Made by a program: the position numbers and the translations under genes
Notes under the pieces: generated by a model
The model's input: the letters and a program-made list of their open reading frames with translations, nothing else
The model's database searches: none
Told to the model about the DNA's origin: nothing
From: Alphaproteobacteria bacterium
GTDB taxonomy: Bacteria; Pseudomonadota; Alphaproteobacteria; RF32; CAG-239
Length of the DNA stretch: 64,000 nt
Assembly: GCA_045639065.1 (NCBI GenBank)
Contig: JAZUCK010000017.1
Location: forward strand, 5,752 to 69,751
Reading direction: 5' to 3'
In this document: positions 1 through 64,000 of the stretch, piece after piece
How positions within the stretch are numbered: position 1 is the stretch's first letter
Layout: every line of letters starts with the position of its first letter

Positions 1-350
1 GCAATAATATGATCGGTAGCCTGGTTGTAGGTTACTTTATCAGCTTTTAAGGTTAAATTTTGACGGATTATTTCGACGTTGCCTGTGGCAATAACAGTGT
101 CATTGGTCGAATCGTTTTCTAAGCTGTCGGCTGAAAAATGGATATCTATTTCCTCTTCGCCGCTGGCTTGCGGTTCGGCACTTAATACGTTTGTTATGTT
201 ATATTTAGGTTCAAGTTTTGCCGGTGATTTTGCCTTAGTCTCATTGATGGTTTTTTTAGTGTCTAAATCCACCATAGGCGATGTTTCGGCGTATGCAACA
301 GTAAATATAGCCAGCGATGAAAAACCAAGTAATAAAGTTTTTTTAAGCAT
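1..350 (-). CDS. lptD: LPS-assembly outer-membrane protein LptD, N-terminal part (gene continues beyond the window start)
   Basis: My own reverse translation from ATG at 350-348 gives MLKKTLLLGFSSLAIFTVAYAET... (signal peptide), then ...IHFSADSLENDSTNDTVIATGNVEIIRQNLTLKADKVTYNQATDHIIA. This is the OstA/LptD N-terminal beta-jellyroll signature. It overlaps the lptF stop by 8 nt. It is not in the ORF track because it is open at the window edge. Confidence 0.75.
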   Translation of the reverse strand, partial: MLKKTLLLGFSSLAIFTVAYAETSPMVDLDTKKTINETKAKSPAKLEPKYNITNVLSAEPQASGEEEIDIHFSADSLENDSTNDTVIATGNVEIIRQNLTLKADKVTYNQATDHII

Positions 351-1473
351 TGGCTACTCCTGTTTTTTTAGTGTTGAAAATGTTTAAAATATTTTGGTTT
401 ATCAAAATAGCAAAGCAACCAATCATTGGTAATATGATATTCGCATAAGTCAGGATAAGCCAGTATAGGTTTTTGGCCGCTAAGTTTCCGGAGATAAGAT
501 CAATAGCTTGAATTAACACAACGGATGTTAATGATATCGCAATGGTTTTGGTTTGTCCGCGACGATTAAAATTACTTACTAATATTCCGCAACAAGCAAT
601 CAGAGAATATAATATCGCCAAAAAAGGTCCTATAATACGTTTATTTGCTTCAACAAACCATTTTCTTTGGTCTGACGGGGATAGTGATGTGTTGTTAAAT
701 GCATTTATCAGCTCGCTGAAAGAATGTCTTCTTGCAGCGTCTTTTCCTTTTGATTTTGTGCCTTTTAAGCCAAAATCAACAGAGTATCTTTCAAAACTAA
801 CAGATGAAAAGCGTGAATTGTTTTTGCTTAACTCTTGGTGGGTGCCGTTTATTAAGACAATACGAGGACCGGAAGGTGTTGTGATAATAACACCTTTTTC
901 AGCGGTTATAGTAGAACGTTTATCGGGGTTGCGTTCATCGTTTATCATAATTCCGCTGACAGTGTTATCGTCTTCGTGTGAAGATATAAAAATGGTAAGT
1001 TTTTTATCTTTTTGAAGATTGGTAAATTCGCCCTCTCGGAACATAAGGTGTGAAACGTTGTTTTTAACTTTCCATTGCAAATCCTTAAAAGCACGTTCAG
1101 CTTGAGGAACACCATAGTTCATATTCCAGACGGTAAACAGTAATAGCGCGATACCAACCCAGACAGCAGGTCTTGCCAATTGATACGGACTGATGCCGGC
1201 AGACTTCATAACAACAAGTTCTTGATCTGACAACATACGATTATATACGAACAAAACAGCTGCAAATAGTGAAATAGGTGCAAGAATCGAGAAAATTCGA
1301 GGCATAAGCAGAGATGTCATCTTTATGAATATAGAAATTGAAATACCGTCAGATGCGATTAAATCAAGGAATCGCAAAGATTGTGACAACCAAATGATTG
1401 ACATCAAAGAGAAGCTTACCAGTAAAAAACCGATAATTATTTGTTTTGTTATATATAAATTTAGCTTTTTCAT
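343..1473 (-). CDS. lptF: LPS export ABC transporter permease LptF (YjgP/YjgQ family)
   Basis: 376 aa, multi-TM. The N-terminus ...IIWLSQSLRFLDLIASDGISISIF...LAPISLFAAVLFVYNRMLSDQELVVMKSAGIS is typical of the LptF/LptG family. The LptF versus LptG assignment rests on the N-terminal Q-x-L-R-x-L...DG pattern. Confidence 0.85.
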   Translation of the reverse strand: MKKLNLYITKQIIIGFLLVSFSLMSIIWLSQSLRFLDLIASDGISISIFIKMTSLLMPRIFSILAPISLFAAVLFVYNRMLSDQELVVMKSAGISPYQLARPAVWVGIALLLFTVWNMNYGVPQAERAFKDLQWKVKNNVSHLMFREGEFTNLQKDKKLTIFISSHEDDNTVSGIMINDERNPDKRSTITAEKGVIITTPSGPRIVLINGTHQELSKNNSRFSSVSFERYSVDFGLKGTKSKGKDAARRHSFSELINAFNNTSLSPSDQRKWFVEANKRIIGPFLAILYSLIACCGILVSNFNRRGQTKTIAISLTSVVLIQAIDLISGNLAAKNLYWLILTYANIILPMIGCFAILINQNILNIFNTKKTGVANA

Positions 1474-1641
1474 AAGGGGCGATTATAATAGCTTTATTTT
1501 ATATTTAAAGTTTTTTGTGCTCTTTGGTTTCATTTTTGTGAATATTGAAAATAAAATGGTGTAGCAACTAATAAATAGCTTGAAATCGGGGATAAAATCT
1601 TTATCATTTTTGTTGAACATTGTTATAACAAGGAGAAAATT

Positions 1642-2115
1642 ATGGTAGATGTTTCTCAAGCAGCGCAAACCGCTAATAAATGGCGTAAAAAGCGCGGTTC
1701 TTTAATTATGGCTTTACATGAAATTCAAGGTGTTAAGGGATATATCGATTGGCAAGATGCTATGGATGTTGCTGCCGGTATGGATATTCCTTTGGCCAGA
1801 ATTTATGAAGTTTTGACGTTTTATAACTTTTTCAAATTGGAAGCTCCGGGTAAGGCTGTTATTTCGGTTTGTACGGGTACAGCTTGTTATTTGAAAGGTA
1901 ACGATAAGGTATTAGAAAAGTTCAAGCAGGAATTAGGTATCGAAGAAGGTGAAAGTACACCGGATAAGATGTTCCATTTACAAAGTGTACGTTGCGTGGG
2001 TTGTTGCGGTTTGGCACCTGTGTGTGTGGTTAACGGCAAAACTTATGGTCGTGTTACACCTGATGATGTTCCGGTTATTTTGAACGAATGGCGCAAAACT
2101 TTTGAGGAGAATTAA
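1642..2115 (+). CDS. hydC: [FeFe]-hydrogenase NuoE-like [2Fe-2S] subunit (HydC/HndA type)
   Basis: 157 aa. Thioredoxin-like 2Fe-2S ferredoxin fold with Cys motifs VCTGTACYLKG and VRCVGCCGLAPV. AGGAG-type RBS upstream. First gene of a tightly packed three-gene operon. Confidence 0.9.
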   Translation: MVDVSQAAQTANKWRKKRGSLIMALHEIQGVKGYIDWQDAMDVAAGMDIPLARIYEVLTFYNFFKLEAPGKAVISVCTGTACYLKGNDKVLEKFKQELGIEEGESTPDKMFHLQSVRCVGCCGLAPVCVVNGKTYGRVTPDDVPVILNEWRKTFEEN

Positions 2116-2117
2116 AA

Positions 2118-3791
2118 ATGGCCGTAACTGATTTAGATAAAAGATTTGATATTCATGCCATTGCTGAAACAAAGCTTGCAGAAATCGAAAAATATAAATG
2201 CAGTATTTATTGTTGCCACTCGACAGGTTGTAAATCTTCGGGCAGTGACGGAATCCTCGATTTGTTAAAAAACGTTGTTGCTGAAAAACAAGTTGAAGAT
2301 AAAGTCAGAATCGTAGCAACAGGTTGTATGGGACTTTGTGCTCAAGGACCTCTTATCAGAGTTGAAGTAAAAGGACAAAAAGATGTTTTGTTCAAACGTG
2401 TTGATTTAGAAGCCGTTCAAAACATTATGGATAAATATGTGTTGCCTTCAATCGAAAGTGATAAACCGTTAGAGGTTCCTCATGATTTGGAACAATATGT
2501 GTTGTCTTTGGAATTGCCGTTCTTTACAAAACAAGAAAAAGTTGTGTTGAAAAACGCAGGTCATATGGATCCTGAAGATATTCAAGAATATATGGCAAGA
2601 GGCGGTTATTTGGCTTTGGAAAAAGCTTTGAAAAATATGACACCGGCCCAAGTTGTTGAAGAAATTAAAAAGTCAGGCTTGAGAGGTCGTGGCGGTGGTG
2701 GTTTTTCTACCGGTATGAAATGGGAATTAGCTGCTAAGGTTCCGACTATTGATGAGAAGTTTATCATTTGTAACGGCGATGAAGGCGATCCGGGAGCTTA
2801 TATGGACCGCTCAATCTTGGAAGGTGATCCGCACGCCGTTATCGAGGGTATGATGATTGCTGCTTATGCTATCGGTGCTACAGAAGGTTGGTTCTATGTA
2901 CGTGCCGAATATCCTTTGGCAGTTGAAAGATTGGAAAAAGCTATTAAGGCTTGTAAGAAGAACAGATTGCTTGGTAACAATATTATGGGTACTGATTTTT
3001 GCTTTAATATTGATATCAGACTTGGTGCCGGTGCGTTTGTTTGTGGTGAAGAAACTGCTCTTATTCACTCTATTGAAGGTGCCAGAGGTACTCCGAGACC
3101 AAGACCTCCATATCCGACAAACAAAGGTTTGTGGGGTAAGCCGTCTTGTGTTAACAACGTTGAAACTTTGGCAAACGTATCTAAGATTTTGCTTAAAGGA
3201 GCTGATTGGTTTGCTTCTTTCGGTACCGAAACATCTAAGGGTACAAAAGTGTTTGCTTTGACCGGTCAGGTTGAGCACTCAGGTTTGATTGAAGTTCCGA
3301 TGGGAACAACAATTAACGAAATCGTTAATGAAATCGGCGGTGGTGTGCCAAACGGCAAAACATTGAAAGCCGTTCAATCAGGCGGACCTTCCGGTGGTGT
3401 GATTCCAAAAGATTATATGAATATGCCGGTATGTTATGAGGAATTGAAAAAAATCGGTTCTATCATGGGTTCGGGCGGTATGATTGTTATGGATGATACA
3501 TCAGACATGGTTTCAATCGCTAAATTCTACTTAGACTTTACCGTTGATGAATCTTGCGGAAAATGTTCTCCTTGCAGAATCGGCGGTAAACAAATGCTCA
3601 ATTTGTTGGATAAAATCAACAAAGGAAAAGGTACAAAAGCAGATTTGGAACAGTTGAAAAAAATTGCTTCGGCAATGAAAAAAGCTTCGCTTTGCGGACT
3701 TGGTCAAACAGCTCCAAACCCTGTATTGTCAACCTTGAAATTCTATGAAAAAGAATATTTAGATAAACTAGTTGATGCAGAGGAGAAATAA
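2118..3791 (+). CDS. hydB: [FeFe]-hydrogenase NuoF-like flavoprotein subunit (HydB/HndC type), NAD(H)/FMN-binding
   Basis: 557 aa. Contains an N-terminal 2Fe-2S thioredoxin-like domain (CCHSTGCKSSG...TGCMGLCAQGP), the FMN motif GRGGGGFSTGMKWE, the NADH motif GAGAFVCGEETALIHSIEG, and an N3-type 4Fe-4S site (ESCGKCSPCR...LCGLGQTAPNPV). The protein ends directly after the N3 region. Confidence 0.92.
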   Translation: MAVTDLDKRFDIHAIAETKLAEIEKYKCSIYCCHSTGCKSSGSDGILDLLKNVVAEKQVEDKVRIVATGCMGLCAQGPLIRVEVKGQKDVLFKRVDLEAVQNIMDKYVLPSIESDKPLEVPHDLEQYVLSLELPFFTKQEKVVLKNAGHMDPEDIQEYMARGGYLALEKALKNMTPAQVVEEIKKSGLRGRGGGGFSTGMKWELAAKVPTIDEKFIICNGDEGDPGAYMDRSILEGDPHAVIEGMMIAAYAIGATEGWFYVRAEYPLAVERLEKAIKACKKNRLLGNNIMGTDFCFNIDIRLGAGAFVCGEETALIHSIEGARGTPRPRPPYPTNKGLWGKPSCVNNVETLANVSKILLKGADWFASFGTETSKGTKVFALTGQVEHSGLIEVPMGTTINEIVNEIGGGVPNGKTLKAVQSGGPSGGVIPKDYMNMPVCYEELKKIGSIMGSGGMIVMDDTSDMVSIAKFYLDFTVDESCGKCSPCRIGGKQMLNLLDKINKGKGTKADLEQLKKIASAMKKASLCGLGQTAPNPVLSTLKFYEKEYLDKLVDAEEK

Positions 3792-3792
3792 T

Positions 3793-5556
3793 ATGGTTAA
3801 GCTTAAGATTGATAATATTGAAGTTGAAGTTGAAGCCGGTACCAGTATTTTGGACGCTGCGCGCAAAGCTCAAATAAATATTCCGACATTGTGTAAACAC
3901 CCTGATGTTGATCCGAGTGCAGGTTGCGGTTTGTGTATTGTTAAAGTAAACGGTCGTATTATCCGCTCTTGTTGTACTCCGGTTGCTGAGGGTATGGAAG
4001 TTATTACCAATGACAGCGAACTTAGAGAAACCAGAAAAACCGTATTGGAACTTATTTTGAGTAATCACCCTAATGATTGCTTGAAATGTGCTAGAAGCGG
4101 TCAATGCGAATTGCAAGAAATGGCTTCTCATTTGGGCGTAGATAGAGACGAGATTGAAAAGATTGTAGATGAAAGCGAATTAGATGATTCTACACAAGCC
4201 ATCGTTTTAGATCCGTCAAAATGCGTTGTTTGCGGTCGCTGTGTTGACATTTGCCAAAACGTTCAAAATGTTTGGGCTTTGAGTTATTTAAATCGTGGTT
4301 TGGCAACAAAAATTACCGGTGCTAATGACGCAAAATTGGCTGATACTCCTTGTATTAAATGCGGTCAATGTGCTGTTCACTGTCCTACCGGTGCAATTGT
4401 CGAATATGACGAAACTCAAAAAGTTTGGGATATGATTAAGGACAAAGAAACAGTTACCATAGTACAAATTGCTCCGGCCGTAAGAGTGGCTTTGGGTGAA
4501 GAATTCGGTTATGAATTCGGAGCTAATGTTACAGAAAAAATCTATGCCGCTTTGAGAAGAATTGGCTTTGATAAAGTGTTTGATACAAACTTTGGTGCTG
4601 ACTTGACAATTATTGAAGAAGCAAGCGAGTTTGTAAAACGCTTTACCAATAACGATAATTTACCGATGTTTACATCTTGCTGTCCGGCATGGGTTGATTA
4701 TATTGAAAAATATTATCCTGAACACTTGCCAAACTTGTCATCTTGTAAATCACCGCATCAAATGGTCGGTGCTTTGGCTAAGACATACTATGCACAAAAA
4801 ATGGGCTTAGATGCATCTAAGGTCAAAGTAATTTCGATTATGCCTTGTACGGCTAAAAAATGGGAAGTAAGACGTCATGAAACTATGGCTTCTTCTGGTT
4901 ACCAAGATGTTGATGTTGTTTTGACAACTCGTGAATTAGCCAAAATGATACGTCAAGCCGGTGTAAGCTTTAAGTCATTACAAGGTGAGCCTGCTGACAG
5001 TCCGTTGGGTGAATATTCCGGTGCAGCTACAATCTTTGGCGTAACCGGCGGTGTTATGACTGCAGCTTTGCGTACCGCATATTTCTACATTACAGGTAAA
5101 GAACTCGGTCAACTCAACTTTGAGGCTATCGAAGGTCTTGAGGATGTTAAAGTTGCCGAAGTTGATATTAACGGTACCAAAATCAGAATTGCCGTTGTAA
5201 ACGGTGTAGGTAATGTCGAAGAAGTTATGGAAAATATTCGTGCAGCTCAAGAAGCCGGTGAGGATTTGCCATATCACTTTATCGAAGTTATGGCTTGTCC
5301 GGGAGGTTGTATCTCGGGTGGTGGTCAACCAAAAGTTATGATGCAACATTTGGAAAAACCATGGGGTATTACCGACGAGATTAGAAAGCTTCGTTCAAAA
5401 GGCTTAAATACTGAAGATGCTCAGGCTAAAAACCGTCTTTCTCACCACAACGAATCAGTTAAGAAACTTTATGATGAGTTTCTTGGTGAAGCCGGCGGTC
5501 ATAAGTCGCACGAGTTGTTGCATACTAAGTATCGTCAGCGTAACGTCTACAAATAA
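3793..5556 (+). CDS. hydA: [FeFe]-hydrogenase catalytic subunit HydA (M3-type, with C-terminal small-subunit-like tail)
   Basis: All three H-cluster motifs are present: FTSCCPAW, MPCTAKKWE and EVMACPGGCISGGGQP. There is an N-terminal 2Fe-2S domain (MVKLKIDNIEVEV...LCKH), a His-ligated 4Fe-4S and 2x[4Fe-4S] (CVVCGRCVDIC, CIKCGQCAVHCP). I moved the start to ATG 3793, which follows the AGGAGA RBS and the hydB stop at 3789-3791. The track start at 3772 overlaps hydB. Confidence 0.95.
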   Translation: MVKLKIDNIEVEVEAGTSILDAARKAQINIPTLCKHPDVDPSAGCGLCIVKVNGRIIRSCCTPVAEGMEVITNDSELRETRKTVLELILSNHPNDCLKCARSGQCELQEMASHLGVDRDEIEKIVDESELDDSTQAIVLDPSKCVVCGRCVDICQNVQNVWALSYLNRGLATKITGANDAKLADTPCIKCGQCAVHCPTGAIVEYDETQKVWDMIKDKETVTIVQIAPAVRVALGEEFGYEFGANVTEKIYAALRRIGFDKVFDTNFGADLTIIEEASEFVKRFTNNDNLPMFTSCCPAWVDYIEKYYPEHLPNLSSCKSPHQMVGALAKTYYAQKMGLDASKVKVISIMPCTAKKWEVRRHETMASSGYQDVDVVLTTRELAKMIRQAGVSFKSLQGEPADSPLGEYSGAATIFGVTGGVMTAALRTAYFYITGKELGQLNFEAIEGLEDVKVAEVDINGTKIRIAVVNGVGNVEEVMENIRAAQEAGEDLPYHFIEVMACPGGCISGGGQPKVMMQHLEKPWGITDEIRKLRSKGLNTEDAQAKNRLSHHNESVKKLYDEFLGEAGGHKSHELLHTKYRQRNVYK

Positions 5557-5752
5557 AAAAGGCGTCTAAAAGTTTTCTAGAGCCATTTTCTGCGGGCGAG
5601 AAAAATTCATGTACTTCTTTGTACACTAAAATTTTTCTCGCCTTGAAAATAACTCTATAAATTCTTTTATTCGCCTTTTTTGTACACTCCGCTTTCGCCG
5701 TCCTTTTTTGCTTCTATTATTCTCATTCTCCGAGTTTTTTGTACAACAAAAG

Positions 5753-5781
5753 AAAGAGCAACTCTTGCGAGTTGCTCTTTT
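5753..5781 (+). terminator. Intrinsic terminator-like hairpin about 200 nt downstream of hydA
   Basis: AAAGAGCAACTC-ttgc-GAGTTGCTCTTT: a perfect 12-bp stem with a 4-nt loop, followed by T. An A-run on the left gives it a bidirectional appearance. Confidence 0.5.
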
Positions 5782-6132
5782 GAATTTCTCTTTTCCTTTC
5801 GGATCCTTTCGGAAAAGATATGATTTCCTGTTACAATCCTTTATGTGATTGCAGTTTTGGCGAAAAAGTACCAATGGCTTTTTCTTGACCTATGCCGATC
5901 AAAAAATGGTCAATAATAATTGGCTCTCGCATTTGTTCTTCCTCTGCTTGGTCCACAGCGAATATACTAAAATCCATAAACATTATTACAGTATTTATAT
6001 TTGTTATACCCGCTAATATAACAAACAAAATAATATAAACCGAATATTTCTTTTAATATATCGAACAAAATGCACATGTTGAGTATCCTCCGTTCAGGAA
6101 AGCTTTTCATTTCAAAATACAAATCAGCCTAC

Positions 6133-6163
6133 AAAAAATGTTATTAACGGATAACATTTTTTG
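6133..6163. terminator. Bidirectional terminator-like hairpin inside the hydA-infB non-coding gap
   Basis: AAAAAATGTTAT-taacgg-ATAACATTTTTT: a perfect inverted repeat flanked by A and T runs. Confidence 0.5.
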
Positions 6164-6374
6164 ACCTCATAGTACAAGCTTACAACTGCTTTATACTTGA
6201 GTACCTAAAATCATAACATCCGTTTGTATTAGTGTACAACTACTAATACACAACCCATATTCGTGACATGGCCGTTGCCGGTGTTAGAGACTTGCTTGTT
6301 GAATGACAGTTCTTTACATAATAAGATTCGTGCGCCCTAATAATACTTTTACATTTATTATAATACCACGTTTA

Positions 6375-6384
6375 CCCCCCCCCC
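6375..6384. repeat. Homopolymeric C10 tract (G10 on the minus strand) in an AT-rich intergenic region
   Basis: Read directly: tttaCCCCCCCCCCatgtcaag. Confidence 0.9.
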
Positions 6385-6491
6385 ATGTCAAGTCTTTTAA
6401 CCTATTGAAATTCAATAATAAAATAAGATTTTTTTTACGAGCGTAAGAAAAATATAGCTATTTTTTATTCGAGTCGAAATTTATTACTAAC

Positions 6492-6523
6492 AAAAAACCA
6501 CCCCGTTTTGATGACGGGGTGGT
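6492..6523 (-). terminator. Rho-independent terminator of infB
   Basis: Minus strand reads ACCACCCCGUCAUCAAAACGGGGUGGU followed by UUUUUGUU, 20 nt after the infB stop. Confidence 0.8.
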
Positions 6524-6543
6524 TTTGTAATATTTGCTTTTTC

Positions 6544-9039
6544 TTATTGCAATTTGGCGGCGATTTCTTCAATCTCATAACATTCAATAAAGTCGCCTTT
6601 TTGAATGTCATTATAATTTTCAAATGAAATACCGCACTCAAAGCCTTCTTTGACTTCTTTAACATCGTCTTTGAAGCGTTTGAGTTGTCCGATAGCGCCG
6701 TCGTGAATAACTACGTTATCACGCAACAGGCGGATTTTGGCACCGCGTTTGACCATACCTTCGGTAATCATACAACCACCAACCTTACCGACACCGGTAA
6801 TATTATAAACTTCACGAATTTCGGCATAACCGAGCAATTTTTCACGAAGTTCGGGTGAGAGCATACCTTCCAAACCTTTCTTAATGTCGTCTAATACATC
6901 GTAAATGATTGAGTAGTATTTAATCTCGACATTGTCACGACGAGCCATATCTCTGGCCTGAGCATTAGCACGAACGTTAAAGCCGATAATCAAAGCATTT
7001 GATGCTTTGGCCAAGGTAACGTCAGATTCTGAAATACCACCAACGGCAGAGTGCAAGATTTGAACCTTAACTTCGTCGTTAGAAAGTTTGGAAACAGTAC
7101 CTTCAATAGCTTCGATAGAGCCTTGAACGTCGGCTTTGATAATAATCGGCAAGTTTTTAACTTCTCCTGACTTAATCTTATCAAGCATTTGTTCCATAGC
7201 TGATTTAGCTGATTTGACCAATTTGGCTTCGCGTTCTTTGCGGATACGATATCCGGTAATTTCTTTGGCTTTGCCTTCGTCAGCAACGGCGATAATATCA
7301 TCACCGGCAGAAGGTGTTCCTTGAAGACCTAAAATCTCTACAGGAGTTGCCGGTCCGGCTTCAAATACTTTTTGACCGTGTTCGTTAAACATTGCACGAA
7401 CGTGTCCCCATTCTTTACCGGCGATAACGACATCACCAATTTTTAAGGTACCTTTTTGAACCAAAGCTGTAACAACCGTACCACGGCCTTTTTCCATTTT
7501 GGCTTCGACAACTACGCCTTCGCCGTTGCGGTTAGGATTGGCTTTGAGGTCGAGCATTTCGGCTTGGAGCAAGATAGCTTCAACCAACTTATCGATATTG
7601 ATGCGCTTTTTAGCAGAAACTTCGGCACATAAGCATTCGCCACCCATTTCTTCAACACCAATACCATGTTGCAACAATGTTGTTTTAACTTTCATCGGAT
7701 CGGCAGCCGGCAAGTCAATTTTGTTAATAGCCACTACGATAGGCACTTCGGCTGCTTGAGCGTGACGAATAGCTTCGATGGTTTGGGGCATAATACCGTC
7801 GTTAGCGGCAACAACCAGTACTACAATATCGGTAACTTTGGCACCACGAGCGCGCATTTCGGAGAATGCTTCGTGACCAGGTGTATCAATAAAGGTAATT
7901 TTATCGCCCGAAGGAACGGTAATTTGATAAGCACCGATGTGTTGGGTGATACCGCCGGCTTCACGAGCTACGACGTTAGTTTCACGAAGAGCATCAAGCA
8001 GAGATGTCTTTCCATGGTCAACGTGTCCCATAACAGTGACAACCGGAGCTCGTGCCAGTAGTGTATCTGCAGAATCATCTTGTTTGTACAAACCTTCTTC
8101 AACATCACTATCGGCAACGCGTTTGAATTTGTGACCAAATTCTTCAACAATAATTTGTGCTGTATCTGCATCAATAGGTTGGTTGATTGTTGCCATAACG
8201 CCTAATGACATAAGTTTTTTGATAACTTCCGCAGATTTTTCGGCCATACGATTGGCTAGTTCTTGAACTGTAATAATCTCAGGAATAACCACTTCTTTGA
8301 TGACTTTTTCGGTTGGTGCAACTTGAACAACCGGTTTTGGTTGTTTTTTCTTAAATCTGCGTCTCGGGCCTCCAAATCCGTAATCATCATCGTCATCATC
8401 GGTACCGATGTTATGGATACTTACTTTACCGGAACGACGTTGCGGTTCAAAAGAACGTTTGGTAATTTGTTTTTTGCGCTCTTGTTCAAAAACATCTTCT
8501 TTCGAAACAGGTTTTTTGTTGTTTGAATGACGGGTGTTTTCTTCTTCGTCATCGTCATCATCAAATGAGCGTTTTTGACGTTCTTTAAACTTATTTAAAG
8601 CACGATTTTCTGTTTCGGATTGAGCTGCAGAAATAGATTCTTGTTGAGCCTTTTGGGCCTCTTGTTTAGCTTTTTGAGCTTCTTGTTGAGCTTTTTCTTC
8701 GGCAATTCTTTTTTCTTCTTCTTCTTTTTCTTTAAGTTTTTTCAGCTCTTCTTCTTTAATTTTTTGTCTTTGAACGTTGCGCTCTTCCTCTTCCTGACGG
8801 CGCTTGTTATCAAACTCTTTGGCTTCGGCAATGAGTTTTAATTTTGCGGCTGTTTCTTCATCAATTTGTGGTTTTTGAACCTTTTGTTCAACAGCCTGAC
8901 CGATAACTCTCTTTTTTCTTACCTCAACCTGAATCATCTTTTTACCATCATTAGATGGTTTTGGGGTATTGCCCAATTTGAGTGTTAGGGTAGATTTTCC
9001 TGATAATGTTAATTTCTTTTTTGCATTATCTTCTGTCAT
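6544..9039 (-). CDS. infB: Translation initiation factor IF-2
   Basis: 831 aa. The G domain carries [22 protein letters not shown] and NKID. There is an acidic/lysine-rich N-terminal region and the conserved C-terminal domains. Confidence 0.97.
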
Positions 9040-9064
9040 ATATTATTACTCCGTTTTTTTACAT

Positions 9065-9634
9065 TTAGTTGTTTAAGAATGAGGTTAGTCGAACGAACGT
9101 TTCTCTAACCGAACTTGCCATAGCGCCTTTGATAAAGGCTAAATGAACTGTGTTTTCTTTTGCTAATTCTTTGTCTAACTCCTCAATCTTAAACAAATTA
9201 AAAACTTCTATATTTTTGGCTAAGGACATAATTTTGTTATGACCGTCAGCTCCAGCATCTTGAGCTTCGAGCAAAAATGCTACATTGTTTTTTTTCAAAG
9301 CTTCTTTAACCTTGTCCATACCTGAAACCATTGCGCCGGCTTTGCGAGCCAAAGAAATGGTGCTTAGGGCTTGTTTGAAAAGCAAAAATTCTACTTGTTC
9401 AACAAGTTCGTGATTTGCTTTTACTGTTTTTTTGAGAGCTTTTCCGAACAAATTGGAATTTATGGCTTTTTCTAAAGATTTTTTAGAGATTTTGACATAA
9501 ATTCCTTTGCCGTTAAGCTTTTTTTTGAAATCGGGAACGATTGTGTTGTCGGGGAGCGCAACAAAGCGTAACAAATTCTCTTTTTCGAGAATTTCTCCTG
9601 TGGCAATACATTTTCTAGTCGTTTCTTTTTTCAT
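9065..9634 (-). CDS. YlxR (DUF448)-like RNA-binding protein fused to an L7Ae/YlxQ-like domain
   Basis: 189 aa located between nusA and infB. The N-terminus RKCIATGEILEKENLLRFV is DUF448-like. The C-terminal half (ISLARKAGAMVSGMDKVKEALKKNNVAFLLEAQDAG) is L7Ae-like. Confidence 0.8.
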   Translation of the reverse strand: MKKETTRKCIATGEILEKENLLRFVALPDNTIVPDFKKKLNGKGIYVKISKKSLEKAINSNLFGKALKKTVKANHELVEQVEFLLFKQALSTISLARKAGAMVSGMDKVKEALKKNNVAFLLEAQDAGADGHNKIMSLAKNIEVFNLFKIEELDKELAKENTVHLAFIKGAMASSVRETFVRLTSFLNN

Positions 9635-9692
9635 TTTTTATTCCGTTGCATTAGCCGGAAAGCTTAAAACTTTCCGGCTAATCATAGTGTTA

Positions 9693-11210
9693 TTATTCTT
9701 CTTCGAACCAGTGAGCACGAGCTGCCATAATAACTTTTTCAGCTTCTTTGACAGACAATGTGTCTTCACCTAAAATTTCGATAAGTTCGTCGGTTGCTAA
9801 ATCACCCAAATCGTCAACATTGCGAATATTGGCATTAGCAAGAGCCAAAAGCATATCTTTATCCAAACCTTCGATAGCTTGAAGTTTTTCATCAATACCC
9901 AAAGATTTGCTCTTTAATTCGAATTCTTTGTTGCGATTTTCAACATATTCTTTAGCACGAGATTGCAATTCTTGAGCAACTTCTTCATCAAAACCTTCGA
10001 TTTCTGACAATTCGCTCAAGTCAACCATAGCAACTTCGTCAACATTTGAGAAGCCTTCAGCGATAAGTAAATGAGCAATCATTTCATCAACGTCCAAAGC
10101 TTCCATAAATCTTTGTGAACGAACTTTGTTTTCGTTAGAGCGACGTTCTTGTTCCTGTTCTTCGGTCAAGACATCAATATCACAACCTAGTAACAAAGAG
10201 GCCAATCTTACGTTTTGACCGCGACGACCAATAGCTAATGAGAATTGTTCTTGTGGAACAACTGCTTCAATACGATTGTTTTCTTCATCAATTACAACCT
10301 TGGTTACTTCGGCCGGAGACAAAGCAGAAACCATATATTGAGCTTTGTCTTCAGAATAAGGAACAATATCAACTCTTTCGCCTTGCAGTTCGTTAGTAAC
10401 AGCTTGAACACGAATACCTCTTAAGCCTACGCAAGAGCCGACTGCATCAATAGTTACATCATCTGTTTTAACGGCAATTTTAGCTTTTGAGCCCGGATCA
10501 CGTGCAACCCCCATAATTTGAATGATACCATCGTAAATTTCAGGCACTTCAGATGTAAACAACTTAGCCAAAAACTCAGGACATGTACGAGACAAGAAAA
10601 TTTGCGGTCCTTTGTTTTCTCTTCTTACATCAAGAACATAAGCTCTAATTCTGTCGCCAACTTTAAATTTTTCTCTCGGGATAATTTCTTCACGACGCAA
10701 AACAGCTTCGGTCTTGCCAATATCAACAGTAATGCTGTTAAATTCAACACGTTTAACTGTTCCGTTGATGATTGTACCGATTTTTTCTTTATATTCTTCA
10801 AATTGTTTGTTACGTTCAGCGTCACGAACCTTTTGAACAATAACTTGCTTGGCTGTTTGAGCGGCAATACGTCCGAAATCAATCGGAGGTAGGGCGTCAA
10901 TGATGAATTCGCCAACTTTTATATCGGGATTATATGCTTGTGCTTCATCTAAGAAAAGTTGTGTTGTTTCGTTTTCTTTTGTTTCATCATCAGCAATAAC
11001 TTCGCGATAACGGGCAAGAGAAATTGCACCTGTTTTTCTGTCGATGTGAGCTCTGATGTCATGTTCTGTACCATATTTTGAGCGAGCAGACTTTTGAATG
11101 GCAACTTCCATTGCTTCCAAAACATCTTCTTTATCAATATTTTTTTCTCTGGCTACAGTGTCGGCAACCAAAATTATTTCCGGTCTTGGCATATTTTCTT
11201 GTGTTTGCAT
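9693..11210 (-). CDS. nusA: Transcription termination/antitermination factor NusA
   Basis: 505 aa. N-terminal domain, S1 and two KH domains (GSCVGLRGIRVQAV, AIGRRGQNVRLAS), plus C-terminal HhH acidic repeats. Confidence 0.97.
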   Translation of the reverse strand: MQTQENMPRPEIILVADTVAREKNIDKEDVLEAMEVAIQKSARSKYGTEHDIRAHIDRKTGAISLARYREVIADDETKENETTQLFLDEAQAYNPDIKVGEFIIDALPPIDFGRIAAQTAKQVIVQKVRDAERNKQFEEYKEKIGTIINGTVKRVEFNSITVDIGKTEAVLRREEIIPREKFKVGDRIRAYVLDVRRENKGPQIFLSRTCPEFLAKLFTSEVPEIYDGIIQIMGVARDPGSKAKIAVKTDDVTIDAVGSCVGLRGIRVQAVTNELQGERVDIVPYSEDKAQYMVSALSPAEVTKVVIDEENNRIEAVVPQEQFSLAIGRRGQNVRLASLLLGCDIDVLTEEQEQERRSNENKVRSQRFMEALDVDEMIAHLLIAEGFSNVDEVAMVDLSELSEIEGFDEEVAQELQSRAKEYVENRNKEFELKSKSLGIDEKLQAIEGLDKDMLLALANANIRNVDDLGDLATDELIEILGEDTLSVKEAEKVIMAARAHWFEEE

Positions 11211-11249
11211 TTTTTCCTCTAAATATTCAAATTAAGGTTAGTACAAAAT

Positions 11250-11753
11250 TTATTGTTCATCTTCTTGAGCATTGGCAACATATTCGTCCCAAAGCTCATC
11301 GGTTAAAACCAACTTGGCTTTACTGACAGAATCAAAAGGAATCGAGTATTCTTTTTCATCCATCAAAAATAGGATTGTGTTATCGTCTTTAAGAGCGACA
11401 ATTTTACCCTTAAATCTTTTACGGCCTTCGATAGAATCTGAAGTCTCAACCTTAGCCTCATATCCGCTGAAACGCGAAAAATGCTCGGGCTTTGTTAAAG
11501 GACGATCAATGCCGGGAGAGCTTACTTCTAATGAATATTCACTTTCTATCGGGTCTTTTTCATCTAAAATCGCCGATACCGCACGGCTGACACTGGCACA
11601 GTCGTCAACAACTAAATTTTTGCGATCTTGGCGCTCTATCATGATTTGTAAGGTCGGTCTTTGTGCGCCGGTTAAAAGTATTCTTACAACCTCAAAACCC
11701 ATGCTTTCTATAGTAGGAGCGACCATATCATATATAGGGTGTTTTTCTTGCAT
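11250..11753 (-). CDS. rimP: Ribosome maturation factor RimP
   Basis: 167 aa immediately upstream of nusA. The LEVSSPGIDRPL motif is present. Confidence 0.9.
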   Translation of the reverse strand: MQEKHPIYDMVAPTIESMGFEVVRILLTGAQRPTLQIMIERQDRKNLVVDDCASVSRAVSAILDEKDPIESEYSLEVSSPGIDRPLTKPEHFSRFSGYEAKVETSDSIEGRKRFKGKIVALKDDNTILFLMDEKEYSIPFDSVSKAKLVLTDELWDEYVANAQEDEQ

Positions 11754-11893
11754 TTAGTTTCTCTTTCGCTAAACAAAAAGCGGAGCTTTTGGGCTCCACT
11801 TCACATTATTCACATCTAATATGTGAGTACATATAACATAAAAAAAATAAAAATCCAGTATTTTTTTGTGTTATCTTAAATTTTTACGAATAG

Positions 11894-13000
11894 TTATCCG
11901 TCTTCTAAGTGAAGAAGTAAAGATATACCAATAAGCATTGCAATTGCAGTTGGAGCCATTACAGCTAAACAAACAGGTATGTTTCCGCTTACTCCCATGG
12001 CATAAACTACTTGTGTTAAAAAGTAAGCACTAAAGCCGGTAACTATACCTCCGACAATTAAATACATAACACCGCCTCGACGATTGTTGGGTCGAAGTGC
12101 AAAAACAGCAGCCATCAAAACCATAGAAACCAAAAATAATGGAGATATTATTAATGACCAAAGGCGTATTTGTTGTCTTTCAACGGCGAATCCGGATTTT
12201 TCGTAAAATTTGATAATTCTAGGTAAATCCCAAAAAGAAATTGCTTCAAGATCGGTAAAGTTTTCTTCGATTTTGTTTATATCCAATGATGTCGGGTACT
12301 GTAAGTTGTTTTTGAATTCAGTAGGTTTGCCACCGACATAAATTTTTACGTCACGAAGGTCAAAATAACCATCTTTTAACACGCCAACAAAAGCCTCAAT
12401 TCTTTTTATGGGCTGAGTTCTTTTATCCAACTCAAGAATAGTCATTCCTCTTAATAAAAGTTGCTTGTTTTCAGGATGAAGCGAGTGAGCGTTTAACACC
12501 ATGACGTTATCATCGTTAATTGCTTCTCTAATCCAAAGACCGTGATCGGAAAAAGACATTGCTTGCATATTCTTGGTATCCATTCGTCTTTCCAATGTTT
12601 CAAATAGAGCGTACAAATTAGCGGATAACGGGTTTATCATGGTAACGTTTATTATGCCGACAACAAGCGTAGCTATGCATACAGGTGTTAAAAATCCCCA
12701 TATAGATAATCCTGCTGCACGCATAACAACAAATTCACTGGTCTTGCTTAAGCGCCAAAAAGTAATCATGGCAGCTATCATCATTACAAAAGGAAATACT
12801 TGTTCGGCTGTTTTAGGCAGGCGTGCAATAGCAAGTTGAAAGGCAAACCATATACCAAAATCAGGATTTCCTGATATACGGCGTAATCTTTCGACCATTT
12901 CAAACAAAAAGATAATACCTAAAATTACAAGTAAAACACCGATAAAATTAAGTATCAGTTGTTTGGTAAGATATTTTCCCAGTATTGAATTTGGTTTCAT
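11894..13000 (-). CDS. lptG: LPS export ABC transporter permease LptG (YjgP/YjgQ family)
   Basis: Multi-TM protein with ...IFLFEMVERLRRISG...FVVMRAAGLSIWGF. I set the start at ATG 13000 (MKPNSILGKYL). The track start at 13030 is a TTG. Confidence 0.85.
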   Translation of the reverse strand: MKPNSILGKYLTKQLILNFIGVLLVILGIIFLFEMVERLRRISGNPDFGIWFAFQLAIARLPKTAEQVFPFVMMIAAMITFWRLSKTSEFVVMRAAGLSIWGFLTPVCIATLVVGIINVTMINPLSANLYALFETLERRMDTKNMQAMSFSDHGLWIREAINDDNVMVLNAHSLHPENKQLLLRGMTILELDKRTQPIKRIEAFVGVLKDGYFDLRDVKIYVGGKPTEFKNNLQYPTSLDINKIEENFTDLEAISFWDLPRIIKFYEKSGFAVERQQIRLWSLIISPLFLVSMVLMAAVFALRPNNRRGGVMYLIVGGIVTGFSAYFLTQVVYAMGVSGNIPVCLAVMAPTAIAMLIGISLLLHLEDG

Positions 13001-13079
13001 AAAAAAATCTCTGTTGGTTTTATTTATCAAAGACTATGCAAAAAAGCTGATTATTGCAAGCAAAATATCTTAAAGCTGT

Positions 13080-14000
13080 TTAGAGTTCGGATAAATAGTT
13101 GGTAATGGCATCAGGCAAAATAACCACAATGTTTTTATTTTTGAACTCTTCACGTGAAGCTATATCAACACAGGCTACAAAAGCAGCTCCGGAAGATATG
13201 CCAATAGGTAGTCCTTCGGTTTGGGCAATAGCTCTGGCCATATCCCATGCGTCTTCACTTGATACGTCGTAAACTTCATTTACTAATTCTTTTTTATATA
13301 GTGGAGGAATAAACCCTGCGCCGATACCGTGAATTTTATGAGCTCCTTTTTTACCATTGTTTAAGACATTGCTTTCTTTAGGCTCAACTGCAACGGTGTA
13401 TAATTCCGGATTTGATGTCTTAAGTGCTTGAGCGACACCGGTTAAAGTGGCTGAAGTACCGACAGTAGCGATTATAACGTCTATATTACCGCCAAGATTA
13501 TTAAGGATTTCTGTTGCGGTACCAAACAGATGAGCATCAATACAACCTTGATTGACAAATTGTTTAAGTAAAATAACTTTATCTGATTTTTTTGCCAACA
13601 TTTCTGCTTTTGCAATAGCTCCATCCATGCCGTCTTCTTTGGGAGTGAGGATTACATCGGCACCAAAGTGTTTTATCATTTTTATTTTTTCTTTTGAAGT
13701 GCCTTCGGGCATAATTAAGAGAGCTTTGAGCTTTTTTGATGCACAAATTCCGGCAATGGCGACACCTATGTTACCGCTGGTTGCTTCTACAAAGATTGTT
13801 TCATCGTCAACTTTTTGAGAAGCGAGTGCATTTTCAATAATCTTTAGTCCGGCGCGGTCTTTAATGGAAAAAAACGGATTATAAAATTCGCACTTGGCAT
13901 AGATATTTGCTTTTAATCCCAATCTTTGTGTCAGATTGTTTATTTTAAGCATTGGGGTATTGCCGATCATTTCTGTTATTGAATTATAAAATTTGTGCAT
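13080..14000 (-). CDS. cysK: Cysteine synthase / O-acetylserine sulfhydrylase (PLP-dependent, CysK/CysM family)
   Basis: 306 aa. Motifs: GNTPMLKIN, NPFFSIKDRAG (PLP-binding lysine) and TSGNIGVAIA. Confidence 0.85.
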   Translation of the reverse strand: MHKFYNSITEMIGNTPMLKINNLTQRLGLKANIYAKCEFYNPFFSIKDRAGLKIIENALASQKVDDETIFVEATSGNIGVAIAGICASKKLKALLIMPEGTSKEKIKMIKHFGADVILTPKEDGMDGAIAKAEMLAKKSDKVILLKQFVNQGCIDAHLFGTATEILNNLGGNIDVIIATVGTSATLTGVAQALKTSNPELYTVAVEPKESNVLNNGKKGAHKIHGIGAGFIPPLYKKELVNEVYDVSSEDAWDMARAIAQTEGLPIGISSGAAFVACVDIASREEFKNKNIVVILPDAITNYLSEL

Positions 14001-14099
14001 TTACATATCCTCAAATTGTTTATAAACACTAAAAATATATAGACCTATATAACAGCAAAATGCTATAATTGCAAACGTTAATTAAACGGGTAAGATTTT

Positions 14100-14669
14100 A
14101 TGAAAAAAGTTTTTGTAATATTATCAATATTGTGTTGTTTATCGGTCTTTGCGCAAAAAAGTTTTGCAACAAGTCTTGATGAGTTGTATCGAGATGTTAT
14201 TCGTTCGGAGAATAACGGTTATTTACCTATGTTTGTTAAAAACCGTAAGGTTCCTATGGTAACTTTGGATGAAGATGACTTAATTCCCGTAAAACCTAAA
14301 GAAACAAAGTCAGTAGAATACAAAGGTGAAATATTAAATCTTACCAATGATGTCAGTGAAAGAGTTAAGGCGGCCAGAGAAAGACAGTTGCAATGGGGAA
14401 AAACTATTGCCGCAATTAAGTCAAATCAAGTAACTCCGATTGAACTTGATGATATTACTACTCGTGCAAAAGAAGAAGATCCGAAAGCCGTAGAAATATT
14501 GGCTTGGATGTATACCAACGGAGTTGGTGTTTCAAAAGATTTTGTTGAAGCTTTTAATTTATACAAAAGAGCGGCGCAACTCAACGTTAACAATGCAGAG
14601 AAAAATGCTATTATAGTCTACAAGTCGATGAACGAAGAGCAACGCCGCCGTATTAAAAATAAACTTTAG
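14100..14669 (+). CDS. Secreted Sel1-repeat (TPR-like) protein
   Basis: 189 aa. Signal peptide MKKVFVILSILCCLSVFAQKSFA and a Sel1-like repeat AVEILAWMYTNGVGVSKDFVEAFNLYKRAAQ. Confidence 0.7.
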   Translation: MKKVFVILSILCCLSVFAQKSFATSLDELYRDVIRSENNGYLPMFVKNRKVPMVTLDEDDLIPVKPKETKSVEYKGEILNLTNDVSERVKAARERQLQWGKTIAAIKSNQVTPIELDDITTRAKEEDPKAVEILAWMYTNGVGVSKDFVEAFNLYKRAAQLNVNNAEKNAIIVYKSMNEEQRRRIKNKL

Positions 14670-15331
14670 GCTTCTTCTTGAGCTTCTTTTACCAATTCTT
14701 TTACAAAGCCCTTTAAGCCAACTTGGCGCACACGTTTCATGCGTTCGCCTGAGATAATTTTTTGGATTTTTGTAACGGTTTCTTGTAAGTTTACATTTAC
14801 GATTACATAATCAAATTCGTTCCAGTGGCTTATTTTATCTAAGATAATTCCCATGCGTTTTTCAATAACTTCTTTGCTGTCGGTACCACGACCTTCTAGG
14901 CGTTTGCGAAGTTCTTTGACAGAAGGAGGAAGAAGGTAAATGGTTACTACGTCATCACCGGCTTTTTTACGCATTTGTCTGGCACCGGCCCAGTCCATAT
15001 CAAACAACACATCTTGACCGACGTTAATAAAACTGTCTACTTCGGAACGCAAGGTGCCATAACGTGAACCATATTGAGAATCGACATATTCATAAAAAGC
15101 ATCTTGTGCCATAAATTCGTTATATTGCTCGTCGGTTACAAAGTAATAGTCAACACCTTCGACTTCGCCTTCGCGGGGTTGGCGAGTTGTTACCGACACT
15201 GAAAACTTGATGTTATCATCAGCTTTTAACAGTTCTTTGATAACGGTTCCTTTGCCTGTGCCGGAAGGAGCTTCGATTATAAACATAGCACCTTTGCGGA
15301 CTTTGCGTAAGCGATCGATAATTTCATCCAT
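14666..15331 (-). CDS. gmk: Guanylate kinase
   Basis: 221 aa. P-loop APSGTGKGT plus TTRQPREGEVEGVDYYFV. Confidence 0.9.
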   Translation of the reverse strand: MDEIIDRLRKVRKGAMFIIEAPSGTGKGTVIKELLKADDNIKFSVSVTTRQPREGEVEGVDYYFVTDEQYNEFMAQDAFYEYVDSQYGSRYGTLRSEVDSFINVGQDVLFDMDWAGARQMRKKAGDDVVTIYLLPPSVKELRKRLEGRGTDSKEVIEKRMGIILDKISHWNEFDYVIVNVNLQETVTKIQKIISGERMKRVRQVGLKGFVKELVKEAQEEA

Positions 15332-15345
15332 AATATAAAACTCCT

Positions 15346-16245
15346 TTATTCAATATTTTGTACTTGTTCTCTAAACTGCTCGATAAGAGCTTTTAATTCC
15401 ATACCCATATTGGTAATAGCAATGTCGGAGGCTTTTGAGCAAGTGGTATTAGCCTCACGATTGAGTTCTTGGCATAAGAAGTCAAGACGTCTTCCGACCG
15501 CTTCATCAGCTTCTAAGAGATTATATGCTGATTTTATATGAGTTTTCAAGCGATCAATTTCTTCTTTAATATCTGCACGAGTAATAAGAAGAACGATTTC
15601 CTGAGCTAAGCGATCTTCCGTAATATTTACATCATCGGAAAGATTTTTTATTTGAGTTAGTAATTTTTCTTTTAATTTTTCGGGCAAAGTTTCAAATATT
15701 TTTTCGATATTTGAGGTTATGTCGCTGATTTTTTCTAGAATAGCTGCAAGAGCGTTTTTGATTTTTGCGCCTTCTTTTCGGCGATCTGATTGCAGGTTTT
15801 GACAAGCAACGGCAAAATCGGCAAATATTTTATCTTTTAGGGTTTGCATATCCTCGTCGCTTAGGGCGTTGTCATCTAATTCGACAACACCTCGTTGTGA
15901 CAAAAGTTCTCCGGCCGTGGCCATGGGAATTTCGGGATATTTTTGACACAAAGAAATAGCTTTAGCGGCCAGTTCATTGAGCAAATTTTCATCTATTTTT
16001 ATGTTTTTGGTTAAGTTTTCGGTGCTAACTTCCAAAAAAGCGCTGACACTTCCGCGATGTAAGATTTCTGAAGCTTTGTTTTTTAAGCTCATTGATAAAT
16101 CGTCAAAGCCACTTGGCAGTCTTAATTTTAAATCCAAACTTTTACCGTTAACGCTTTTTATTTCCCAGGTCCAAGAGATGTTATTTTGGCCTAAGGATAT
16201 ATTTCCGTTAGTCCTTGCAAAGCCGGTCATACTTGCTATACTCAA
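15346..16245 (-). CDS. yicC: YicC-family stress-induced protein
   Basis: 299 aa. SMTGFAR at the N-terminus and LDFLCQELNREANTTCSKA near the C-terminus. Apparent TTG start. Confidence 0.85.
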   Translation of the reverse strand: MSIASMTGFARTNGNISLGQNNISWTWEIKSVNGKSLDLKLRLPSGFDDLSMSLKNKASEILHRGSVSAFLEVSTENLTKNIKIDENLLNELAAKAISLCQKYPEIPMATAGELLSQRGVVELDDNALSDEDMQTLKDKIFADFAVACQNLQSDRRKEGAKIKNALAAILEKISDITSNIEKIFETLPEKLKEKLLTQIKNLSDDVNITEDRLAQEIVLLITRADIKEEIDRLKTHIKSAYNLLEADEAVGRRLDFLCQELNREANTTCSKASDIAITNMGMELKALIEQFREQVQNIE

Positions 16246-16321
16246 AGTACAAACTCCTCAAATGTTAGAATTTTGAGTGCATTATAAATAAAAAAGCTTA
16301 ATAAGTTTTTAAGGAAAAGAG

Positions 16322-17083
16322 ATGAAAAAATTTAATCATGTTTTAATTACCGGTGCGTCGTCGGGAATCGGTGAGGCTTTGGCAATTCACTATGCAAAAT
16401 CAGGCGTAAAATTGCTGTCATTATGTGGCAGAAATGAAGAAAGACTGAACAAGACAGCCGAAGAATGTCGTAAGTTGGGCGCCGAAGTTGATACAAGAAT
16501 CGTAGATGTCGCAGATAAAGACACAGTTGAGACGTGGGTAAAAGAAGCTAATGAAAAAATGCCTTTGAACTTGGTTTTTGCAAATGCCGGTGTAGCAACT
16601 TTAGAAGAAACATCGGAAAACGTACGTCGTACTTTTAATATTAACGTTATGGGCGTGGTAAATACGGTTTTGCCGACAATAGAATTATTTAAAAAAGCTC
16701 CGGCCGAACAATTAAAACACATAGCTATTACTTCTTCGATTGCCGGCTATCATGGGATGCCGACTTGTCCGTCATATTCGGCAACTAAGGCAGGCGTAAA
16801 AGCTTGGGGTGAGGGATTACGATTGGCTTTAGCACCTTTGGGTATTAGAGTTTCGACAATTTGTCCTGGATTCATACGTTCACGGATTACCGATAAAAAT
16901 ACTTGCCCAATGCCTTATTTTATGGAAGCTGACAAGGCGGCAGAGATAATAGCTAAACGCATAGAAAAAAATGTCGGATTGATAGCTTTCCCGTGGCAAA
17001 TGCGATTGGCTACTTGGTTGGGTTCTATTTTACCTAACAGAATAAGCGATTTTATTTATTCTAAATTGCCTTATAAGGTTTAG
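16322..17083 (+). CDS. Short-chain dehydrogenase/reductase (SDR) family oxidoreductase
   Basis: 253 aa. ITGASSGIGEA Rossmann motif and YSATKAGVKAW catalytic motif. Confidence 0.85.
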   Translation: MKKFNHVLITGASSGIGEALAIHYAKSGVKLLSLCGRNEERLNKTAEECRKLGAEVDTRIVDVADKDTVETWVKEANEKMPLNLVFANAGVATLEETSENVRRTFNINVMGVVNTVLPTIELFKKAPAEQLKHIAITSSIAGYHGMPTCPSYSATKAGVKAWGEGLRLALAPLGIRVSTICPGFIRSRITDKNTCPMPYFMEADKAAEIIAKRIEKNVGLIAFPWQMRLATWLGSILPNRISDFIYSKLPYKV

Positions 17084-18318
17084 CGATTGCGAATAGCTTT
17101 TACTTTTATCAGATAATATAAAATTATCATTCCTGGTAGAGACATTAAGGTTGTGATAATAAAGAAATTTTGCCATGACAGAATATGTGCTACGAAACCG
17201 GAAGAGGCGGAGAATAAATCGCGAGCCGCACCCATAAATGATGATAATAAGGCATATTGGGTTGCGGTATATTTTTTGTTGCAAAGAGCTGATAAATAAG
17301 CAACAAAGGCAGCCGTTCCCATACCTCCTGAGATATTTTCGATAAAGATATTTATCATCAAAACAGGGGCATTATTTCCGGCATATACTTGTCCGACATA
17401 AACAAGGTTTGACAAGCCTTGTAAAATTCCGCAAACAAAAAGGGCGCGAGCCAAACCGATACGATTAACAACGACACCACCGACAAGGGTTCCTAAAATT
17501 GTGGCAATTACGCCGTATATTTTAATAATTGAGGCTATTTGAATTTTGGTAAATCCGATGTCGTCAAAAAACGGATAGGCCATTGGTGCAACATAAGCGT
17601 CGCTCATGCGATAAAAGAAGATAAACAGCAAAATAAGCAACCATTTATCACGTTTCATAAAGTCGGAAAAAGGCTTTATAACGGCATTGACGATTATTGC
17701 TCTGATTGTGTAAGGTTTTGAAGCTTTGTTGTTTTTGGGTTCTGATGAAAACAATATGGTGATAAGCCCGATAACAACGCCTAAGGCCATAATCAGATAC
17801 ACATAAGACCATGATACTATCGAGGCCAAAAATAAAGCTCCGGCACCGGAAAATAACAGACCAAAACGGTAACCTAGGACAAATACGGCAACACCGGCGC
17901 CTTGCTCTTTAGAATTAAATTTTTCGATACGATAAGCATCTAAGACAATATCTTGTGAAGCGGAAAACAATGCAACCATAAATACGAATACGACAAACAT
18001 CATTGGAGATAAGGTCGGGTCGGTTAGAGCTGTATAAATGAGTGATAAAATCAATAAAATTTGTAAAAAAACAGCCCATCCTCTGCGGCGACCGAGTTTT
18101 GAAAAAAACGGCAAGGAATATTGGTCGATAATAGGTGATAACAGCCACTTAAAACTATAAGGAGCTTTTACTAAAGAAAATAAACCGATTGCAGTAAGAG
18201 ATATTCCGACATCTTTTAACCAAAGCGATAATGTTGATGAAACAAGTAAAAACGGCAGTCCTGAGACAAAACCTAATAGCAACATGACGAGCATTCGTCT
18301 GTCGGCATAAATTTTCAT
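17080..18318 (-). CDS. ampG: AmpG-family muropeptide MFS permease
   Basis: About 12 TM segments. N-terminus MKIYADRRMLVMLLLGFVSGLPF is AmpG-like. I set the start at ATG 18318. The track start at 18387 is a TTG. Confidence 0.85.
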   Translation of the reverse strand: MKIYADRRMLVMLLLGFVSGLPFLLVSSTLSLWLKDVGISLTAIGLFSLVKAPYSFKWLLSPIIDQYSLPFFSKLGRRRGWAVFLQILLILSLIYTALTDPTLSPMMFVVFVFMVALFSASQDIVLDAYRIEKFNSKEQGAGVAVFVLGYRFGLLFSGAGALFLASIVSWSYVYLIMALGVVIGLITILFSSEPKNNKASKPYTIRAIIVNAVIKPFSDFMKRDKWLLILLFIFFYRMSDAYVAPMAYPFFDDIGFTKIQIASIIKIYGVIATILGTLVGGVVVNRIGLARALFVCGILQGLSNLVYVGQVYAGNNAPVLMINIFIENISGGMGTAAFVAYLSALCNKKYTATQYALLSSFMGAARDLFSASSGFVAHILSWQNFFIITTLMSLPGMIILYYLIKVKAIRNR

Positions 18319-18417
18319 GGATTTAAGCCATTTTTTCAATGAAAAACTCCTTTGGCAGATATTGTATGATACGAGTTTATCTGTCAAAGGATAATATTTA
18401 ATTAAGATAAGCTAATT

Positions 18418-21774
<3,357 letters not shown>

Positions 21775-22014
21775 CAACAAACCCAATAAACCAAATATTT
21801 CGCAATCAGTCATAGATTGCAAATTTTCAATAATATTATATGTAATAATTTAATACTTTGCAATAGATTTTAAGGGGTTGATGATAGTTTATGTCATTTT
21901 TCGATGTGCGCTATGTGTTACATCGTCAAGGAATCTTATCTTTGCGTCAGCGCTAATTATATTAAAAAAAGTAGAATATTCTTTGACCTCACTTTGTTCA
22001 AAGGAATGACTTAA

Positions 22015-22055
22015 ATAAAAACCACCCTGCAATTAATACAGGGTGGCCTTTTTTT
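22015..22055. terminator. Bidirectional intrinsic terminator downstream of pnp
   Basis: AAAAA-CCACCCTG-caattaata-CAGGGTGG-ccTTTTTTT. Confidence 0.75.
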
Positions 22056-22072
22056 AACTATTGACTAAGATA

Positions 22073-24193
22073 TTATTTTTCTAAATCTTCGCCGTTTTCT
22101 TGGTTTACTCTCTTGGCAGAAAGTTTAATCTTGCCACGATTGTCTGCGCCAAGGCATTTTACCCAAATTTGATCACCTTCTTTGTAGAAGTCTGAAACTG
22201 AGGCAATACGCTCGTTTTTAACTTCGGAAATGTGAACCAAACCTTCGGTTGTGCCAAGGAAGCGGACAAATGCACCAAAGTCCATAATTTTGGTAATGGT
22301 ACCATGATAAATTTTGCCCATTTCAGGTTCGGCAACAATACCCATAATCCATTCCAAAGCTGCGTCGCCGTCTTCTTTTTTCATAGAAGCAATTTTTACA
22401 ACGCCGTCATCGGTAATGTCAATTTTGGTATGGGTGGTTTCGACAATTTCTCTGATTACTTTACCGCCTGTTCCGATAACTTCACGAATTTTGTCTGTCG
22501 GAATCTTGATAGCAACAATGCGAGGAGCTTTGTCTGAAACATTTGGTCTTGGTTCAGAAATTGCTTTTGCCATTTCGCCTAAGATGTGGATACGGCCTTC
22601 GTGGGCTTGATGAAGGGCTTTTTCCATAATTTCTTTGGTAATAGATGTGATTTTGATATCCATTTGAAGTGCTGTTACACCGTCTTTTGTGCCGGCTACT
22701 TTGAAGTCCATGTCGCCGAGGTGGTCTTCGTCACCCAAGATATCGGTCAAAACTGCAACTCTGCCGTCGTCTTCCTTAATTAAGCCCATGGCAATACCGG
22801 CAACAGGTTTTATCATTGGTACACCGGCTGACATTAAAGACATGGTAGTACCGCAAACAGTTGCCATAGAAGATGAGCCGTTTGATTCCATGATTTCAGA
22901 TACAACGCGGATTGTATAAGGGAAGGCGTCTTTGTCTTTTGGCATCATCGGGTGAATAGCACGCCATGCTAATTTTCCGTGACCGATTTCACGACGTCCC
23001 GGAGAACCCAAGCGACCACATTCGCCGACTGAGAACGGTGGGAAGTTGTAGTTTAACATAAAGTCTTGTTTTGATTCATCAAATAAACCGTCGATGATTT
23101 GTGCGTCTTCGCCTGTGCCCAAGGTGGTTACTACCAAAGCTTGAGTTTCGCCGCGTGTAAACAAAGCAGAACCGTGTGTTGTGGGCAAAACGTCTACTTG
23201 GCATTGGATAGGACGAACGGTTTTGGTATCACGTCCGTCAATACGGCGACCGGTAGTTAAAACTTTTTCGCGTACAACTTTGTGCATCAATTTTTCGATA
23301 ACATCGAGGATGTAACGATTTTCAAACTCGTTTTCAGGGTCGATAGTTGCTTTTACTTCTTCTGAAACTTGACCGACCAATGTACCGCGAGCAAGTTTGT
23401 TGGTTTCTTCAAAAGCTTTGGCATATTTAGCTTCGAACTCTTTTTCTACACGAGCGTACAATTCGTCAAATTCGGCAGGAAATACCGGAGCTTCCCATTG
23501 TTCTTTGCCGGCTTCTTTTTTCAATTCGTTAATCATATCAATAACCGGTTGGAAGCTTTCAAAACCGAACATTACAGCGCCGAGCATGGTTTCTTCAGAC
23601 AACTCGTTGGCTTCGGATTCAACCATTAAAACGCCTTCTTTAGTACCGGCAACAGCCAATTCTAATTCAGATGTCGGTTGTTGTTCCATGGTCGGATTCA
23701 AAATGTATTGACCGTCTTTATAACCGACTTTGGCAGCACCGATAGGTCCTAAGAACGGAATACCCGAAACAGCCAAAGCTGCCGAAGCGGCAATCATGGC
23801 TACAACGTCAGAATCGGTTTGTTTGTCGTGAGCTAATACGGTACATACAACTTGTACTTCGTTTTTAAATGCATCAGGGAAGAGCGGGCGAATAGGTCTG
23901 TCGATAAGACGTGAGATAAGAACTTCGCGTTCTGATGGTTTGCCCTCTCTTTTCATAAAGCCACCCGGAACTTTACCTGTGGCATAGTATTTTTCTTGAT
24001 AGTTTACTGTCAAAGGAAAGAAATCTTGATCTGCCTTTACCTCTTTTGCGGCACAAACTGTACCATGAACTATTGTTTCACCATATGTGACAATTACCGA
24101 ACCGGCTGCTTGTCTTGAAATTTTACCTGTTTCGAGAATGAGTTTTCTTCCGCCCCATTCCATCTCTTTGCGGATTTCGTTAAATTCGATCAT
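22073..24193 (-). CDS. pnp: Polyribonucleotide nucleotidyltransferase (PNPase)
   Basis: 706 aa. Two RNase PH domains plus KH and S1 domains, with motifs such as GRREIGHG and [13 protein letters not shown]. Confidence 0.97.
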
Positions 24194-24313
24194 ATTTCTT
24201 TACCTTTCATTTTCCATATAACCTCTACCTGCCCCATGCAGGATTTTTATTCACAATTTAAGACAGGTTGCGGAGCTTTTTGAAGAAGCCCCGCAATCTG
24301 TTGTATCTAAATA

Positions 24314-24583
24314 TTATCTTCTGATGTTTAATTTAGAGATAATGTTTTGATATCTTGATTCGTCTTTTGCTTTTAAGTAGTCAAGCAAGTGACGACGACG
24401 AGCAACTTTTTTCATCAAACCAAGACGAGAGTGATTATCTTTGGCATGAGTTTTGAAGTGTTCAATCAAATTGTTGATTTCGGCTGTCCAAATGGCAATT
24501 TGAACTTCCGGAGAACCGGTGTCATTTGCACTTAAGCCATAAGCTTTTACTAATTCTTGTTTTTTTTCATTAGATATCGACAT
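24314..24583 (-). CDS. rpsO: 30S ribosomal protein S15
   Basis: 89 aa: ...[48 protein letters not shown]. Confidence 0.97.
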
Positions 24584-24603
24584 CTGTTTTTCCTTATATA
24601 AAT

Positions 24604-25515
24604 TTATTTTAAGTTAAACACACGAATCGGCGAAATACGAGTTTCTTCAATTCGTACCAAGGCAACCGCTTCATCATTTAAGGTGGCTATTACATCTTGA
24701 CCGACAATGTTTGCAATGTCATAGGTCTTTGGTGATATTTTTTGCCCCATGCGAAGTTTGGCTGCGTCTTCTTCCCGTACGGCAATCACCGTGATGTCGC
24801 ACAGTGATGTCAAAAGGGGAAGTAATTGACTTTGGCGTTCGCCAATATAGCTCATATTTTTTAAAGATTCCAGTAAAATCGTATCAGAAAGGTCAAATTT
24901 TGCGCATTTTGTACGTCTTAGTGCTGTTAAATGGCCGAAAGAGCCAAGCTTTTGGGCAATATCAGCACCTAAAGTTCGGACGTAAGTGCCTTTTGAGCAT
25001 AATACTCGAAATTTATATTCATCAGCAGAGAGAATCGATAGAAGCTCTAAGTTATATATATCAATTTTACGTTCGGGTATGGTTACATCTTGTCCTTTGC
25101 GTGCCAAATCATAAGCCCGTTGACCATTGATTTTTATTGCTGAATAGGCGGGTGGAATTTGGGTTATTTTGCCGATAAATTCGGGAATTATGTTTAAGAT
25201 GTCTTCTTTTGTCGGAATCTTGCCACCGGTTTGGGTGGTTTGTCCCGTTAAATCTAAGGTATCGGTAGTTGAGCCAAACTTTAATGTAAATTCATATTCT
25301 TTAATCCCGTCGGTAACATAGGGAATGAGTTTGGTGGCTTCTCCGAAGGCAATCGGTAAAACGCCGGTGGCAAAAGGGTCTAATGTGCCGGTGTGACCGT
25401 TTTTGGAAGCATTTAGCAAACGACGTGTTTGGTTGACGACATCTGTCGAACCAATGCCCTCTTGCTTGTCGATAATTAACCATCCATGAATAGAATCGCC
25501 CTTGCGTTTTGCCAT
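24604..25515 (-). CDS. truB: tRNA pseudouridine-55 synthase TruB
   Basis: 303 aa, with [23 protein letters not shown] containing the catalytic Asp. Confidence 0.95.
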
Positions 25516-25643
25516 TTTTCCCTCTTTTGTTTATTGAAATTTGATACGTGAATTTGAACAATAAGTCAAGACAAGTCGAAAAAGCTTGCTAATGTGCTTA
25601 TTTGCGGATATACTCTTTTTATAAAACGAAAAGGAGAAAACAA

Positions 25644-26018
25644 ATGTCGGATAAAGAACCTTCACAAAGACAACTTAGAGTTGCTCAAGAAATCAGAAAA
25701 ATTATCGCCCAGTTTATTGACAGAGGCGAGGTCAGAAATTTGGAAGGGCTCGATACTTTGGTTACCGTTACAAAAGTTACGGTTTCGCCTGATTTGAAAT
25801 ATTGCAGTGTTTGGTTTATTACATCGAATAATGATGTCGTTCAGGAAGTTTTGGGCGGGTTGCAGTTGGCTGCTAACTATTTTAGAAAACAAGTGGCACA
25901 AAAAACTTCATTGCGCTATGTGCCGGAAATTAACTTTAGGGTTGATAAGTCTTTTGAAGAAGTCGATAAAATCGAAAAATTGCTTCATGATCCGCACGTT
26001 GCTCAAGATTTGAAATAA
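25644..26018 (+). CDS. rbfA: Ribosome-binding factor A
   Basis: Start at ATG 25644 after AAGGAGA (MSDKEPSQRQLRVAQEIRKII...). RbfA family. Transcribed divergently from truB. Confidence 0.9.
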   Translation: MSDKEPSQRQLRVAQEIRKIIAQFIDRGEVRNLEGLDTLVTVTKVTVSPDLKYCSVWFITSNNDVVQEVLGGLQLAANYFRKQVAQKTSLRYVPEINFRVDKSFEEVDKIEKLLHDPHVAQDLK

Positions 26019-26021
26019 AAA

Positions 26022-26056
26022 AATAAAAGGCTTTGAAAAAATCAAAGCCTTTTTTT
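26022..26056. terminator. Bidirectional terminator between rbfA and fabG
   Basis: AAAGGCTTTGA-aaaaa-TCAAAGCCTTT followed by TTTT. Confidence 0.8.
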
Positions 26057-26076
26057 GATGTTTGCATATTAGCAAA

Positions 26077-26814
26077 TTAAATCATTGCCATACCGCCGTT
26101 GATGTTGATTGTTTGACCAGTGATGTATTGTGATTCATCAGAAGCCAAAAATGCAACAACATTGGCAATATCTTGAGCTTCGCCGAGTTTGCCTTCGGGA
26201 ATTTTGGCCAAAAGGGCTGTTTTTACATCTTCTGGTAAAACGTCGGTCATAGGTGTGCGAATGAATCCCGGTGCGATAGAATTTACGGTAATACCTCGAG
26301 AAGCTACTTCTTGTGCTAGGCATTTGTTCATGGCAATCATACCACCTTTTGATGCAGCATAGTTGGCTTGACCGGGGTTACCCATAACGCCAACAACCGA
26401 AGCAATACCAATGATACGACCAAAGCGACGTTTCATCATACCTCTGATTACGCCACGAGCCAATTTGAAGCCGGCGGTAAGGTTTACGTCCAATACTAAT
26501 TGCCATTCGTCATCGCTCATACGCATAAACAAATTATCACGTGTAAGACCGGCATTGTTTACTAAAATGTCGATTTGACCGAATTTTGCTTCAACATCGG
26601 CAACAAGTTGTTTGATAGCTTCGGCGTCGGAAAGGTTAGCAACAAAAAATTCTACATCGCCACCTAATTCAGCTTTTAATTTTTCCATAGGTTCGGCACG
26701 CATATCTGTTAAGGCAAGTTTTGCACCTTGAGCATGAAGTGTACGAGCAATCTTGTCTCCAAGTCCGCCGGCAGCACCGGTAATTAAAGCAACTTTTCCA
26801 TCTAATCTAAACAT
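26077..26814 (-). CDS. fabG: 3-oxoacyl-[ACP] reductase FabG
   Basis: 245 aa. ITGAAGGLG, NNAGLTRD, YAASKGG and GITVNSIAPGFI motifs. Confidence 0.9.
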   Translation of the reverse strand: MFRLDGKVALITGAAGGLGDKIARTLHAQGAKLALTDMRAEPMEKLKAELGGDVEFFVANLSDAEAIKQLVADVEAKFGQIDILVNNAGLTRDNLFMRMSDDEWQLVLDVNLTAGFKLARGVIRGMMKRRFGRIIGIASVVGVMGNPGQANYAASKGGMIAMNKCLAQEVASRGITVNSIAPGFIRTPMTDVLPEDVKTALLAKIPEGKLGEAQDIANVVAFLASDESQYITGQTININGGMAMI

Positions 26815-26974
26815 ATGTTTTTCCTCTTAAATAGTTTTTGACTGAATTTAAATTGATTTAAGATGAAAAAAAAGTCAAGTATTTTGCTTAACTTATAAAA
26901 TAATTAAGGGATTGTTGACAATTTGGCTTTATAATTTGAACGAGTTGGATTTTTTTTAAGCAAAAGAGAAAAAA

Positions 26975-29248
26975 ATGGCTAAGAGAAAAAAACAAAAATC
27001 AATGGTGGCAAAATTTGCGGTACTCGGTTTGGGTGTTGCTTTGGTTTGTGTCGGTATTGCTCTGCTGTTGGCTTGCGTATCATATAATCCGTATGATAGC
27101 GGATATAACAATGCTAATTCACGAGAAATTACTAACTGGCTCGGGGCTTTTGGTGCATACGGTGCTTCATGGATTTTGGGATGGTTTGGTTTAGCTTTGC
27201 CTGTTTTTCTTATAGCTCCGATTGTTTGGGGTTATGAAATTATAAGATATAAGGTTTTTATGCAATCTTGGGGCAGAATAACAGCTTTTGTTTGTGGTAG
27301 TGTATTTTTAGCAATCTGCTTAAACTTATGTTTCGGAAGAGTAGGGTTATTTGATGTAGGTGGTGACATAGGTGTATTTTTCTCCCGCAATATTTTGACA
27401 GTTGTAAATAAATCGATAACTTTTGCTTATAGCACCTATGCTTTAATTTTTATATGCTTTGTTTTATGTTTTATTTCTTTTAATTATGCTTGTGGAATTA
27501 CTTTTGGTGCGTGGGGCAGGTTAATTAAGAAAATAATAATGGCAGTGGCTTTTGTGTTAGGCTTTTTTGTTTCAAAAATTGCAGCTTTTTGGAAGTTTTT
27601 GGGTGGCAGAAAAAACAGTAAAAAAGCTCAAAGATCGCAACGAGTTAAAAAAGAGCCTAAAATAAGAGAAGAAAAACCGGTTAAAATTCAAAAGAAAGAA
27701 CAAGAAATTAGAATTGCTAAGCCGATGAAGGTTGTCGATGACGGATATGAGCTTCCCGATATAAATCTTTTATCGGTTTCTAAAGATAAAAATACTAATC
27801 ATGTCAGCCAAAAAGAATTGGATAAAATAGCTTCTAAATTGGAAGAGGTTTTGCAAGAGTTCGGGGTTATCGGAAAGATTGTACAAATCAGACCGGGACC
27901 GGTGGTAACTTTGTATGAGCTTGAACCGGCTCCGGGTACAAAAATGGCCAGAGTTATCGGTTTGTCTGATGATATTGCTCGTTCGATGAGTGCGGTTTCG
28001 GTTCGTATTGCTGTTGTGCCGGGGTCTAATACCATAGGTATAGAAATGCCGAATCCAACACGTGAAATTGTTTATTTACGTGAACTTTTAGAAAGTGAAG
28101 AGTTTAGAACATCTAAAGCCAATCTTACTATTAGTTTGGGTAAGGATATCGGCGGTAAAAATACTTATGCCGATTTGGCTAAAATGCCTCACTTGTTGGT
28201 TGCTGGTACTACCGGTTCGGGTAAGTCGGTTGGTGTAAACTCTATGATTATTTCACTGCTTTATAAAATGAGACCGGAAGAATGTAAGCTTATTATGATT
28301 GACCCGAAAATGCTTGAATTTACTATGTATAATGGTATTCCGCATCTTTTAACACCGGTTATTACCGATCCGGCAAAAGCGGTTATAGGTTTGAAATGGG
28401 CTGTGAAGGAAATGGAAGACAGATATCGCGCCATGGCACAGCTGAATGTTCGAAATATTACCGGTTATAATCAGCGATTGGAAGAACTGCGTGAAAATAG
28501 AGAAAAAGTATCAAGAAGAGTTCAAACAGGGTTTGATATGGAAACCGGTCGTCCGATATACGAAGAGCAAGAGCTTGACTTGACGCCAATGCCATATATT
28601 GTGATTGTGGTTGACGAAATGGCTGATTTAATGCTAGTTGCAGGCAAAGATGTGGAAGCTGCAATTCAAAGACTTGCTCAAATGGCTCGTGCTGCCGGTA
28701 TTCACCTTATTATGTCAACACAAAGACCTTCGGTTGATGTTATTACCGGTACGATTAAAGCTAACTTCCCGACCAGAATAAGCTATCAGGTTACTTCAAA
28801 AATTGATAGCCGTACTATTTTGGGTGAGCAAGGTGCCGAACAATTGCTTGGTATGGGTGATATGCTTTATATGCCGGCAGGTCAAAGACCAAGACGTGTT
28901 CATGCTCCCTTTGTAAAAGATAGTGAAGTCGAAAAAATCGTTGAGTTTTTGAAAAATCAAAGACAGCCTGAATATGTTGAAGCGGTTACTGAAGGAGAAC
29001 TCAGCGATGGTAAATCTTCAGGTGGCGGAGCTGTGTTTGATAATACCTCTATGGGTGGCAGTTCAAGCGATGAAGATTTGTATAACCAAGCAGTTGAAAT
29101 TGTACGAAATGATAAAAAAGCATCTATTTCATATATTCAAAGACGCTTGCGTATAGGTTACAATCGTGCAGCTTCTATTATTGAGAGAATGGAAGATGAA
29201 GGCATAGTTTCTAAAACTGACCATGTCGGAAGACGCGAAGTTTTATAG
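26975..29248 (+). CDS. ftsK: DNA translocase FtsK
   Basis: 757 aa. N-terminal TM segments, Walker A GTTGSGKSV, Walker B IVIVVDEMADLM and a C-terminal winged-helix gamma domain (ISYIQRRLRIGYNRAASIIE). Confidence 0.95.
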   Translation: MAKRKKQKSMVAKFAVLGLGVALVCVGIALLLACVSYNPYDSGYNNANSREITNWLGAFGAYGASWILGWFGLALPVFLIAPIVWGYEIIRYKVFMQSWGRITAFVCGSVFLAICLNLCFGRVGLFDVGGDIGVFFSRNILTVVNKSITFAYSTYALIFICFVLCFISFNYACGITFGAWGRLIKKIIMAVAFVLGFFVSKIAAFWKFLGGRKNSKKAQRSQRVKKEPKIREEKPVKIQKKEQEIRIAKPMKVVDDGYELPDINLLSVSKDKNTNHVSQKELDKIASKLEEVLQEFGVIGKIVQIRPGPVVTLYELEPAPGTKMARVIGLSDDIARSMSAVSVRIAVVPGSNTIGIEMPNPTREIVYLRELLESEEFRTSKANLTISLGKDIGGKNTYADLAKMPHLLVAGTTGSGKSVGVNSMIISLLYKMRPEECKLIMIDPKMLEFTMYNGIPHLLTPVITDPAKAVIGLKWAVKEMEDRYRAMAQLNVRNITGYNQRLEELRENREKVSRRVQTGFDMETGRPIYEEQELDLTPMPYIVIVVDEMADLMLVAGKDVEAAIQRLAQMARAAGIHLIMSTQRPSVDVITGTIKANFPTRISYQVTSKIDSRTILGEQGAEQLLGMGDMLYMPAGQRPRRVHAPFVKDSEVEKIVEFLKNQRQPEYVEAVTEGELSDGKSSGGGAVFDNTSMGGSSSDEDLYNQAVEIVRNDKKASISYIQRRLRIGYNRAASIIERMEDEGIVSKTDHVGRREVL

Positions 29249-29953
29249 ATTGATAAATTCCTCTAAACTGTTTGCTTGTAAGTAAGGATTGCAAAGTTTT
29301 TCTTCTCTTAAAGTAAAGGGAAAAACGTGTCCTGTGGTGTCTAAATTTGATTTAGCCTTGGTTAGGTATTTTATGATATCTTCGCTTGCCTGATTGTGAT
29401 GATATGCAAAATTAGCGGCAGAAAAGGTATATTCGTGTCCAGGGTAAAACAAAACATCATCAGGTAGGGCTTTTATTTTTGATAATGCTTCAAACATTTG
29501 TTTTGGTGTTCCCTCAAAAAGTCCTCCGATACAAAGGTTGAATAATGTGTCGCCGGTAAATAAGACTTTGTCTTTTTCAAAATAGTATAAAATATGTCCT
29601 TGGGTGTGAGCAGAAACATCAATGATTTGGGCAACGGAATCGCCAAGGCTAAAATTTTGTCCGTCTTCGATAAATATTTCGGCACCTTTAATGCGATGTT
29701 TGTCAGCTTGGTTACAAACAATTTTGGCTTTGTATTTTTTTGCTAATTCTAAATTGCCATCGGTGTGGTCAAAATGATGATGAGTATTTAAGATATATTG
29801 AGGATTTATACCAAGCTCATCACATTTTTTTATTATCGGCGCAACTTCGGACGGATCAATAACAGCTGAAATATTTGTGTCACTGTCAGTTATGATATAA
29901 GAGTAGTTGTCCATTTGACCGGCACGGCATAAGACATGGTTAATCTTTAGCAT
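29243..29953 (-). CDS. gloB: Hydroxyacylglutathione hydrolase / MBL-fold hydrolase
   Basis: THHHFDHTDGN metal-binding motif. Start taken at ATG 29953 (MLKINHV...), directly after the stop of the upstream gene. Confidence 0.85.
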   Translation of the reverse strand: MLKINHVLCRAGQMDNYSYIITDSDTNISAVIDPSEVAPIIKKCDELGINPQYILNTHHHFDHTDGNLELAKKYKAKIVCNQADKHRIKGAEIFIEDGQNFSLGDSVAQIIDVSAHTQGHILYYFEKDKVLFTGDTLFNLCIGGLFEGTPKQMFEALSKIKALPDDVLFYPGHEYTFSAANFAYHHNQASEDIIKYLTKAKSNLDTTGHVFPFTLREEKLCNPYLQANSLEEFINL

Positions 29954-29954
29954 T

Positions 29955-31643
29955 TTATAAAATCTCCTCAATATTTATTTCGTCTATTTGTGATGCTTGG
30001 AGGTATTCTTTAGCGTAATCAATATATATATCATTTTTAATAAATATATTATATAAGTCGGCATCAAGTAGACCTGAATTTTTTTGAGATTGCATAATTT
30101 TTAGTATCTCAGAGAGTTTTTTTGTTTCATTGTATGGCGTTTCTGAAGAGCTTAGCTGTTCAAAAACAGAGGCAAAAGCTATGATTTTGCCAAGTGTTGT
30201 GTTTTTGGAATAATCTTGCTTTTTGTTGTTTTTTTCTTCTTTCATAATATTTTTATGAGTTTTTACAATTTCTACAATATCGGAATATTCTTGCGGAAAA
30301 GGAATATCAGATAGTATATCTAAGGTATTTGAAGCTTGCTCTTTGATTTTGTTTTTTTCAACTTCGTTTAATGTTCCTCTCATAACTTTTAAATTAAATT
30401 TTTCTCCGTTATGGAAAGGTGCTTTGGTGTGTTCTAATCTGTCTTGCAACAAATTTTCGATTTCAGGCTTGTTTGCCGTTTCGATAGAGATGTTTTGCAA
30501 GTCGTCTTTTGATAAGCCGACTGTTCTGCTGAAGTAACGTGTATAGGTTTGTGAAGCAATTTCATCTATTTTGCTTAAGTCATCGTTTGTAAGTTCTTGG
30601 TTTGAAATATTGCACTTGCCTATAAAATCAAAATCGTCATGTAATTTTTTTACTTTTTCAATAAATTCTGACTGTAATGTTTCTTTATCAGCAACGTTAT
30701 TTAAACGTTTTTGCAAATAGTCAATATGAGCATCGCGGCGCAGGATTTCAAATCGATTTCTAATTTCATGTATTCGGTTAGTACAAGTTTCCAATTTTGA
30801 GGATTTATTTAAAATATAGTCAGGAATAACTGTTTTTCCGCAGTCATGCAATAATGAGGATATGTTTAAGATATTCCAATCATTATCATTCATTTCAAAA
30901 TCTTTATAAGGACCATCATTAGTGGTTGTGGCTGCAATTGCAAGCATTTGAGCTATGATGGGAACTTTGCGGTTGTGCGATGCGGTATGCGGTGATTTTG
31001 AATAAATAATTTTTGATAGAACAGATATAAAACTTTCGATAAATTGATGGTATATTTCTTTTTGCTGGTTTCTTTCCATTAGTATGGCTATCAGTTGGCA
31101 GATTGCTGATATTCGTTTTTGTATGGTTTCTGAAAAGTTTGTAATTTTGCCTGAAGAGGTTTGAGGATTTAGAAATTGAAGAATGGAAAGAAGACGACCA
31201 TTGCTGTCAGACAATGGAATTGTCAGTAAAGATACGCTGTTATAGTCATAATCCAAATCAAACTTTTTCAAATTGGTTGTGTCAATATCCGGTTCACTAT
31301 AGATATTTGGTGTATTTATAATATCATTGTTGCCGGCGCAAACTTCTATAGGACGTTTTAGTTTTTTATTTTTTATATCAGGGATATATGTTGGCGGAAA
31401 AAGTCTGTCACAAGCAGAACCTTTAATTTCTAACTTTAATGATTTTATGTGCAAATATTCCAAATGGATATATTTTGAAGGAGTTATATTATATAAAAAA
31501 TAGCCGTCGGAATTGCTGATATTTGCTGCAAATACCAAAGTTTCAAGAATGATATCTTGAACTTTTTTCTTATCTTGCATTGATGTAAGCAATGAGAATA
31601 TATTTTCAAATTCTGTCTCGTCTATCAAAATAAAATACCCCAT
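29955..31643 (-). CDS. HD-domain phosphohydrolase (HD-GYP-like, apparently degenerate) with an N-terminal sensor (GAF-like?) region
   Basis: 562 aa. HTASHNRKVPIIAQMLA...LLHDCGKTVIPDYILNKSSKLE matches the HD-GYP core pattern (H..H.RV...HDxGK..IP..IL.K..KL). I cannot find the HHE...GYP part. Confidence 0.65.
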   Translation of the reverse strand: MGYFILIDETEFENIFSLLTSMQDKKKVQDIILETLVFAANISNSDGYFLYNITPSKYIHLEYLHIKSLKLEIKGSACDRLFPPTYIPDIKNKKLKRPIEVCAGNNDIINTPNIYSEPDIDTTNLKKFDLDYDYNSVSLLTIPLSDSNGRLLSILQFLNPQTSSGKITNFSETIQKRISAICQLIAILMERNQQKEIYHQFIESFISVLSKIIYSKSPHTASHNRKVPIIAQMLAIAATTTNDGPYKDFEMNDNDWNILNISSLLHDCGKTVIPDYILNKSSKLETCTNRIHEIRNRFEILRRDAHIDYLQKRLNNVADKETLQSEFIEKVKKLHDDFDFIGKCNISNQELTNDDLSKIDEIASQTYTRYFSRTVGLSKDDLQNISIETANKPEIENLLQDRLEHTKAPFHNGEKFNLKVMRGTLNEVEKNKIKEQASNTLDILSDIPFPQEYSDIVEIVKTHKNIMKEEKNNKKQDYSKNTTLGKIIAFASVFEQLSSSETPYNETKKLSEILKIMQSQKNSGLLDADLYNIFIKNDIYIDYAKEYLQASQIDEINIEEIL

Positions 31644-31695
31644 TAGATAACTGATAATGGGGTAATTTTATATCTTTTATAAAAAAAAGCTATAG

Positions 31696-32805
31696 CTAAT
31701 TGATTTTTGAGACCAAATATTTAATATCATCAGAGCTTAAGTCTTCATTGTCTTTTATATAGCTTAAAATTCGCTCAACAACTTTGTGTCCGAATGCTTT
31801 TTTGTTAGAGCGACCACAATCAAATTTAATTTCGCGAACTATTTTAAGTGCTGAAAAGATAGCCGGAAACATCGATTTTGGAATGAATGCTTTACGAAGA
31901 AGGTTGCGCACCAAGAAATCGGCTTGATTGTTGAACAGAATTTTACGAACTTCTGAAATCGGAGTTTCGGAAAGGTATACAATAGCATATTCAAAGAAGG
32001 TCAGATCGCCGAGGCAAATAGCTCTGGTAATAAGGCCTGATGTCAAGCGGTTTGCTTTATATAGCTGGTGAACCAATTCTTCTATTTGTTGGTCTGTAGA
32101 ATATTCTTCAGAGATATTTAGGGTTATTTTTTCTTTAACTTCTTCTACTAAATTAGATGCTAAATCTTTTGGAAGATTGTGATTTAAAATAAGGTGGTTT
32201 TTTAACTTATACGATAGTTGATCGACGATTTTTTCAATAATCGAGACGGGTATTTCGGAGCGATATATAATACGGGTTTTTATTTCTTCGTTCTTTGGGT
32301 ATTTGTTGACGATAGTTTCAAAAGTTTCTTCTTTTATATCGGCTCCTTCGTTTGAAACCAAATAACTTACCACATCTGATGAGCATGTTTTGACAATGTG
32401 GTCAGAGACGTTTGAAGATACAATCGGACGAGAGGCAACAGCTTTTTGGCGTTCTACGTTCTGAGAATCGATAATCTTTATAAGGTCCTCATCAGTAAGA
32501 GATGAGTAATATTGAATAAACGGAAGAGCAATACTATCAGTATCTTTTAAGATATTTTCGACAACATCTTTAGGTAGGTCTGTACAATTTTTCAAACTGC
32601 TTGATAAAGCTTCACGAACTTTTGTCTCAGTATCTCTAATCATGATTCTGAAAATGTCTTCGGCCAGCTTTATTGCTGTAGGAGTGATTGCGCGAGAGTT
32701 ATAGACGGCACTTATTTTTTTGGCAATTAATCCTTTGTTTTCAACAGACGGATTTTGAGCTAATTCCGCAATATCGTGGCTGTTTAAGCTGTCGTCTTCA
32801 ATCAT
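31696..32805 (-). CDS. DUF2336-family protein (HEAT-like helical repeats)
   Basis: 369 aa, all-helical. ...ETKVREALSSSLKNCTDLPKDVVENILKDTDSIALPFIQYSSLTDEDLIKII resembles alphaproteobacterial DUF2336 proteins. The call is from memory of the family. Confidence 0.6.
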   Translation of the reverse strand: MIEDDSLNSHDIAELAQNPSVENKGLIAKKISAVYNSRAITPTAIKLAEDIFRIMIRDTETKVREALSSSLKNCTDLPKDVVENILKDTDSIALPFIQYYSSLTDEDLIKIIDSQNVERQKAVASRPIVSSNVSDHIVKTCSSDVVSYLVSNEGADIKEETFETIVNKYPKNEEIKTRIIYRSEIPVSIIEKIVDQLSYKLKNHLILNHNLPKDLASNLVEEVKEKITLNISEEYSTDQQIEELVHQLYKANRLTSGLITRAICLGDLTFFEYAIVYLSETPISEVRKILFNNQADFLVRNLLRKAFIPKSMFPAIFSALKIVREIKFDCGRSNKKAFGHKVVERILSYIKDNEDLSSDDIKYLVSKIN

Positions 32806-32825
32806 ATTATTTTCCTAATTTCTAA

Positions 32826-33770
32826 TTATTTATTTTTTACAATATAAGCTTTGTATTTTTTTATAATGTCTTTTGGTGTGATTTTATCAGTTAATGTTGA
32901 TTTGTCAATGTCAAGCAATTCGTAGTATGCAAGAGTATAGTCAAAAATACCCGGATAATTGTGAAGATTCGAGCTTCCATAGGTGTAAGGAGCAAGCAGA
33001 TGACCAACCAGATTGTTGTTCATTTCTCGGAATTCTCTTCTGAAATTACGTAAGCTATCAAAGCTTGGTGCTGAGTTAACTTTCATAGCATAGTCTTTTA
33101 TTGAACTGTATATATCGGGGTAGACTTTTATTCGATAAGTATTATCTTCGGTTTCGCCAATAGGTTTTAAGCCTTCGGTTGTGTGCCATTCCAAAATTTT
33201 GTATAAAGAATTACCTTCTTTTACAACCCTTGATGCGCCCCAGTTAGTTTCTATAGCTGCTGCGGTTATGATTATTGATGGAGGTATCCTATCTACTCTA
33301 TTTTGCAATTCGGCAAGCAAATAAGCGTACCTGATATCGCCTTTGAAGGTTGTGTATAGGTCATATTCTTTGGCAAGCTTTTCTAAATAATCGATATCTT
33401 GTTGTGAAAATTGCTTGCCCTCGTCTATATCATCTTGAAGTTTGAGCAGTTTTCTTCTTTCGACCATAATGTCTTCGTTTAACATCAAAGCCATAGGAAT
33501 CATTATTTTTAAGAATAGGTTATTGCGTCTTGCTTCATCGGTAATTTTATCAAATCCGAGCGGAAAATTTTTTAAGAAGATACGAGGATATTTTCTATCT
33601 TTTAACATAAGATGATCTCTCGGATATCCCGCATAGTTAAGGTCTTTATGTAAAGCTTCAAGCTTTTCTACAGGAATGTCTTTTAACCACAAATCCTGAG
33701 CTTTTACTTTTAACGGTAAAAGTAGCAAAAAAAGGGCTGTAATAAAAACTTTAAGCATTGTTTTCTTCAA
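32826..33770 (-). CDS. Bax/FlgJ-like glucosaminidase-domain protein, secreted
   Basis: Signal peptide MKKTMLKVFITALFLLLLPLKVKA. ITAAAIETNWGASRVVKEGNSLYKI resembles the muramidase/glucosaminidase (Bax) motif. Confidence 0.6.
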   Translation of the reverse strand: MKKTMLKVFITALFLLLLPLKVKAQDLWLKDIPVEKLEALHKDLNYAGYPRDHLMLKDRKYPRIFLKNFPLGFDKITDEARRNNLFLKIMIPMALMLNEDIMVERRKLLKLQDDIDEGKQFSQQDIDYLEKLAKEYDLYTTFKGDIRYAYLLAELQNRVDRIPPSIIITAAAIETNWGASRVVKEGNSLYKILEWHTTEGLKPIGETEDNTYRIKVYPDIYSSIKDYAMKVNSAPSFDSLRNFRREFREMNNNLVGHLLAPYTYGSSNLHNYPGIFDYTLAYYELLDIDKSTLTDKITPKDIIKKYKAYIVKNK

Positions 33771-34287
33771 CGTTACGAACCTCTTTTACTTCGGGAATAT
33801 ATGTTTTTAAGATGCGTTCCACACCTTCTTTTAATGTACGCATTGCATAAGGACAGCCCTTGCAAGCACCTTGCATTTCGACTAATACAACGCCATTTTC
33901 AAAGCTGATAAATTTTATATCGCCACCGTCTTTTTTTACTGCCGGTCTGATACGGGCATTAAGCAATGCTTTAATTTGGTCTTCGGCATTGTTATCAGAT
34001 GTTTCATTGGCAATAATTTCTTCGCCGGTAGATAAATAATCCATGATTTCGGCAAGTATAACAGGTTTTATTTCATCCCAAGAAGCAGTATCTTGCTTAG
34101 TAACTGATATCATATCTGCTGTAATGAATAATGATGCAATACCTCCGATATCAAAAATTTGTTCGGCTAAAGGGGATTTGCGGATTGATTTTGCATCAAC
34201 AAATTCGGCAGAACCTTGTTTTAATAGTGGTTCCGGTGGAAAAAAGTTGATAACGTTTACATCAGGTGTTTCTTGGATTTCTATCAT
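33751..34287 (-). CDS. NifU/Nfu-type Fe-S cluster scaffold/carrier protein
   Basis: 178 aa. Nfu_N-like N-terminal half and a NifU C-terminal domain with CKGCPYA (CxxC). Confidence 0.85.
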   Translation of the reverse strand: MIEIQETPDVNVINFFPPEPLLKQGSAEFVDAKSIRKSPLAEQIFDIGGIASLFITADMISVTKQDTASWDEIKPVILAEIMDYLSTGEEIIANETSDNNAEDQIKALLNARIRPAVKKDGGDIKFISFENGVVLVEMQGACKGCPYAMRTLKEGVERILKTYIPEVKEVRNVEENNA

Positions 34288-34289
34288 CT

Positions 34290-35387
34290 TTATTTTATAT
34301 CCGTTGAATTGTTAAGTTTATCTATTATGTTGTTTATATTGTCTAAGGATCTGGACGCTAAATAGTTGATAGCTATCAGATGGTTCGGAGCAATTGATGA
34401 ACTCGGTGTAGCATTACGAATTATCAGAGGCTCAAATACACCTCCTTCGTTAAGCGAACTTAACATTGATGTCCATAGTTGGTAAATATCATAACGAACC
34501 ATAACATCTTTAAAATCATGGCTTAAATCACGTAAAATTTGTGAATAAGCATATAGTTTACCTTTTTGAAAGTAAAATACATCATCAGCAGAAAAATCTA
34601 CAAAAGATGTACTTTGTTCTCTGATTTGAGCTTCTGTTTTAGCAATGGTTGTTTCAAAATCTTTTTTGATAATTAGCATCATCAGTAAAAGGTTTTGGGG
34701 TGTACGATCCAAAACAGCATTACCGGAGGCTATTTCGAGGTTAAAAATGTTGTAGTTTTTGCGCCCTTTTTTATATTGAGTGTTTGATGATGTAACAGGC
34801 AGAAGTTTGTTTTGCGGAGAAAACAACCAAATATTTCCGGGATATTGCAAAAGTTTTGTTCCTTCAGTACGAGAATTACGCGCGCTATCGGACGCCTTGC
34901 TTAAAGGTACGGTGTCTATAGCGCGAGCCATTTGCGATATAGAAGACATTATCCCAAGTTGGAATGACGGCATATTATCTAAGAAATATGTCGGGAACAA
35001 AAAAGGTAAATTTGGTGTCCAAAGCTTATGATGAACTTCACGATTTATCAAATAGCTCATTGTGTCGACTGAAGCCAGTCTTCCGTCAGATATTTTTGGT
35101 TGATAGTCACCGGAAGTGTCAATATCATTTATGATTAAACTGCCGATAGGATAGTATAAAAACACGATGCAGAATAAAATAATTAAAACAACTTGCCACC
35201 AAGATGTAATTTTTGATTTTAGGTATGCCAAAGTTTTATCATAGAAGTTTTTTACAACTTCAAAACATTTTTTTATATAGGGTAATACCTTGTTTATATA
35301 AGGCTTTGCTTTTTCTACATAAGGATTTAGTTTCTTTATGTATGGTTTTAATTTCTTTGTAAGTTGCTCAATTTTTTTCTTTGGCAT
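34290..35387 (-). CDS. Membrane-anchored protein, DUF2333-like
   Basis: 365 aa. The N-terminus carries four PY(I/V)xK heptads (KPYIKKLNPYVEKAKPYINKVLPYIKK) followed by one TM segment. ...YFLDNMPSFQLGI... resembles DUF2333. Low certainty. Confidence 0.5.
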   Translation of the reverse strand: MPKKKIEQLTKKLKPYIKKLNPYVEKAKPYINKVLPYIKKCFEVVKNFYDKTLAYLKSKITSWWQVVLIILFCIVFLYYPIGSLIINDIDTSGDYQPKISDGRLASVDTMSYLINREVHHKLWTPNLPFLFPTYFLDNMPSFQLGIMSSISQMARAIDTVPLSKASDSARNSRTEGTKLLQYPGNIWLFSPQNKLLPVTSSNTQYKKGRKNYNIFNLEIASGNAVLDRTPQNLLLMMLIIKKDFETTIAKTEAQIREQSTSFVDFSADDVFYFQKGKLYAYSQILRDLSHDFKDVMVRYDIYQLWTSMLSSLNEGGVFEPLIIRNATPSSSIAPNHLIAINYLASRSLDNINNIIDKLNNSTDIK

Positions 35388-36963
35388 CGGATAATTCCTT
35401 TTTTAACAAATGCGCTATAATTTCTTTTATATTTAGTACATTAGTCAGCTTAGCACAGAAAATAAAGGTGGCAAGCCCAAAAACGCAAATAACGATAAAT
35501 AGAGCCAATTTTGGTAAAATACTAAGATGTAGCCAGTTATTTAAATAAAGATTTAGTGCATATTGTGATAAATATATTACTAAGCTCATGATAAGTGAAC
35601 ATATACAAATTTTTATAATTTTTATGACCAATGCTTTGGGGCAAGACCAAAATTCGCGTTTTTTTAAGCCTCGCATATATTGAAAAAGCGAAACAAAAGC
35701 CGAAATAGTTGTTGCGGTGGCAATTCCTACATGACCGAACGGCTTCATCAATAGAACAGCAAAAACAAGATTGGTAATCAGTACAACCATACTGTATTTT
35801 ACCGGTGTTTTAGTGTCGCCTCTGGCAAAAAAGTTTGGTGTTAAGGATTTTACCAAAACATAAGCCGGTAAACCGATTGCGTATACAATAACAGCCTTTG
35901 CGGTCATAATTGTTTCTTCTATACCGAATTTACCATGTTGGAATAAGATATTGATAATGGGGGTAGCTAAGGTTATTAAGGCAAAAGCTGCCGGAATTGA
36001 AAGTATAGCACCATATTCAAAAGCTTTGTTTTGTACTTCGATTGCTTCTTTAGTTTTGTTTGAACTTATGTGACGGGATAATATCGGCAATACGGCAACA
36101 GAAATTGCTGCCCCAACCACACCTAAAGGCAGTTGTTGCAAACGATTAGCATAGTATAACCAAGATATTGCACCTGTTCCGACTAATGAGACCAAAATAG
36201 TGTCAACAACCATGTTAATTTGGTAAATTCCCGCTCCTAAGACGCCTGGTGCGATGCGTTTGAACAAAGTTTTTATTTCAGCATCTTTGATTATTTTTAA
36301 AATTTTAAATTGAGGTTTGATATATACTTGTTGACGGTGTAGAAAAAACATCAACCATAAAATTTCGATAAATCCGGCGGTGGTAATACCGATGGCAATA
36401 CCGTGAGCGGCCGAAGGAGCAAAAGGAACAAAGATAAATATCGAAATAATCATCATCAGGTTCAAAATTACCGGAGCAACAGCCGGAGCGGCAAATTTGT
36501 TTAATGAGTTTAAGATACCTGATTGGAATGATACTATTGAAATAAACAACAAAAACGGAAAAGTTATGCGAGATAGTTCTATTGCTAAAGAGATTTTTTC
36601 CGGTTCATCAGCAAAGCCGGGGGCGAGAATTGCAACTACCCAAGGCATAAGCCATTCAACCAAAACAACGAATAACCCTACAAAAAAGGCTAATACCGAA
36701 ATGGCTTTGGCGGCAAATAAAACAGCTTGTTTTTTATCTTCGCAGACTAATTTTTGTGATAGCATAGGCACAAAAGCGGTGGTAAAAGCACCTTCGGCAA
36801 AAAGCGAGCGAAACAAGTTAGGCAATTTAAATGCCACAAAGAAGGCATCTGATACAAGGCCGGCTCCCAAAAAATTGGCCAAAATCATATCACGGAAGAA
36901 TCCGGTTATGCGTGATAAAAGGGTAAAACCGCCAAAGGTGGCAATAGATTTAAATAAATTCAT
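35368..36963 (-). CDS. murJ: Lipid II flippase MurJ
   Basis: 531 aa, about 14 TM segments. N-terminus GGFTLLSRITGFFRDMILANFLGAGLVSDAFFVAFKLPNLFRSLFAEGAF is the canonical MurJ/MviN pattern. Confidence 0.92.
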   Translation of the reverse strand: MNLFKSIATFGGFTLLSRITGFFRDMILANFLGAGLVSDAFFVAFKLPNLFRSLFAEGAFTTAFVPMLSQKLVCEDKKQAVLFAAKAISVLAFFVGLFVVLVEWLMPWVVAILAPGFADEPEKISLAIELSRITFPFLLFISIVSFQSGILNSLNKFAAPAVAPVILNLMMIISIFIFVPFAPSAAHGIAIGITTAGFIEILWLMFFLHRQQVYIKPQFKILKIIKDAEIKTLFKRIAPGVLGAGIYQINMVVDTILVSLVGTGAISWLYYANRLQQLPLGVVGAAISVAVLPILSRHISSNKTKEAIEVQNKAFEYGAILSIPAAFALITLATPIINILFQHGKFGIEETIMTAKAVIVYAIGLPAYVLVKSLTPNFFARGDTKTPVKYSMVVLITNLVFAVLLMKPFGHVGIATATTISAFVSLFQYMRGLKKREFWSCPKALVIKIIKICICSLIMSLVIYLSQYALNLYLNNWLHLSILPKLALFIVICVFGLATFIFCAKLTNVLNIKEIIAHLLKKELSDAKEKN

Positions 36964-37105
36964 TTTCTTAAAGGCGTCTAGTGTTTTGTTGTTCTCAAAA
37001 AAAGATTATACAGCATAATTTTTAGATTAAAACAAAAAATATAAGGTGTTGCATAAATTGATATTGCATGTTATAATAAAGAAAAGCCAAACAAGGAGAT
37101 GTGCT

Positions 37106-37351
37106 ATGACAGATGTAAGCGAATTAAAGAAGCTTTACCCGGACGAGCTATCTGCCGGTGGAATTGAATATACTCAAGTCAATGTTCCTTATCGCAGCGT
37201 TGATGATATGAAACAAGGGATGGATATTATAGGTGTTGGCGTTGTGAAAGATGTTCCACCATATGCAGCAGCTAAATTATCGGAAAGAATAAGTAAAATA
37301 ACAAAAGATTTGTCACCTTTAATAATGGCACAAAAAAATATCGGAAGATAA
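37106..37351 (+). CDS. Small hypothetical protein (81 aa)
   Basis: ATG 37106 is preceded by AAGGAGA. No recognisable domain. Followed by a strong terminator. Confidence 0.5.
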   Translation: MTDVSELKKLYPDELSAGGIEYTQVNVPYRSVDDMKQGMDIIGVGVVKDVPPYAAAKLSERISKITKDLSPLIMAQKNIGR

Positions 37352-37364
37352 TAAGAGAGATTAA

Positions 37365-37394
37365 AATAAACCCCCGAAAAATTCGGGGGTTTAT
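37365..37394. terminator. Bidirectional terminator (typA / small ORF)
   Basis: AAA-CCCCCGAA-aaa-TTCGGGGG-TTTAT. Confidence 0.8.
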
Positions 37395-37399
37395 CATTA

Positions 37400-39217
37400 T
37401 TACATAACTTCAGGTTTGGCACGACGGCGGGCAATCGGATCCAAAATACGTTTGCGCAAGCGCAAAGTTTTTGGGGTAACTTCCAAAAGCTCATCATCTT
37501 GGATATAAGACAAACCTTGTTCCAAAGACATTTTTCTTGGCGGAATCAAGTCGATTGCTTCATCTTTACCGGCAGCACGAATATTTGTCAGCTGTTTTGA
37601 TTTGCAAGGGTTAACTTCCAAATCGTTCGGCTTGGTGTGCTCGCCTATTATCATGCCTGTATATACAGGTACACCGGAATCGATAAACATCGGGCCTCTG
37701 TCTTGCAACTTCCACAAAGAATAAGCCACAGCATCACCGGTTTCGGAAGAAATAAGAACACCTGTGCGACGAGAGTTAATTTCGCCTTTGTATGGTTCAT
37801 AGCATTTGAACAAGCGGTTCATAACGCCTGTTCCACGTGTATCGGTCAAAAATTCGGAGTGATAACCGATAAGTCCGCGAGAAGGTGCGTTAAATATCAA
37901 ACGGCATTTGTTACCGACTTGTGATGGTATCATATCAATCATTTCGGCACGGCGTTGACCGAGTTTTTCAACTACGGCACCGGAAAATTCTTCGTCAACG
38001 TCAACAACAACTTCTTCAATCGGTTCTAAAAGCTGACCATTTTCGTCTTTTTTCATCAAAACACGAGGACGCGAAATTGATAATTCAAATCCTTCACGAC
38101 GCATTGTTTCAATCAAAACACCTAGTTGAAGTTCGCCACGACCGGCTACTTCAAAAGCATCGGAAGTATCGGTACGTGAAATTTTCAAAGCAATATTGCC
38201 TTCGGCTTCTTTGCAAAGTCTGTCCCAAATCATACGTGAAGTAACTTTGTCGCCTTCACGGCCGGATAAAGGAGAATCGTTGATTGAAAAAGTCATTGCC
38301 AAAGTCGGTGGGTCAATCGGTTGGGCTTTGATTGCCTCATTAACGTCAAAAGCACAAATAGTATCGGCAACCGTTCCTTTTACTACGCCGGCAACCGCAA
38401 TGATATCGCCGGCATGAGCGACTTCCAAGCTTTCTCGATTTAAGCCACGATAAGCCAAAATTTTACTGATACGGACACGTTCAATCTCTTTGTTTTCGCC
38501 ATTTAAAACTTTTACGGTATCATTCACATGCAAAGTACCTGATTGTACTTTACCGGTCAATAAACGTCCGATAAATTTGTCGGCTTCCAAAGTTGTGGCA
38601 AGCATAGAAAAAGGTGCATCAGGTTGGCAATCGGGTTCAGGAAAATATTCGCAAATCTTTTCAAAAAGTGGTGTTAAATCTTTTTTCTCATCTTCCAATT
38701 CATTAACAGCCCAACCGCTACGTCCCGAAGCATACAAAACCGGAAAGTCAAGTTGTTTGTCATTAGCATCTAAGCTTACAAACAAGTCAAAAACTTCGTT
38801 CAATACTTCGTCGCAACGGGCATCGGCTTTGTCGGCTTTGTTAATTACAACAATCGGACATAGTCCCAATTTTAAGGCTTTTCCGAGAACGAATTTAGTT
38901 TGGGGCATCGGACCTTCGGAAGAATCGACCAACAATACCACACCGTCAACCATTGACAATATACGTTCTACTTCGCCACCAAAGTCTGCGTGTCCGGGGG
39001 TGTCGACAATATTGATATGTGTACCTTTCCAATTTACCGAAGTACACTTTGAAAGAATGGTAATACCGCGTTCGCGTTCCAATTCATTACTATCCATAAC
39101 GCAGGTTTCAACCTGTTGGTTTTCTCTGAAAGTGCCACTTTGTTTCAAAAGTCCGTCAACCATTGTAGTCTTTCCATGGTCAACGTGGGCTATGATGGCA
39201 ATATTTCTCATATTCAT
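37400..39217 (-). CDS. typA: Translational GTPase TypA/BipA
   Basis: 605 aa. NIAIIAHVDHGKTT, DTPGHADFGGEVER, NKADK and EF-G-like domains. Confidence 0.97.
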   Translation of the reverse strand: MNMRNIAIIAHVDHGKTTMVDGLLKQSGTFRENQQVETCVMDSNELERERGITILSKCTSVNWKGTHINIVDTPGHADFGGEVERILSMVDGVVLLVDSSEGPMPQTKFVLGKALKLGLCPIVVINKADKADARCDEVLNEVFDLFVSLDANDKQLDFPVLYASGRSGWAVNELEDEKKDLTPLFEKICEYFPEPDCQPDAPFSMLATTLEADKFIGRLLTGKVQSGTLHVNDTVKVLNGENKEIERVRISKILAYRGLNRESLEVAHAGDIIAVAGVVKGTVADTICAFDVNEAIKAQPIDPPTLAMTFSINDSPLSGREGDKVTSRMIWDRLCKEAEGNIALKISRTDTSDAFEVAGRGELQLGVLIETMRREGFELSISRPRVLMKKDENGQLLEPIEEVVVDVDEEFSGAVVEKLGQRRAEMIDMIPSQVGNKCRLIFNAPSRGLIGYHSEFLTDTRGTGVMNRLFKCYEPYKGEINSRRTGVLISSETGDAVAYSLWKLQDRGPMFIDSGVPVYTGMIIGEHTKPNDLEVNPCKSKQLTNIRAAGKDEAIDLIPPRKMSLEQGLSYIQDDELLEVTPKTLRLRKRILDPIARRRAKPEVM

Positions 39218-39230
39218 CTTTTCTTTTTCT

Positions 39231-39269
39231 CCTAAAGTATCATCATGTCATAAAATGCTCACTTATGTA
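39231..39269. repeat. 39-nt perfect direct repeat, copy 1 (overlaps the typA Shine-Dalgarno region)
   Basis: cctaaagtatcatcatgtcataaaatgctcacttatgta. An identical copy lies 107 nt away. Confidence 0.9.
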
Positions 39270-39337
39270 CTCTTTATTTGTACACCGCGTTTGCATTTTA
39301 TTTCCAGCATGACACTTTATGAGAAAAAAGGTCATGC

Positions 39338-39376
39338 CCTAAAGTATCATCATGTCATAAAATGCTCACTTATGTA
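39338..39376. repeat. 39-nt perfect direct repeat, copy 2
   Basis: Identical to 39231-39269. The flanking about 65 nt are also related (tttgtacac..., ttccagcat...). Confidence 0.9.
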
Positions 39377-39879
39377 TTTATTTTTGTACACTGCAAAATT
39401 AAAATAACTTCCAGCATTTACTTTTATAAAAGAAACGCAAAAGTGACATGATATTATTTATAAAATTTTTTACAAAATACACTTATGAATTTAAATTTCA
39501 ATAAAAAACAACAATGTTTTTTCTATTTTTTAAATAAGTGCTGAGTTTATTTAAACTCATCTGGATTTTTAAGGCAACTGAAGTTATAAAAAAATCCTTT
39601 CTTCCCTTAAAATTAAGGGAAGAGAAATAATGTCATGCCCTAAACGAAGCGTCAGCAAAGTGCGGACAGGCATCTTCCGCTTTCTTATGTTACTTTTTGG
39701 TGAGCAAAAAGTAACCAAAAACTCCCGCTCAAGATGTTTTTTTATACGCTTTTTTACTCGGATGTGCCTTTCACTATCGTTGGCAGGCTTTTATCGTATA
39801 AAAGGAGAATCTCCTCGTAAAAAAGCTAAAAAACATAAATCGCGGTTCTTGATTTTTCATTTTTTTGTCTAAAAATATA

Positions 39880-39908
39880 TTTACTTAATCTTAAAAATAT
39901 GCTATTAT
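39880..39908 (+). promoter_or_regulatory. Sigma70-like promoter TTTACT-N17-TATTAT upstream of the (AC)10 leader
   Basis: Hexamers and a 17-nt spacer were read directly. No experimental support. Confidence 0.4.
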
Positions 39909-39943
39909 GATACATACATTAACGAAACCAAGGGGTTTAAGAT

Positions 39944-40027
39944 ATGTGTGAAGTAATGCGTAATATCAACAAAGTAAGAAGTGTGAAAGTGGCGGAAATC
40001 TACACACACACACACACACACATTTAA
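39944..40027 (+). CDS. Putative 27-codon leader ORF containing the (AC)10 tract (MCEVMRNINKVRSVKVAEIYTHTHTHI*)
   Basis: ATG 39944 is preceded by AAGGGG 7 nt upstream. Stop TAA is at 40025-40027. Below the length threshold of the ORF track. Coding status is uncertain. Confidence 0.3.
   Translation: MCEVMRNINKVRSVKVAEIYTHTHTHI
40002..40022. repeat. Dinucleotide microsatellite (AC)10A
   Basis: Read directly (tctACACACACACACACACACACAttt). Confirmed by the KCVCVCVCRF stretch in the antisense track ORF. Confidence 0.95.
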
Positions 40028-40061
40028 ACTCTGCAAAGCACAATATAAACGAGATGAACAT

Positions 40062-40101
40062 ACACCCAAAGGGATAATACTCCTTTGGGTGTTTTGCTTT
40101 T
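40062..40101 (+). terminator. Intrinsic terminator between the leader ORF and the 412-aa gene
   Basis: ACACCCAAAGG-gataatact-CCTTTGGGTGT: a perfect 11-bp stem followed by TTTGCTTTT. Confidence 0.7.
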
Positions 40102-40123
40102 GTACAAAACAAGGAGAAGAGAG

Positions 40124-41362
40124 ATGGGAATAGAGGATATTCTAAAAGAATTAGGTCTGAAGACAAATGATCCGGAAGAGCATTTGAGAGAATTAGCCGA
40201 TAATTGTGATTTTAAAACATATAAAAATGAATTTATGCCTGAAAAATCTGATCCTGAAAAATTTGTTGTAAAAACGGTTAAAGAAACGGGAAGCGGATAT
40301 GTCATAGATATGGATAATATGGTTATACCGGGGATAAGTTCTCCATGTTTTGTACCTAAAGAATGCGGTATTGATATGAAGGAAGGAATGTTAGTAATAC
40401 GTGATAGTGGATTTTTGGGTGTAAATTGTGCAACTACTTTTTATTCCCCTCAAGGAGAATTATTGGGAGGATATAAAGATGTTAATGGAGCCAGGGAAAT
40501 TATTAAACTAAATAAAAAAAGTGGAAAAGAATGTAATGCTACGCTAAAAGAACGGATCGCTAATAAAAAAATAAACAATAAAGTTGAATTAGCGACAGTG
40601 TGGGTAGATCCAAACGATCCTAGTAAAGGAAGAGTTCCAGTTAGTCTTTTGGATACTAGAAGCTTATTAGATAAAATAAGAGAAAGAAAAAAAGGTATAA
40701 AAGGTATAAAAGGGGATGTGGCTACGCTAAAAGAACGGATCGCTGATAAAATAAACAATGAAGGTGAATTAGCCGATAATTGTGATTTTAAACCAAATAA
40801 AAATGACAGATCCGGTGATGAACGCCAAAGCTTTGCATCATTAGTAGCAAAAATGGCTGTTGCAGAAAACAGGTCAAAAACTCCGGATGATATATTAGCT
40901 GAAGATAAACAGTGTACAGTAGGGAGAACACCTGATGATATTGCTAAGGCACATGAATCAATAGATAAAATGCCACAAGCATTAAGCCTGCTAGGCAAGG
41001 CAATGATGGATGAAGGTTTACCTGGTTTTAGGGTCGTTTCTAAACTTAAAGATATTAGAGATATTCTATCATCACAAGGTGCAGAAAGAGATTATTATAC
41101 TAAAGAAAAGGAGGCGTTTTTTGCACCTGATATGCCTGCTGTGGAATGTCTTGAGCAACTTCAGAAAGATGGCGTTTTGAATGAGAAGCTAGCTATATTG
41201 AAGCCTGAAAAATTTTTAGAGTCAAAAATAGTTACAACTGCGGCAGGACTTCATGTTGCAAATATTGATTTAAGGAATACTCCAACAATGCAAAACTATA
41301 AGAGGTTTATAAACTGTATAAGGAGCAATTCTTCATATAATAAATGGGGTAAAAAATACTAA
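40124..41362 (+). CDS. Orphan hypothetical protein (412 aa) with internal sequence duplications
   Basis: ATG 40124 follows AAGGAGAAGAGAG. Internal repeats: ELADNCDFK(T/P).KN occurs twice and ATLKERIA(N/D)K..NN occurs twice. No signal peptide, TM segment or known domain seen. Confidence 0.7.
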   Translation: MGIEDILKELGLKTNDPEEHLRELADNCDFKTYKNEFMPEKSDPEKFVVKTVKETGSGYVIDMDNMVIPGISSPCFVPKECGIDMKEGMLVIRDSGFLGVNCATTFYSPQGELLGGYKDVNGAREIIKLNKKSGKECNATLKERIANKKINNKVELATVWVDPNDPSKGRVPVSLLDTRSLLDKIRERKKGIKGIKGDVATLKERIADKINNEGELADNCDFKPNKNDRSGDERQSFASLVAKMAVAENRSKTPDDILAEDKQCTVGRTPDDIAKAHESIDKMPQALSLLGKAMMDEGLPGFRVVSKLKDIRDILSSQGAERDYYTKEKEAFFAPDMPAVECLEQLQKDGVLNEKLAILKPEKFLESKIVTTAAGLHVANIDLRNTPTMQNYKRFINCIRSNSSYNKWGKKY

Positions 41363-41365
41363 AAT

Positions 41366-41406
41366 CAAAAACCCCCGATTTGAAAAAGTCGGGGGTTTGT
41401 TTTTTT
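41366..41406. terminator. Bidirectional terminator (412-aa ORF / pfkB-family kinase)
   Basis: AAAAA-CCCCCGA-tttgaaaaag-TCGGGGG-TTTGTTTTTT. Confidence 0.8.
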
Positions 41407-42430
41407 AAGCTCGTTTGCCGTAGGATAATAACTTATTTCTGACAAAACCTCTTAGAGATATTTCAGGTCTGGCGCCATAGTGAGATATTACTTCGGCTGC
41501 GGCAATAGAACCAATCATGGCGCAAGTACCGAGCGAACGTCCTTGAGTCATACCATATAAGAAGCCTGCCGCATACAAATCACCGGCACCGGTGGTATCT
41601 ACCACATTTTCAACCACTTCGGCTTCAACAAAAGTTTTGGTGCGACCGTTTACAATAGCCGAACCTTTTTCACTACGTGTAATGGCGGCTATTTCAACAT
41701 GAGGTTTTATTAAATCAAGACATTCGAAAAAATCTTCACCCTTAAAAAGAGCCCTTATTTCGTTTTCATTGGCAAACAATATATCGACATTTTCTTTGAT
41801 AAATTCTAACAAGATATCTTCTTTGCCTTTGATACAGCTGATATCCGATAAGGTATAAGCAACTTGACGGTTGTATTTGTGGGCAATCTCAGCGGCTTTT
41901 TTGGCAATATTGATACCGTTATCATAATCTAGGATATAGCCTTCGATGTAGGTAATGCGGCTTGCTTTGATGATGTTTTCGTCAATATCTTCTTCGCTTA
42001 AATAGGTGTTGGCACCAAGATAAGTAAACATTGAACGTTGGGCATCCGGTGTAACCAATACGATTGAACGTCCGGTCATCGGGCCTTCTTTCAAGGGTTC
42101 GGTAAAAAAGTCGATACCTGCCGAACCGATATCTTTGGTAAATTCTTGTCCCAAAAAATCGTCATGAACTTTGCCTATAAAAGCAGGTGCTCCGCCAAGT
42201 GAGGCCAATCCTGCGACGGTGTTGGCTGCCGAACCTCCTGATACTTGACATTCCGGTACTATATCAGCATAAATTTTGCCGGCATCTTGGGCATTTAATA
42301 ATGTCATACAGCCTTTCGGTAAGTTGCGTTCGGTTAAGAATCGGTCGCCGACTTTGGCTAAAACGTCAACAATAGCATTGCCGATACCGACTACGTCATA
42401 ATAGGTAGCAACTTCAGTTTGTTTAATCAT
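41405..42430 (-). CDS. PfkB-family sugar/nucleoside kinase (adenosine-kinase-like)
   Basis: 341 aa. GGSAANTV and DTTGAGDLYAAGFLYG motifs. Confidence 0.85.
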   Translation of the reverse strand: MIKQTEVATYYDVVGIGNAIVDVLAKVGDRFLTERNLPKGCMTLLNAQDAGKIYADIVPECQVSGGSAANTVAGLASLGGAPAFIGKVHDDFLGQEFTKDIGSAGIDFFTEPLKEGPMTGRSIVLVTPDAQRSMFTYLGANTYLSEEDIDENIIKASRITYIEGYILDYDNGINIAKKAAEIAHKYNRQVAYTLSDISCIKGKEDILLEFIKENVDILFANENEIRALFKGEDFFECLDLIKPHVEIAAITRSEKGSAIVNGRTKTFVEAEVVENVVDTTGAGDLYAAGFLYGMTQGRSLGTCAMIGSIAAAEVISHYGARPEISLRGFVRNKLLSYGKRA

Positions 42431-42503
42431 GATACCTCTCTTACAAGATAAAAAACTCCCCTTTCTTTGCCAAAAGAGGAGTTTTTAATGATTTTGTTAA
42501 AAA

Positions 42504-42743
42504 TTACTCATTTGCGTTTGGCAAATTTTTAGCATTTTCTTGAGCATATTTAACCCATTTTTCGTCAGCTTCATCTTCAGGAGTGATAGCTTCTTGAGGG
42601 CATTCAGAAATGCAAACACCGCAATCAATACATACATCAGGATCAATTACCAACATATTTTCAGCTTCACGGAAAGCATCAACAGGGCATACTTCAACGC
42701 AAGATTTGCATTTTACGCAAGCATCATTAACAACAGATACCAT
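42504..42743 (-). CDS. 2x[4Fe-4S] ferredoxin
   Basis: [12 protein letters not shown] and [12 protein letters not shown] motifs. I set the start at ATG 42743, preceded by a GGAG RBS. Confidence 0.9.
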
Positions 42744-42894
42744 TATATTAAACTCCAATAGTTATTTATTAAAAAAATCAGACTACAATGTAACCAATTT
42801 GCAAAATAAATCAAGTATAATCTTGCAATAAATAAAAAAAGTTACTAACTATGAACATAGTTACTAATTAAAAAAACTTATGGGAGTTTGTTTT

Positions 42895-44736
42895 ATGTCC
42901 GATAAAATTGCCTTTCAGGCTGATGTCAGCAAAATGCTCGATATCGTGATAAATTCGTTATATTCCGAAAAACAGATATTTTTAAGAGAACTTATTTCAA
43001 ATGCTTCAGATGCTTGTGATAAGCTTAGATATTTGGCATTAACACAGCCGGATATTGCAAAGGCTTCGGGTGCTTTTAAAATTGTACTAAAACCTGATGA
43101 AAAAGAAAATACTTTGACCATTTCGGATAACGGAATCGGTATGAATAAGCAAGATTTGATTGATCATTTGGGAACGATTGCCAAATCTGGTACTGCCGAT
43201 TTTGTGAAAAATGCTTCGGATAACGGCTCAATATGTGAGCTTATCGGACAGTTCGGTGTGGGCTTTTATTCGGCATTTATGGTGGCTGATAAGGTCGAGA
43301 TTATTACTAAAAAAGCCGGTGAAGACCAAGCTTGGAAATGGGTTTCGAACGGAATCGACGGTTTTGAGATAAGTGAAGCAAAAAAAGATGTAAACGGTAC
43401 CGAAATTAAACTGTTTTTGAAAAAAGATGAGAAAAATTATGTCGATACTATTTACCTAAGACATATTGTCAGAACTTATTCCGATCATATTGATTATCAA
43501 ATTGTGCTTGACTTGGGTGATGTCGGAGAAGAAACCATTAACAAAGGTTCTGCTTTGTGGGCAAGAAACAAGGCTGAAATTACAGCTGATCAGTACAAAG
43601 ATTTTTATCAGCATATTTCTCACAATTTTGACGATCCTTGGCTTACGTTGCACTTTAAGGCAGAGGGCAATTTGGAATATACCGGTTTGCTGTTTGTTCC
43701 TAAAAAAGCTCCGTATGATTTGTTTCAGCCGGATAAGAAGAATTCGTTTAAGCTATATATAAATAAAGTATTTATTTCCGATAAAATCGAACAACTTATG
43801 CCTAATTATTTGCGTTTTGTAAAAGGCGTTATCGATAGTGCGGATTTACCTTTGAATATATCGCGTGAAATGTTGCAAAATTCGCCTTTGATGGAAAAAA
43901 TTAAAAACGGTACGGTTTCACGTTTGTTGAAAGAGCTGAAAAAGAAAACCAAAGATTATGATGATTACATCGAATTTTGGAAAAACTTCGGAATCGTCTT
44001 AAAAGAAGGTATTTATGAAGATATAAAAAATCGTGAAGATATTGCGACAATTTCATATTTTTATTCAACAAATGATAACGAGCGATTGACTTCGTTGGAC
44101 GAATATATTTCCCGTTGCGACAAGGATCAAAAGGCAATTTATTATATTACCGGTGATGATATTGCCGTATTGCGTAATAATCCCCAGTTGGAAGCTTTTA
44201 AGCAAAAGGGAATCGAGGTTTTGCTTATGAACGAGCCGATTGATGAATTTTGGCCTCAGGTCTTGCCAAATTATAAGGGTTATACTGTTAAGCATATTTC
44301 ACAAGCTGATGTTGATATGACTTGGAAACGAGAAGATAAAAAAGCTGATGAAGGCAGTCTTACCAAGCTTTGTGAATTTATGAGCGAGCTTTTGAAAAAT
44401 GAAGTAGGTAAGGTCGTATCAACCGAAAAATTGACAACTTCGCCGGTAAGCCTTACTGTTGAAGGCGGACAGATGAGTTTGCACTTAGAAAGATTGATGA
44501 GAAATCATCAACAACAAACGGCTTTTGCTTCGACCAGAATTTTAGAGCTTAACCCGTATCATCCGCTTATTATTAAGCTTAGCGATATGGTGATGAATGA
44601 AGAAAATAAGACAAAGGTCGAAGAGATTGCTAAGCTGTTACTTGATCAGGCAAAAGTAGCTGAAGGCGAACCTATATCAGATCCGTCTTTTTATGCTAAA
44701 AAAATAAGTGATTATATATTGGCTTCGCTAAGTTAA
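42895..44736 (+). CDS. htpG: Molecular chaperone HtpG (Hsp90)
   Basis: FQADVSKMLDIVINSLYSEKQIFLRELISNASDA, GQFGVGFYSAFMVA. Start at ATG 42895 after GGGAG. Confidence 0.97.
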   Translation: MSDKIAFQADVSKMLDIVINSLYSEKQIFLRELISNASDACDKLRYLALTQPDIAKASGAFKIVLKPDEKENTLTISDNGIGMNKQDLIDHLGTIAKSGTADFVKNASDNGSICELIGQFGVGFYSAFMVADKVEIITKKAGEDQAWKWVSNGIDGFEISEAKKDVNGTEIKLFLKKDEKNYVDTIYLRHIVRTYSDHIDYQIVLDLGDVGEETINKGSALWARNKAEITADQYKDFYQHISHNFDDPWLTLHFKAEGNLEYTGLLFVPKKAPYDLFQPDKKNSFKLYINKVFISDKIEQLMPNYLRFVKGVIDSADLPLNISREMLQNSPLMEKIKNGTVSRLLKELKKKTKDYDDYIEFWKNFGIVLKEGIYEDIKNREDIATISYFYSTNDNERLTSLDEYISRCDKDQKAIYYITGDDIAVLRNNPQLEAFKQKGIEVLLMNEPIDEFWPQVLPNYKGYTVKHISQADVDMTWKREDKKADEGSLTKLCEFMSELLKNEVGKVVSTEKLTTSPVSLTVEGGQMSLHLERLMRNHQQQTAFASTRILELNPYHPLIIKLSDMVMNEENKTKVEEIAKLLLDQAKVAEGEPISDPSFYAKKISDYILASLS

Positions 44737-44792
44737 TCAAATTTTATCTTTTTTATGATAAGTAGAGAGCATAATTAAAAAAGGAATCGATT

Positions 44793-45455
44793 ATGCTCTT
44801 TATTTTTTGTGCATTTGTTTTCGGATTTTGCGTGCCGTATATGGCCAGACGCTTTAATAAATTTATGCCTGCAACCTTTGCAGGTGCCTTGGTTGAGCTT
44901 TTCAGACGTGAGAAAAAAACAAAAGCTATAAGAAAAAACAAATTATATAAAAAATTTATGTGGCGCTCATTGATGTGCGGTTTGGGTAATGCTTTGTTGG
45001 TTGCTTTGGGAGTTTATTTTACGACAACTATTTCGCCGGCATTTTTGACATTGTACATTTGTTTGCTTGTGCTAATGGCTGAAATTGACTTTAGAAGTAT
45101 GTTGTTACCCGATATTTTGACAGTTCCTTTATTATTGTGCGGTTTGTTTGTTGCTTGCTTCGGCTTCAGTAATATGCAAATTGGTGATAGCGTTATCGGT
45201 TCAATGGTGGGATACTTTTTACCGGTGCTGGTTTGCTTGTTGATTGTTTGGTACAAAAAGGACGCGTTTGGCGGTGGTGATATTAAATTATTGTCAGCAT
45301 TAGGGGCTTGGCTCGGTGTTGAGAGTTTGTTGAATGTTATTGCCATAGCTTCGATTTTGGGTATTGTATATGCTATTATTAAAAGGCAGTCGTCTTTGGC
45401 GTTTGGTCCTATGATTGCAATAGCCGGAATTGCAGTGGCTATATTAAAGTTTTAA
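44793..45455 (+). CDS. Prepilin peptidase (A24 family), no methyltransferase domain
   Basis: 220 aa, polytopic. LLPDILTVPLL and GGGDIKLLSALGAWLG (the two catalytic Asp motifs). Confidence 0.8.
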   Translation: MLFIFCAFVFGFCVPYMARRFNKFMPATFAGALVELFRREKKTKAIRKNKLYKKFMWRSLMCGLGNALLVALGVYFTTTISPAFLTLYICLLVLMAEIDFRSMLLPDILTVPLLLCGLFVACFGFSNMQIGDSVIGSMVGYFLPVLVCLLIVWYKKDAFGGGDIKLLSALGAWLGVESLLNVIAIASILGIVYAIIKRQSSLAFGPMIAIAGIAVAILKF

Positions 45456-45475
45456 AAAAACCTAGGAGGTTTAAT

Positions 45476-46228
45476 ATGGGAAAAAGCAGTAAAAAAAGTG
45501 TAAGTAAAAAAATTGTAGAAAATTTGTATTATGATGACGAACAAAGACGTTTGACCAAGTTGGTTAAAGGTTTTTCTTTTGAAATGTTTATCATGAGTGT
45601 TATTTTGGCAAATGCAGTAGTGCTTGGCTTGATGACATCTCCGACCATGGATTTTTACTATGGAAACCTGCTGTATCTTTTGGATAGAATTTTTATGGGC
45701 GTGTTCATTGTAGAAATGTTCCTTAAAATATTTGCTTTGAAAAAGAAATTTTTTAAATCCGGATGGAATATTTTTGACTTAACGATTGTAGTTATTTCGT
45801 CAACACCATATTTAAGCTCGCTGATAGTATTCAGAACTTTTAGATTGTTCAGATTATTTAAGTATGTTTCAAAATTTGCCAAAATGGATAAGTTGATTAA
45901 AATATTCTTAGAATTATTGCCGTTGTTTTTTGCATTTTTAGGAATTTTTGTAGTTTCATTTTATGTTTTTGCAATATTGGCAGTAAACTTTTATGGAAAC
46001 AGTTTTGCAATGTTTGCCGATTTGGGTATCGCCATGTATAGCTTGATTAAGCTGTTCCTTGTTGAAGGATGGATGGGTATAGTGGCAAGACAGGTTATAG
46101 CCGTTTATCCTGAAGCTTGGGTATATTTCGGAAGTGTAGCCTTGTTCTCATTCTTATTTGTAGTAAGCTTTTTGGTTGCTTCAATTACTCAAACATTGAC
46201 TATTGTTAAAAAGCATGATGAAAAATAG
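45476..46228 (+). CDS. Single-domain 6-TM voltage-gated cation channel (BacNaV/NaChBac-like)
   Basis: 250 aa. S4 segment VFRTFRLFRLFKYV has a positive charge every third residue. The pore region is ...SLIKLFLVEGWMGIVARQ. Confidence 0.85.
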   Translation: MGKSSKKSVSKKIVENLYYDDEQRRLTKLVKGFSFEMFIMSVILANAVVLGLMTSPTMDFYYGNLLYLLDRIFMGVFIVEMFLKIFALKKKFFKSGWNIFDLTIVVISSTPYLSSLIVFRTFRLFRLFKYVSKFAKMDKLIKIFLELLPLFFAFLGIFVVSFYVFAILAVNFYGNSFAMFADLGIAMYSLIKLFLVEGWMGIVARQVIAVYPEAWVYFGSVALFSFLFVVSFLVASITQTLTIVKKHDEK

Positions 46229-46355
46229 CTCATATGTTTTGCTTAAGAATGCCCTTGTTAAAAAGGGCATTTTTTTGTGAGCAAAGTCTTGACAAGTCAA
46301 AATTTGGTAACTAACTAAAGTATTAGCGTAAATTAATATTATGGAGTATTAAAAA

Positions 46356-46646
46356 ATGAAAGTAAGACCTTTGCATGACAGAGTGTTAGTTAATCGTCTG
46401 GAAGAAAACACAAAAACTGCCGGCGGTATTATTATTCCCGATACAGCAAAAGAAAAACCTTCAGAAGGTATCGTTGAAGCTGTGGGTGACGGATATAGAG
46501 CTGAGGTTGGTCAGGTTATACCTCTAAATGTTAAAGTCGGAGATAAGGTTTTGTTTGGAAAATGGTCGGGAACCGAAGTGAAAGTAAACGGCGAGGTCAG
46601 ACTCCTTATCAGAGAAACCGAAATTTTGGGTGTTGTTGAAGAATAG
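46356..46646 (+). CDS. groES: Co-chaperonin GroES
   Basis: 96 aa: [12 protein letters not shown]...[15 protein letters not shown]. Confidence 0.97.
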
Positions 46647-48317
<1,671 letters not shown>

Positions 48318-48336
48318 ACAAGGCATTTAAGATAAT

Positions 48337-48372
48337 AAAAAAAACGACAGTTTTTTAAACTGTCGTTTTTTT
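48337..48372 (+). terminator. groEL terminator
   Basis: ACGACAGTTT-ttt-AAACTGTCGT followed by TTTTTT. Confidence 0.8.
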
Positions 48373-48389
48373 ATTTTTTAAGCTATTGC

Positions 48390-48815
48390 TTAATTCCACT
48401 CAGGGTGCCAAATGTAGCGAATATTCGGTATATCATTGTTCTCCACCCAAAGAGAGTGAAAACAATTTTCACCTTCCGGTGTAAGACATCTGCCAAGATA
48501 TTGTTCGCCTTCCATTTCCAAGTATTCCTTTACTTTTTCAGGATAGGTTTTTATGAATTCGATTTCTTCATCAAAGAAGAAGTCTTTTTTCATAATAGTG
48601 GGCAGCCAATATTGGTTTTTAGATTTAATCATCTTAATCATCACCGAAGGGCTGGCACAAGACCTTTCTACAATTTTAACAAAAGTGTCTGGGTAGTTTT
48701 CCATCAATTCTTCTTGTGTTGCTTCTAACAGCAAATGTTTTTCAACATAAGCCAATACCTCGTTCAAAGGTTCGTTAAGAACGAAGTTAAGTTCAATTTC
48801 TTTTCGTCTCTCCAT
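48390..48815 (-). CDS. Hypothetical protein (141 aa)
   Basis: Intact ORF, acidic, no recognisable domain. Confidence 0.5.
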   Translation of the reverse strand: MERRKEIELNFVLNEPLNEVLAYVEKHLLLEATQEELMENYPDTFVKIVERSCASPSVMIKMIKSKNQYWLPTIMKKDFFFDEEIEFIKTYPEKVKEYLEMEGEQYLGRCLTPEGENCFHSLWVENNDIPNIRYIWHPEWN

Positions 48816-49102
48816 AAAATTATTATTTTTTTTTGTTATTTATCTGATTTATTGTAACTTCTTTAATAAAATAGTTACTTTTACATTGCATAATAAAGGT
48901 ATGCAATACGAAAAGAATGAGTATTTTTATAAATATAGTTACAATAATTGTTAATTGATTTTACGAATATAACATTTTTTAGCATATAAATCAACAGCTT
49001 TTTAAATGCTTATTTCTTTTTTAAGCTCGTTGACAAAGTAAATATTAGTATGTAGTATGTTCTTGTTTTTTTGATATTTTATGAGGTACCTGATTTAGAA
49101 TT

Positions 49103-50440
49103 ATGACACCCGGTTATATATATGCAATAAACATTGCGTTAGTTTTGTTTTTGGTTTTTGCCAATGCGTTTTTCGTAGTTTCGGAATTTTCTATTGTAAA
49201 GATTAGACGTTCAAAGCTTGAGGAGCTTGCTCATCAAGGAAGCAGACGTGCAAAAATAGCTTTGAAAATAAATGACAGATTAAATACCTATTTAAGCGCT
49301 ATTCAGCTTGGTATTACCATAGCTTCACTTGGTCTTGGTTGGATTGGTGAACCTGCTGTTTCAAAGCTTTTGGAAGAGTGTTTCGGTTATTGGCTGTCTG
49401 ATAATCCGGTGTTGTTGCATTCAATCAGTTTTGGTGTGGCATTTACTTTTATTACATTGTTGCACGTTGTTTTGGGTGAATTGGTACCAAAATCATTGGC
49501 TATTCAAGATACAGAGCGTTATGTTTTGCGAATCGCACCGGCTTTGTATACCTTTAATCGTATCTTTTCGCCGTTTATTTGGATTTTTGACCATGTGTCA
49601 ATTTGGATTTTGAAGGCAATGGGTGTAAGACAAGCAGTTGAAGACGAAAATGCCCACTCGGAAGAAGAAATCAAAATTATTATTGATGCTTCGCAAGGCG
49701 CCGGTATTATTGATGAGACCGAGGGCGAGATTATTCAAAATGCTATCAATTTTTCAGAAATTTGTGCTCACGAAATTATGATGCCGAGACAGGATATGAA
49801 GTGTCTTTATACGCATTATTCTTTTGAAGAAGCCCTGGATTTTATTAAAAAACACGGACATAACCGTTTTCCGATTTGTGACAAAGATCGTGACCATGTG
49901 GTAGGTATGGTTCATATTAGAGATTTCTTAGAACACAGTGGCGAAAAAGCTGAAAAAGATTTCTTAAAGAAGATATCTCGTAAGATTTTATTTGTGCCGG
50001 AAAACAAATCTATTTCGGAAATTTTACAAGAAATGATGTGTGAAAGAATACATTTGGCGATTGTGGTTGACGAATATGGCGGAACAGCCGGTATGCTTAC
50101 TATGGAAGACATTTTGGAAGAGTTAGTCGGTGATATTTTGGACGAACACGATGTTCCGGCTTGCGAACCTATTAAAAAGATTGATGAAATGGTTTGCGAA
50201 TTTGATGGTACGGTTTTGATTGAAGATGCTTTTGAGTGTATGGAACTTCCGGAAGCAGAACATGAGGAATCAACAGTAGGCGGATATGTGTTCGGATTGT
50301 TGGGACAAATTCCAAAGGTCGGCGACAAGGTTGAAGACGAGTATTGTTTCTACGAAGTTATGGAAGTTGACAATATGCGTATTACCAGAATAAAGGTAAA
50401 TAAAAAAGAGATAATTGTTGAAGAATACGAAGAAGAATAA
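49103..50440 (+). CDS. CNNM/HlyC-CorC family transporter (DUF21 + CBS pair + CorC_HlyC)
   Basis: 445 aa. FFVVSEFSIVKIRRSKLEEL (DUF21), CBS region (MMPRQDM..., NRFPICD) and a C-terminal CorC domain. Confidence 0.9.
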   Translation: MTPGYIYAINIALVLFLVFANAFFVVSEFSIVKIRRSKLEELAHQGSRRAKIALKINDRLNTYLSAIQLGITIASLGLGWIGEPAVSKLLEECFGYWLSDNPVLLHSISFGVAFTFITLLHVVLGELVPKSLAIQDTERYVLRIAPALYTFNRIFSPFIWIFDHVSIWILKAMGVRQAVEDENAHSEEEIKIIIDASQGAGIIDETEGEIIQNAINFSEICAHEIMMPRQDMKCLYTHYSFEEALDFIKKHGHNRFPICDKDRDHVVGMVHIRDFLEHSGEKAEKDFLKKISRKILFVPENKSISEILQEMMCERIHLAIVVDEYGGTAGMLTMEDILEELVGDILDEHDVPACEPIKKIDEMVCEFDGTVLIEDAFECMELPEAEHEESTVGGYVFGLLGQIPKVGDKVEDEYCFYEVMEVDNMRITRIKVNKKEIIVEEYEEE

Positions 50441-50444
50441 AGGA

Positions 50445-50477
50445 AAAGAGCAACCATAATTGATGGTTGCTCTTTTT
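50445..50477 (+). terminator. Terminator after the CNNM gene
   Basis: AGAGCAACCAT-aattg-ATGGTTGCTCT followed by TTTT. Confidence 0.8.
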
Positions 50478-50560
50478 GAAAAAAAAAGTTAATGATTTCA
50501 TATAGTCTAATCAAATAAACTGACGTATCGGTTATTATTTTGCTTGAATAGGTTTTTCTT

Positions 50561-52717
50561 ATGATAGAATATGTACTTGAACCCAAAGAAGATGCTCTGA
50601 AGATAGTTTTTGGCAATAAGTTTAATGATTTTATGTTTAATGATGTTTCTGATGTTCTTTCTCAAAGAAGAATATCAGAAATGGGCAATTTATTACATCA
50701 GAAAGAAAATCGTCTTTCGTTGCTTAATGCAGAAAAATTAAATATTTTGTATAATACTTTGGCTAATCCTCAATCGGCATCTGAAAGAGGTGCTTTAGAA
50801 GAAGTGTTAAAGGCTGTTGACAGCAAAATACAAGCTTTTGTTACAGGAAAAGAGGATATTGAGGGTGATTGTATAGAGTCAATGATATCTTTAATACAGA
50901 AATGCTCTAAAAATGCCGTTAATAAAAATAATCATGAAATGTATAATATGGCCTTAAACAGAGCTGTGCTTGTCGGTCAGAAATATGATGCTGAAAATGG
51001 TTTGAGCGATATTACTAAAGATAAAATCAACCTTATAGAATCGAACCTAAAGAAGATGTCTGAGTGGCAGGTTGATGTCACCAATCTAGATGAAACTCCG
51101 GAAAATAGAGTTGTGAATATTCCGGAAGATAGATTTTTGGAGTTTGTTCAAAAAAGAATTATTGGAAAGGAAAATGTAAGTTTTTCTGATTTGCATTCGG
51201 CGTTTATTGCATTAAAAGGGTATAAAAAAAGTGAAGAAACGTATACACCTATTGAAAAGCAAGCCGAAGCCAGAATTTTAAAATCCTTAAAGTCAAAAGA
51301 AAATCTTTCACCAAGTGAGCTTATCAGCGCTAAATATGTTTATGATGAGCTACAAACGTCTAATAAAAAAATTGTAAAAAGTATACATGGTTTCGGTAAA
51401 AAGATTGCCTTAAGTGTTCAAAAGAATAAGAGTATAAAAGTTTTTGATGCAATTGAAAGCATTATAAGGAATACCGAAGTTACAGGAAAAGCAAAATTTT
51501 TCGGACGAGAAATCGTTAAACAAACCGACAAAAACGGTAAGTTAAAGAAAAATAGTGATATTGCCTTATGGTTGGAAGCCGTTCGAAATAAAACTTTGTG
51601 TCAATTGGCTACAACAAGCGGATTAACAAAAGACAAATTTAATCAGGTTTTTATAGATAATGCCGTTTGTGAATATATGGAATTGGCTGTTACAAATAAT
51701 ACTTTTGATAAAAAAAGCCGTAAAAAAGATTTTAAAAAGCTTTTTGCCAATATCGGTAACAATAAAAAAATCAGAATTTCGCAAGATGTGATTATGGGTG
51801 GAGTGGCTAATTTAGCCAGTCAGAATGAAAGTTTTGTATCCAGATTAAGTGTTAAGCTGAAAAAAGTTGTTTATGGAATTGAGGACTCAAAGGAAAGAGC
51901 TGCCAAAACTATTACTTCAAACAAAATTGTAGCCACATTAAAAGATAAAGGAGAAGCCTTAGATGAAAAATGTACCAAAAGTTGGGGTGATAAATACTTA
52001 ATGGCAAAAGGATTTGTCAAAGCTATCGGAAAACAATCGGCTTGGGCAATGGCTTTTAATGTGGCAAAGGTTGTAGGTGTGGCAACAAATGCTACGTGGG
52101 TTCTTCCAACAGTGGTTGCCGTTTCTTTTGCTAATGCAACATATCAGTTCGGAAAAGATTATATCCAAGCTAAAAATGATATTAAGAAAAAAGGTAAAGA
52201 GCTTAAATTTAAGGATTTTTGTAAGAAAAACAAAGTAAGATTAGGTTATCTTGCGTTGAGTGGTGCGGTAACAGCGGCTACTGCCGGAGTTTTAGGAGCA
52301 AATGCTTCATCAGTTATTTTGAATTCAAAAGTTTTGGTTAGCGGAGGATTGGTTGCTTGTAAAATTGCTGATAAAATTGCCGAGGATAAGAAAAAGAATA
52401 AAAATAAAATACAAATATTTGTAGGTGCATGTATTACCGCCGTAACCTCAACTGTAGGTTATTTGGTATCAAAAGGTATGGGTAAAGAGGCTTTTGATTC
52501 GTCGAAGAATTTTGTTGATGTATCTGCTTCTTATGGTGCAGATAATGAAGTTGATTCGTCTTTCGGTGTCCATGGAAAAGGTAAAGACAGATTAAATAAC
52601 AAGAGACAAAAAGCAATAAAAATTGTTCCCTTGAATTCTGTTTTGAATAAAGAAACAGATGGTGAGAAGTATAATGTAGTGCAATCTGCATTAGATAAGT
52701 ATAAGACATCAAGATAG
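50561..52717 (+). CDS. Orphan protein (718 aa): helical N-terminal about 480 aa plus a C-terminal block of 3-4 predicted TM helices
   Basis: Long intact ORF. Hydrophobic segments: AWAMAFNVAKVVGVATNATWVLPTVVAVSFA, LGYLALSGAVTAATAGVLGA and IQIFVGACITAVTSTVGYLV. No domain recognised. Confidence 0.65.
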   Translation: MIEYVLEPKEDALKIVFGNKFNDFMFNDVSDVLSQRRISEMGNLLHQKENRLSLLNAEKLNILYNTLANPQSASERGALEEVLKAVDSKIQAFVTGKEDIEGDCIESMISLIQKCSKNAVNKNNHEMYNMALNRAVLVGQKYDAENGLSDITKDKINLIESNLKKMSEWQVDVTNLDETPENRVVNIPEDRFLEFVQKRIIGKENVSFSDLHSAFIALKGYKKSEETYTPIEKQAEARILKSLKSKENLSPSELISAKYVYDELQTSNKKIVKSIHGFGKKIALSVQKNKSIKVFDAIESIIRNTEVTGKAKFFGREIVKQTDKNGKLKKNSDIALWLEAVRNKTLCQLATTSGLTKDKFNQVFIDNAVCEYMELAVTNNTFDKKSRKKDFKKLFANIGNNKKIRISQDVIMGGVANLASQNESFVSRLSVKLKKVVYGIEDSKERAAKTITSNKIVATLKDKGEALDEKCTKSWGDKYLMAKGFVKAIGKQSAWAMAFNVAKVVGVATNATWVLPTVVAVSFANATYQFGKDYIQAKNDIKKKGKELKFKDFCKKNKVRLGYLALSGAVTAATAGVLGANASSVILNSKVLVSGGLVACKIADKIAEDKKKNKNKIQIFVGACITAVTSTVGYLVSKGMGKEAFDSSKNFVDVSASYGADNEVDSSFGVHGKGKDRLNNKRQKAIKIVPLNSVLNKETDGEKYNVVQSALDKYKTSR

Positions 52718-52735
52718 AATTTGATGTGGTAAAAA

Positions 52736-53895
52736 TTATAGTCCGATTTTTACAATATCTTTGCCGAATTTTTGTTCCAAATCATCGAGAATTCGCGAAA
52801 GTTTGTCGTCGTCTTGTTTAAAATTGTCAAATAATGATTGCTGAGTTTCGTTATTGTATGTCAGGTGGCGCAGTTCTACGCCTATACTACGATACAATAA
52901 TTTTGGTCGGTATAATTGGTTTAGCAGCAGGTTTGCTTGTTTGCGTAAACTAAGCTCTGAATTGGTTGCGGTTTCAAGTTTTCCGAACAGGGTTGTTATG
53001 CTAAAATCTTTAGTTCGTAAAAGAACACCTATTTCAGAGCAATAGCCATTCCAATGACGTAGTTTTTTTGATGCATTGTGTACGTGATAAACCAGTTGTG
53101 AATGTAAGAAATCTTTATTATCAGTAAAATCTTCAAAAGATTTGGTATCTTGAATTGATTGCGGTGCTTTTGGTGAGGCATCAACCGGTGAAGTAGAAAT
53201 TCCGGAAAGTTCAAGTTTTAGATTAAAACCGTTTATTCCCAAAAGTTTTTTTATCCATGTATTATCTTTATTTATAAAATCTTTTATGGTGAATATCCCA
53301 TTGAATTTTAATGATTTTGCGCTTTGTGAGCCAATTCCGCAGATATCCTCAATATTTTCGTTGCCGATAGTTTCTAATATTTTATCAGGTCGAATAACAA
53401 AAATTCCGCCGGTTTTCTTGGCCTTGTCACTGGCAAGTTTGGCTAAAGTTTTTGATGAAGACAGTCCGATAGATACCGGAATTGATGTTTTATCTAAAAT
53501 GGTTTGGCGAATTTTTTTATTATATCGGTATAAGTGGAATTATATACTTTGTTTAGTCCGGTTAAGTCTATATAAGCCTCATCAACAGAAACTTCTTCAA
53601 CATCGGGGCTGAAGGTTTTGATAACATCCATAACCTGTTTGGATATTTCGTCATAACGATGGTGACGGGTGGGTAAGCAGATTAAGTCAGGGTATAAGCC
53701 TTTGAATTGAAAATAGGGTGCGCCCATTTTTATTCCTAAAGCTTTGGCTTCTTTGGAACGGGATACGACAATCCCTTTGTTGCCCTCAGATGTCATTACA
53801 CAAACAGGCTTTGCTTGCAAGGAAGGGTTGTCAACTCTTTCGCAAGATACAAAAAATGAATCACAATCAATAAGAGCTATAATTTGTTGTTTCAT
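52736..53895 (-). pseudogene. Y-family DNA polymerase (UmuC/DinB-like) interrupted by one frameshift in an A7 run
   Basis: Track ORFs 53494-53895 (IALIDCDSFFVSCE...VDEAYIDLTG) and 52736-53242 (little-finger region) are joined by an open mid-segment in the frame of the C-terminal ORF (IRQTILDKTSIPVSIGLSSSKTLAKLASDKAKKTGGIFVI...). The frames switch at the T7/A7 tract 53512-53518. One extra A restores a protein of about 386 aa. Confidence 0.85.
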
Positions 53896-53909
53896 TTTCT
53901 TTTATTTTG

Positions 53910-53924
53910 GTTCGTGTTTTGTTC
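53910..53924 (-). promoter_or_regulatory. Alphaproteobacterial-type LexA (SOS) box GAAC-N7-GAAC
   Basis: Plus strand GTTCgtgttttGTTC, 15 nt upstream of the polymerase ATG and immediately downstream of the predicted -10. Confidence 0.6.
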
Positions 53925-53925
53925 T

Positions 53926-53953
53926 ATAGTACCAAAGCGATGAAAAATGTCAA
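53926..53953 (-). promoter_or_regulatory. Promoter TTGACA-N16-TACTAT of the Y-family polymerase gene
   Basis: Read on the minus strand. Same ATATTGAC context as the other promoters in this window. Confidence 0.5.
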
Positions 53954-54015
53954 TATAGTCAAAGTTGATTTGACTTTATGATGTATTTGTAGTAATGTCT
54001 TTTTAGAGGTATTAT

Positions 54016-54711
54016 ATGAAACTGAGCAAATTTTCAATCAATATAGATTTATTGAAAATCATAGCGCTTTTGCTTATGACGTTGGATCATACGGCAAAAA
54101 TATTTCCTAACATTAAATTTGCTGAATTTTTCTATTTTTTAGGACGATTTTCTCTTCCGCTTTTTGCCTTTATTTTAATGTATCATTTACAAAGTAAACA
54201 AATTTATAAAAAGTATTTACTAAGGCTTGGCGTGTGGGGTGGAATTACTTATTTGGTGATGCTTCCTTTTTATTATTGTGGCGTTGATATGAAGCTTGTG
54301 CCTTTCAATATTTTGTTTATGTTTTTTGCTTGCGTTTTAGCTTTAGCACTTGATGATTTTGGAAATAAAAAGATAAAAAATATCTTTTTAAGAAAAATGT
54401 TTATTTTATTGTCGTATGTTTTTTGTTTGGCGTTGGTTTGCCGACTTTCAATATTTGCATTTATTTATATTGTTTTGATATTTTATTACTTCAGAAAACC
54501 TACATTTCTTAACGTTGTTATAACGGCGTTATTTGGTTTTATTGCAAATTTAGGCGGGGTTTTAGGTGTTGTTGCGGTTGTGGCTACGCTGTTGGCAATG
54601 AATATAGACTATAAGGCAGAGCATAAAAGATTGATAAAAAAGTGGTATCTGTTTTATTTATACTATCCGCTTCATTTGGTGTTGTTATTGCTGATTAAAA
54701 TGTATGCGTAA
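54016..54711 (+). CDS. TraX-family membrane protein
   Basis: 231 aa, polytopic. LKIIALLLMTLDHTAKIF is the TraX-family N-terminal motif. Confidence 0.75.
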   Translation: MKLSKFSINIDLLKIIALLLMTLDHTAKIFPNIKFAEFFYFLGRFSLPLFAFILMYHLQSKQIYKKYLLRLGVWGGITYLVMLPFYYCGVDMKLVPFNILFMFFACVLALALDDFGNKKIKNIFLRKMFILLSYVFCLALVCRLSIFAFIYIVLIFYYFRKPTFLNVVITALFGFIANLGGVLGVVAVVATLLAMNIDYKAEHKRLIKKWYLFYLYYPLHLVLLLLIKMYA

Positions 54712-54742
54712 ATGTTTTGTTAGGGCATAAAAGGAGGGTGTT

Positions 54743-56794
54743 TTGTTTCAGGGTGTCAGATTAAAAAATAATCGTACGGAATTTTGTGTTTACGCCCCAA
54801 AAGCTCAAAAGTTGGAGCTTTGTTTGTTTTCCGATGATGAAAAAACGGAAACAAAAATTCCTATGCGAAAAGATGATGACGGCGTTTGGCGCGTGAAAAT
54901 AGAGGGTAATTTGGAGGGGCAAAAATACGGATATCGAAGCCATGGCGAATATAACCCGGATAACAAATGCTTTTTTAATCCAAATAAGCTGTTGGTTGAT
55001 CCTTATGCTTGTGAGGTTACTCGCAGTTTAAATTCGCTAAGCGAAGAGGAAAAACATGCTTTATGCGGAGATAATGACATTGATACGGCAAATATTGCGC
55101 CGAAAAGTGTGGTCAGGTTTTTAGATAAGGAAACTTTAGCTAAAAAGTATCCTTATTTATATAAGAAACCCAAAACAGAGTGGGGAAAAACTCATATTTA
55201 TGAGCTTAATGTCGGTAATTTTAGTGCTGAGCACCCTAATGTAAAACCACAAAACAGAGGCCGCCTAAAAGCTATTAGTGAAGTAATAGATTATTTTAAG
55301 GAAATGAATTATAACCAAATCGAGCTTATGCCTATTACACCGACTATGGTCGGAAAGCAAATTATTCAAGACAAGGGTTTGGTTGATCAATGGGGATATA
55401 ATCCGATAAATCATCACGCTATAGACAGCAGATATGGTAGTATTTATGACTTTTTGGCGGTGGTAAACGATTTGCATAAGAACGGCATAGAAGTTTGTAT
55501 GGACGTGGTGTATAACCATACCGGAGAGTTTGGGCCTGATTTGTATTTGCTGTCTTATAAAGGGTTAGATGCCGAAAGCTATTACAGATACTCGCCACAA
55601 GATAACAAAAGCTTTGTGAATACTACCGGTTGCGGTAACGGTTATAATCCGAATTCCGAACAAGGTGGAAAAATAATCAAAGACAGCTTAATGTTTTTTG
55701 CTGATATTTGCGGGGTTGATGCATTTAGGTTTGATTTGGCCGGCGATTGTGCCTTGGATAATAATTTGCAATTTAATCCGAATGGAAATTTTATGAAAAT
55801 CGTCAGAGAGGTTGCTGAGGAAACCGGAGCTAAAATGAGTGGCGAACCATGGAGTGCGGTTGGCGGATATTTCTTGGGTGCAATGGATGGTATCAGCGAG
55901 TGGAATGATAAGCACGAAAAAACATTGCGTAAATTTTTACGAGGTGAATATGGTCAAATCGGGGATTTGGCTCGTTATATGGCCGGCGGCGGTGTTAAAA
56001 ACAAAATAAATATTTTCACCAAGCATGATGGTGTTACTCAATATGATTGGGTTACATATCATGAAAAGAATAATTATGAAAATAACGAAAACAATCGTGA
56101 CGGCAGTAATGATAATTATTACAGCCCATCATTCAGTGAAGAACAAAAATTGGTAAAAACTAAATCGGCTCATGCCTTAAATGTGTTGTCCAGAGGTGTG
56201 CCGCTAAGTCTTAGCGGTGACGAAATTTGGCATACTCAAGGTGGTAATAATAACGGATATGCCATACGTTTTCCGATTAAATGGAATAATTTGACCGCTG
56301 AACAAAAAGAAAGATATTTATTTGAACGCAAAATAAATGCATTTAGGCAAAATCATCCGATTTTCTGTCAGGCAGATAATATCAATACCGAGGTTATGCC
56401 TAACGGAAAGCCAAGGTGGGAATGGTTTAATATCAATGGCGAATATATGCAACAAGGCGATTGGGATTTTTATGAAAATAGATTTTTAGCTTACGTTTTG
56501 AACGGACACGGAAATGACGGTAAGCGCTTTGACGATGATTTTTTGGTGATGATGTCGGGAAATGTTTGCGGAAATATGGAAGTAAGATTGCCGGAATTAC
56601 CTCATAAAGGACAGTGGAGATTGGTTTTTGATACTTCAAAAAATGCTTCGCATAAAGACGAAAAAAGTTATCAGAAAGGCGATGTTTATGTAATAGAGCC
56701 TCATAGTGTTGTGGTGCTTACAAATCATCGTCCGGAACAAATAGAAAATCAAAAAATAAGACAAATATTTAATGAAAAATCAGGAGGAAGATAA
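54743..56794 (+). CDS. glgX: Glycogen debranching enzyme GlgX (GH13)
   Basis: 683 aa. MDVVYNHTGE, DAFRFDLAG and GEPWS motifs. TTG start 5 nt after AGGAGG. Confidence 0.9.
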   Translation: MFQGVRLKNNRTEFCVYAPKAQKLELCLFSDDEKTETKIPMRKDDDGVWRVKIEGNLEGQKYGYRSHGEYNPDNKCFFNPNKLLVDPYACEVTRSLNSLSEEEKHALCGDNDIDTANIAPKSVVRFLDKETLAKKYPYLYKKPKTEWGKTHIYELNVGNFSAEHPNVKPQNRGRLKAISEVIDYFKEMNYNQIELMPITPTMVGKQIIQDKGLVDQWGYNPINHHAIDSRYGSIYDFLAVVNDLHKNGIEVCMDVVYNHTGEFGPDLYLLSYKGLDAESYYRYSPQDNKSFVNTTGCGNGYNPNSEQGGKIIKDSLMFFADICGVDAFRFDLAGDCALDNNLQFNPNGNFMKIVREVAEETGAKMSGEPWSAVGGYFLGAMDGISEWNDKHEKTLRKFLRGEYGQIGDLARYMAGGGVKNKINIFTKHDGVTQYDWVTYHEKNNYENNENNRDGSNDNYYSPSFSEEQKLVKTKSAHALNVLSRGVPLSLSGDEIWHTQGGNNNGYAIRFPIKWNNLTAEQKERYLFERKINAFRQNHPIFCQADNINTEVMPNGKPRWEWFNINGEYMQQGDWDFYENRFLAYVLNGHGNDGKRFDDDFLVMMSGNVCGNMEVRLPELPHKGQWRLVFDTSKNASHKDEKSYQKGDVYVIEPHSVVVLTNHRPEQIENQKIRQIFNEKSGGR

Positions 56795-56795
56795 T

Positions 56796-57923
56796 ATGAC
56801 ACAAATAAAAGATTCTACAGAATTAGATTTTTGTGATGTTTTGTTTATGCCTAAAAGAACTACGCTCAATTCTCGAAGCGAGGCCGACGTAATTAAAGAA
56901 TATAAATTTAAGTATTATCCGCACACATTAAAATCTTGTGGAATTATGGCCGCAAATATGGCAACCACCGGAACTTTTGAAATAAATAATGTTTTGCAAA
57001 AATATCAGGCAATTACTTGTTTGCATAAGCACTATGATTTTCAAGAAAAAAACAACCTTGAGTATATAAATAAAAACTACAAGAAAAAAGAAAGTGATAA
57101 AAATTCTTATACCTTTATTTCTACCGGTTTGAAAGATGATAAGAAAAAATTATTCAAAGTGCTGAGTGATAAAAACTTTAAGATTGATAAGCTTTGTATA
57201 GATATTGCCAACGGATATATTCCTAAATTGCTTGAGTTTGTCAAAGAGGTTAGAGCTAAATTTCCTCATCTTTTGATAATGGTTGGAAATGTGGTTACCG
57301 GTGATATGACACAAGACTTAATTTTGAGCGGTGCTGATATTGTAAAAGTCGGAATCGGCCCCGGTTCTGTTTGTACAACTCGTAAATTGACCGGTGTAGG
57401 ACGTCCACAACTTTCGGCAATTTTAGAGTGTGCTGATGCAGCGCATGGTGTTGGCGGTTTGGTTTGTGCAGATGGTGGTTGTACTTGCGCCGGTGATGTG
57501 GCAAAAGCTTTTGGAGCAGGCGCAGATTTTGTTATGCTCGGCGGAATGTTTGCCGGTACGGACGAAGCCGCCGGTGAACTGATTGAAAAAGTCGTTCAAA
57601 CCAACCAAATTACCGGTGTAGATGACAAGACAAAAGAAGTTATATTTATGCAGAAAAAAGAAAAATATAAACAGTTTTATGGTATGTCGTCACAGTTGGC
57701 GCAAGAAAAGCATTTTGGCGGAATGGCTTGTTATCGCGCTTCGGAAGGTAAGGTCGTTGAGGTTGCATATAAGGGAAGTGTTGAAAACGTCATTATGGAG
57801 ATTTTAGGCGGTGTCCGTTCGACAATGTCTTATATCGGTGCCAGAAGATTAAAAGATATTCCAAAATGTACGACCTTTTATCGAGTTAATCGACAACTTA
57901 ATGAAGTTTTCGGTAAAAGCTAG
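56796..57923 (+). CDS. guaC: GMP reductase (IMPDH/GMPR family)
   Basis: LDFCDVLFMPKRTTLNSRSE at the N-terminus, GIGPGSVCTTR catalytic loop and ADGGCTCAGDVAKAFGAGADFVMLGG. Start at ATG 56796 after AGGAGGAAG. Confidence 0.9.
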   Translation: MTQIKDSTELDFCDVLFMPKRTTLNSRSEADVIKEYKFKYYPHTLKSCGIMAANMATTGTFEINNVLQKYQAITCLHKHYDFQEKNNLEYINKNYKKKESDKNSYTFISTGLKDDKKKLFKVLSDKNFKIDKLCIDIANGYIPKLLEFVKEVRAKFPHLLIMVGNVVTGDMTQDLILSGADIVKVGIGPGSVCTTRKLTGVGRPQLSAILECADAAHGVGGLVCADGGCTCAGDVAKAFGAGADFVMLGGMFAGTDEAAGELIEKVVQTNQITGVDDKTKEVIFMQKKEKYKQFYGMSSQLAQEKHFGGMACYRASEGKVVEVAYKGSVENVIMEILGGVRSTMSYIGARRLKDIPKCTTFYRVNRQLNEVFGKS

Positions 57924-57943
57924 TCAGTACAACACAGAGCAAC

Positions 57944-57972
57944 AAAAAAACCACCCAAAAGGGTGGTTTTTT
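57944..57972 (+). terminator. guaC terminator
   Basis: AAAAAAA-CCACCC-aaaa-GGGTGG-TTTTTT. Confidence 0.8.
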
Positions 57973-58225
57973 ATTGGCTTTAGGCTTCTAGCTTACTAGG
58001 CTCAAAAGGTTTTTCGCCAAGTGCGCGTCGGTCACTTGTTTTGTAATATTTTTATCGTCGATTTACACCGGCTCAAAAAAATAACAAAACTACGCCTCTT
58101 GCGGTAAAAACAACAAGAGCAGTTGTTGTTTTTATCCTCGAGCTGATTCTTCACAGGCTTCGCCTGTTCGCAGGCAAGCAAGGAACAACAAAAAAAAGAC
58201 CTACATGAAGTAGGTCTTTTTTTGT

Positions 58226-58243
58226 TGGCTCCGGCTGCCTGAT
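58226..58243 (-). repeat. Orphan copy of the 3' end of tRNA-Asn (18 nt, including CCA and the 3' acceptor strand)
   Basis: tggctccggctgcctgat is identical to 58418-58435. Like the real tRNA end, it is preceded by a terminator hairpin with conserved flanks. Confidence 0.85.
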
Positions 58244-58378
58244 GGGGTACTCCCGCTCATAATATTCGCGGGTCCTCCTCGCGTCGTAAGGCTCGTACTT
58301 CACGTTGTTTGTACTCGCCAACTATCCGCTCCGAACAGAGCGACCAAGGTCGCCTACTCAAATCAACCAAACAGAGCA

Positions 58379-58411
58379 CAAAAAAATCCCTAACCATAAA
58401 AGGTTAGGGAT
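58379..58411 (-). terminator. Terminator of the tRNA-Cys/tRNA-Asn operon
   Basis: Minus strand: UCCCUAACC-uuuau-GGUUAGGGA followed by UUUUUUUG. Confidence 0.8.
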
Positions 58412-58417
58412 TGTTTT

Positions 58418-58492
58418 TGGCTCCGGCTGCCTGATTCGAACAGGCGACCAATCGGTTAACAGCCGATTGCTCTACCGCTGAGCTAAGCCGGA
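58418..58492 (-). tRNA. tRNA-Asn (anticodon GUU), CCA encoded
   Basis: Hand-folded cloverleaf: acceptor UCCGGCU/AGCCGGA, D arm GCUC/GAGC, anticodon stem AUCGG/CCGAU with loop CUGUUAA, T arm GCCUG-UUCGAAU-CAGGC, discriminator G, then CCA. Confidence 0.93.
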
Positions 58493-58507
58493 ATAAAACT
58501 TTCGTTT

Positions 58508-58582
58508 TGGAGGCCGGTACCGGAATCGAACCGATGTACAAGGATTTGCAGTCCTCTGCATGAGCCACTCTGCCAACCGGCC
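58508..58582 (-). tRNA. tRNA-Cys (anticodon GCA), CCA encoded
   Basis: Hand-folded: acceptor GGCCGGU/ACCGGCC, anticodon loop CUGCAAA, T loop UUCGAUU, discriminator U, then CCA. Confidence 0.9.
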
Positions 58583-58615
58583 GATAAGTTACCGTTCTCT
58601 CAATCGGTGAGTACA

Positions 58616-58643
58616 TATATACAATAATTTTTTTTCCAGTCAA
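58616..58643 (-). promoter_or_regulatory. Promoter TTGACT-N16-TATATA of the tRNA operon
   Basis: Read on the minus strand, about 30 nt upstream of the tRNA-Cys 5' end. Confidence 0.5.
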
Positions 58644-58726
58644 TATCTTTTTTAAAAAAATTTACTTTTTATTGCATAATTGTATTATGTTAGCAAATAT
58701 TACCTGACAAAAGGAGATTTTTTATT

Positions 58727-59155
58727 ATGAAAGTGGTTATTGGAGCCGATCATGGCGGGTTTGAGTTAAAAGAGTTTTTGAAAAATAACTTTGAATATCC
58801 TGAGATTTCTTGGCTTGATGTCGGTACTAATTCAACCGAATCGTGTGATTACCCCCTAATTGCCGATAAGTTAAGTGAAGTTATACTTAATAAACAGGCT
58901 GATATAGGTGTCTTGATTTGCGGTTCGGGAATTGGTATATCTATTGCGGCAAATCGTCACAAGGGAATCAGAGCCGCTTTGCTTTATAATAACGAAGTAG
59001 CTTCGTTGGCAAAAGAACATAATAATGCAAATGTTGCTGTCTTTGGAGCCAGAACACAAACAAGAGACGAGGTTGTGAAATATTTGACCACATTTCTGAA
59101 TACATCTTTTTCAAATGGCGAAAGACATTGCCGAAGAATTGAAGAGTTGGGATAG
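58727..59155 (+). CDS. rpiB: Ribose-5-phosphate isomerase B
   Basis: 142 aa: MKVVIGADHGGFELKE..., CGSGIGISIAANR. Confidence 0.93.
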   Translation: MKVVIGADHGGFELKEFLKNNFEYPEISWLDVGTNSTESCDYPLIADKLSEVILNKQADIGVLICGSGIGISIAANRHKGIRAALLYNNEVASLAKEHNNANVAVFGARTQTRDEVVKYLTTFLNTSFSNGERHCRRIEELG

Positions 59156-59180
59156 TTTTTTATATAAGGATTAAATAAAT

Positions 59181-60434
59181 ATGGATTTTGTTGAAAATTT
59201 GCAAACAGAAGATAATGATATTTTTGGTATAATCGGAAAAGAGTTGAAACGTCAGCAACAACAAATAGAACTTATTGCTTCGGAGAATATTGTATCTCGC
59301 GCAGTTATGGAGGCTCAAGGTTCGATTTTGACCAATAAATATGCTGAAGGATATCCTAATAAACGTTATTATCACGGTTGCGAATTTGTTGACGAGATTG
59401 AAACATTGGCTATAGAAAGAGCAAAAAAACTTTTTAATGCTAAGTTTGCTAATGTTCAGCCACATTCAGGAAGTCAGGCTAATGTTGCCGTTTATTTGGC
59501 TTTGTTAAAACCGAATGATACTCTTTTGGGTATGAGCCTTGATGCCGGCGGTCACTTGACCCATGGTTCAAAAGTTTCGATTTCGGGTAAATGGCTTAAT
59601 TCGGTTTCTTATGGCGTGGATAAAGACAGCGGTTTGATTGATTATGATATGGTGGAAAAATTGGCCGTTGAACACAGTCCAAAACTTATAATTGCAGGTG
59701 GTTCGGCTTATCCGAGAGCTATTGATTTTGCACGCTTTAGAAAAATTGCCGATAAAGTCGGTGCTTATCTTATGGTCGATATGGCTCACTTTGCCGGACT
59801 TGTTGCCGGTGGTGTTCATCAAAATCCGCTTGAGTTTGCCGATGTGGTAACATCTACCACACACAAAACTTTGCGCGGTCCTCGTGGCGGACTTATTTTG
59901 ACTAATAATGAAGAGTTGGCTAAGAAAATAAATTCAGCAATTTTTCCAGGTTCGCAAGGTGGACCTTTAATGCACGTAATTGCCGGAAAAGCTGTGTGCT
60001 TTAAGGAAGACTTGAGTGATAAATTCAAAGAATATGCTAAGCAAGTTGTAAAAAATGCCGTTGTTTTAGGTGAAACTTTGAAAAAAAGAGGTTTGGAATT
60101 AGTTTCCGGCGGAACAGATACCCATTTGTTGTTGGTTGACCTAAGACCAAAGAATGTGACAGGCGACATTGTTGCCGATGCTTTGGATAAAGCTCATATG
60201 ACTTGTAATAAAAACTCTATTCCTTTTGATCCTATGCCGCCAAAGGTAACTTCGGGTATCAGATTGGGAACTCCGGCCGGCACAACCAGAGGATTTAAGG
60301 AAAAAGAGTTTGAAATGATAGGAACTTGGATTGCCGATGTGATTGAGGCAATCGGAACATCTGATGAAGCAAAAGTCATTGAAGAAACTTCTAAAAAAGT
60401 TCTTGGTTTGTGCAATCAATTTCCGATTTATTAG
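59181..60434 (+). CDS. glyA: Serine hydroxymethyltransferase
   Basis: 417 aa. [10 protein letters not shown], and [16 protein letters not shown] containing the PLP lysine. Confidence 0.97.
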
Positions 60435-60454
60435 AATAAGTTTTTAGCTATTTT

Positions 60455-60881
60455 AAAAAAGAAACCACGACCTTCCCAGGCAGTGGTTTTCAATAAATGG
60501 CAAAATAAAAAAACTTGTGGTTAAGCGGAACAAGAAGTTCCTATATCTTTGGTAAAATAATTTTCATAAAAGGACAGTCAACTTCGCAGCTCACTGCCCA
60601 CTGAAACAGTTTAAGTATTTAACCCTTTGGAAAAAGGGGTTCGTATGAACAAAAATGTTCATTGTATGTTTTCAACTATGGCTTAAAAAAAATTAAGCGA
60701 CAGTTTGATGATTTTCACAAAAGACAGTCAACTTCGCAGCTCACTGTCTCCAAACTAGTGTTACCTAGAAATTCATATGACTAAAGCAAAAAGCCCAATA
60801 TATTGAACGAAAGAAGTCCAATATATTTTCCTTGTACGTCATATAGACACCCCAATAATTCAACAACATAATATGACTTTG
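60455..60881 (-). ncRNA. Putative structured ncRNA unit A (promoter 60889-60917 to terminator 60463-60488); contains two repeat modules
   Basis: Minus-strand TTGACC-N17-TAGAGA promoter. The terminator AACCACUGCC-UGGGAA-GGUCGUGGUU followed by UUUCUUUUUU also serves glyA on the plus strand. No ORF of 60 aa or more. Confidence 0.45.
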
Positions 60882-60943
60882 TGAAACATCTCTAGCACAT
60901 TTATTTTTTTGGGTCAATATTTTTTTTGTCTACATAAAAGCAT

Positions 60944-61407
60944 AAAAAAAAACCGCGACCTTCACAGGCCACGGTTCAAGAAAAAGTAAATGTAAATGTA
61001 TTTAACCCTTGAAAAGGGGTGGGGTATGAACATAATGTTCATTATATATTTTTAACTATGGCTTAAAAAATTTAAGCGATAGTTTGATAATTTTCATAAA
61101 AAGACAGTCAACTTCTCAGCTCACTGCCTCCGTGGGAAAAATCCCAATTATGCAAAAAATCAAAGTAATGGAGCTTAGTAGCTCATTATATGTTTTCAAC
61201 TGTGGCTTAACGGTATTTAAGCGGTAGTTGGGATAAATCTTCACAAAGGAACCACAATCTGTCTCAGACTATAGTTCCCAAAAAATTTAACATTATGCGT
61301 AGATCCATCAGAGAATCAGAACTCAAAAACTCTGATGTGGGGTATTAAGTATAATATTACGATTTATCAAAAAAAGTTTAATGATTGTCATAATAATACT
61401 TAATGAT
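60944..61407 (-). ncRNA. Putative structured ncRNA unit B (promoter 61415-61443 to terminator 60951-60976); contains two repeat modules
   Basis: Minus-strand TTGACC-N17-TACATA promoter. The terminator AACCGUGGCC-UGUGAA-GGUCGCGGUU followed by U9 is a perfect stem only on the minus strand, where two mismatches become G-U pairs. Confidence 0.5.
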
Positions 61408-61474
61408 GACAAGATATGTAGCATAATTTTTAAGGTAGGTCAATAGTTTTTTTTGTCTATATTTGTTTGATTCT

Positions 61475-61768
61475 AAAAAAAACCGCGACTTTCCCAAGCC
61501 ACGGTTTTCGATGAAATGAAAATTAAAGTATTTAACCCCGAAGGGCTATGTTTTGTAACTATGGCTTAAAAGTTTAAGCGATAGTTTTAAGAATCTTCAT
61601 AAAAGAACCACGACCTGTCTCAGGCAGTAGTTCCACCGTCATTTTTCAACTCATTTTTATTTATGAATAGAGCACTACGCGACAAGAATAGTGCTTTTCC
61701 TTAAATTTAAGTATTGTTATGATTTATCACTTTGAAGGATACTTATATCTTAATAATACTTAAAACAT
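61475..61768 (-). ncRNA. Putative structured ncRNA unit C (promoter 61776-61804 to terminator 61481-61506); contains one repeat module
   Basis: Minus-strand TTGACA-N17-TACGCA promoter. The terminator AACCGUGGCU-UGGGAA-AGUCGCGGUU followed by U8 shows a compensatory C-G to U-A change relative to unit B. Confidence 0.5.
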
Positions 61769-61895
61769 ACGAGTATGCGTATCAGATGTTGGATAACTTG
61801 TCAATATTTTTTGTCTAAAATATTTAAATAAAATATTTAGATTTGGTATGTTATGCTAAAGTGCTTGGATAATTAGAATATAAGGACGATTAAAA

Positions 61896-63221
61896 ATGAA
61901 AAAAATAAGCACTTCGAAGTTGGCGGAAATTGTCGGTTTTAAGGGCGAATTGATTGATGTAGTGATAGAAAGAGTTGAAACCGACAGTCGTAAGATTCAA
62001 AAAGGCGATTTGTTTATTGCCATTAGGGGCGAAAAATTTGACGGTCATAATTTTGTTAAACAAGTTTTGGAAGCCGGTGCGGAACTGGTAGTTGTTGAAG
62101 AGTTAGTTGAAGGTGTTGATGTAAAAAGGCAAATTGTCGTTGAAAATTCGCTTAAGGCATATGGTAAAATAGGCGCTTATAATCGTTCGTTGTTTAAAGG
62201 AAAAGTCATCGGACTGACCGGCAGTGCCGGAAAGACCACAACCAAAGAAGAAATAAAATTTGCATTGGAACAGTTTGGCAAGGTATATGCCACAAAAGGC
62301 AATTTTAATAATAATGTCGGCGTGCCGATTACTTTGTGCGATATAGATTTTGATGCCGATTATGCGGTGATTGAAATGGGTATGAGTGCCAAAGGCGAAA
62401 TTGAAGAATTGGTCGATTATGTAAAGCCGGATATTGCGATTGTTACCAATGTTTATCCGATGCATATCGAATTTTTTAACGAGTTTAAGGATATTGCCGA
62501 AGCTAAGGCCGAAATTTTTAAATCTCTGAAAAAAGGCGGTGCGGCAATTATCAATCAAGATACCAATTTTGCCGATATTTTAGAAAACAGAGCCAAAGAA
62601 AATGGCGCAAAAATCATCAAATTCGGCAAAGAAAATCATATCAATGCCGAGTTAAAACTTGATGATGAAGCCGAGCATAATTTTTATAATGCTTGGTGCG
62701 TCTTAGCACTAATTGAAGAGCTTGGTTTAGATGTTAAAAAAACAGCAGAGCATTTGAGCGGATTTAAGGCTTTGGCCGGACGTGGTGCAAAGCATTTGTT
62801 AAATTTGGCAAACGGCGGAAAATATACTTTGATTGATGATAGTTATTCCGGTCAGCCGGAAGCAATGAAAATTGCAATAAAATCGTTGGGTAATATGAAA
62901 ACGCAAGGTCGTAAAATTGCGGTTTTGGGTAAAATGGCCGAACTTGGCGATACTTCGAAAGCGCAACATATCGAAATTGGCAAAGCGGTCGCAAATACTA
63001 ATATTGATATTGTTATCGGGGTTTGTGAAGAGATGAAAGATATGTTGGCTCAAGTCGGAAGTGATAAAGAAAAGCATTATTTTGAAAATAAAGAAGGATT
63101 AGATGAATTTTTGTTAAATAAGTGCTTGCAAAATAATGATATTGTTCTTATAAAAGGGGCAAGGTATTCTTCAAAATTATACCAAGTAACGGAAAAACTT
63201 TTGGAAAAAGGTGTGGCTTAA
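61896..63221 (+). CDS. murF: UDP-N-acetylmuramoyl-tripeptide--D-alanyl-D-alanine ligase
   Basis: 441 aa. [14 protein letters not shown]-loop and Mur ligase middle and C-terminal domains. Not embedded in a dcw cluster here. Confidence 0.92.
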
Positions 63222-63225
63222 AAAG

Positions 63226-63708
63226 ATGAAATGTCCTTTTTGCGGATGTAATGATACTCAAGTAAAAGACTCTCGTAATGCAGACGATGATACTGCAATT
63301 CGTCGCCGTCGTGAATGTCCGGAGTGTGGGCAAAGGTTTACTACATTTGAACACGTGCAATTGCGTGATTTGATTGTAGTTAAGAAAAACGGTGAAAGAG
63401 TGATGTTTGACAGGGATAAACTTGCACGTTCTATCTATATAGCTGTCAGAAAACGTCCGATTGCAAGCGAAAGAGTCGAAAAAATAGTAAACTCTATTCA
63501 CAGACGCTTGGAAAGTACCGGCGAGGTTGAAATTATGTCAACTAAAATCGGCGATATGATTATGGAAGCTTTGGCAAGGTTAGATCATGTGGCCTATATC
63601 AGATATGCTTCGGTGTATAAGGACTTTAGAGAATTGAAAGATTTTGAAGAATTTTTAGATACATTGGCCAAAATGGCAAAGCCAAAAGGAGATGAAGAAA
63701 ATGGCTAA
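63226..63708 (+). CDS. nrdR: Transcriptional repressor NrdR
   Basis: [18 protein letters not shown]...[17 protein letters not shown] zinc ribbon plus ATP-cone domain. Start at ATG 63226. Confidence 0.95.
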
Positions 63709-64000
63709 GTTTATTTCGGAAAAAATTAAGAAAAAATCAGCTGCTCGTTTGGCTGCTGTTCAAGCTACTTATATGATTGAATATGGTCAGTTGTCGGTTG
63801 ATGAGGTTATCAAAGATTTTGTAAACGGCGAGGTTGGTCGCTATGTGATTGAAGAAGACAGCGACGGATATGAAGTGTATGAAAATATGGTTGAAGTGGA
63901 AGCTATGGATACCAACTATTTTGCTACACTTACTCGTGATGTGCACAAAAATAAAGAAATGTTGGAAAAATCTTTGGCAACTTATTTGAAAGAAGGTTGG
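63701..64000 (+). CDS. nusB: Transcription antitermination factor NusB, N-terminal part (runs off the window end)
   Basis: ATG 63701 overlaps the nrdR stop by 8 nt. My translation [29 protein letters not shown]... matches the alphaproteobacterial NusB N-terminus. Not in the track because it is open-ended. Confidence 0.75.

Follow-up and report, generated by a model that had tools for sequence, protein, structure and literature searches.

A candidate phase-variable transcription attenuator built on an (AC)n repeat in the leader ORF of a dispersed cassette of uncultured Alphaproteobacteria

The cassette and the gene behind it

The window (by which we mean the whole stretch of DNA analysed here, 64 kb in length) is low in GC (37%). 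Between typA (37400–39217) and a pfkB-family kinase gene (41405–42430), both on the minus strand and with htpG also among the neighbours, it carries on the plus strand an orphan gene preceded by a conserved cassette of ∼270 nt (39853–40123), which consists of a promoter, a leader ORF, an (AC)n repeat, a terminator and an RBS. The nhmmer profile built from eight cassette copies matched this region with E = 3e-80; the cassette is present in the window as a single copy. All features described below are on the plus strand.

The cassette begins with a putative sigma-70-type promoter found by promoter scan at 39880–39908 (-35 box TTTACT, a 17-nt spacer and an extended -10 box TGcTATTAT), with a predicted transcription start at ∼39915. 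The -35 box, the spacer and the TGn -10 box are retained in every cassette copy, including the most distant one (L040). A leader Shine-Dalgarno sequence, AAGGGG (39930–39935; AAGGG(T/G) across paralogues), is situated 8 nt ahead of the ATG at 39944, where the leader ORF starts. Translated in silico, the current allele of this ORF (39944–40027) yields 27 aa, MCEVMRNINKVRSVKVAEIYTHTHTHI*, as the early-stop frame is used. This predicted combination of a promoter and, behind it, a short leader ORF that brings its own RBS and start codon is conserved in all copies.

Within the leader ORF we observed an uninterrupted simple-sequence repeat, (AC)10.5 (40002–40022; 100% pure by TRF), with a unit of 2 nt, a length not divisible by three. 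When the window was simulated 200 times with a first-order Markov model, the longest run of a dinucleotide measured 4.4 units on average and never exceeded seven, so the length of the (AC)10 tract is far beyond chance; it is also the only dinucleotide tract longer than five units in the 64 kb. The first-pass annotation had called dinucleotide tracts of this length very unusual in bacterial intergenic DNA. In every case the tract is read as (Thr-His)n, and its length fixes the frame in which translation leaves it.

Immediately 3′ of the tract is the heptamer TTTAAAC (40023–40029), identical in all family members, including the divergent L032, L034 and L040. In all members it supplies an immediate TAA (40025–40027 in the window) to the frame with n = 1 mod 3. 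The same heptamer, read as T_TTA_AAC, was considered as a site of programmed -1 frameshifting; we saw no stimulatory structure at the usual distance of 5–9 nt.

Further downstream, terminator scan and folding predict an intrinsic terminator (40062–40102). Its stem (40062–40072 paired with 40082–40092) is an 11-bp perfect inverted repeat with an additional closing G-U pair, followed by TTTGCTTTTG, with the T-rich tail at 40093–40102; the hairpin has a dG of -18.6 kcal/mol and z = -4.1. The Shine-Dalgarno sequence of the main gene, AAGGAGA, is at 40111–40117, and only 31 nt separate the end of the hairpin (40092) from the main ATG, thus leaving the main gene no room for a promoter of its own. 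The promoter, both RBSs, the leader ORF, the AC tract, the terminator and the main ATG all lie where the first-pass annotation had placed them.

No Rfam family accounts for this arrangement: at gathering thresholds Rfam reported only two tRNAs in the whole window, and in the 39200–40200 region, searched also with a permissive threshold, nothing reached threshold. The candidates seen there (SurC, with 29.5 bits against a threshold of 80, ssNA-helicase and SAM-II) were discarded as sub-threshold chance matches. An attenuator sensing an amino acid, of the trp, his or thr kind, was rejected as well, since in both the MFE and the centroid fold the terminator stays intact and its 5′ arm has no competing pairing; with regard to Thr or His sensing, the leader does contain Thr-His runs, but the downstream genes are orphans or glycosyltransferase genes, not biosynthetic ones.

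The main gene (40124–41362, with ATG at 40124) encodes a protein of 412 aa with internal duplications. Among 5.8e9 proteins we found only two clusters of full-length homologues, with 72–74% identity, one of them annotated as coming from an Alphaproteobacteria MAG. An exhaustive HMMER search added only proteins that share either the N-terminal module (residues ∼19–135) or the C-terminal module (∼250–405); since the two modules are shared separately with other proteins, the 412-aa protein is a mosaic. Searches of Pfam, PADLOC and PHROGs gave nothing above curated thresholds, either for this protein or for seven other cassette-driven proteins, and the AlphaFold2 model made from a three-sequence alignment (pLDDT 41.7, pTM 0.30) was too poor for a fold search. 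The gene product is, as it had been described from the ORF, an orphan with internal duplications. The single-gene unit is closed by a terminator predicted at 41369–41398, which is 100% identical to the one following the L001 orthologue and shows changes on both arms in L008.

Repeat number, exit frame and variation among relatives

To relate tract length to the end of the leader, we re-translated in silico the alleles with n from 7 to 13. With n = 7, 10 or 13 the leader stops at TAA 40025–40027, which in the window allele (n = 10) is 34 nt ahead of the hairpin. With n = 9 or 12 it stops at TAA 40075–40077, within the hairpin loop; with n = 8 or 11 it reads through to TAG 40131–40133, overlapping the start of the main ORF. 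The first-pass annotation had assigned the early stop to the present allele and the loop stop to an allele one unit shorter, and both assignments were reproduced. Its third assignment, reading through the terminator upon a gain of one unit, is correct for this copy but turned out to be its peculiarity, as in most close paralogues the frame with n = 2 mod 3 ends early, at TGC TAA. Two substitutions, GCT to GCA (synonymous in the conserved frame, n = 0 mod 3) and ATT to ATG, keep it open through the terminator in the window copy. Relative to the hairpin start, the stop of this frame is at -27 in L010 and L026 and at -4 in L009, as against read-through in the window.

Repeat number was seen to differ among relatives. 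Orthologues of the window gene have n = 3 (L001), n = 10 (window) and n = 14 (L008, 94% identical at the nucleotide level). The loci found by methods blind to reading frame have n = 3, 9 (interrupted), 10, 11, 14, 14, 15 and 16, so that all three frames are present.

The most telling case is the paralogous cassette in front of a 445-aa gene in a sister species (L002), where the repeat number is polymorphic among otherwise identical sequences: n is 16 in seven of ten samples, 17 in two and 18 in one, with the ten free of mismatches over 200 nt on the upstream side of the tract and 398 nt on the downstream side. For two variant copies the comparison with an n = 16 reference copy (L022) was extended to ∼4 kb; the sole difference was a 2-nt gap in the tract over 4338 nt for L026 (n = 17) and a 4-nt gap in the tract over 3978 nt for L031 (n = 18). 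In the same species the short tract (n = 3) in front of the P0002 gene was invariant in all six contigs read. A long tract that varies between identical flanks, together with an n = 3 tract that does not vary, is the pattern characteristic of a long repeat that changes by strand slippage. Polymorphism is thus seen in the paralogous cassette of the sister species and between orthologues, the window protein itself being represented by one contig; in these relatives the AC tract is hypermutable. Comparison of repeat number across relatives had been named as a check on the phase-variable interpretation, and the tract proved not to be invariant.

The natural length differences move the leader stop as well: for n = 16, 17 and 18 the stops fall at -37, -27 and +13 relative to the hairpin start. 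Changes in repeat number, therefore, shift the stop between positions well upstream of the hairpin and positions within or beyond it.

One could argue that such variation has no regulatory consequence, the tract being either a neutral microsatellite carried on a repeated promoter element or a product of assembly or sequencing stutter. Dinucleotide repeats can indeed stutter in PCR-based libraries, and many contigs break at the cassette. Still, tracts of 20–37 nt are well inside typical short-read lengths, and independent assemblies give discrete repeat lengths between perfect flanks. Moreover, the tract and its flanks, TCTAC...ATTTAAAC, are retained across deep divergence, in leaders otherwise changed, which points to selection on the tract. 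We find this explanation highly improbable.

A dispersed cassette family and its leader–terminator geometry

The first-pass annotation had described the arrangement of promoter, leader, repeat and terminator as a feature of this one locus. The architecture stands as it was read, but it is not unique: in MAGs of related Alphaproteobacteria the cassette recurs ahead of orphan genes unrelated to one another, with pairwise identity of 70–96%, and is thus a multi-copy, portable element. At the orthologous locus of a relative (L001–L005) the promoter, RBS, leader ORF, hairpin and main RBS are conserved nearly base for base, while the tract is reduced to ACACACA; the leader there has 39 aa and its TAA stop falls in the hairpin loop. 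Further copies were collected from metagenome and genome collections by a pattern with a variable gap across the tract. L002 has two copies 2 kb apart, and one MAG carries two on different contigs. Many short contigs break at cassette borders, as is expected of a repeat. A scan of viral_contigs with a relaxed tract pattern gave four matches, all of them due to chance (within phage coding sequence, with a gap other than AC), and the cassette is thus not evidently phage-borne.

At every locus inspected the cassette was located directly upstream of a co-oriented gene, at most loci a single orphan gene between housekeeping genes. In L032 the cassette stands at the head of a glycosyltransferase operon, and distant cassettes precede Glyco_transf_11 and Glycos_transf_2 genes. 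Glycosyltransferase genes are classical phase-variable targets, and their presence behind distant cassettes fits this pattern. One and the same chromosomal site may carry different genes behind the cassette: L012, which shares synteny with the window across murJ–typA (∼80% nucleotide identity), has a gene there other than that of the window; likewise, L035 and L001 differ in the gene next to fliE.

A profile search extended the family at the peptide level. The 39-aa leader alone is too short for a protein query, and it was replaced by a five-row alignment (A1), whose rows 4 and 5 are the hypothetical in-frame leaders of the window and of L010. More than 40 clusters of called leader peptides fit the consensus MCEIMRNI....SVKVAEIY(TH)kLNSAKHNINEINxHPKG, with k = 1–5 or with interrupted tracts. 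This search is biased toward long, in-frame leaders; the apparent excess of in-frame or interrupted (‘locked’) alleles among its matches is, therefore, not usable as evidence.

Peptides so well conserved outside the tract, in so many clusters, raise the question of whether the leader is simply a gene for a small protein, with a functional (Thr-His)n peptide of 39–49 aa, its own terminator and no influence on the gene downstream. A codon-position test of selection on the peptide had just five variable columns to work with; three of the columns are third codon positions, and of the five positions that vary after the tract two show synonymous changes, which would agree with a functional peptide. 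Set against this, the cassette is always followed directly, in the same orientation, by a gene with an RBS and no room for a promoter; in unbiased samples out-of-frame alleles are as common as in-frame ones; and stop and hairpin keep their relative positions even in members with a different peptide tail. A stand-alone small-protein gene is, in our opinion, very unlikely.

The position of the stop deserves attention. The only exit frame conserved as an ORF is the one with n = 0 mod 3, and its stop (TAA or TAG) is situated 13–15 nt into the hairpin in seven in-frame copies, representing five distinct cassettes and two closely related hairpin types; it thus coincides with codon one or two of the loop. 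A stem lengthened by one A-U pair is seen in L018 and L041, which have TAG in place of TAA at the same relative position. Equivalent hairpins of different sequence occupy the same place in L018, L034, L032 and L040. L034 has a new 16-bp hairpin, with the end of the conserved frame in its 3′ arm. In L032 and L040 this frame passes right through the new hairpins, and its end is 3 nt and 21 nt, respectively, from the main ATG downstream. L014 is devoid of a hairpin, and its leader stop abuts the main ATG (TAAgATG). In the distant members the N-terminus of the leader and the hairpin sequence have changed; the tract with its flanks and the layout persist, as do the promoter hexamers of L040. That leader–terminator geometry has been kept in spite of replacement of the hairpin sequence points to function.

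The distant members also bear on the idea that length of the tract, rather than frame, tunes expression at RNA level, with the tract acting as a CA-rich enhancer or regulator site or pairing with GUGUG motifs. Predicted folds do pair the tract with AUGUGUG at the leader start, which leaves room for an RNA-level contribution, and with an internal GUGUG at ∼39977; both GUGUG motifs are conserved in the close family. In L032, L034 and L040, though, the tract, heptamer and hairpin geometry are kept with different leader starts and the motifs are absent; besides, tuning by length would leave the conserved frame with its stop in the hairpin unexplained. We, therefore, give very little weight to this idea as the principal explanation.

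The proposed switch and its relation to known systems

Taken together, these observations led us to the interpretation that the AC tract is a slipped-strand hypermutable repeat operating as a stochastic three-state switch on a transcription attenuator in front of the downstream gene; we assign to it a probability of about 0.7. The phase-variable attenuation suggested in the first-pass annotation is thus favored by the variable tract length, by the conserved geometry and by a precedent, the pil1 switch of Streptococcus gallolyticus, from which we infer the assignment of ON and OFF states; use of the promoter, translation of the leader and termination are likewise predicted.

The switch would operate as follows. 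Transcription would start at ∼39915, and the leader would be translated from 39944, with the tract read as Thr-His repeats and the number of AC units setting the frame in which the ribosome exits. If n is divisible by three, the ribosome would pass the conserved tail, LNSAKHNINEMNIHPKG, and stop at TAA 40075–40077 in the terminator loop. Given its typical reach of 12–15 nt beyond the A site, the ribosome stopped there should cover the 5′ arm and most or all of the 3′ arm; close behind RNA polymerase it would block formation of the hairpin and allow read-through into the 412-aa gene (ON). This anti-termination step would require tight coupling between ribosome and polymerase. An early leader stop, 27–37 nt upstream of the hairpin, would on the other hand let the terminator form. 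With n = 1 mod 3, as in the window (n = 10), the ribosome would meet the immediate TAA, the terminator would fold and most transcripts would end at ∼40095–40102; with its stop 34 nt before the hairpin the window allele is thus predicted to be OFF or low. With n = 2 mod 3 the outcome would depend on the copy: in most paralogues the early stop should give OFF, while in the window copy, where translation could continue across the terminator and the RBS up to TAG 40131–40133, ON is predicted. Alleles with n = 9 and 12 and, in the window copy, 11 would then be the ON alleles.

Parts of this scheme are familiar from other systems. In Helicobacter pylori, genes for outer-membrane proteins and fucosyltransferases carry CT or AG repeats in their 5′ coding regions; these repeats change length by strand slippage, with the gene ON in one of three frames. 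The cassette resembles such classical contingency loci in dinucleotide slippage, in having, by prediction, one ON state in three frames and, in its distant members, in glycosyltransferase genes as putative targets, with host-interaction genes as candidate ones; the difference is that the H. pylori repeat truncates the structural protein itself, whereas the repeat in the window is in an upstream ORF and leaves the structural gene intact. In the pyrBI and pyrE attenuators of Escherichia coli, translation of an upstream ORF to or through the hairpin suppresses termination, UTP being sensed via polymerase pausing; the rph-1 frameshift, a fixed laboratory mutation that places the stop of the upstream ORF early, lowers pyrE expression. 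Suppression of intrinsic termination by upstream translation into the hairpin is what we propose for the window, but pyrBI and pyrE sense UTP and have no hypermutable repeat and no stochastic switching. Phase variation acting after transcription initiation via a leader terminator, as in our proposal, is also found at cwpV of Clostridioides difficile; there it is a site-specific DNA inversion by a recombinase that makes or removes the terminator, with neither repeat slippage nor leader translation.

The closest parallel is provided by pil1 and pil3 of S. gallolyticus, where GCAGA repeats in a leader peptide form a phase-variable attenuator, as was shown genetically (Danne et al. 2014, PMC3894217). 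Expression of pil1 is low if the leader stop is 39 bp upstream of the hairpin and high if it is within or beyond the hairpin (PMC3894217). The order of elements is the same as in the window: promoter, leader ORF with a non-triplet repeat, intrinsic terminator, structural gene. In both systems the stop moves from ∼35–39 nt upstream of the hairpin (low expression) to a position within or beyond it (high expression), the effect being a prediction in the case of the window, and in both more than one locus per genome carries the same device.

There are differences as well. The repeat is an AC dinucleotide in an uncultured Gram-negative alphaproteobacterium, as against a GCAGA pentanucleotide in a Firmicute, with no sequence relationship between the two. 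The cassette has conserved a single exit frame along with its peptide tail, and the stop of this frame sits exactly in the loop; in pil1 it is the short frame that is common, and long leaders arise in either of the out-of-frame states. Unlike pil1 and pil3, the cassette family is a dispersed 270-nt element that precedes many single genes of no mutual relationship and behind which genes have been replaced; some of its members have no terminator and are directly coupled. Finally, function is proven for pil1 and pil3, while for the cassette it is what sequence comparison would predict.

Direct coupling brings up a post-transcriptional switch, in which the frame would govern delivery of ribosomes to the main start (by coupling or re-initiation) or mRNA stability, the hairpin being minor or leaky. 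This would agree with the hairpin-less L014, its leader stop being 1 nt from the main ATG, with the 3 nt seen in L032 and with the n = 2 mod 3 frame of the window, which ends over the main start. It agrees less with the rest of the family, as the conserved frame mostly stops within the hairpin, 42–55 nt before the main ATG, a distance too large for classical coupling, and as a strong hairpin with a T tail is kept at the same place when its sequence is replaced; in pil1, furthermore, deletion of the terminator locked expression ON (PMC3894217). As a general explanation a post-transcriptional switch is unlikely, although in the terminator-less members coupling of this type may dominate.

In the literature searched we found no attenuator with a simple-sequence repeat in its leader other than pil1 and pil3 and nothing on leaders with AC repeats. 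Hence the kind of mechanism that we favor, repeat-driven attenuation, is already known, from two pilus loci of one Gram-positive species; what appears to be new, judged from sequence comparison, is the dinucleotide repeat, the Gram-negative host, the conserved in-frame leader stopping in the loop and the dispersed, portable cassette serving unrelated genes. That this logic recurs in a Gram-negative lineage unrelated to Streptococcus, where natural alleles occupy all three frames, suggests that repeat-leader attenuation is a general, evolvable route to stochastic control of intact genes. For the orphan genes of these uncultured Alphaproteobacteria, being flagged as candidate contingency genes gives a first functional handle. 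There is also a lesson for annotation: repeats in ‘intergenic’ upstream ORFs can be switches, and standard scans for phase variation in coding regions would miss them.

One could speculate further that recombination has carried the cassette, as a portable module for phase variation, to positions ahead of dozens of unrelated genes and, at the same time, that the leader tail is an active element. We regard these two propositions jointly as rather doubtful, but their implications would be considerable. Throughout a clade of uncultured Alphaproteobacteria the module would serve glycosyltransferase genes as well as orphan genes, whose products are candidates for secretion or for interaction with a host; each cell would express a random combination of these genes, and genes would be swapped behind the cassette at fixed sites. 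The tail, ...NINEINxHPKG-stop, would be, for example, a ribosome-arresting peptide that holds the terminator open rather than a passive spacer.

Some cassette copies are accompanied by an accessory conserved block, revealed by sequence comparison, which in the window extends from 39627 to 39852. The block contains a REP-like hairpin and a perfect palindrome (39689–39715); the window had no match to the REP-like pattern GTCATKCC...GGMATGAC. It is absent from L009, L012 and L013, and it is 82–93% identical to the blocks upstream of the cassettes in L001, L002, L010 and L011.

Genes and accessory sequences around the cassette

At fixed chromosomal sites, different genes are found behind the cassette, the unit of promoter, leader ORF, AC tract and terminator hairpin (window 39853-41399 compared with 7152-8000 of L012 and 1400-2740 of L035, two loci of relatives). 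At the typA site the gene behind the cassette differs between the window and L012, the relative syntenic with the window through murJ-typA; at the fliE site it differs between L001 and L035. The window's gene, the 412-aa orphan ORF, adjoins typA; its orthologues in the relatives' loci L001, L006 and L008 occupy the fliE site instead.

We observed an accessory conserved block (39627-39852) 5′ of the cassette. It contains a perfect 11-bp palindrome, GTTACTTTTTG/CAAAAAGTAAC (39689-39715), along with a REP-like hairpin; both arms of the palindrome are one base shorter in L001. The block accompanies the cassette copies of L001, L002, L010 and L011, while those of L009, L012 and L013 do not have it. 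In L022, a sister-species contig where the 445-aa gene of L002 follows a paralogous cassette, the block is also found 3′ of that gene. In this contig and its counterparts from different samples (L022-L031, about 668-942), a ∼130-nt tandem repeat is situated 5′ of the cassette; its copy number differs among samples, with L024 and L029 having one unit more than L022.

The orphan protein (ORF 40124-41362) is internally duplicated, with ATLKERIA..INN and ELADNCDFK each present twice, and its KGIKGIKG stretch derives from a 9-nt tandem repeat in the gene; 40690-40713 is an example of a repeat region within the ORF. Its orthologues are 393-426 aa long and vary in repeat content.

Motifs in the leader

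Immediately after the AC tract, the heptamer T_TTA_AAC (40023-40029) is unchanged in all members of the family. Read in the conserved leader frame (the exit frame reached when the number of AC units is divisible by 3), it is phased like a canonical −1 slippery site. The interval 5-9 nt 3′ of the heptamer contains no stimulatory structure; the hairpin begins 32 nt after it.

The AC tract itself (40002-40022) is complementary to the leader start AUGUGUG (39944-39952) as well as to an internal GUGUG (39975-39985), and in predicted folds both elements pair with the tract. A longer AC tract can, as judged from such folds, pair with the two simultaneously.

Conserved and repetitive non-coding sequence elsewhere in the window

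Upstream of typA, a non-coding block (39370-39549) is 97.8% identical to its counterpart in L012 (6885-7064), whereas identity between the two drops to 80.7% in the coding sequence of typA. The block, which had no match in Rfam, is a candidate conserved 5′ leader or sRNA.

Apart from the AC tract, the only long simple repeat in the 64-kb window is a C10 homopolymer at 6375-6384, in a genome with a GC content of 37%. The run is located in a ∼1 kb non-coding stretch bordered by a hydrogenase-like ORF (3772-5556) and by infB (6544-9039, minus strand), and may represent another hypermutable site besides the AC tract.

Follow-up and report, generated by a model that had tools for sequence, protein, structure and literature searches.

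The 1.46-kb gap between glyA and murF (60435-61895 of the 64-kb stretch of DNA analysed here, hereafter the window) probably, with a likelihood of roughly 0.6, contains an array of three small-RNA genes that arose by tandem duplication and encode structured non-coding transcripts of a lineage-specific family, read on the minus strand, away from murF and toward the 3' end of glyA. The three minus-strand promoter-to-terminator units themselves are real and lie back to back. Each consists of an A-tract, TTGAC, an extended -10 element (TGnTAnAnA), a folded leader, one or two multi-hairpin modules and a strong terminator (Table 1). The gap contains no open reading frames (ORFs) of 60 aa or more, and the predicted transcripts overlap neither of the neighbouring genes, glyA and murF. 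The first-pass annotation of the window had described three such non-coding units, built from a repeated multi-hairpin module of no known family; this description is supported, and every element it listed was found in its place. The units form a candidate array, for which we infer transcription, the 5' and 3' ends and read-through from the sequence.

Table 1. Predicted features of the glyA-murF array, in minus-strand order
Feature	Position	Strand	Description	Basis
Promoter P3	61776-61816	-	AGACAAAAAA A-tract, -35 TTGACA, extended -10 TGA-TACGCA; divergent to murF	motif search, 18-promoter alignment
Unit 3 leader hairpin LH	61707-61764	-	long AU-rich stem, conserved UUAAGUAUUAUUA ... GAUAAAUC ... 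AAUACUUAA	inverted repeat, nhmmer, MFE
Unit 3 second leader hairpin	61671-61695	-	AGCACUA...UAGUGCU	MFE
Unit 3 internal terminator-type hairpin	61605-61633	-	followed by only U4	
Module R1 (unit 3)	61476-61604	-	junction, H2 61557-61586, single-stranded ACAUAG, small hairpin CCCUUCGGGG, final terminator 61480-61507 with U8	
Promoter P2	61415-61458	-	AGACAAAAAAAA, -35 TTGACC, TGC-TACATA	direct reading, motif search, 18-promoter alignment
Unit 2 leader hairpin LH	61345-61404	-		
Unit 2 second leader hairpin	61306-61337	-	CAUCAGAG...CUCUGAUG; also in L085 and L094	
Unit 2 internal terminator-type hairpin	61248-61278	-	followed by U3	
Module R2	61099-61247	-	junction GAUUUAUC, H2 61198-61229, hairpins GAGCUACUAAGCUC and GGGAUUUUUCCC, hairpin 61103-61128 with GAGA loop, U5	
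Module R3	60946-61101	-	junction, H2 61054-61084, hairpins AUGAACA..UGUUCAU and ACCC..GGGU, final terminator 60950-60977 with U9	
Promoter P1	60889-60931	-	AGACAAAAAAAA, -35 TTGACC, TGC-TAGAGA	direct reading, motif search, 18-promoter alignment
Unit 1 leader	60750-60882	-	hairpins GUCAUAU..AUAUGAC and AAUAUAUUGGAC..GUUCAAUAUAUU	inverted repeat, MFE
Unit 1 internal terminator-type hairpin	60722-60749	-	GCGA loop, U4	
Module R4	60568-60721	-	junction, H2 60674-60705, hairpins AUGAACA..UGUUCAU and ACCCC..GGGU, hairpin 60572-60599 with U4	
Terminal module R5, distinct type	60456-60571	-	hairpin GGAACUUCUUGUUCC, single-stranded UUUUGCCAU, last terminator 60462-60489	

Promoters, terminators and strand

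The three promoters proposed initially, TTGACC-N17-TAGAGA (60889-60917), TTGACC-N17-TACATA (61415-61443) and TTGACA-N17-TACGCA (61776-61804), can be read directly on the minus strand. All of them carry the extended -10 TG and the upstream AGACAAAAAA motif, which occurs three times compared with 0.13 expected and nowhere else in the 64 kb; within the window, AGACAAAAA..TTGA is also present only in the array. An alignment of 18 distinct homologous promoter copies shows TTGAC, TG and TA..A unchanged in every copy and always equally spaced; the stretch from -35 to TG varies in its first part, and an A-tract lies upstream. The context of these promoters had been likened to that of the tRNA-Cys/Asn promoter in the window, where the same grammar is indeed found. 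Each unit would start from a strong housekeeping-type promoter composed of an A-tract, TTGACC, 14 nt and TGnTAnAnA. One feature counts against the main reading: none of the three promoters in the window has the usual T at the end of its -10 hexamer, which is why a generic sigma-70 scan missed all three.

The three terminator hairpins claimed previously (60463-60488, 60951-60976 and 61481-61506) are present, and terminator-like sites number 6 against 0.9 expected. A "second long hairpin" that had been set apart from them exists as well but is not a separate class, as it belongs to the same hairpin family; the hairpin GACAGUGAGCU-GCGA-AGUUGACUGUC was recovered in all three copies (0 expected) and nowhere else in the window. 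This family includes 25 distinct copies, which are paralogues and orthologues and hence not independent samples, with 93.7% of positions paired and compensatory two-sided changes at 10 of the 12 pairs, a result that no shuffle or slid register comes near. The stems of 11-12 pairs, with GNRA loops (GGGA, GUGA, GCGA, GAGA and one GGAA, the second base being free), are followed by U7-U9 at unit ends and by U3-U5 internally, which is the form of an intrinsic terminator. The median U run is 4 for internal hairpins versus 7 for unit-final ones (p = 0.002). Short internal and long terminal U runs suggest nested read-through transcripts, and the original idea of internal hairpins with read-through fits the U-run lengths.

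The assignment to the minus strand, likewise part of the first-pass annotation, is favoured both by pair counts and by fold energies. The minus-strand hairpins contain 48 G-U and 0 A-C pairs, and in six arrays the minus-strand folds are 31-106 kcal/mol more stable than the plus-strand folds. The fold z-scores of the units are -5.9, -9.5 and -5.1 on the minus strand; the plus strand of unit 2 scores -4.0.

Leaders, modules and coding potential

The leader of each unit appears to be folded, and its last hairpin has a GNRA cap and is trailed by a short run of U; one or two R modules follow. The leader of unit 1 is of a different type from those of units 2 and 3. In the leader alignment, the LH of unit 3 shows a change from A-U to G-C at the base of the stem, and at the position of the second leader hairpin the sequence differs between units while a hairpin is always formed. 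When RNAalifold was applied to whole leaders, only the LH base and the internal terminator were recovered, the middle being too divergent to align.

An R module consists of a GAUUUAUC-like junction, a sequence-conserved 13-position stem with a C.C mismatch (the long stem, H2), single-stranded ACAUAYA, one or two small hairpins that are free to vary in sequence, and a GNRA-capped hairpin. All modules fold to one plan although their small hairpins are unrelated in sequence: these hairpins keep their position between modules and change wholly in sequence. All four previously reported long-stem copies were found, compared with 0.03 expected, and none occurs elsewhere in the window; the stem itself holds up but its supposed length of 12 bp does not, as the helix spans 13 positions and includes an internal mismatch that is conserved as C.C or, in some copies, U.C. 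Across 17 copies, H2 is 93% paired and has 4 covarying pairs; its core CUAUCG/CCAUAG is invariant, both arms are conserved in sequence, the mismatch is kept in both stem variants, and the loop is A/U-rich and variable in length and sequence. The covariation test suggested at the outset thus gives a clear signal in the terminator-type hairpins and a modest one in the long stem. What had been taken for a half-deleted module copy near 60513-60534 is instead a distinct module type, conserved at the glyA end of three arrays (77% identity at the glyA end of L085 and L094, two of the related loci).

The pattern of conservation in H2 raises the possibility that the RNAs, instead of regulating by base pairing, bind a protein, sequestering or scaffolding it on the principle of CsrB and RsmZ, with the C.C-mismatch stem as a reiterated site for one protein. 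CsrB and RsmZ are highly expressed RNAs with many repeated hairpins, in which GGA in the loops binds CsrA or RsmA, and the array similarly has many repeated hairpins that present one motif several times. Both arms of H2 are sequence-conserved around a free loop while the other hairpins keep only their shape, and the strong tRNA-like promoters, together with a site that recurs up to three times per transcript (unit 2 of L094), are compatible with such a role. However, the array has no linked gene for a candidate protein, neither CsrA nor Hfq nor ProQ is encoded in the window, and some units have no long stem at all (L002, L089, L097 units 3 and 4), so that we consider protein binding in place of base pairing rather unlikely. 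A CsrB/Rsm-type sponge in the strict sense was rejected: the repeated conserved element of the array is the long mismatch stem, whereas the loops of the terminator-type hairpins are generic GNRA rather than GGA-specific and the H2 loops are variable and A/U-rich.

Small-protein genes were rejected as well, because start, frame and length are not conserved between copies. The mini-ORFs that can be drawn through the modules had been judged to lack conservation, and they are absent from most homologous copies: of 23 homologous junctions, 16 lack a start codon (ATG or GTG) downstream of the internal hairpin, the window peptides at these places have 8, 42, 13, 11 and 8 aa, and the H2 loops differ in length by non-multiples of three. 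Gene callers report zero ORFs in most homologous gaps.

Distribution, variation and origin

Homologous arrays are confined to close relatives (MurF proteins 89-93% identical), where they occupy the same glyA-murF gap and contain from one to at least four units. In array-less relatives glyA and murF are 18-32 nt apart; one of these, L003, is an equally close relative with just 32 nt between the two genes. This makes the array dispensable and perhaps close to neutral. Exact lookups of the window proteins returned no record of either GlyA or MurF, and RpiB only on contigs shorter than 1.6 kb.

The check for dispersed copies proposed in the first-pass annotation found none in the window, to which the search of the host genome extended, in about 1 Mb (0.98 Mb) of related loci, or in plasmid, phage, viral and metagenome collections. 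Specifically, no plasmid or phage sequence matched the gap in blastn, the long-stem pattern had zero matches in metagenome and viral contigs, and the terminator-hairpin pattern had only 3-4 unrelated chance matches in marine contigs devoid of other array elements; the two pattern searches are weak negatives that say little, as the same metagenome collection missed the JGI contig L087, which carries the long-stem pattern in its gap sequence. These results bear on the proposal that the repeats are a mobile or palindromic element, namely, a MITE, a REP-like sequence or integron-type cassettes with folded recombination sites. Imperfect palindromes of 28 nt do recur at module borders, and modules are mosaic between strains, with one block near-identical to L094 despite diverged flanking genes. 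Nevertheless, we find a mobile element barely credible: apart from the lack of copies beyond the gap and of matches in plasmid, phage and viral collections, the 64 kb encode no integrase or transposase, the palindromes, with U runs behind them, have the form of terminators, and a repeat search detected neither terminal inverted repeats nor target-site duplications flanking the units, the borders of which run from terminator to promoter. MITE- or REP-like elements were rejected because no copy lies outside the gap in the window or the 0.98 Mb of related loci and the array consists of direct repeats of whole units, and integron cassettes because no integrase or recombinase occurs in the window and the units lack conserved ORFs.

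Orthologous array segments are 70-87% identical (one, 99%) compared with 59-70% at four-fold sites of murF, so that the array sequence appears to be under constraint, being more conserved than synonymous sites of murF. Module R1 is 99% identical to a module of L094, and the unit 1 leader is 83% identical to the unit 4 leader of the same locus. A 270-nt block shared with L094 shows 94-100% identity, compared with just 62% at the synonymous sites of murF in the same pair of genomes; the high conservation may thus stem in part from recent recombination instead of constraint, and the shared block is either a real exchange or a strain-mixing artefact of assembly. On a more speculative view, which we regard as quite unlikely, the locus is a cassette-like, fast-recombining small-RNA island in which promoters, leaders, R modules and terminator hairpins serve as interchangeable parts that diverged strains duplicate, lose and swap with one another. 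The hairpins and promoters would then double as recombination homology, and the repertoire would be under diversifying strain-level selection, for instance, as phage or competitor decoys or guides, rather than engaged in housekeeping regulation.

In more distant relatives, a lipoprotein-like ORF lies in the gap, behind a similar TTAGACAAA promoter region and the UAUUAUUAAC leader motif. The array could accordingly be a near-neutral by-product, left over from a minus-strand gene that has been lost, the promoter, 5' leader and terminator of which multiplied through unequal crossing-over between repeats. The variation in unit number among close relatives, down to none in L003, and the frequent contig breaks inside the homologous gaps are in line with this scenario. 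Set against it are the invariant promoter signals in 18 copies, the hairpins maintained by compensatory changes, the identity above the level of synonymous sites, and the small hairpins that hold their position while their sequence changes completely; these are signatures of selection on RNA, and they make a mere by-product distinctly improbable.

The units might also act in cis rather than in trans, as a block that insulates glyA from murF or terminates transcription between them, or through control of murF by a divergent promoter. The last terminator, in R5, is oriented toward the 3' end of glyA, the transcript of which it can terminate, P3 lies back to back with a conserved TAAATATTTTATTTA region upstream of murF, and the two genes are closely spaced where the array is missing. 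One terminator and one promoter would be enough for these functions, though, leaving three promoters, conserved leaders and up to about ten modules unexplained, and with transcripts that overlap neither gene, we judge action in cis to be very improbable. A type III toxin-antitoxin system (ToxI-like) was rejected, as the array runs into the convergent 3' end of glyA and lacks an ORF for a toxin.

Relation to known small RNAs and possible mode of action

The Rfam comparison suggested in the first-pass annotation agrees with the absence of a known family: cmscan gave no match at the gathering score over the gap, and across the whole window only two tRNAs matched Rfam 15. In a permissive scan of 60300-62000, the best match is L10_leader (RF00557), at 20-26 bits (top 25.6) versus a cut-off of 44. 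In both the array and L10_leader, an AU-rich stretch precedes a terminator hairpin with its U run; it is the terminator that accounts for the match, and the array has no downstream rplJ.

Tandem small-RNA genes of comparable layout are known in other bacteria. In Nostoc sp. PCC 7120, NsiR1 is present in 12 tandem, partly diverged copies upstream of hetF, each with its own promoter (PMC9045159). The array resembles this locus in having tandem homologous small-RNA genes in one intergenic region with a promoter per copy, although here the promoter function is predicted. NsiR1 is a single module of ~60 nt with DIF1 heterocyst-motif promoters and one copy antisense to hetF, whereas the array has multi-module units of 300-470 nt with internal terminator-like hairpins, housekeeping-type promoters and no gene overlap; there is zero sequence or Rfam similarity between the two. 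Closer in taxonomy, the CcsR1-4 or cuckoo RNAs (Rfam ar14 group) of Alphaproteobacteria are head-to-tail homologous, hairpin-rich small RNAs that are co-transcribed and separated by processing, come from loci prone to duplication and rearrangement, and are defined by two hairpins with CCUCCUCCC in the loops and by linkage to a DUF1127 gene (PMC8034643). The array shares with them the alphaproteobacterial host and the several head-to-tail, hairpin-rich homologous units, but CcsR RNAs arise from the untranslated region of an mRNA, whereas the array units have their own (predicted) promoters. Membership in the cuckoo/CcsR group was rejected: CCTCCTCCC was not found in the gap with one mismatch allowed, there are no hairpins with CCUCCUCCC loops, DUF1127 has zero matches in the window, and the neighbours are glyA and murF instead.

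The tandem sibling small RNAs PrrF1 and PrrF2 of Pseudomonas aeruginosa, present in two copies, are Fur iron-regulated and Hfq-dependent, and read-through of the first terminator produces a longer RNA, PrrH. Read-through of this kind is the mechanism that we propose by analogy for the short-U internal hairpins of the array, which is unrelated to PrrF in sequence. Like the tandem sibling arrays, e.g., NsiR1, LhrC and PrrF, the gap contains three homologous units, each with a promoter and a terminator, and the best reading of these features is a new, lineage-specific family of tandem sibling small RNAs.

Under this reading of the array as sibling small RNAs, the internal hairpins would be leaky terminators or processing sites that yield a nested set of RNAs from each promoter, with the hairpin bearing U7-U9 marking the transcript end. 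The predicted lengths, all approximate, are 165 and 295 nt for the RNAs of unit 3; unit 2 would give RNAs of 160, 310 and 465 nt, and unit 1 RNAs of 160, 310 and 425 nt. Most likely, these RNAs would be trans-acting sibling regulators that contact mRNAs and/or an RNA-binding protein through the conserved single-stranded stretches and the invariant long stem. The conserved unpaired stretches are GAUUUAUC, ACAUAYA, UAAAUAC and UUUUGCCAU. In a small scan of the 50 genes of the window, complements of UUUUGCCAU and of the long-stem arm gave nothing above chance; truB (24604-25515), which starts with AATGGCAAAA, was rejected as a target, the match being within chance for 50 genes and the duplex energies uninformative.

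Inspection by eye detected no conserved antiterminator that would compete with the internal hairpin. On the speculative island view, there could also be a conformational switch controlling how far RNA polymerase proceeds into the modules, since the leader (GAUAAAUC) and the junction behind the first hairpin (GAUUUAUC) share a conserved complementarity of 8 nt. The helix is energetically competitive: structures that include it lie 0-8 kcal/mol above the MFE, and it is part of the MFE structure in 2 of 11 units; both segments are nearly invariant, which leaves no room for covariation.

Judged from these patterns, the array is well supported as a candidate RNA gene family, though it is not a field-changing surprise. 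We know of no regulatory RNAs described in this low-G+C, uncultured lineage of gut and rumen Alphaproteobacteria; that the host organism is uncultured is a practical limit. The ~25 terminator-type hairpins and 18 module cores provide a seed for a covariance model in metagenome annotation. If expressed, the RNAs of the array would be among the first described for the lineage and would represent an unusually clear natural example of a multi-module small-RNA gene with graded internal terminators, of small-RNA families that expand, shrink and recombine between strains, and of a non-coding gene that possibly grew from the promoter and leader of a lost protein gene.

Anatomy and distribution of the array

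The feature in the gap between glyA and murF is real and organised. All the elements that the first-pass annotation had listed were recovered at the same positions, and its observation that the gap holds no ORF of 60 aa or more was reproduced; the elements have no occurrence elsewhere in the 64 kb, and their counts are far over the shuffle expectation. Mapped with small profiles on the minus strand, every array displays the identical order: promoter, AU-rich long leader hairpin, second leader hairpin of free sequence, terminator-type internal hairpin and its short U run, junction with the sequence GAUUUAUC or one close to it, long stem, single-stranded ACAUAYA, one or two small hairpins that are constant in position and wholly different in sequence from copy to copy, and a further terminator-type hairpin. 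The junction-to-hairpin module can occur repeatedly within a unit, and U7-U9 follows the last hairpin of each unit. The leader of window unit 1 is of a different type, common to unit 4 of the related locus L094. The predicted full-length transcripts are ~295, 465 and 425 nt.

The long stem, initially described as a 12-bp stem, is present, but as a helix of 13 positions, AACUAUCGCUUAA / UUAAGCCAUAGUU, interrupted internally by a conserved C.C mismatch. The GNRA hairpins and terminators that had been kept apart form a single family, with an outer stem of 7 bp, one variable internal position, an inner stem of 4 bp and a GNRA loop, and the supposed half-deleted module copy belongs to a terminal module type of its own, seen again at the glyA end of other arrays.

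Only the closest relatives (MurF 89-93% identical) have homologues of the array, and only in their glyA-murF gap; these gaps were read in minus-strand orientation and then mapped with profiles. The number of units differs between strains: two promoter units in L001 (identical to L087 and L088) and L095 (gap of 1005 nt) and in L085 (1108 nt), three in the window (1461 nt), four in L097 (1945 nt), and at least three mapped promoters in L094, whose contig begins inside a gap of at least 1814 nt. L002 and L089 (374-419 nt) have one unit with the same promoter and terminator and a different body; L003, an equally close relative, has a 32-nt gap and no unit, and the gaps in the next clade (L004-L008) are 18-127 nt. 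Several contigs break off within the gap, as a repeat would lead one to expect. As to the dispersal check raised at the first pass, the array elements are confined to these gaps, with no copies outside them in profile and covariance-model searches of the window and ~1 Mb of related loci. A scan of metagenome contigs with the long-stem pattern returned nothing, a weak negative because the collection lacks some JGI contigs; L087 (a JGI 3300024303 contig), whose gap matches that pattern, was not returned.

In the same gap, L009, L010, L012, L013, L017, L018, L046 and L065 carry a lipoprotein-like minus-strand ORF (MKK...C signal), preceded in most of these distant relatives by the leader motif UAUUAUUAAC; the element TTAGACAAA marks the promoter region in several. 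The UAUUAUUAAC motif also opens the RNA leaders of the window, and other distant relatives have other ncRNA-like units behind a similar TTAGACAAA promoter region and UAUUAUUAAC leader motif, hinting that the RNA genes might have arisen from an older gene's promoter and leader. On the minus strand of the gap, L015 (4190-4580, one copy) and L017 (8336-10000, two copies) have a different ncRNA-like unit; it consists of a promoter, a long hairpin, a GCGUUGUGAAACGC hairpin, a UUUUGCC motif and a terminator, and has no match to the window family.

Promoters, coding potential and RNA structure

The three array promoters were missed by a generic scan because their -10 hexamers end in A. In a set of 18 distinct homologous promoters, drawn from the window and its relatives, TTGAC, the extended -10 TG and TA..A show no variation and keep a fixed distance, the A-tract AGACAAAAAA lies immediately upstream, and the spacer varies in its first half, the pattern of sequence conservation expected under selection for promoter function. 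The window's tRNA-Cys/Asn promoter follows this grammar too. Alphaproteobacterial housekeeping promoters typically combine TTGAC with GCTANAWC-like -10 elements, and an A-tract adjoining the -35 is a proximal UP element; the sequences of the array promoters suggest high expression.

The mini-ORFs, which had been judged not to be conserved as coding, indeed have unrelated tails, and their starts are mostly missing in relatives. Those starting after the internal hairpins of the window are 8-42 aa long, ATG/GTG is absent in 16 of the 23 homologous junctions of relatives, and loop lengths of the long stem vary by non-multiples of three. A recurrent 33-aa ORF in several arrays has its start inside the -10 element, hence ahead of where transcription is expected to begin. 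Small-protein genes were thus rejected, a defining feature being absent.

Across 25 distinct copies of the terminator-type hairpin and 17 of the long stem, which as paralogues and orthologues are not independent events, 93.7% of the cells and 93%, respectively, are paired, with both-side changes in 10 of 12 pairs of the former and four covarying pairs in the latter, mostly from one variant class, GCUAUCGUAAU / AUUACCAUAGC. The basal core and mismatch of the long stem are invariant in sequence. Neither column shuffles nor slid registers come near the observed hairpin pairing. The paired positions of the terminator-type hairpins include 48 G-U and no A-C combinations, under a filter that allowed G-U and not A-C, a bias that is small because the filtered set approximates that from sequence-only profiles; the 48 G-U would be 48 mismatches on the plus strand, and therefore selection acts on the helix in the minus-strand RNA. 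In all 6 genomes, folding of the whole array is 31-106 kcal/mol more favourable for minus-strand than for plus-strand RNA, and the z-scores of the three window units are -5.9, -9.5 and -5.1 (-4.0 for the plus strand of unit 2).

The median U-run is 4 after internal hairpins versus 7 after unit-final ones (Mann-Whitney p = 0.002), and the internal modules have no promoter signal in front of them. Leaky termination or processing at the internal hairpins is the simplest interpretation and would yield nested RNAs with a common 5' end.

The 3' arm of the long leader hairpin carries GAUAAAUC in 10 of the 11 folded units having this hairpin (GGUAAAUC in L085). It is exactly complementary to the junction GAUUUAUC, which lies 110-150 nt downstream, after the first internal hairpin. 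A fold constrained to form the leader-junction helix lies 0-8 kcal/mol above the MFE, and in two units the helix belongs to the MFE itself; it might seal off a domain that contains the internal hairpin, or work as a switch. Covariation cannot test this helix because both motifs are nearly invariant.

Constraint, mosaicism and genomic setting

Between the window and array-bearing relatives, identity is 59-70% at four-fold degenerate murF sites and 70-87% in orthologous array segments. A 270-nt block, spanning module R1 of unit 3 with its terminator, the spacer, the unit 2 promoter P2 and the leader hairpin after it, matches L094 (402-670 in minus-strand gap coordinates) at 94-100% identity; in its flanks identity falls to 50-85%, and the murF synonymous sites of this pair are 62% identical. 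This pattern points to purifying selection combined with recent exchange of array segments, although the identity of the block may be an artefact of strain mixing during assembly. Unit 1 of L094 consists of a window-type leader, an L001-type module and then a window-type module, and the arrays are therefore mosaics.

Array locus and other features of the window
Feature	Coordinates	Strand	Remark
glyA	59181-60434	+	array-flanking gene
Array gap	60435-61895		array elements on -
270-nt block	61336-61608		
(C)TAAATATTTTATTTAAA motif	61817-61850		upstream of murF
murF	61896-63221	+	array-flanking gene
Y-polymerase, DinB/IMS family	52736-53895	-	split in two ORFs
IMS N-terminal part	53494-53895	-	
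IMS_C	52736-53242	-	~250 nt from N-terminal ORF
ORF	18418-21822	-	1134 aa
ORF	50561-52717	+	718 aa
ORF	40085-41362	+	425 aa
Region	5557-6543		
Region	39218-40084		

The glyA-murF region is preceded by rpiB and the tRNA-Cys/tRNA-Asn pair and followed by nrdR. A protein-guided scan with one genome per species assigns the window to uncultured, low-G+C Alphaproteobacteria of gut and rumen, whose MAGs are labelled Alphaproteobacteria, Rhodospirillales or 'uncultured Azospirillum'; the murF-nrdR arrangement is common to ~55 species-level relatives. The AT-rich palindromic (C)TAAATATTTTATTTAAA motif keeps its position in L001, L002, L009, L010, L012 and L013 regardless of gap content and may be a murF promoter or operator element. 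The 64-kb window encodes no integrase, transposase, reverse transcriptase, Cas protein, toxin or Hfq. The split polymerase may reflect a frameshift in a pseudogene or a misassembly, the three big ORFs have no Pfam match at E <= 1e-5, and the remaining genes are an ordinary anaerobe housekeeping set. The two tabulated regions, 0.9-1 kb each and without an ORF of at least 90 aa in a crude gene call, contain no array elements and no Rfam match at the gathering score.

Known systems and the nature of the array

Consistent with the initial failure to recognise a known family, Rfam yields none at threshold; the best match, L10_leader (25.6 of 44 bits), depends on the terminator. On the sequence covered, which was the window plus, for dispersed copies, ~1 Mb of related loci, a MITE, an integron and a type III toxin-antitoxin system were rejected, each lacking a defining feature. 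The closest counterpart of the inferred nested transcripts is the PrrF1-PrrF2 locus, where PrrH is made by read-through. In genomic layout, the closest is the NsiR1 array of Nostoc, with 12 tandem copies of ~60 nt, each with its own promoter (PMC9045159), which differs in size, single module, promoter type and antisense relation to its neighbour. Two features define the cuckoo/CcsR RNAs of Alphaproteobacteria, CCUCCUCCC loops and linkage to DUF1127 (PMC8034643), and the array has neither.

The best explanation of the array sequence is a family of small-RNA genes specific to this lineage, multi-module and with graded terminators, which stand in tandem on the minus strand and vary in unit number between strains; our confidence that these are functional non-coding RNA genes is fairly high. 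The main rival concerning their role is a reiterated protein-binding RNA: the reiterated-hairpin principle is common to Csr/Rsm-type sponges and the array, but the GGA loops of the former are not in the array. With low confidence, we favour trans-acting sibling regulators as the role of the array RNAs. The array is a new family in a known kind of locus.
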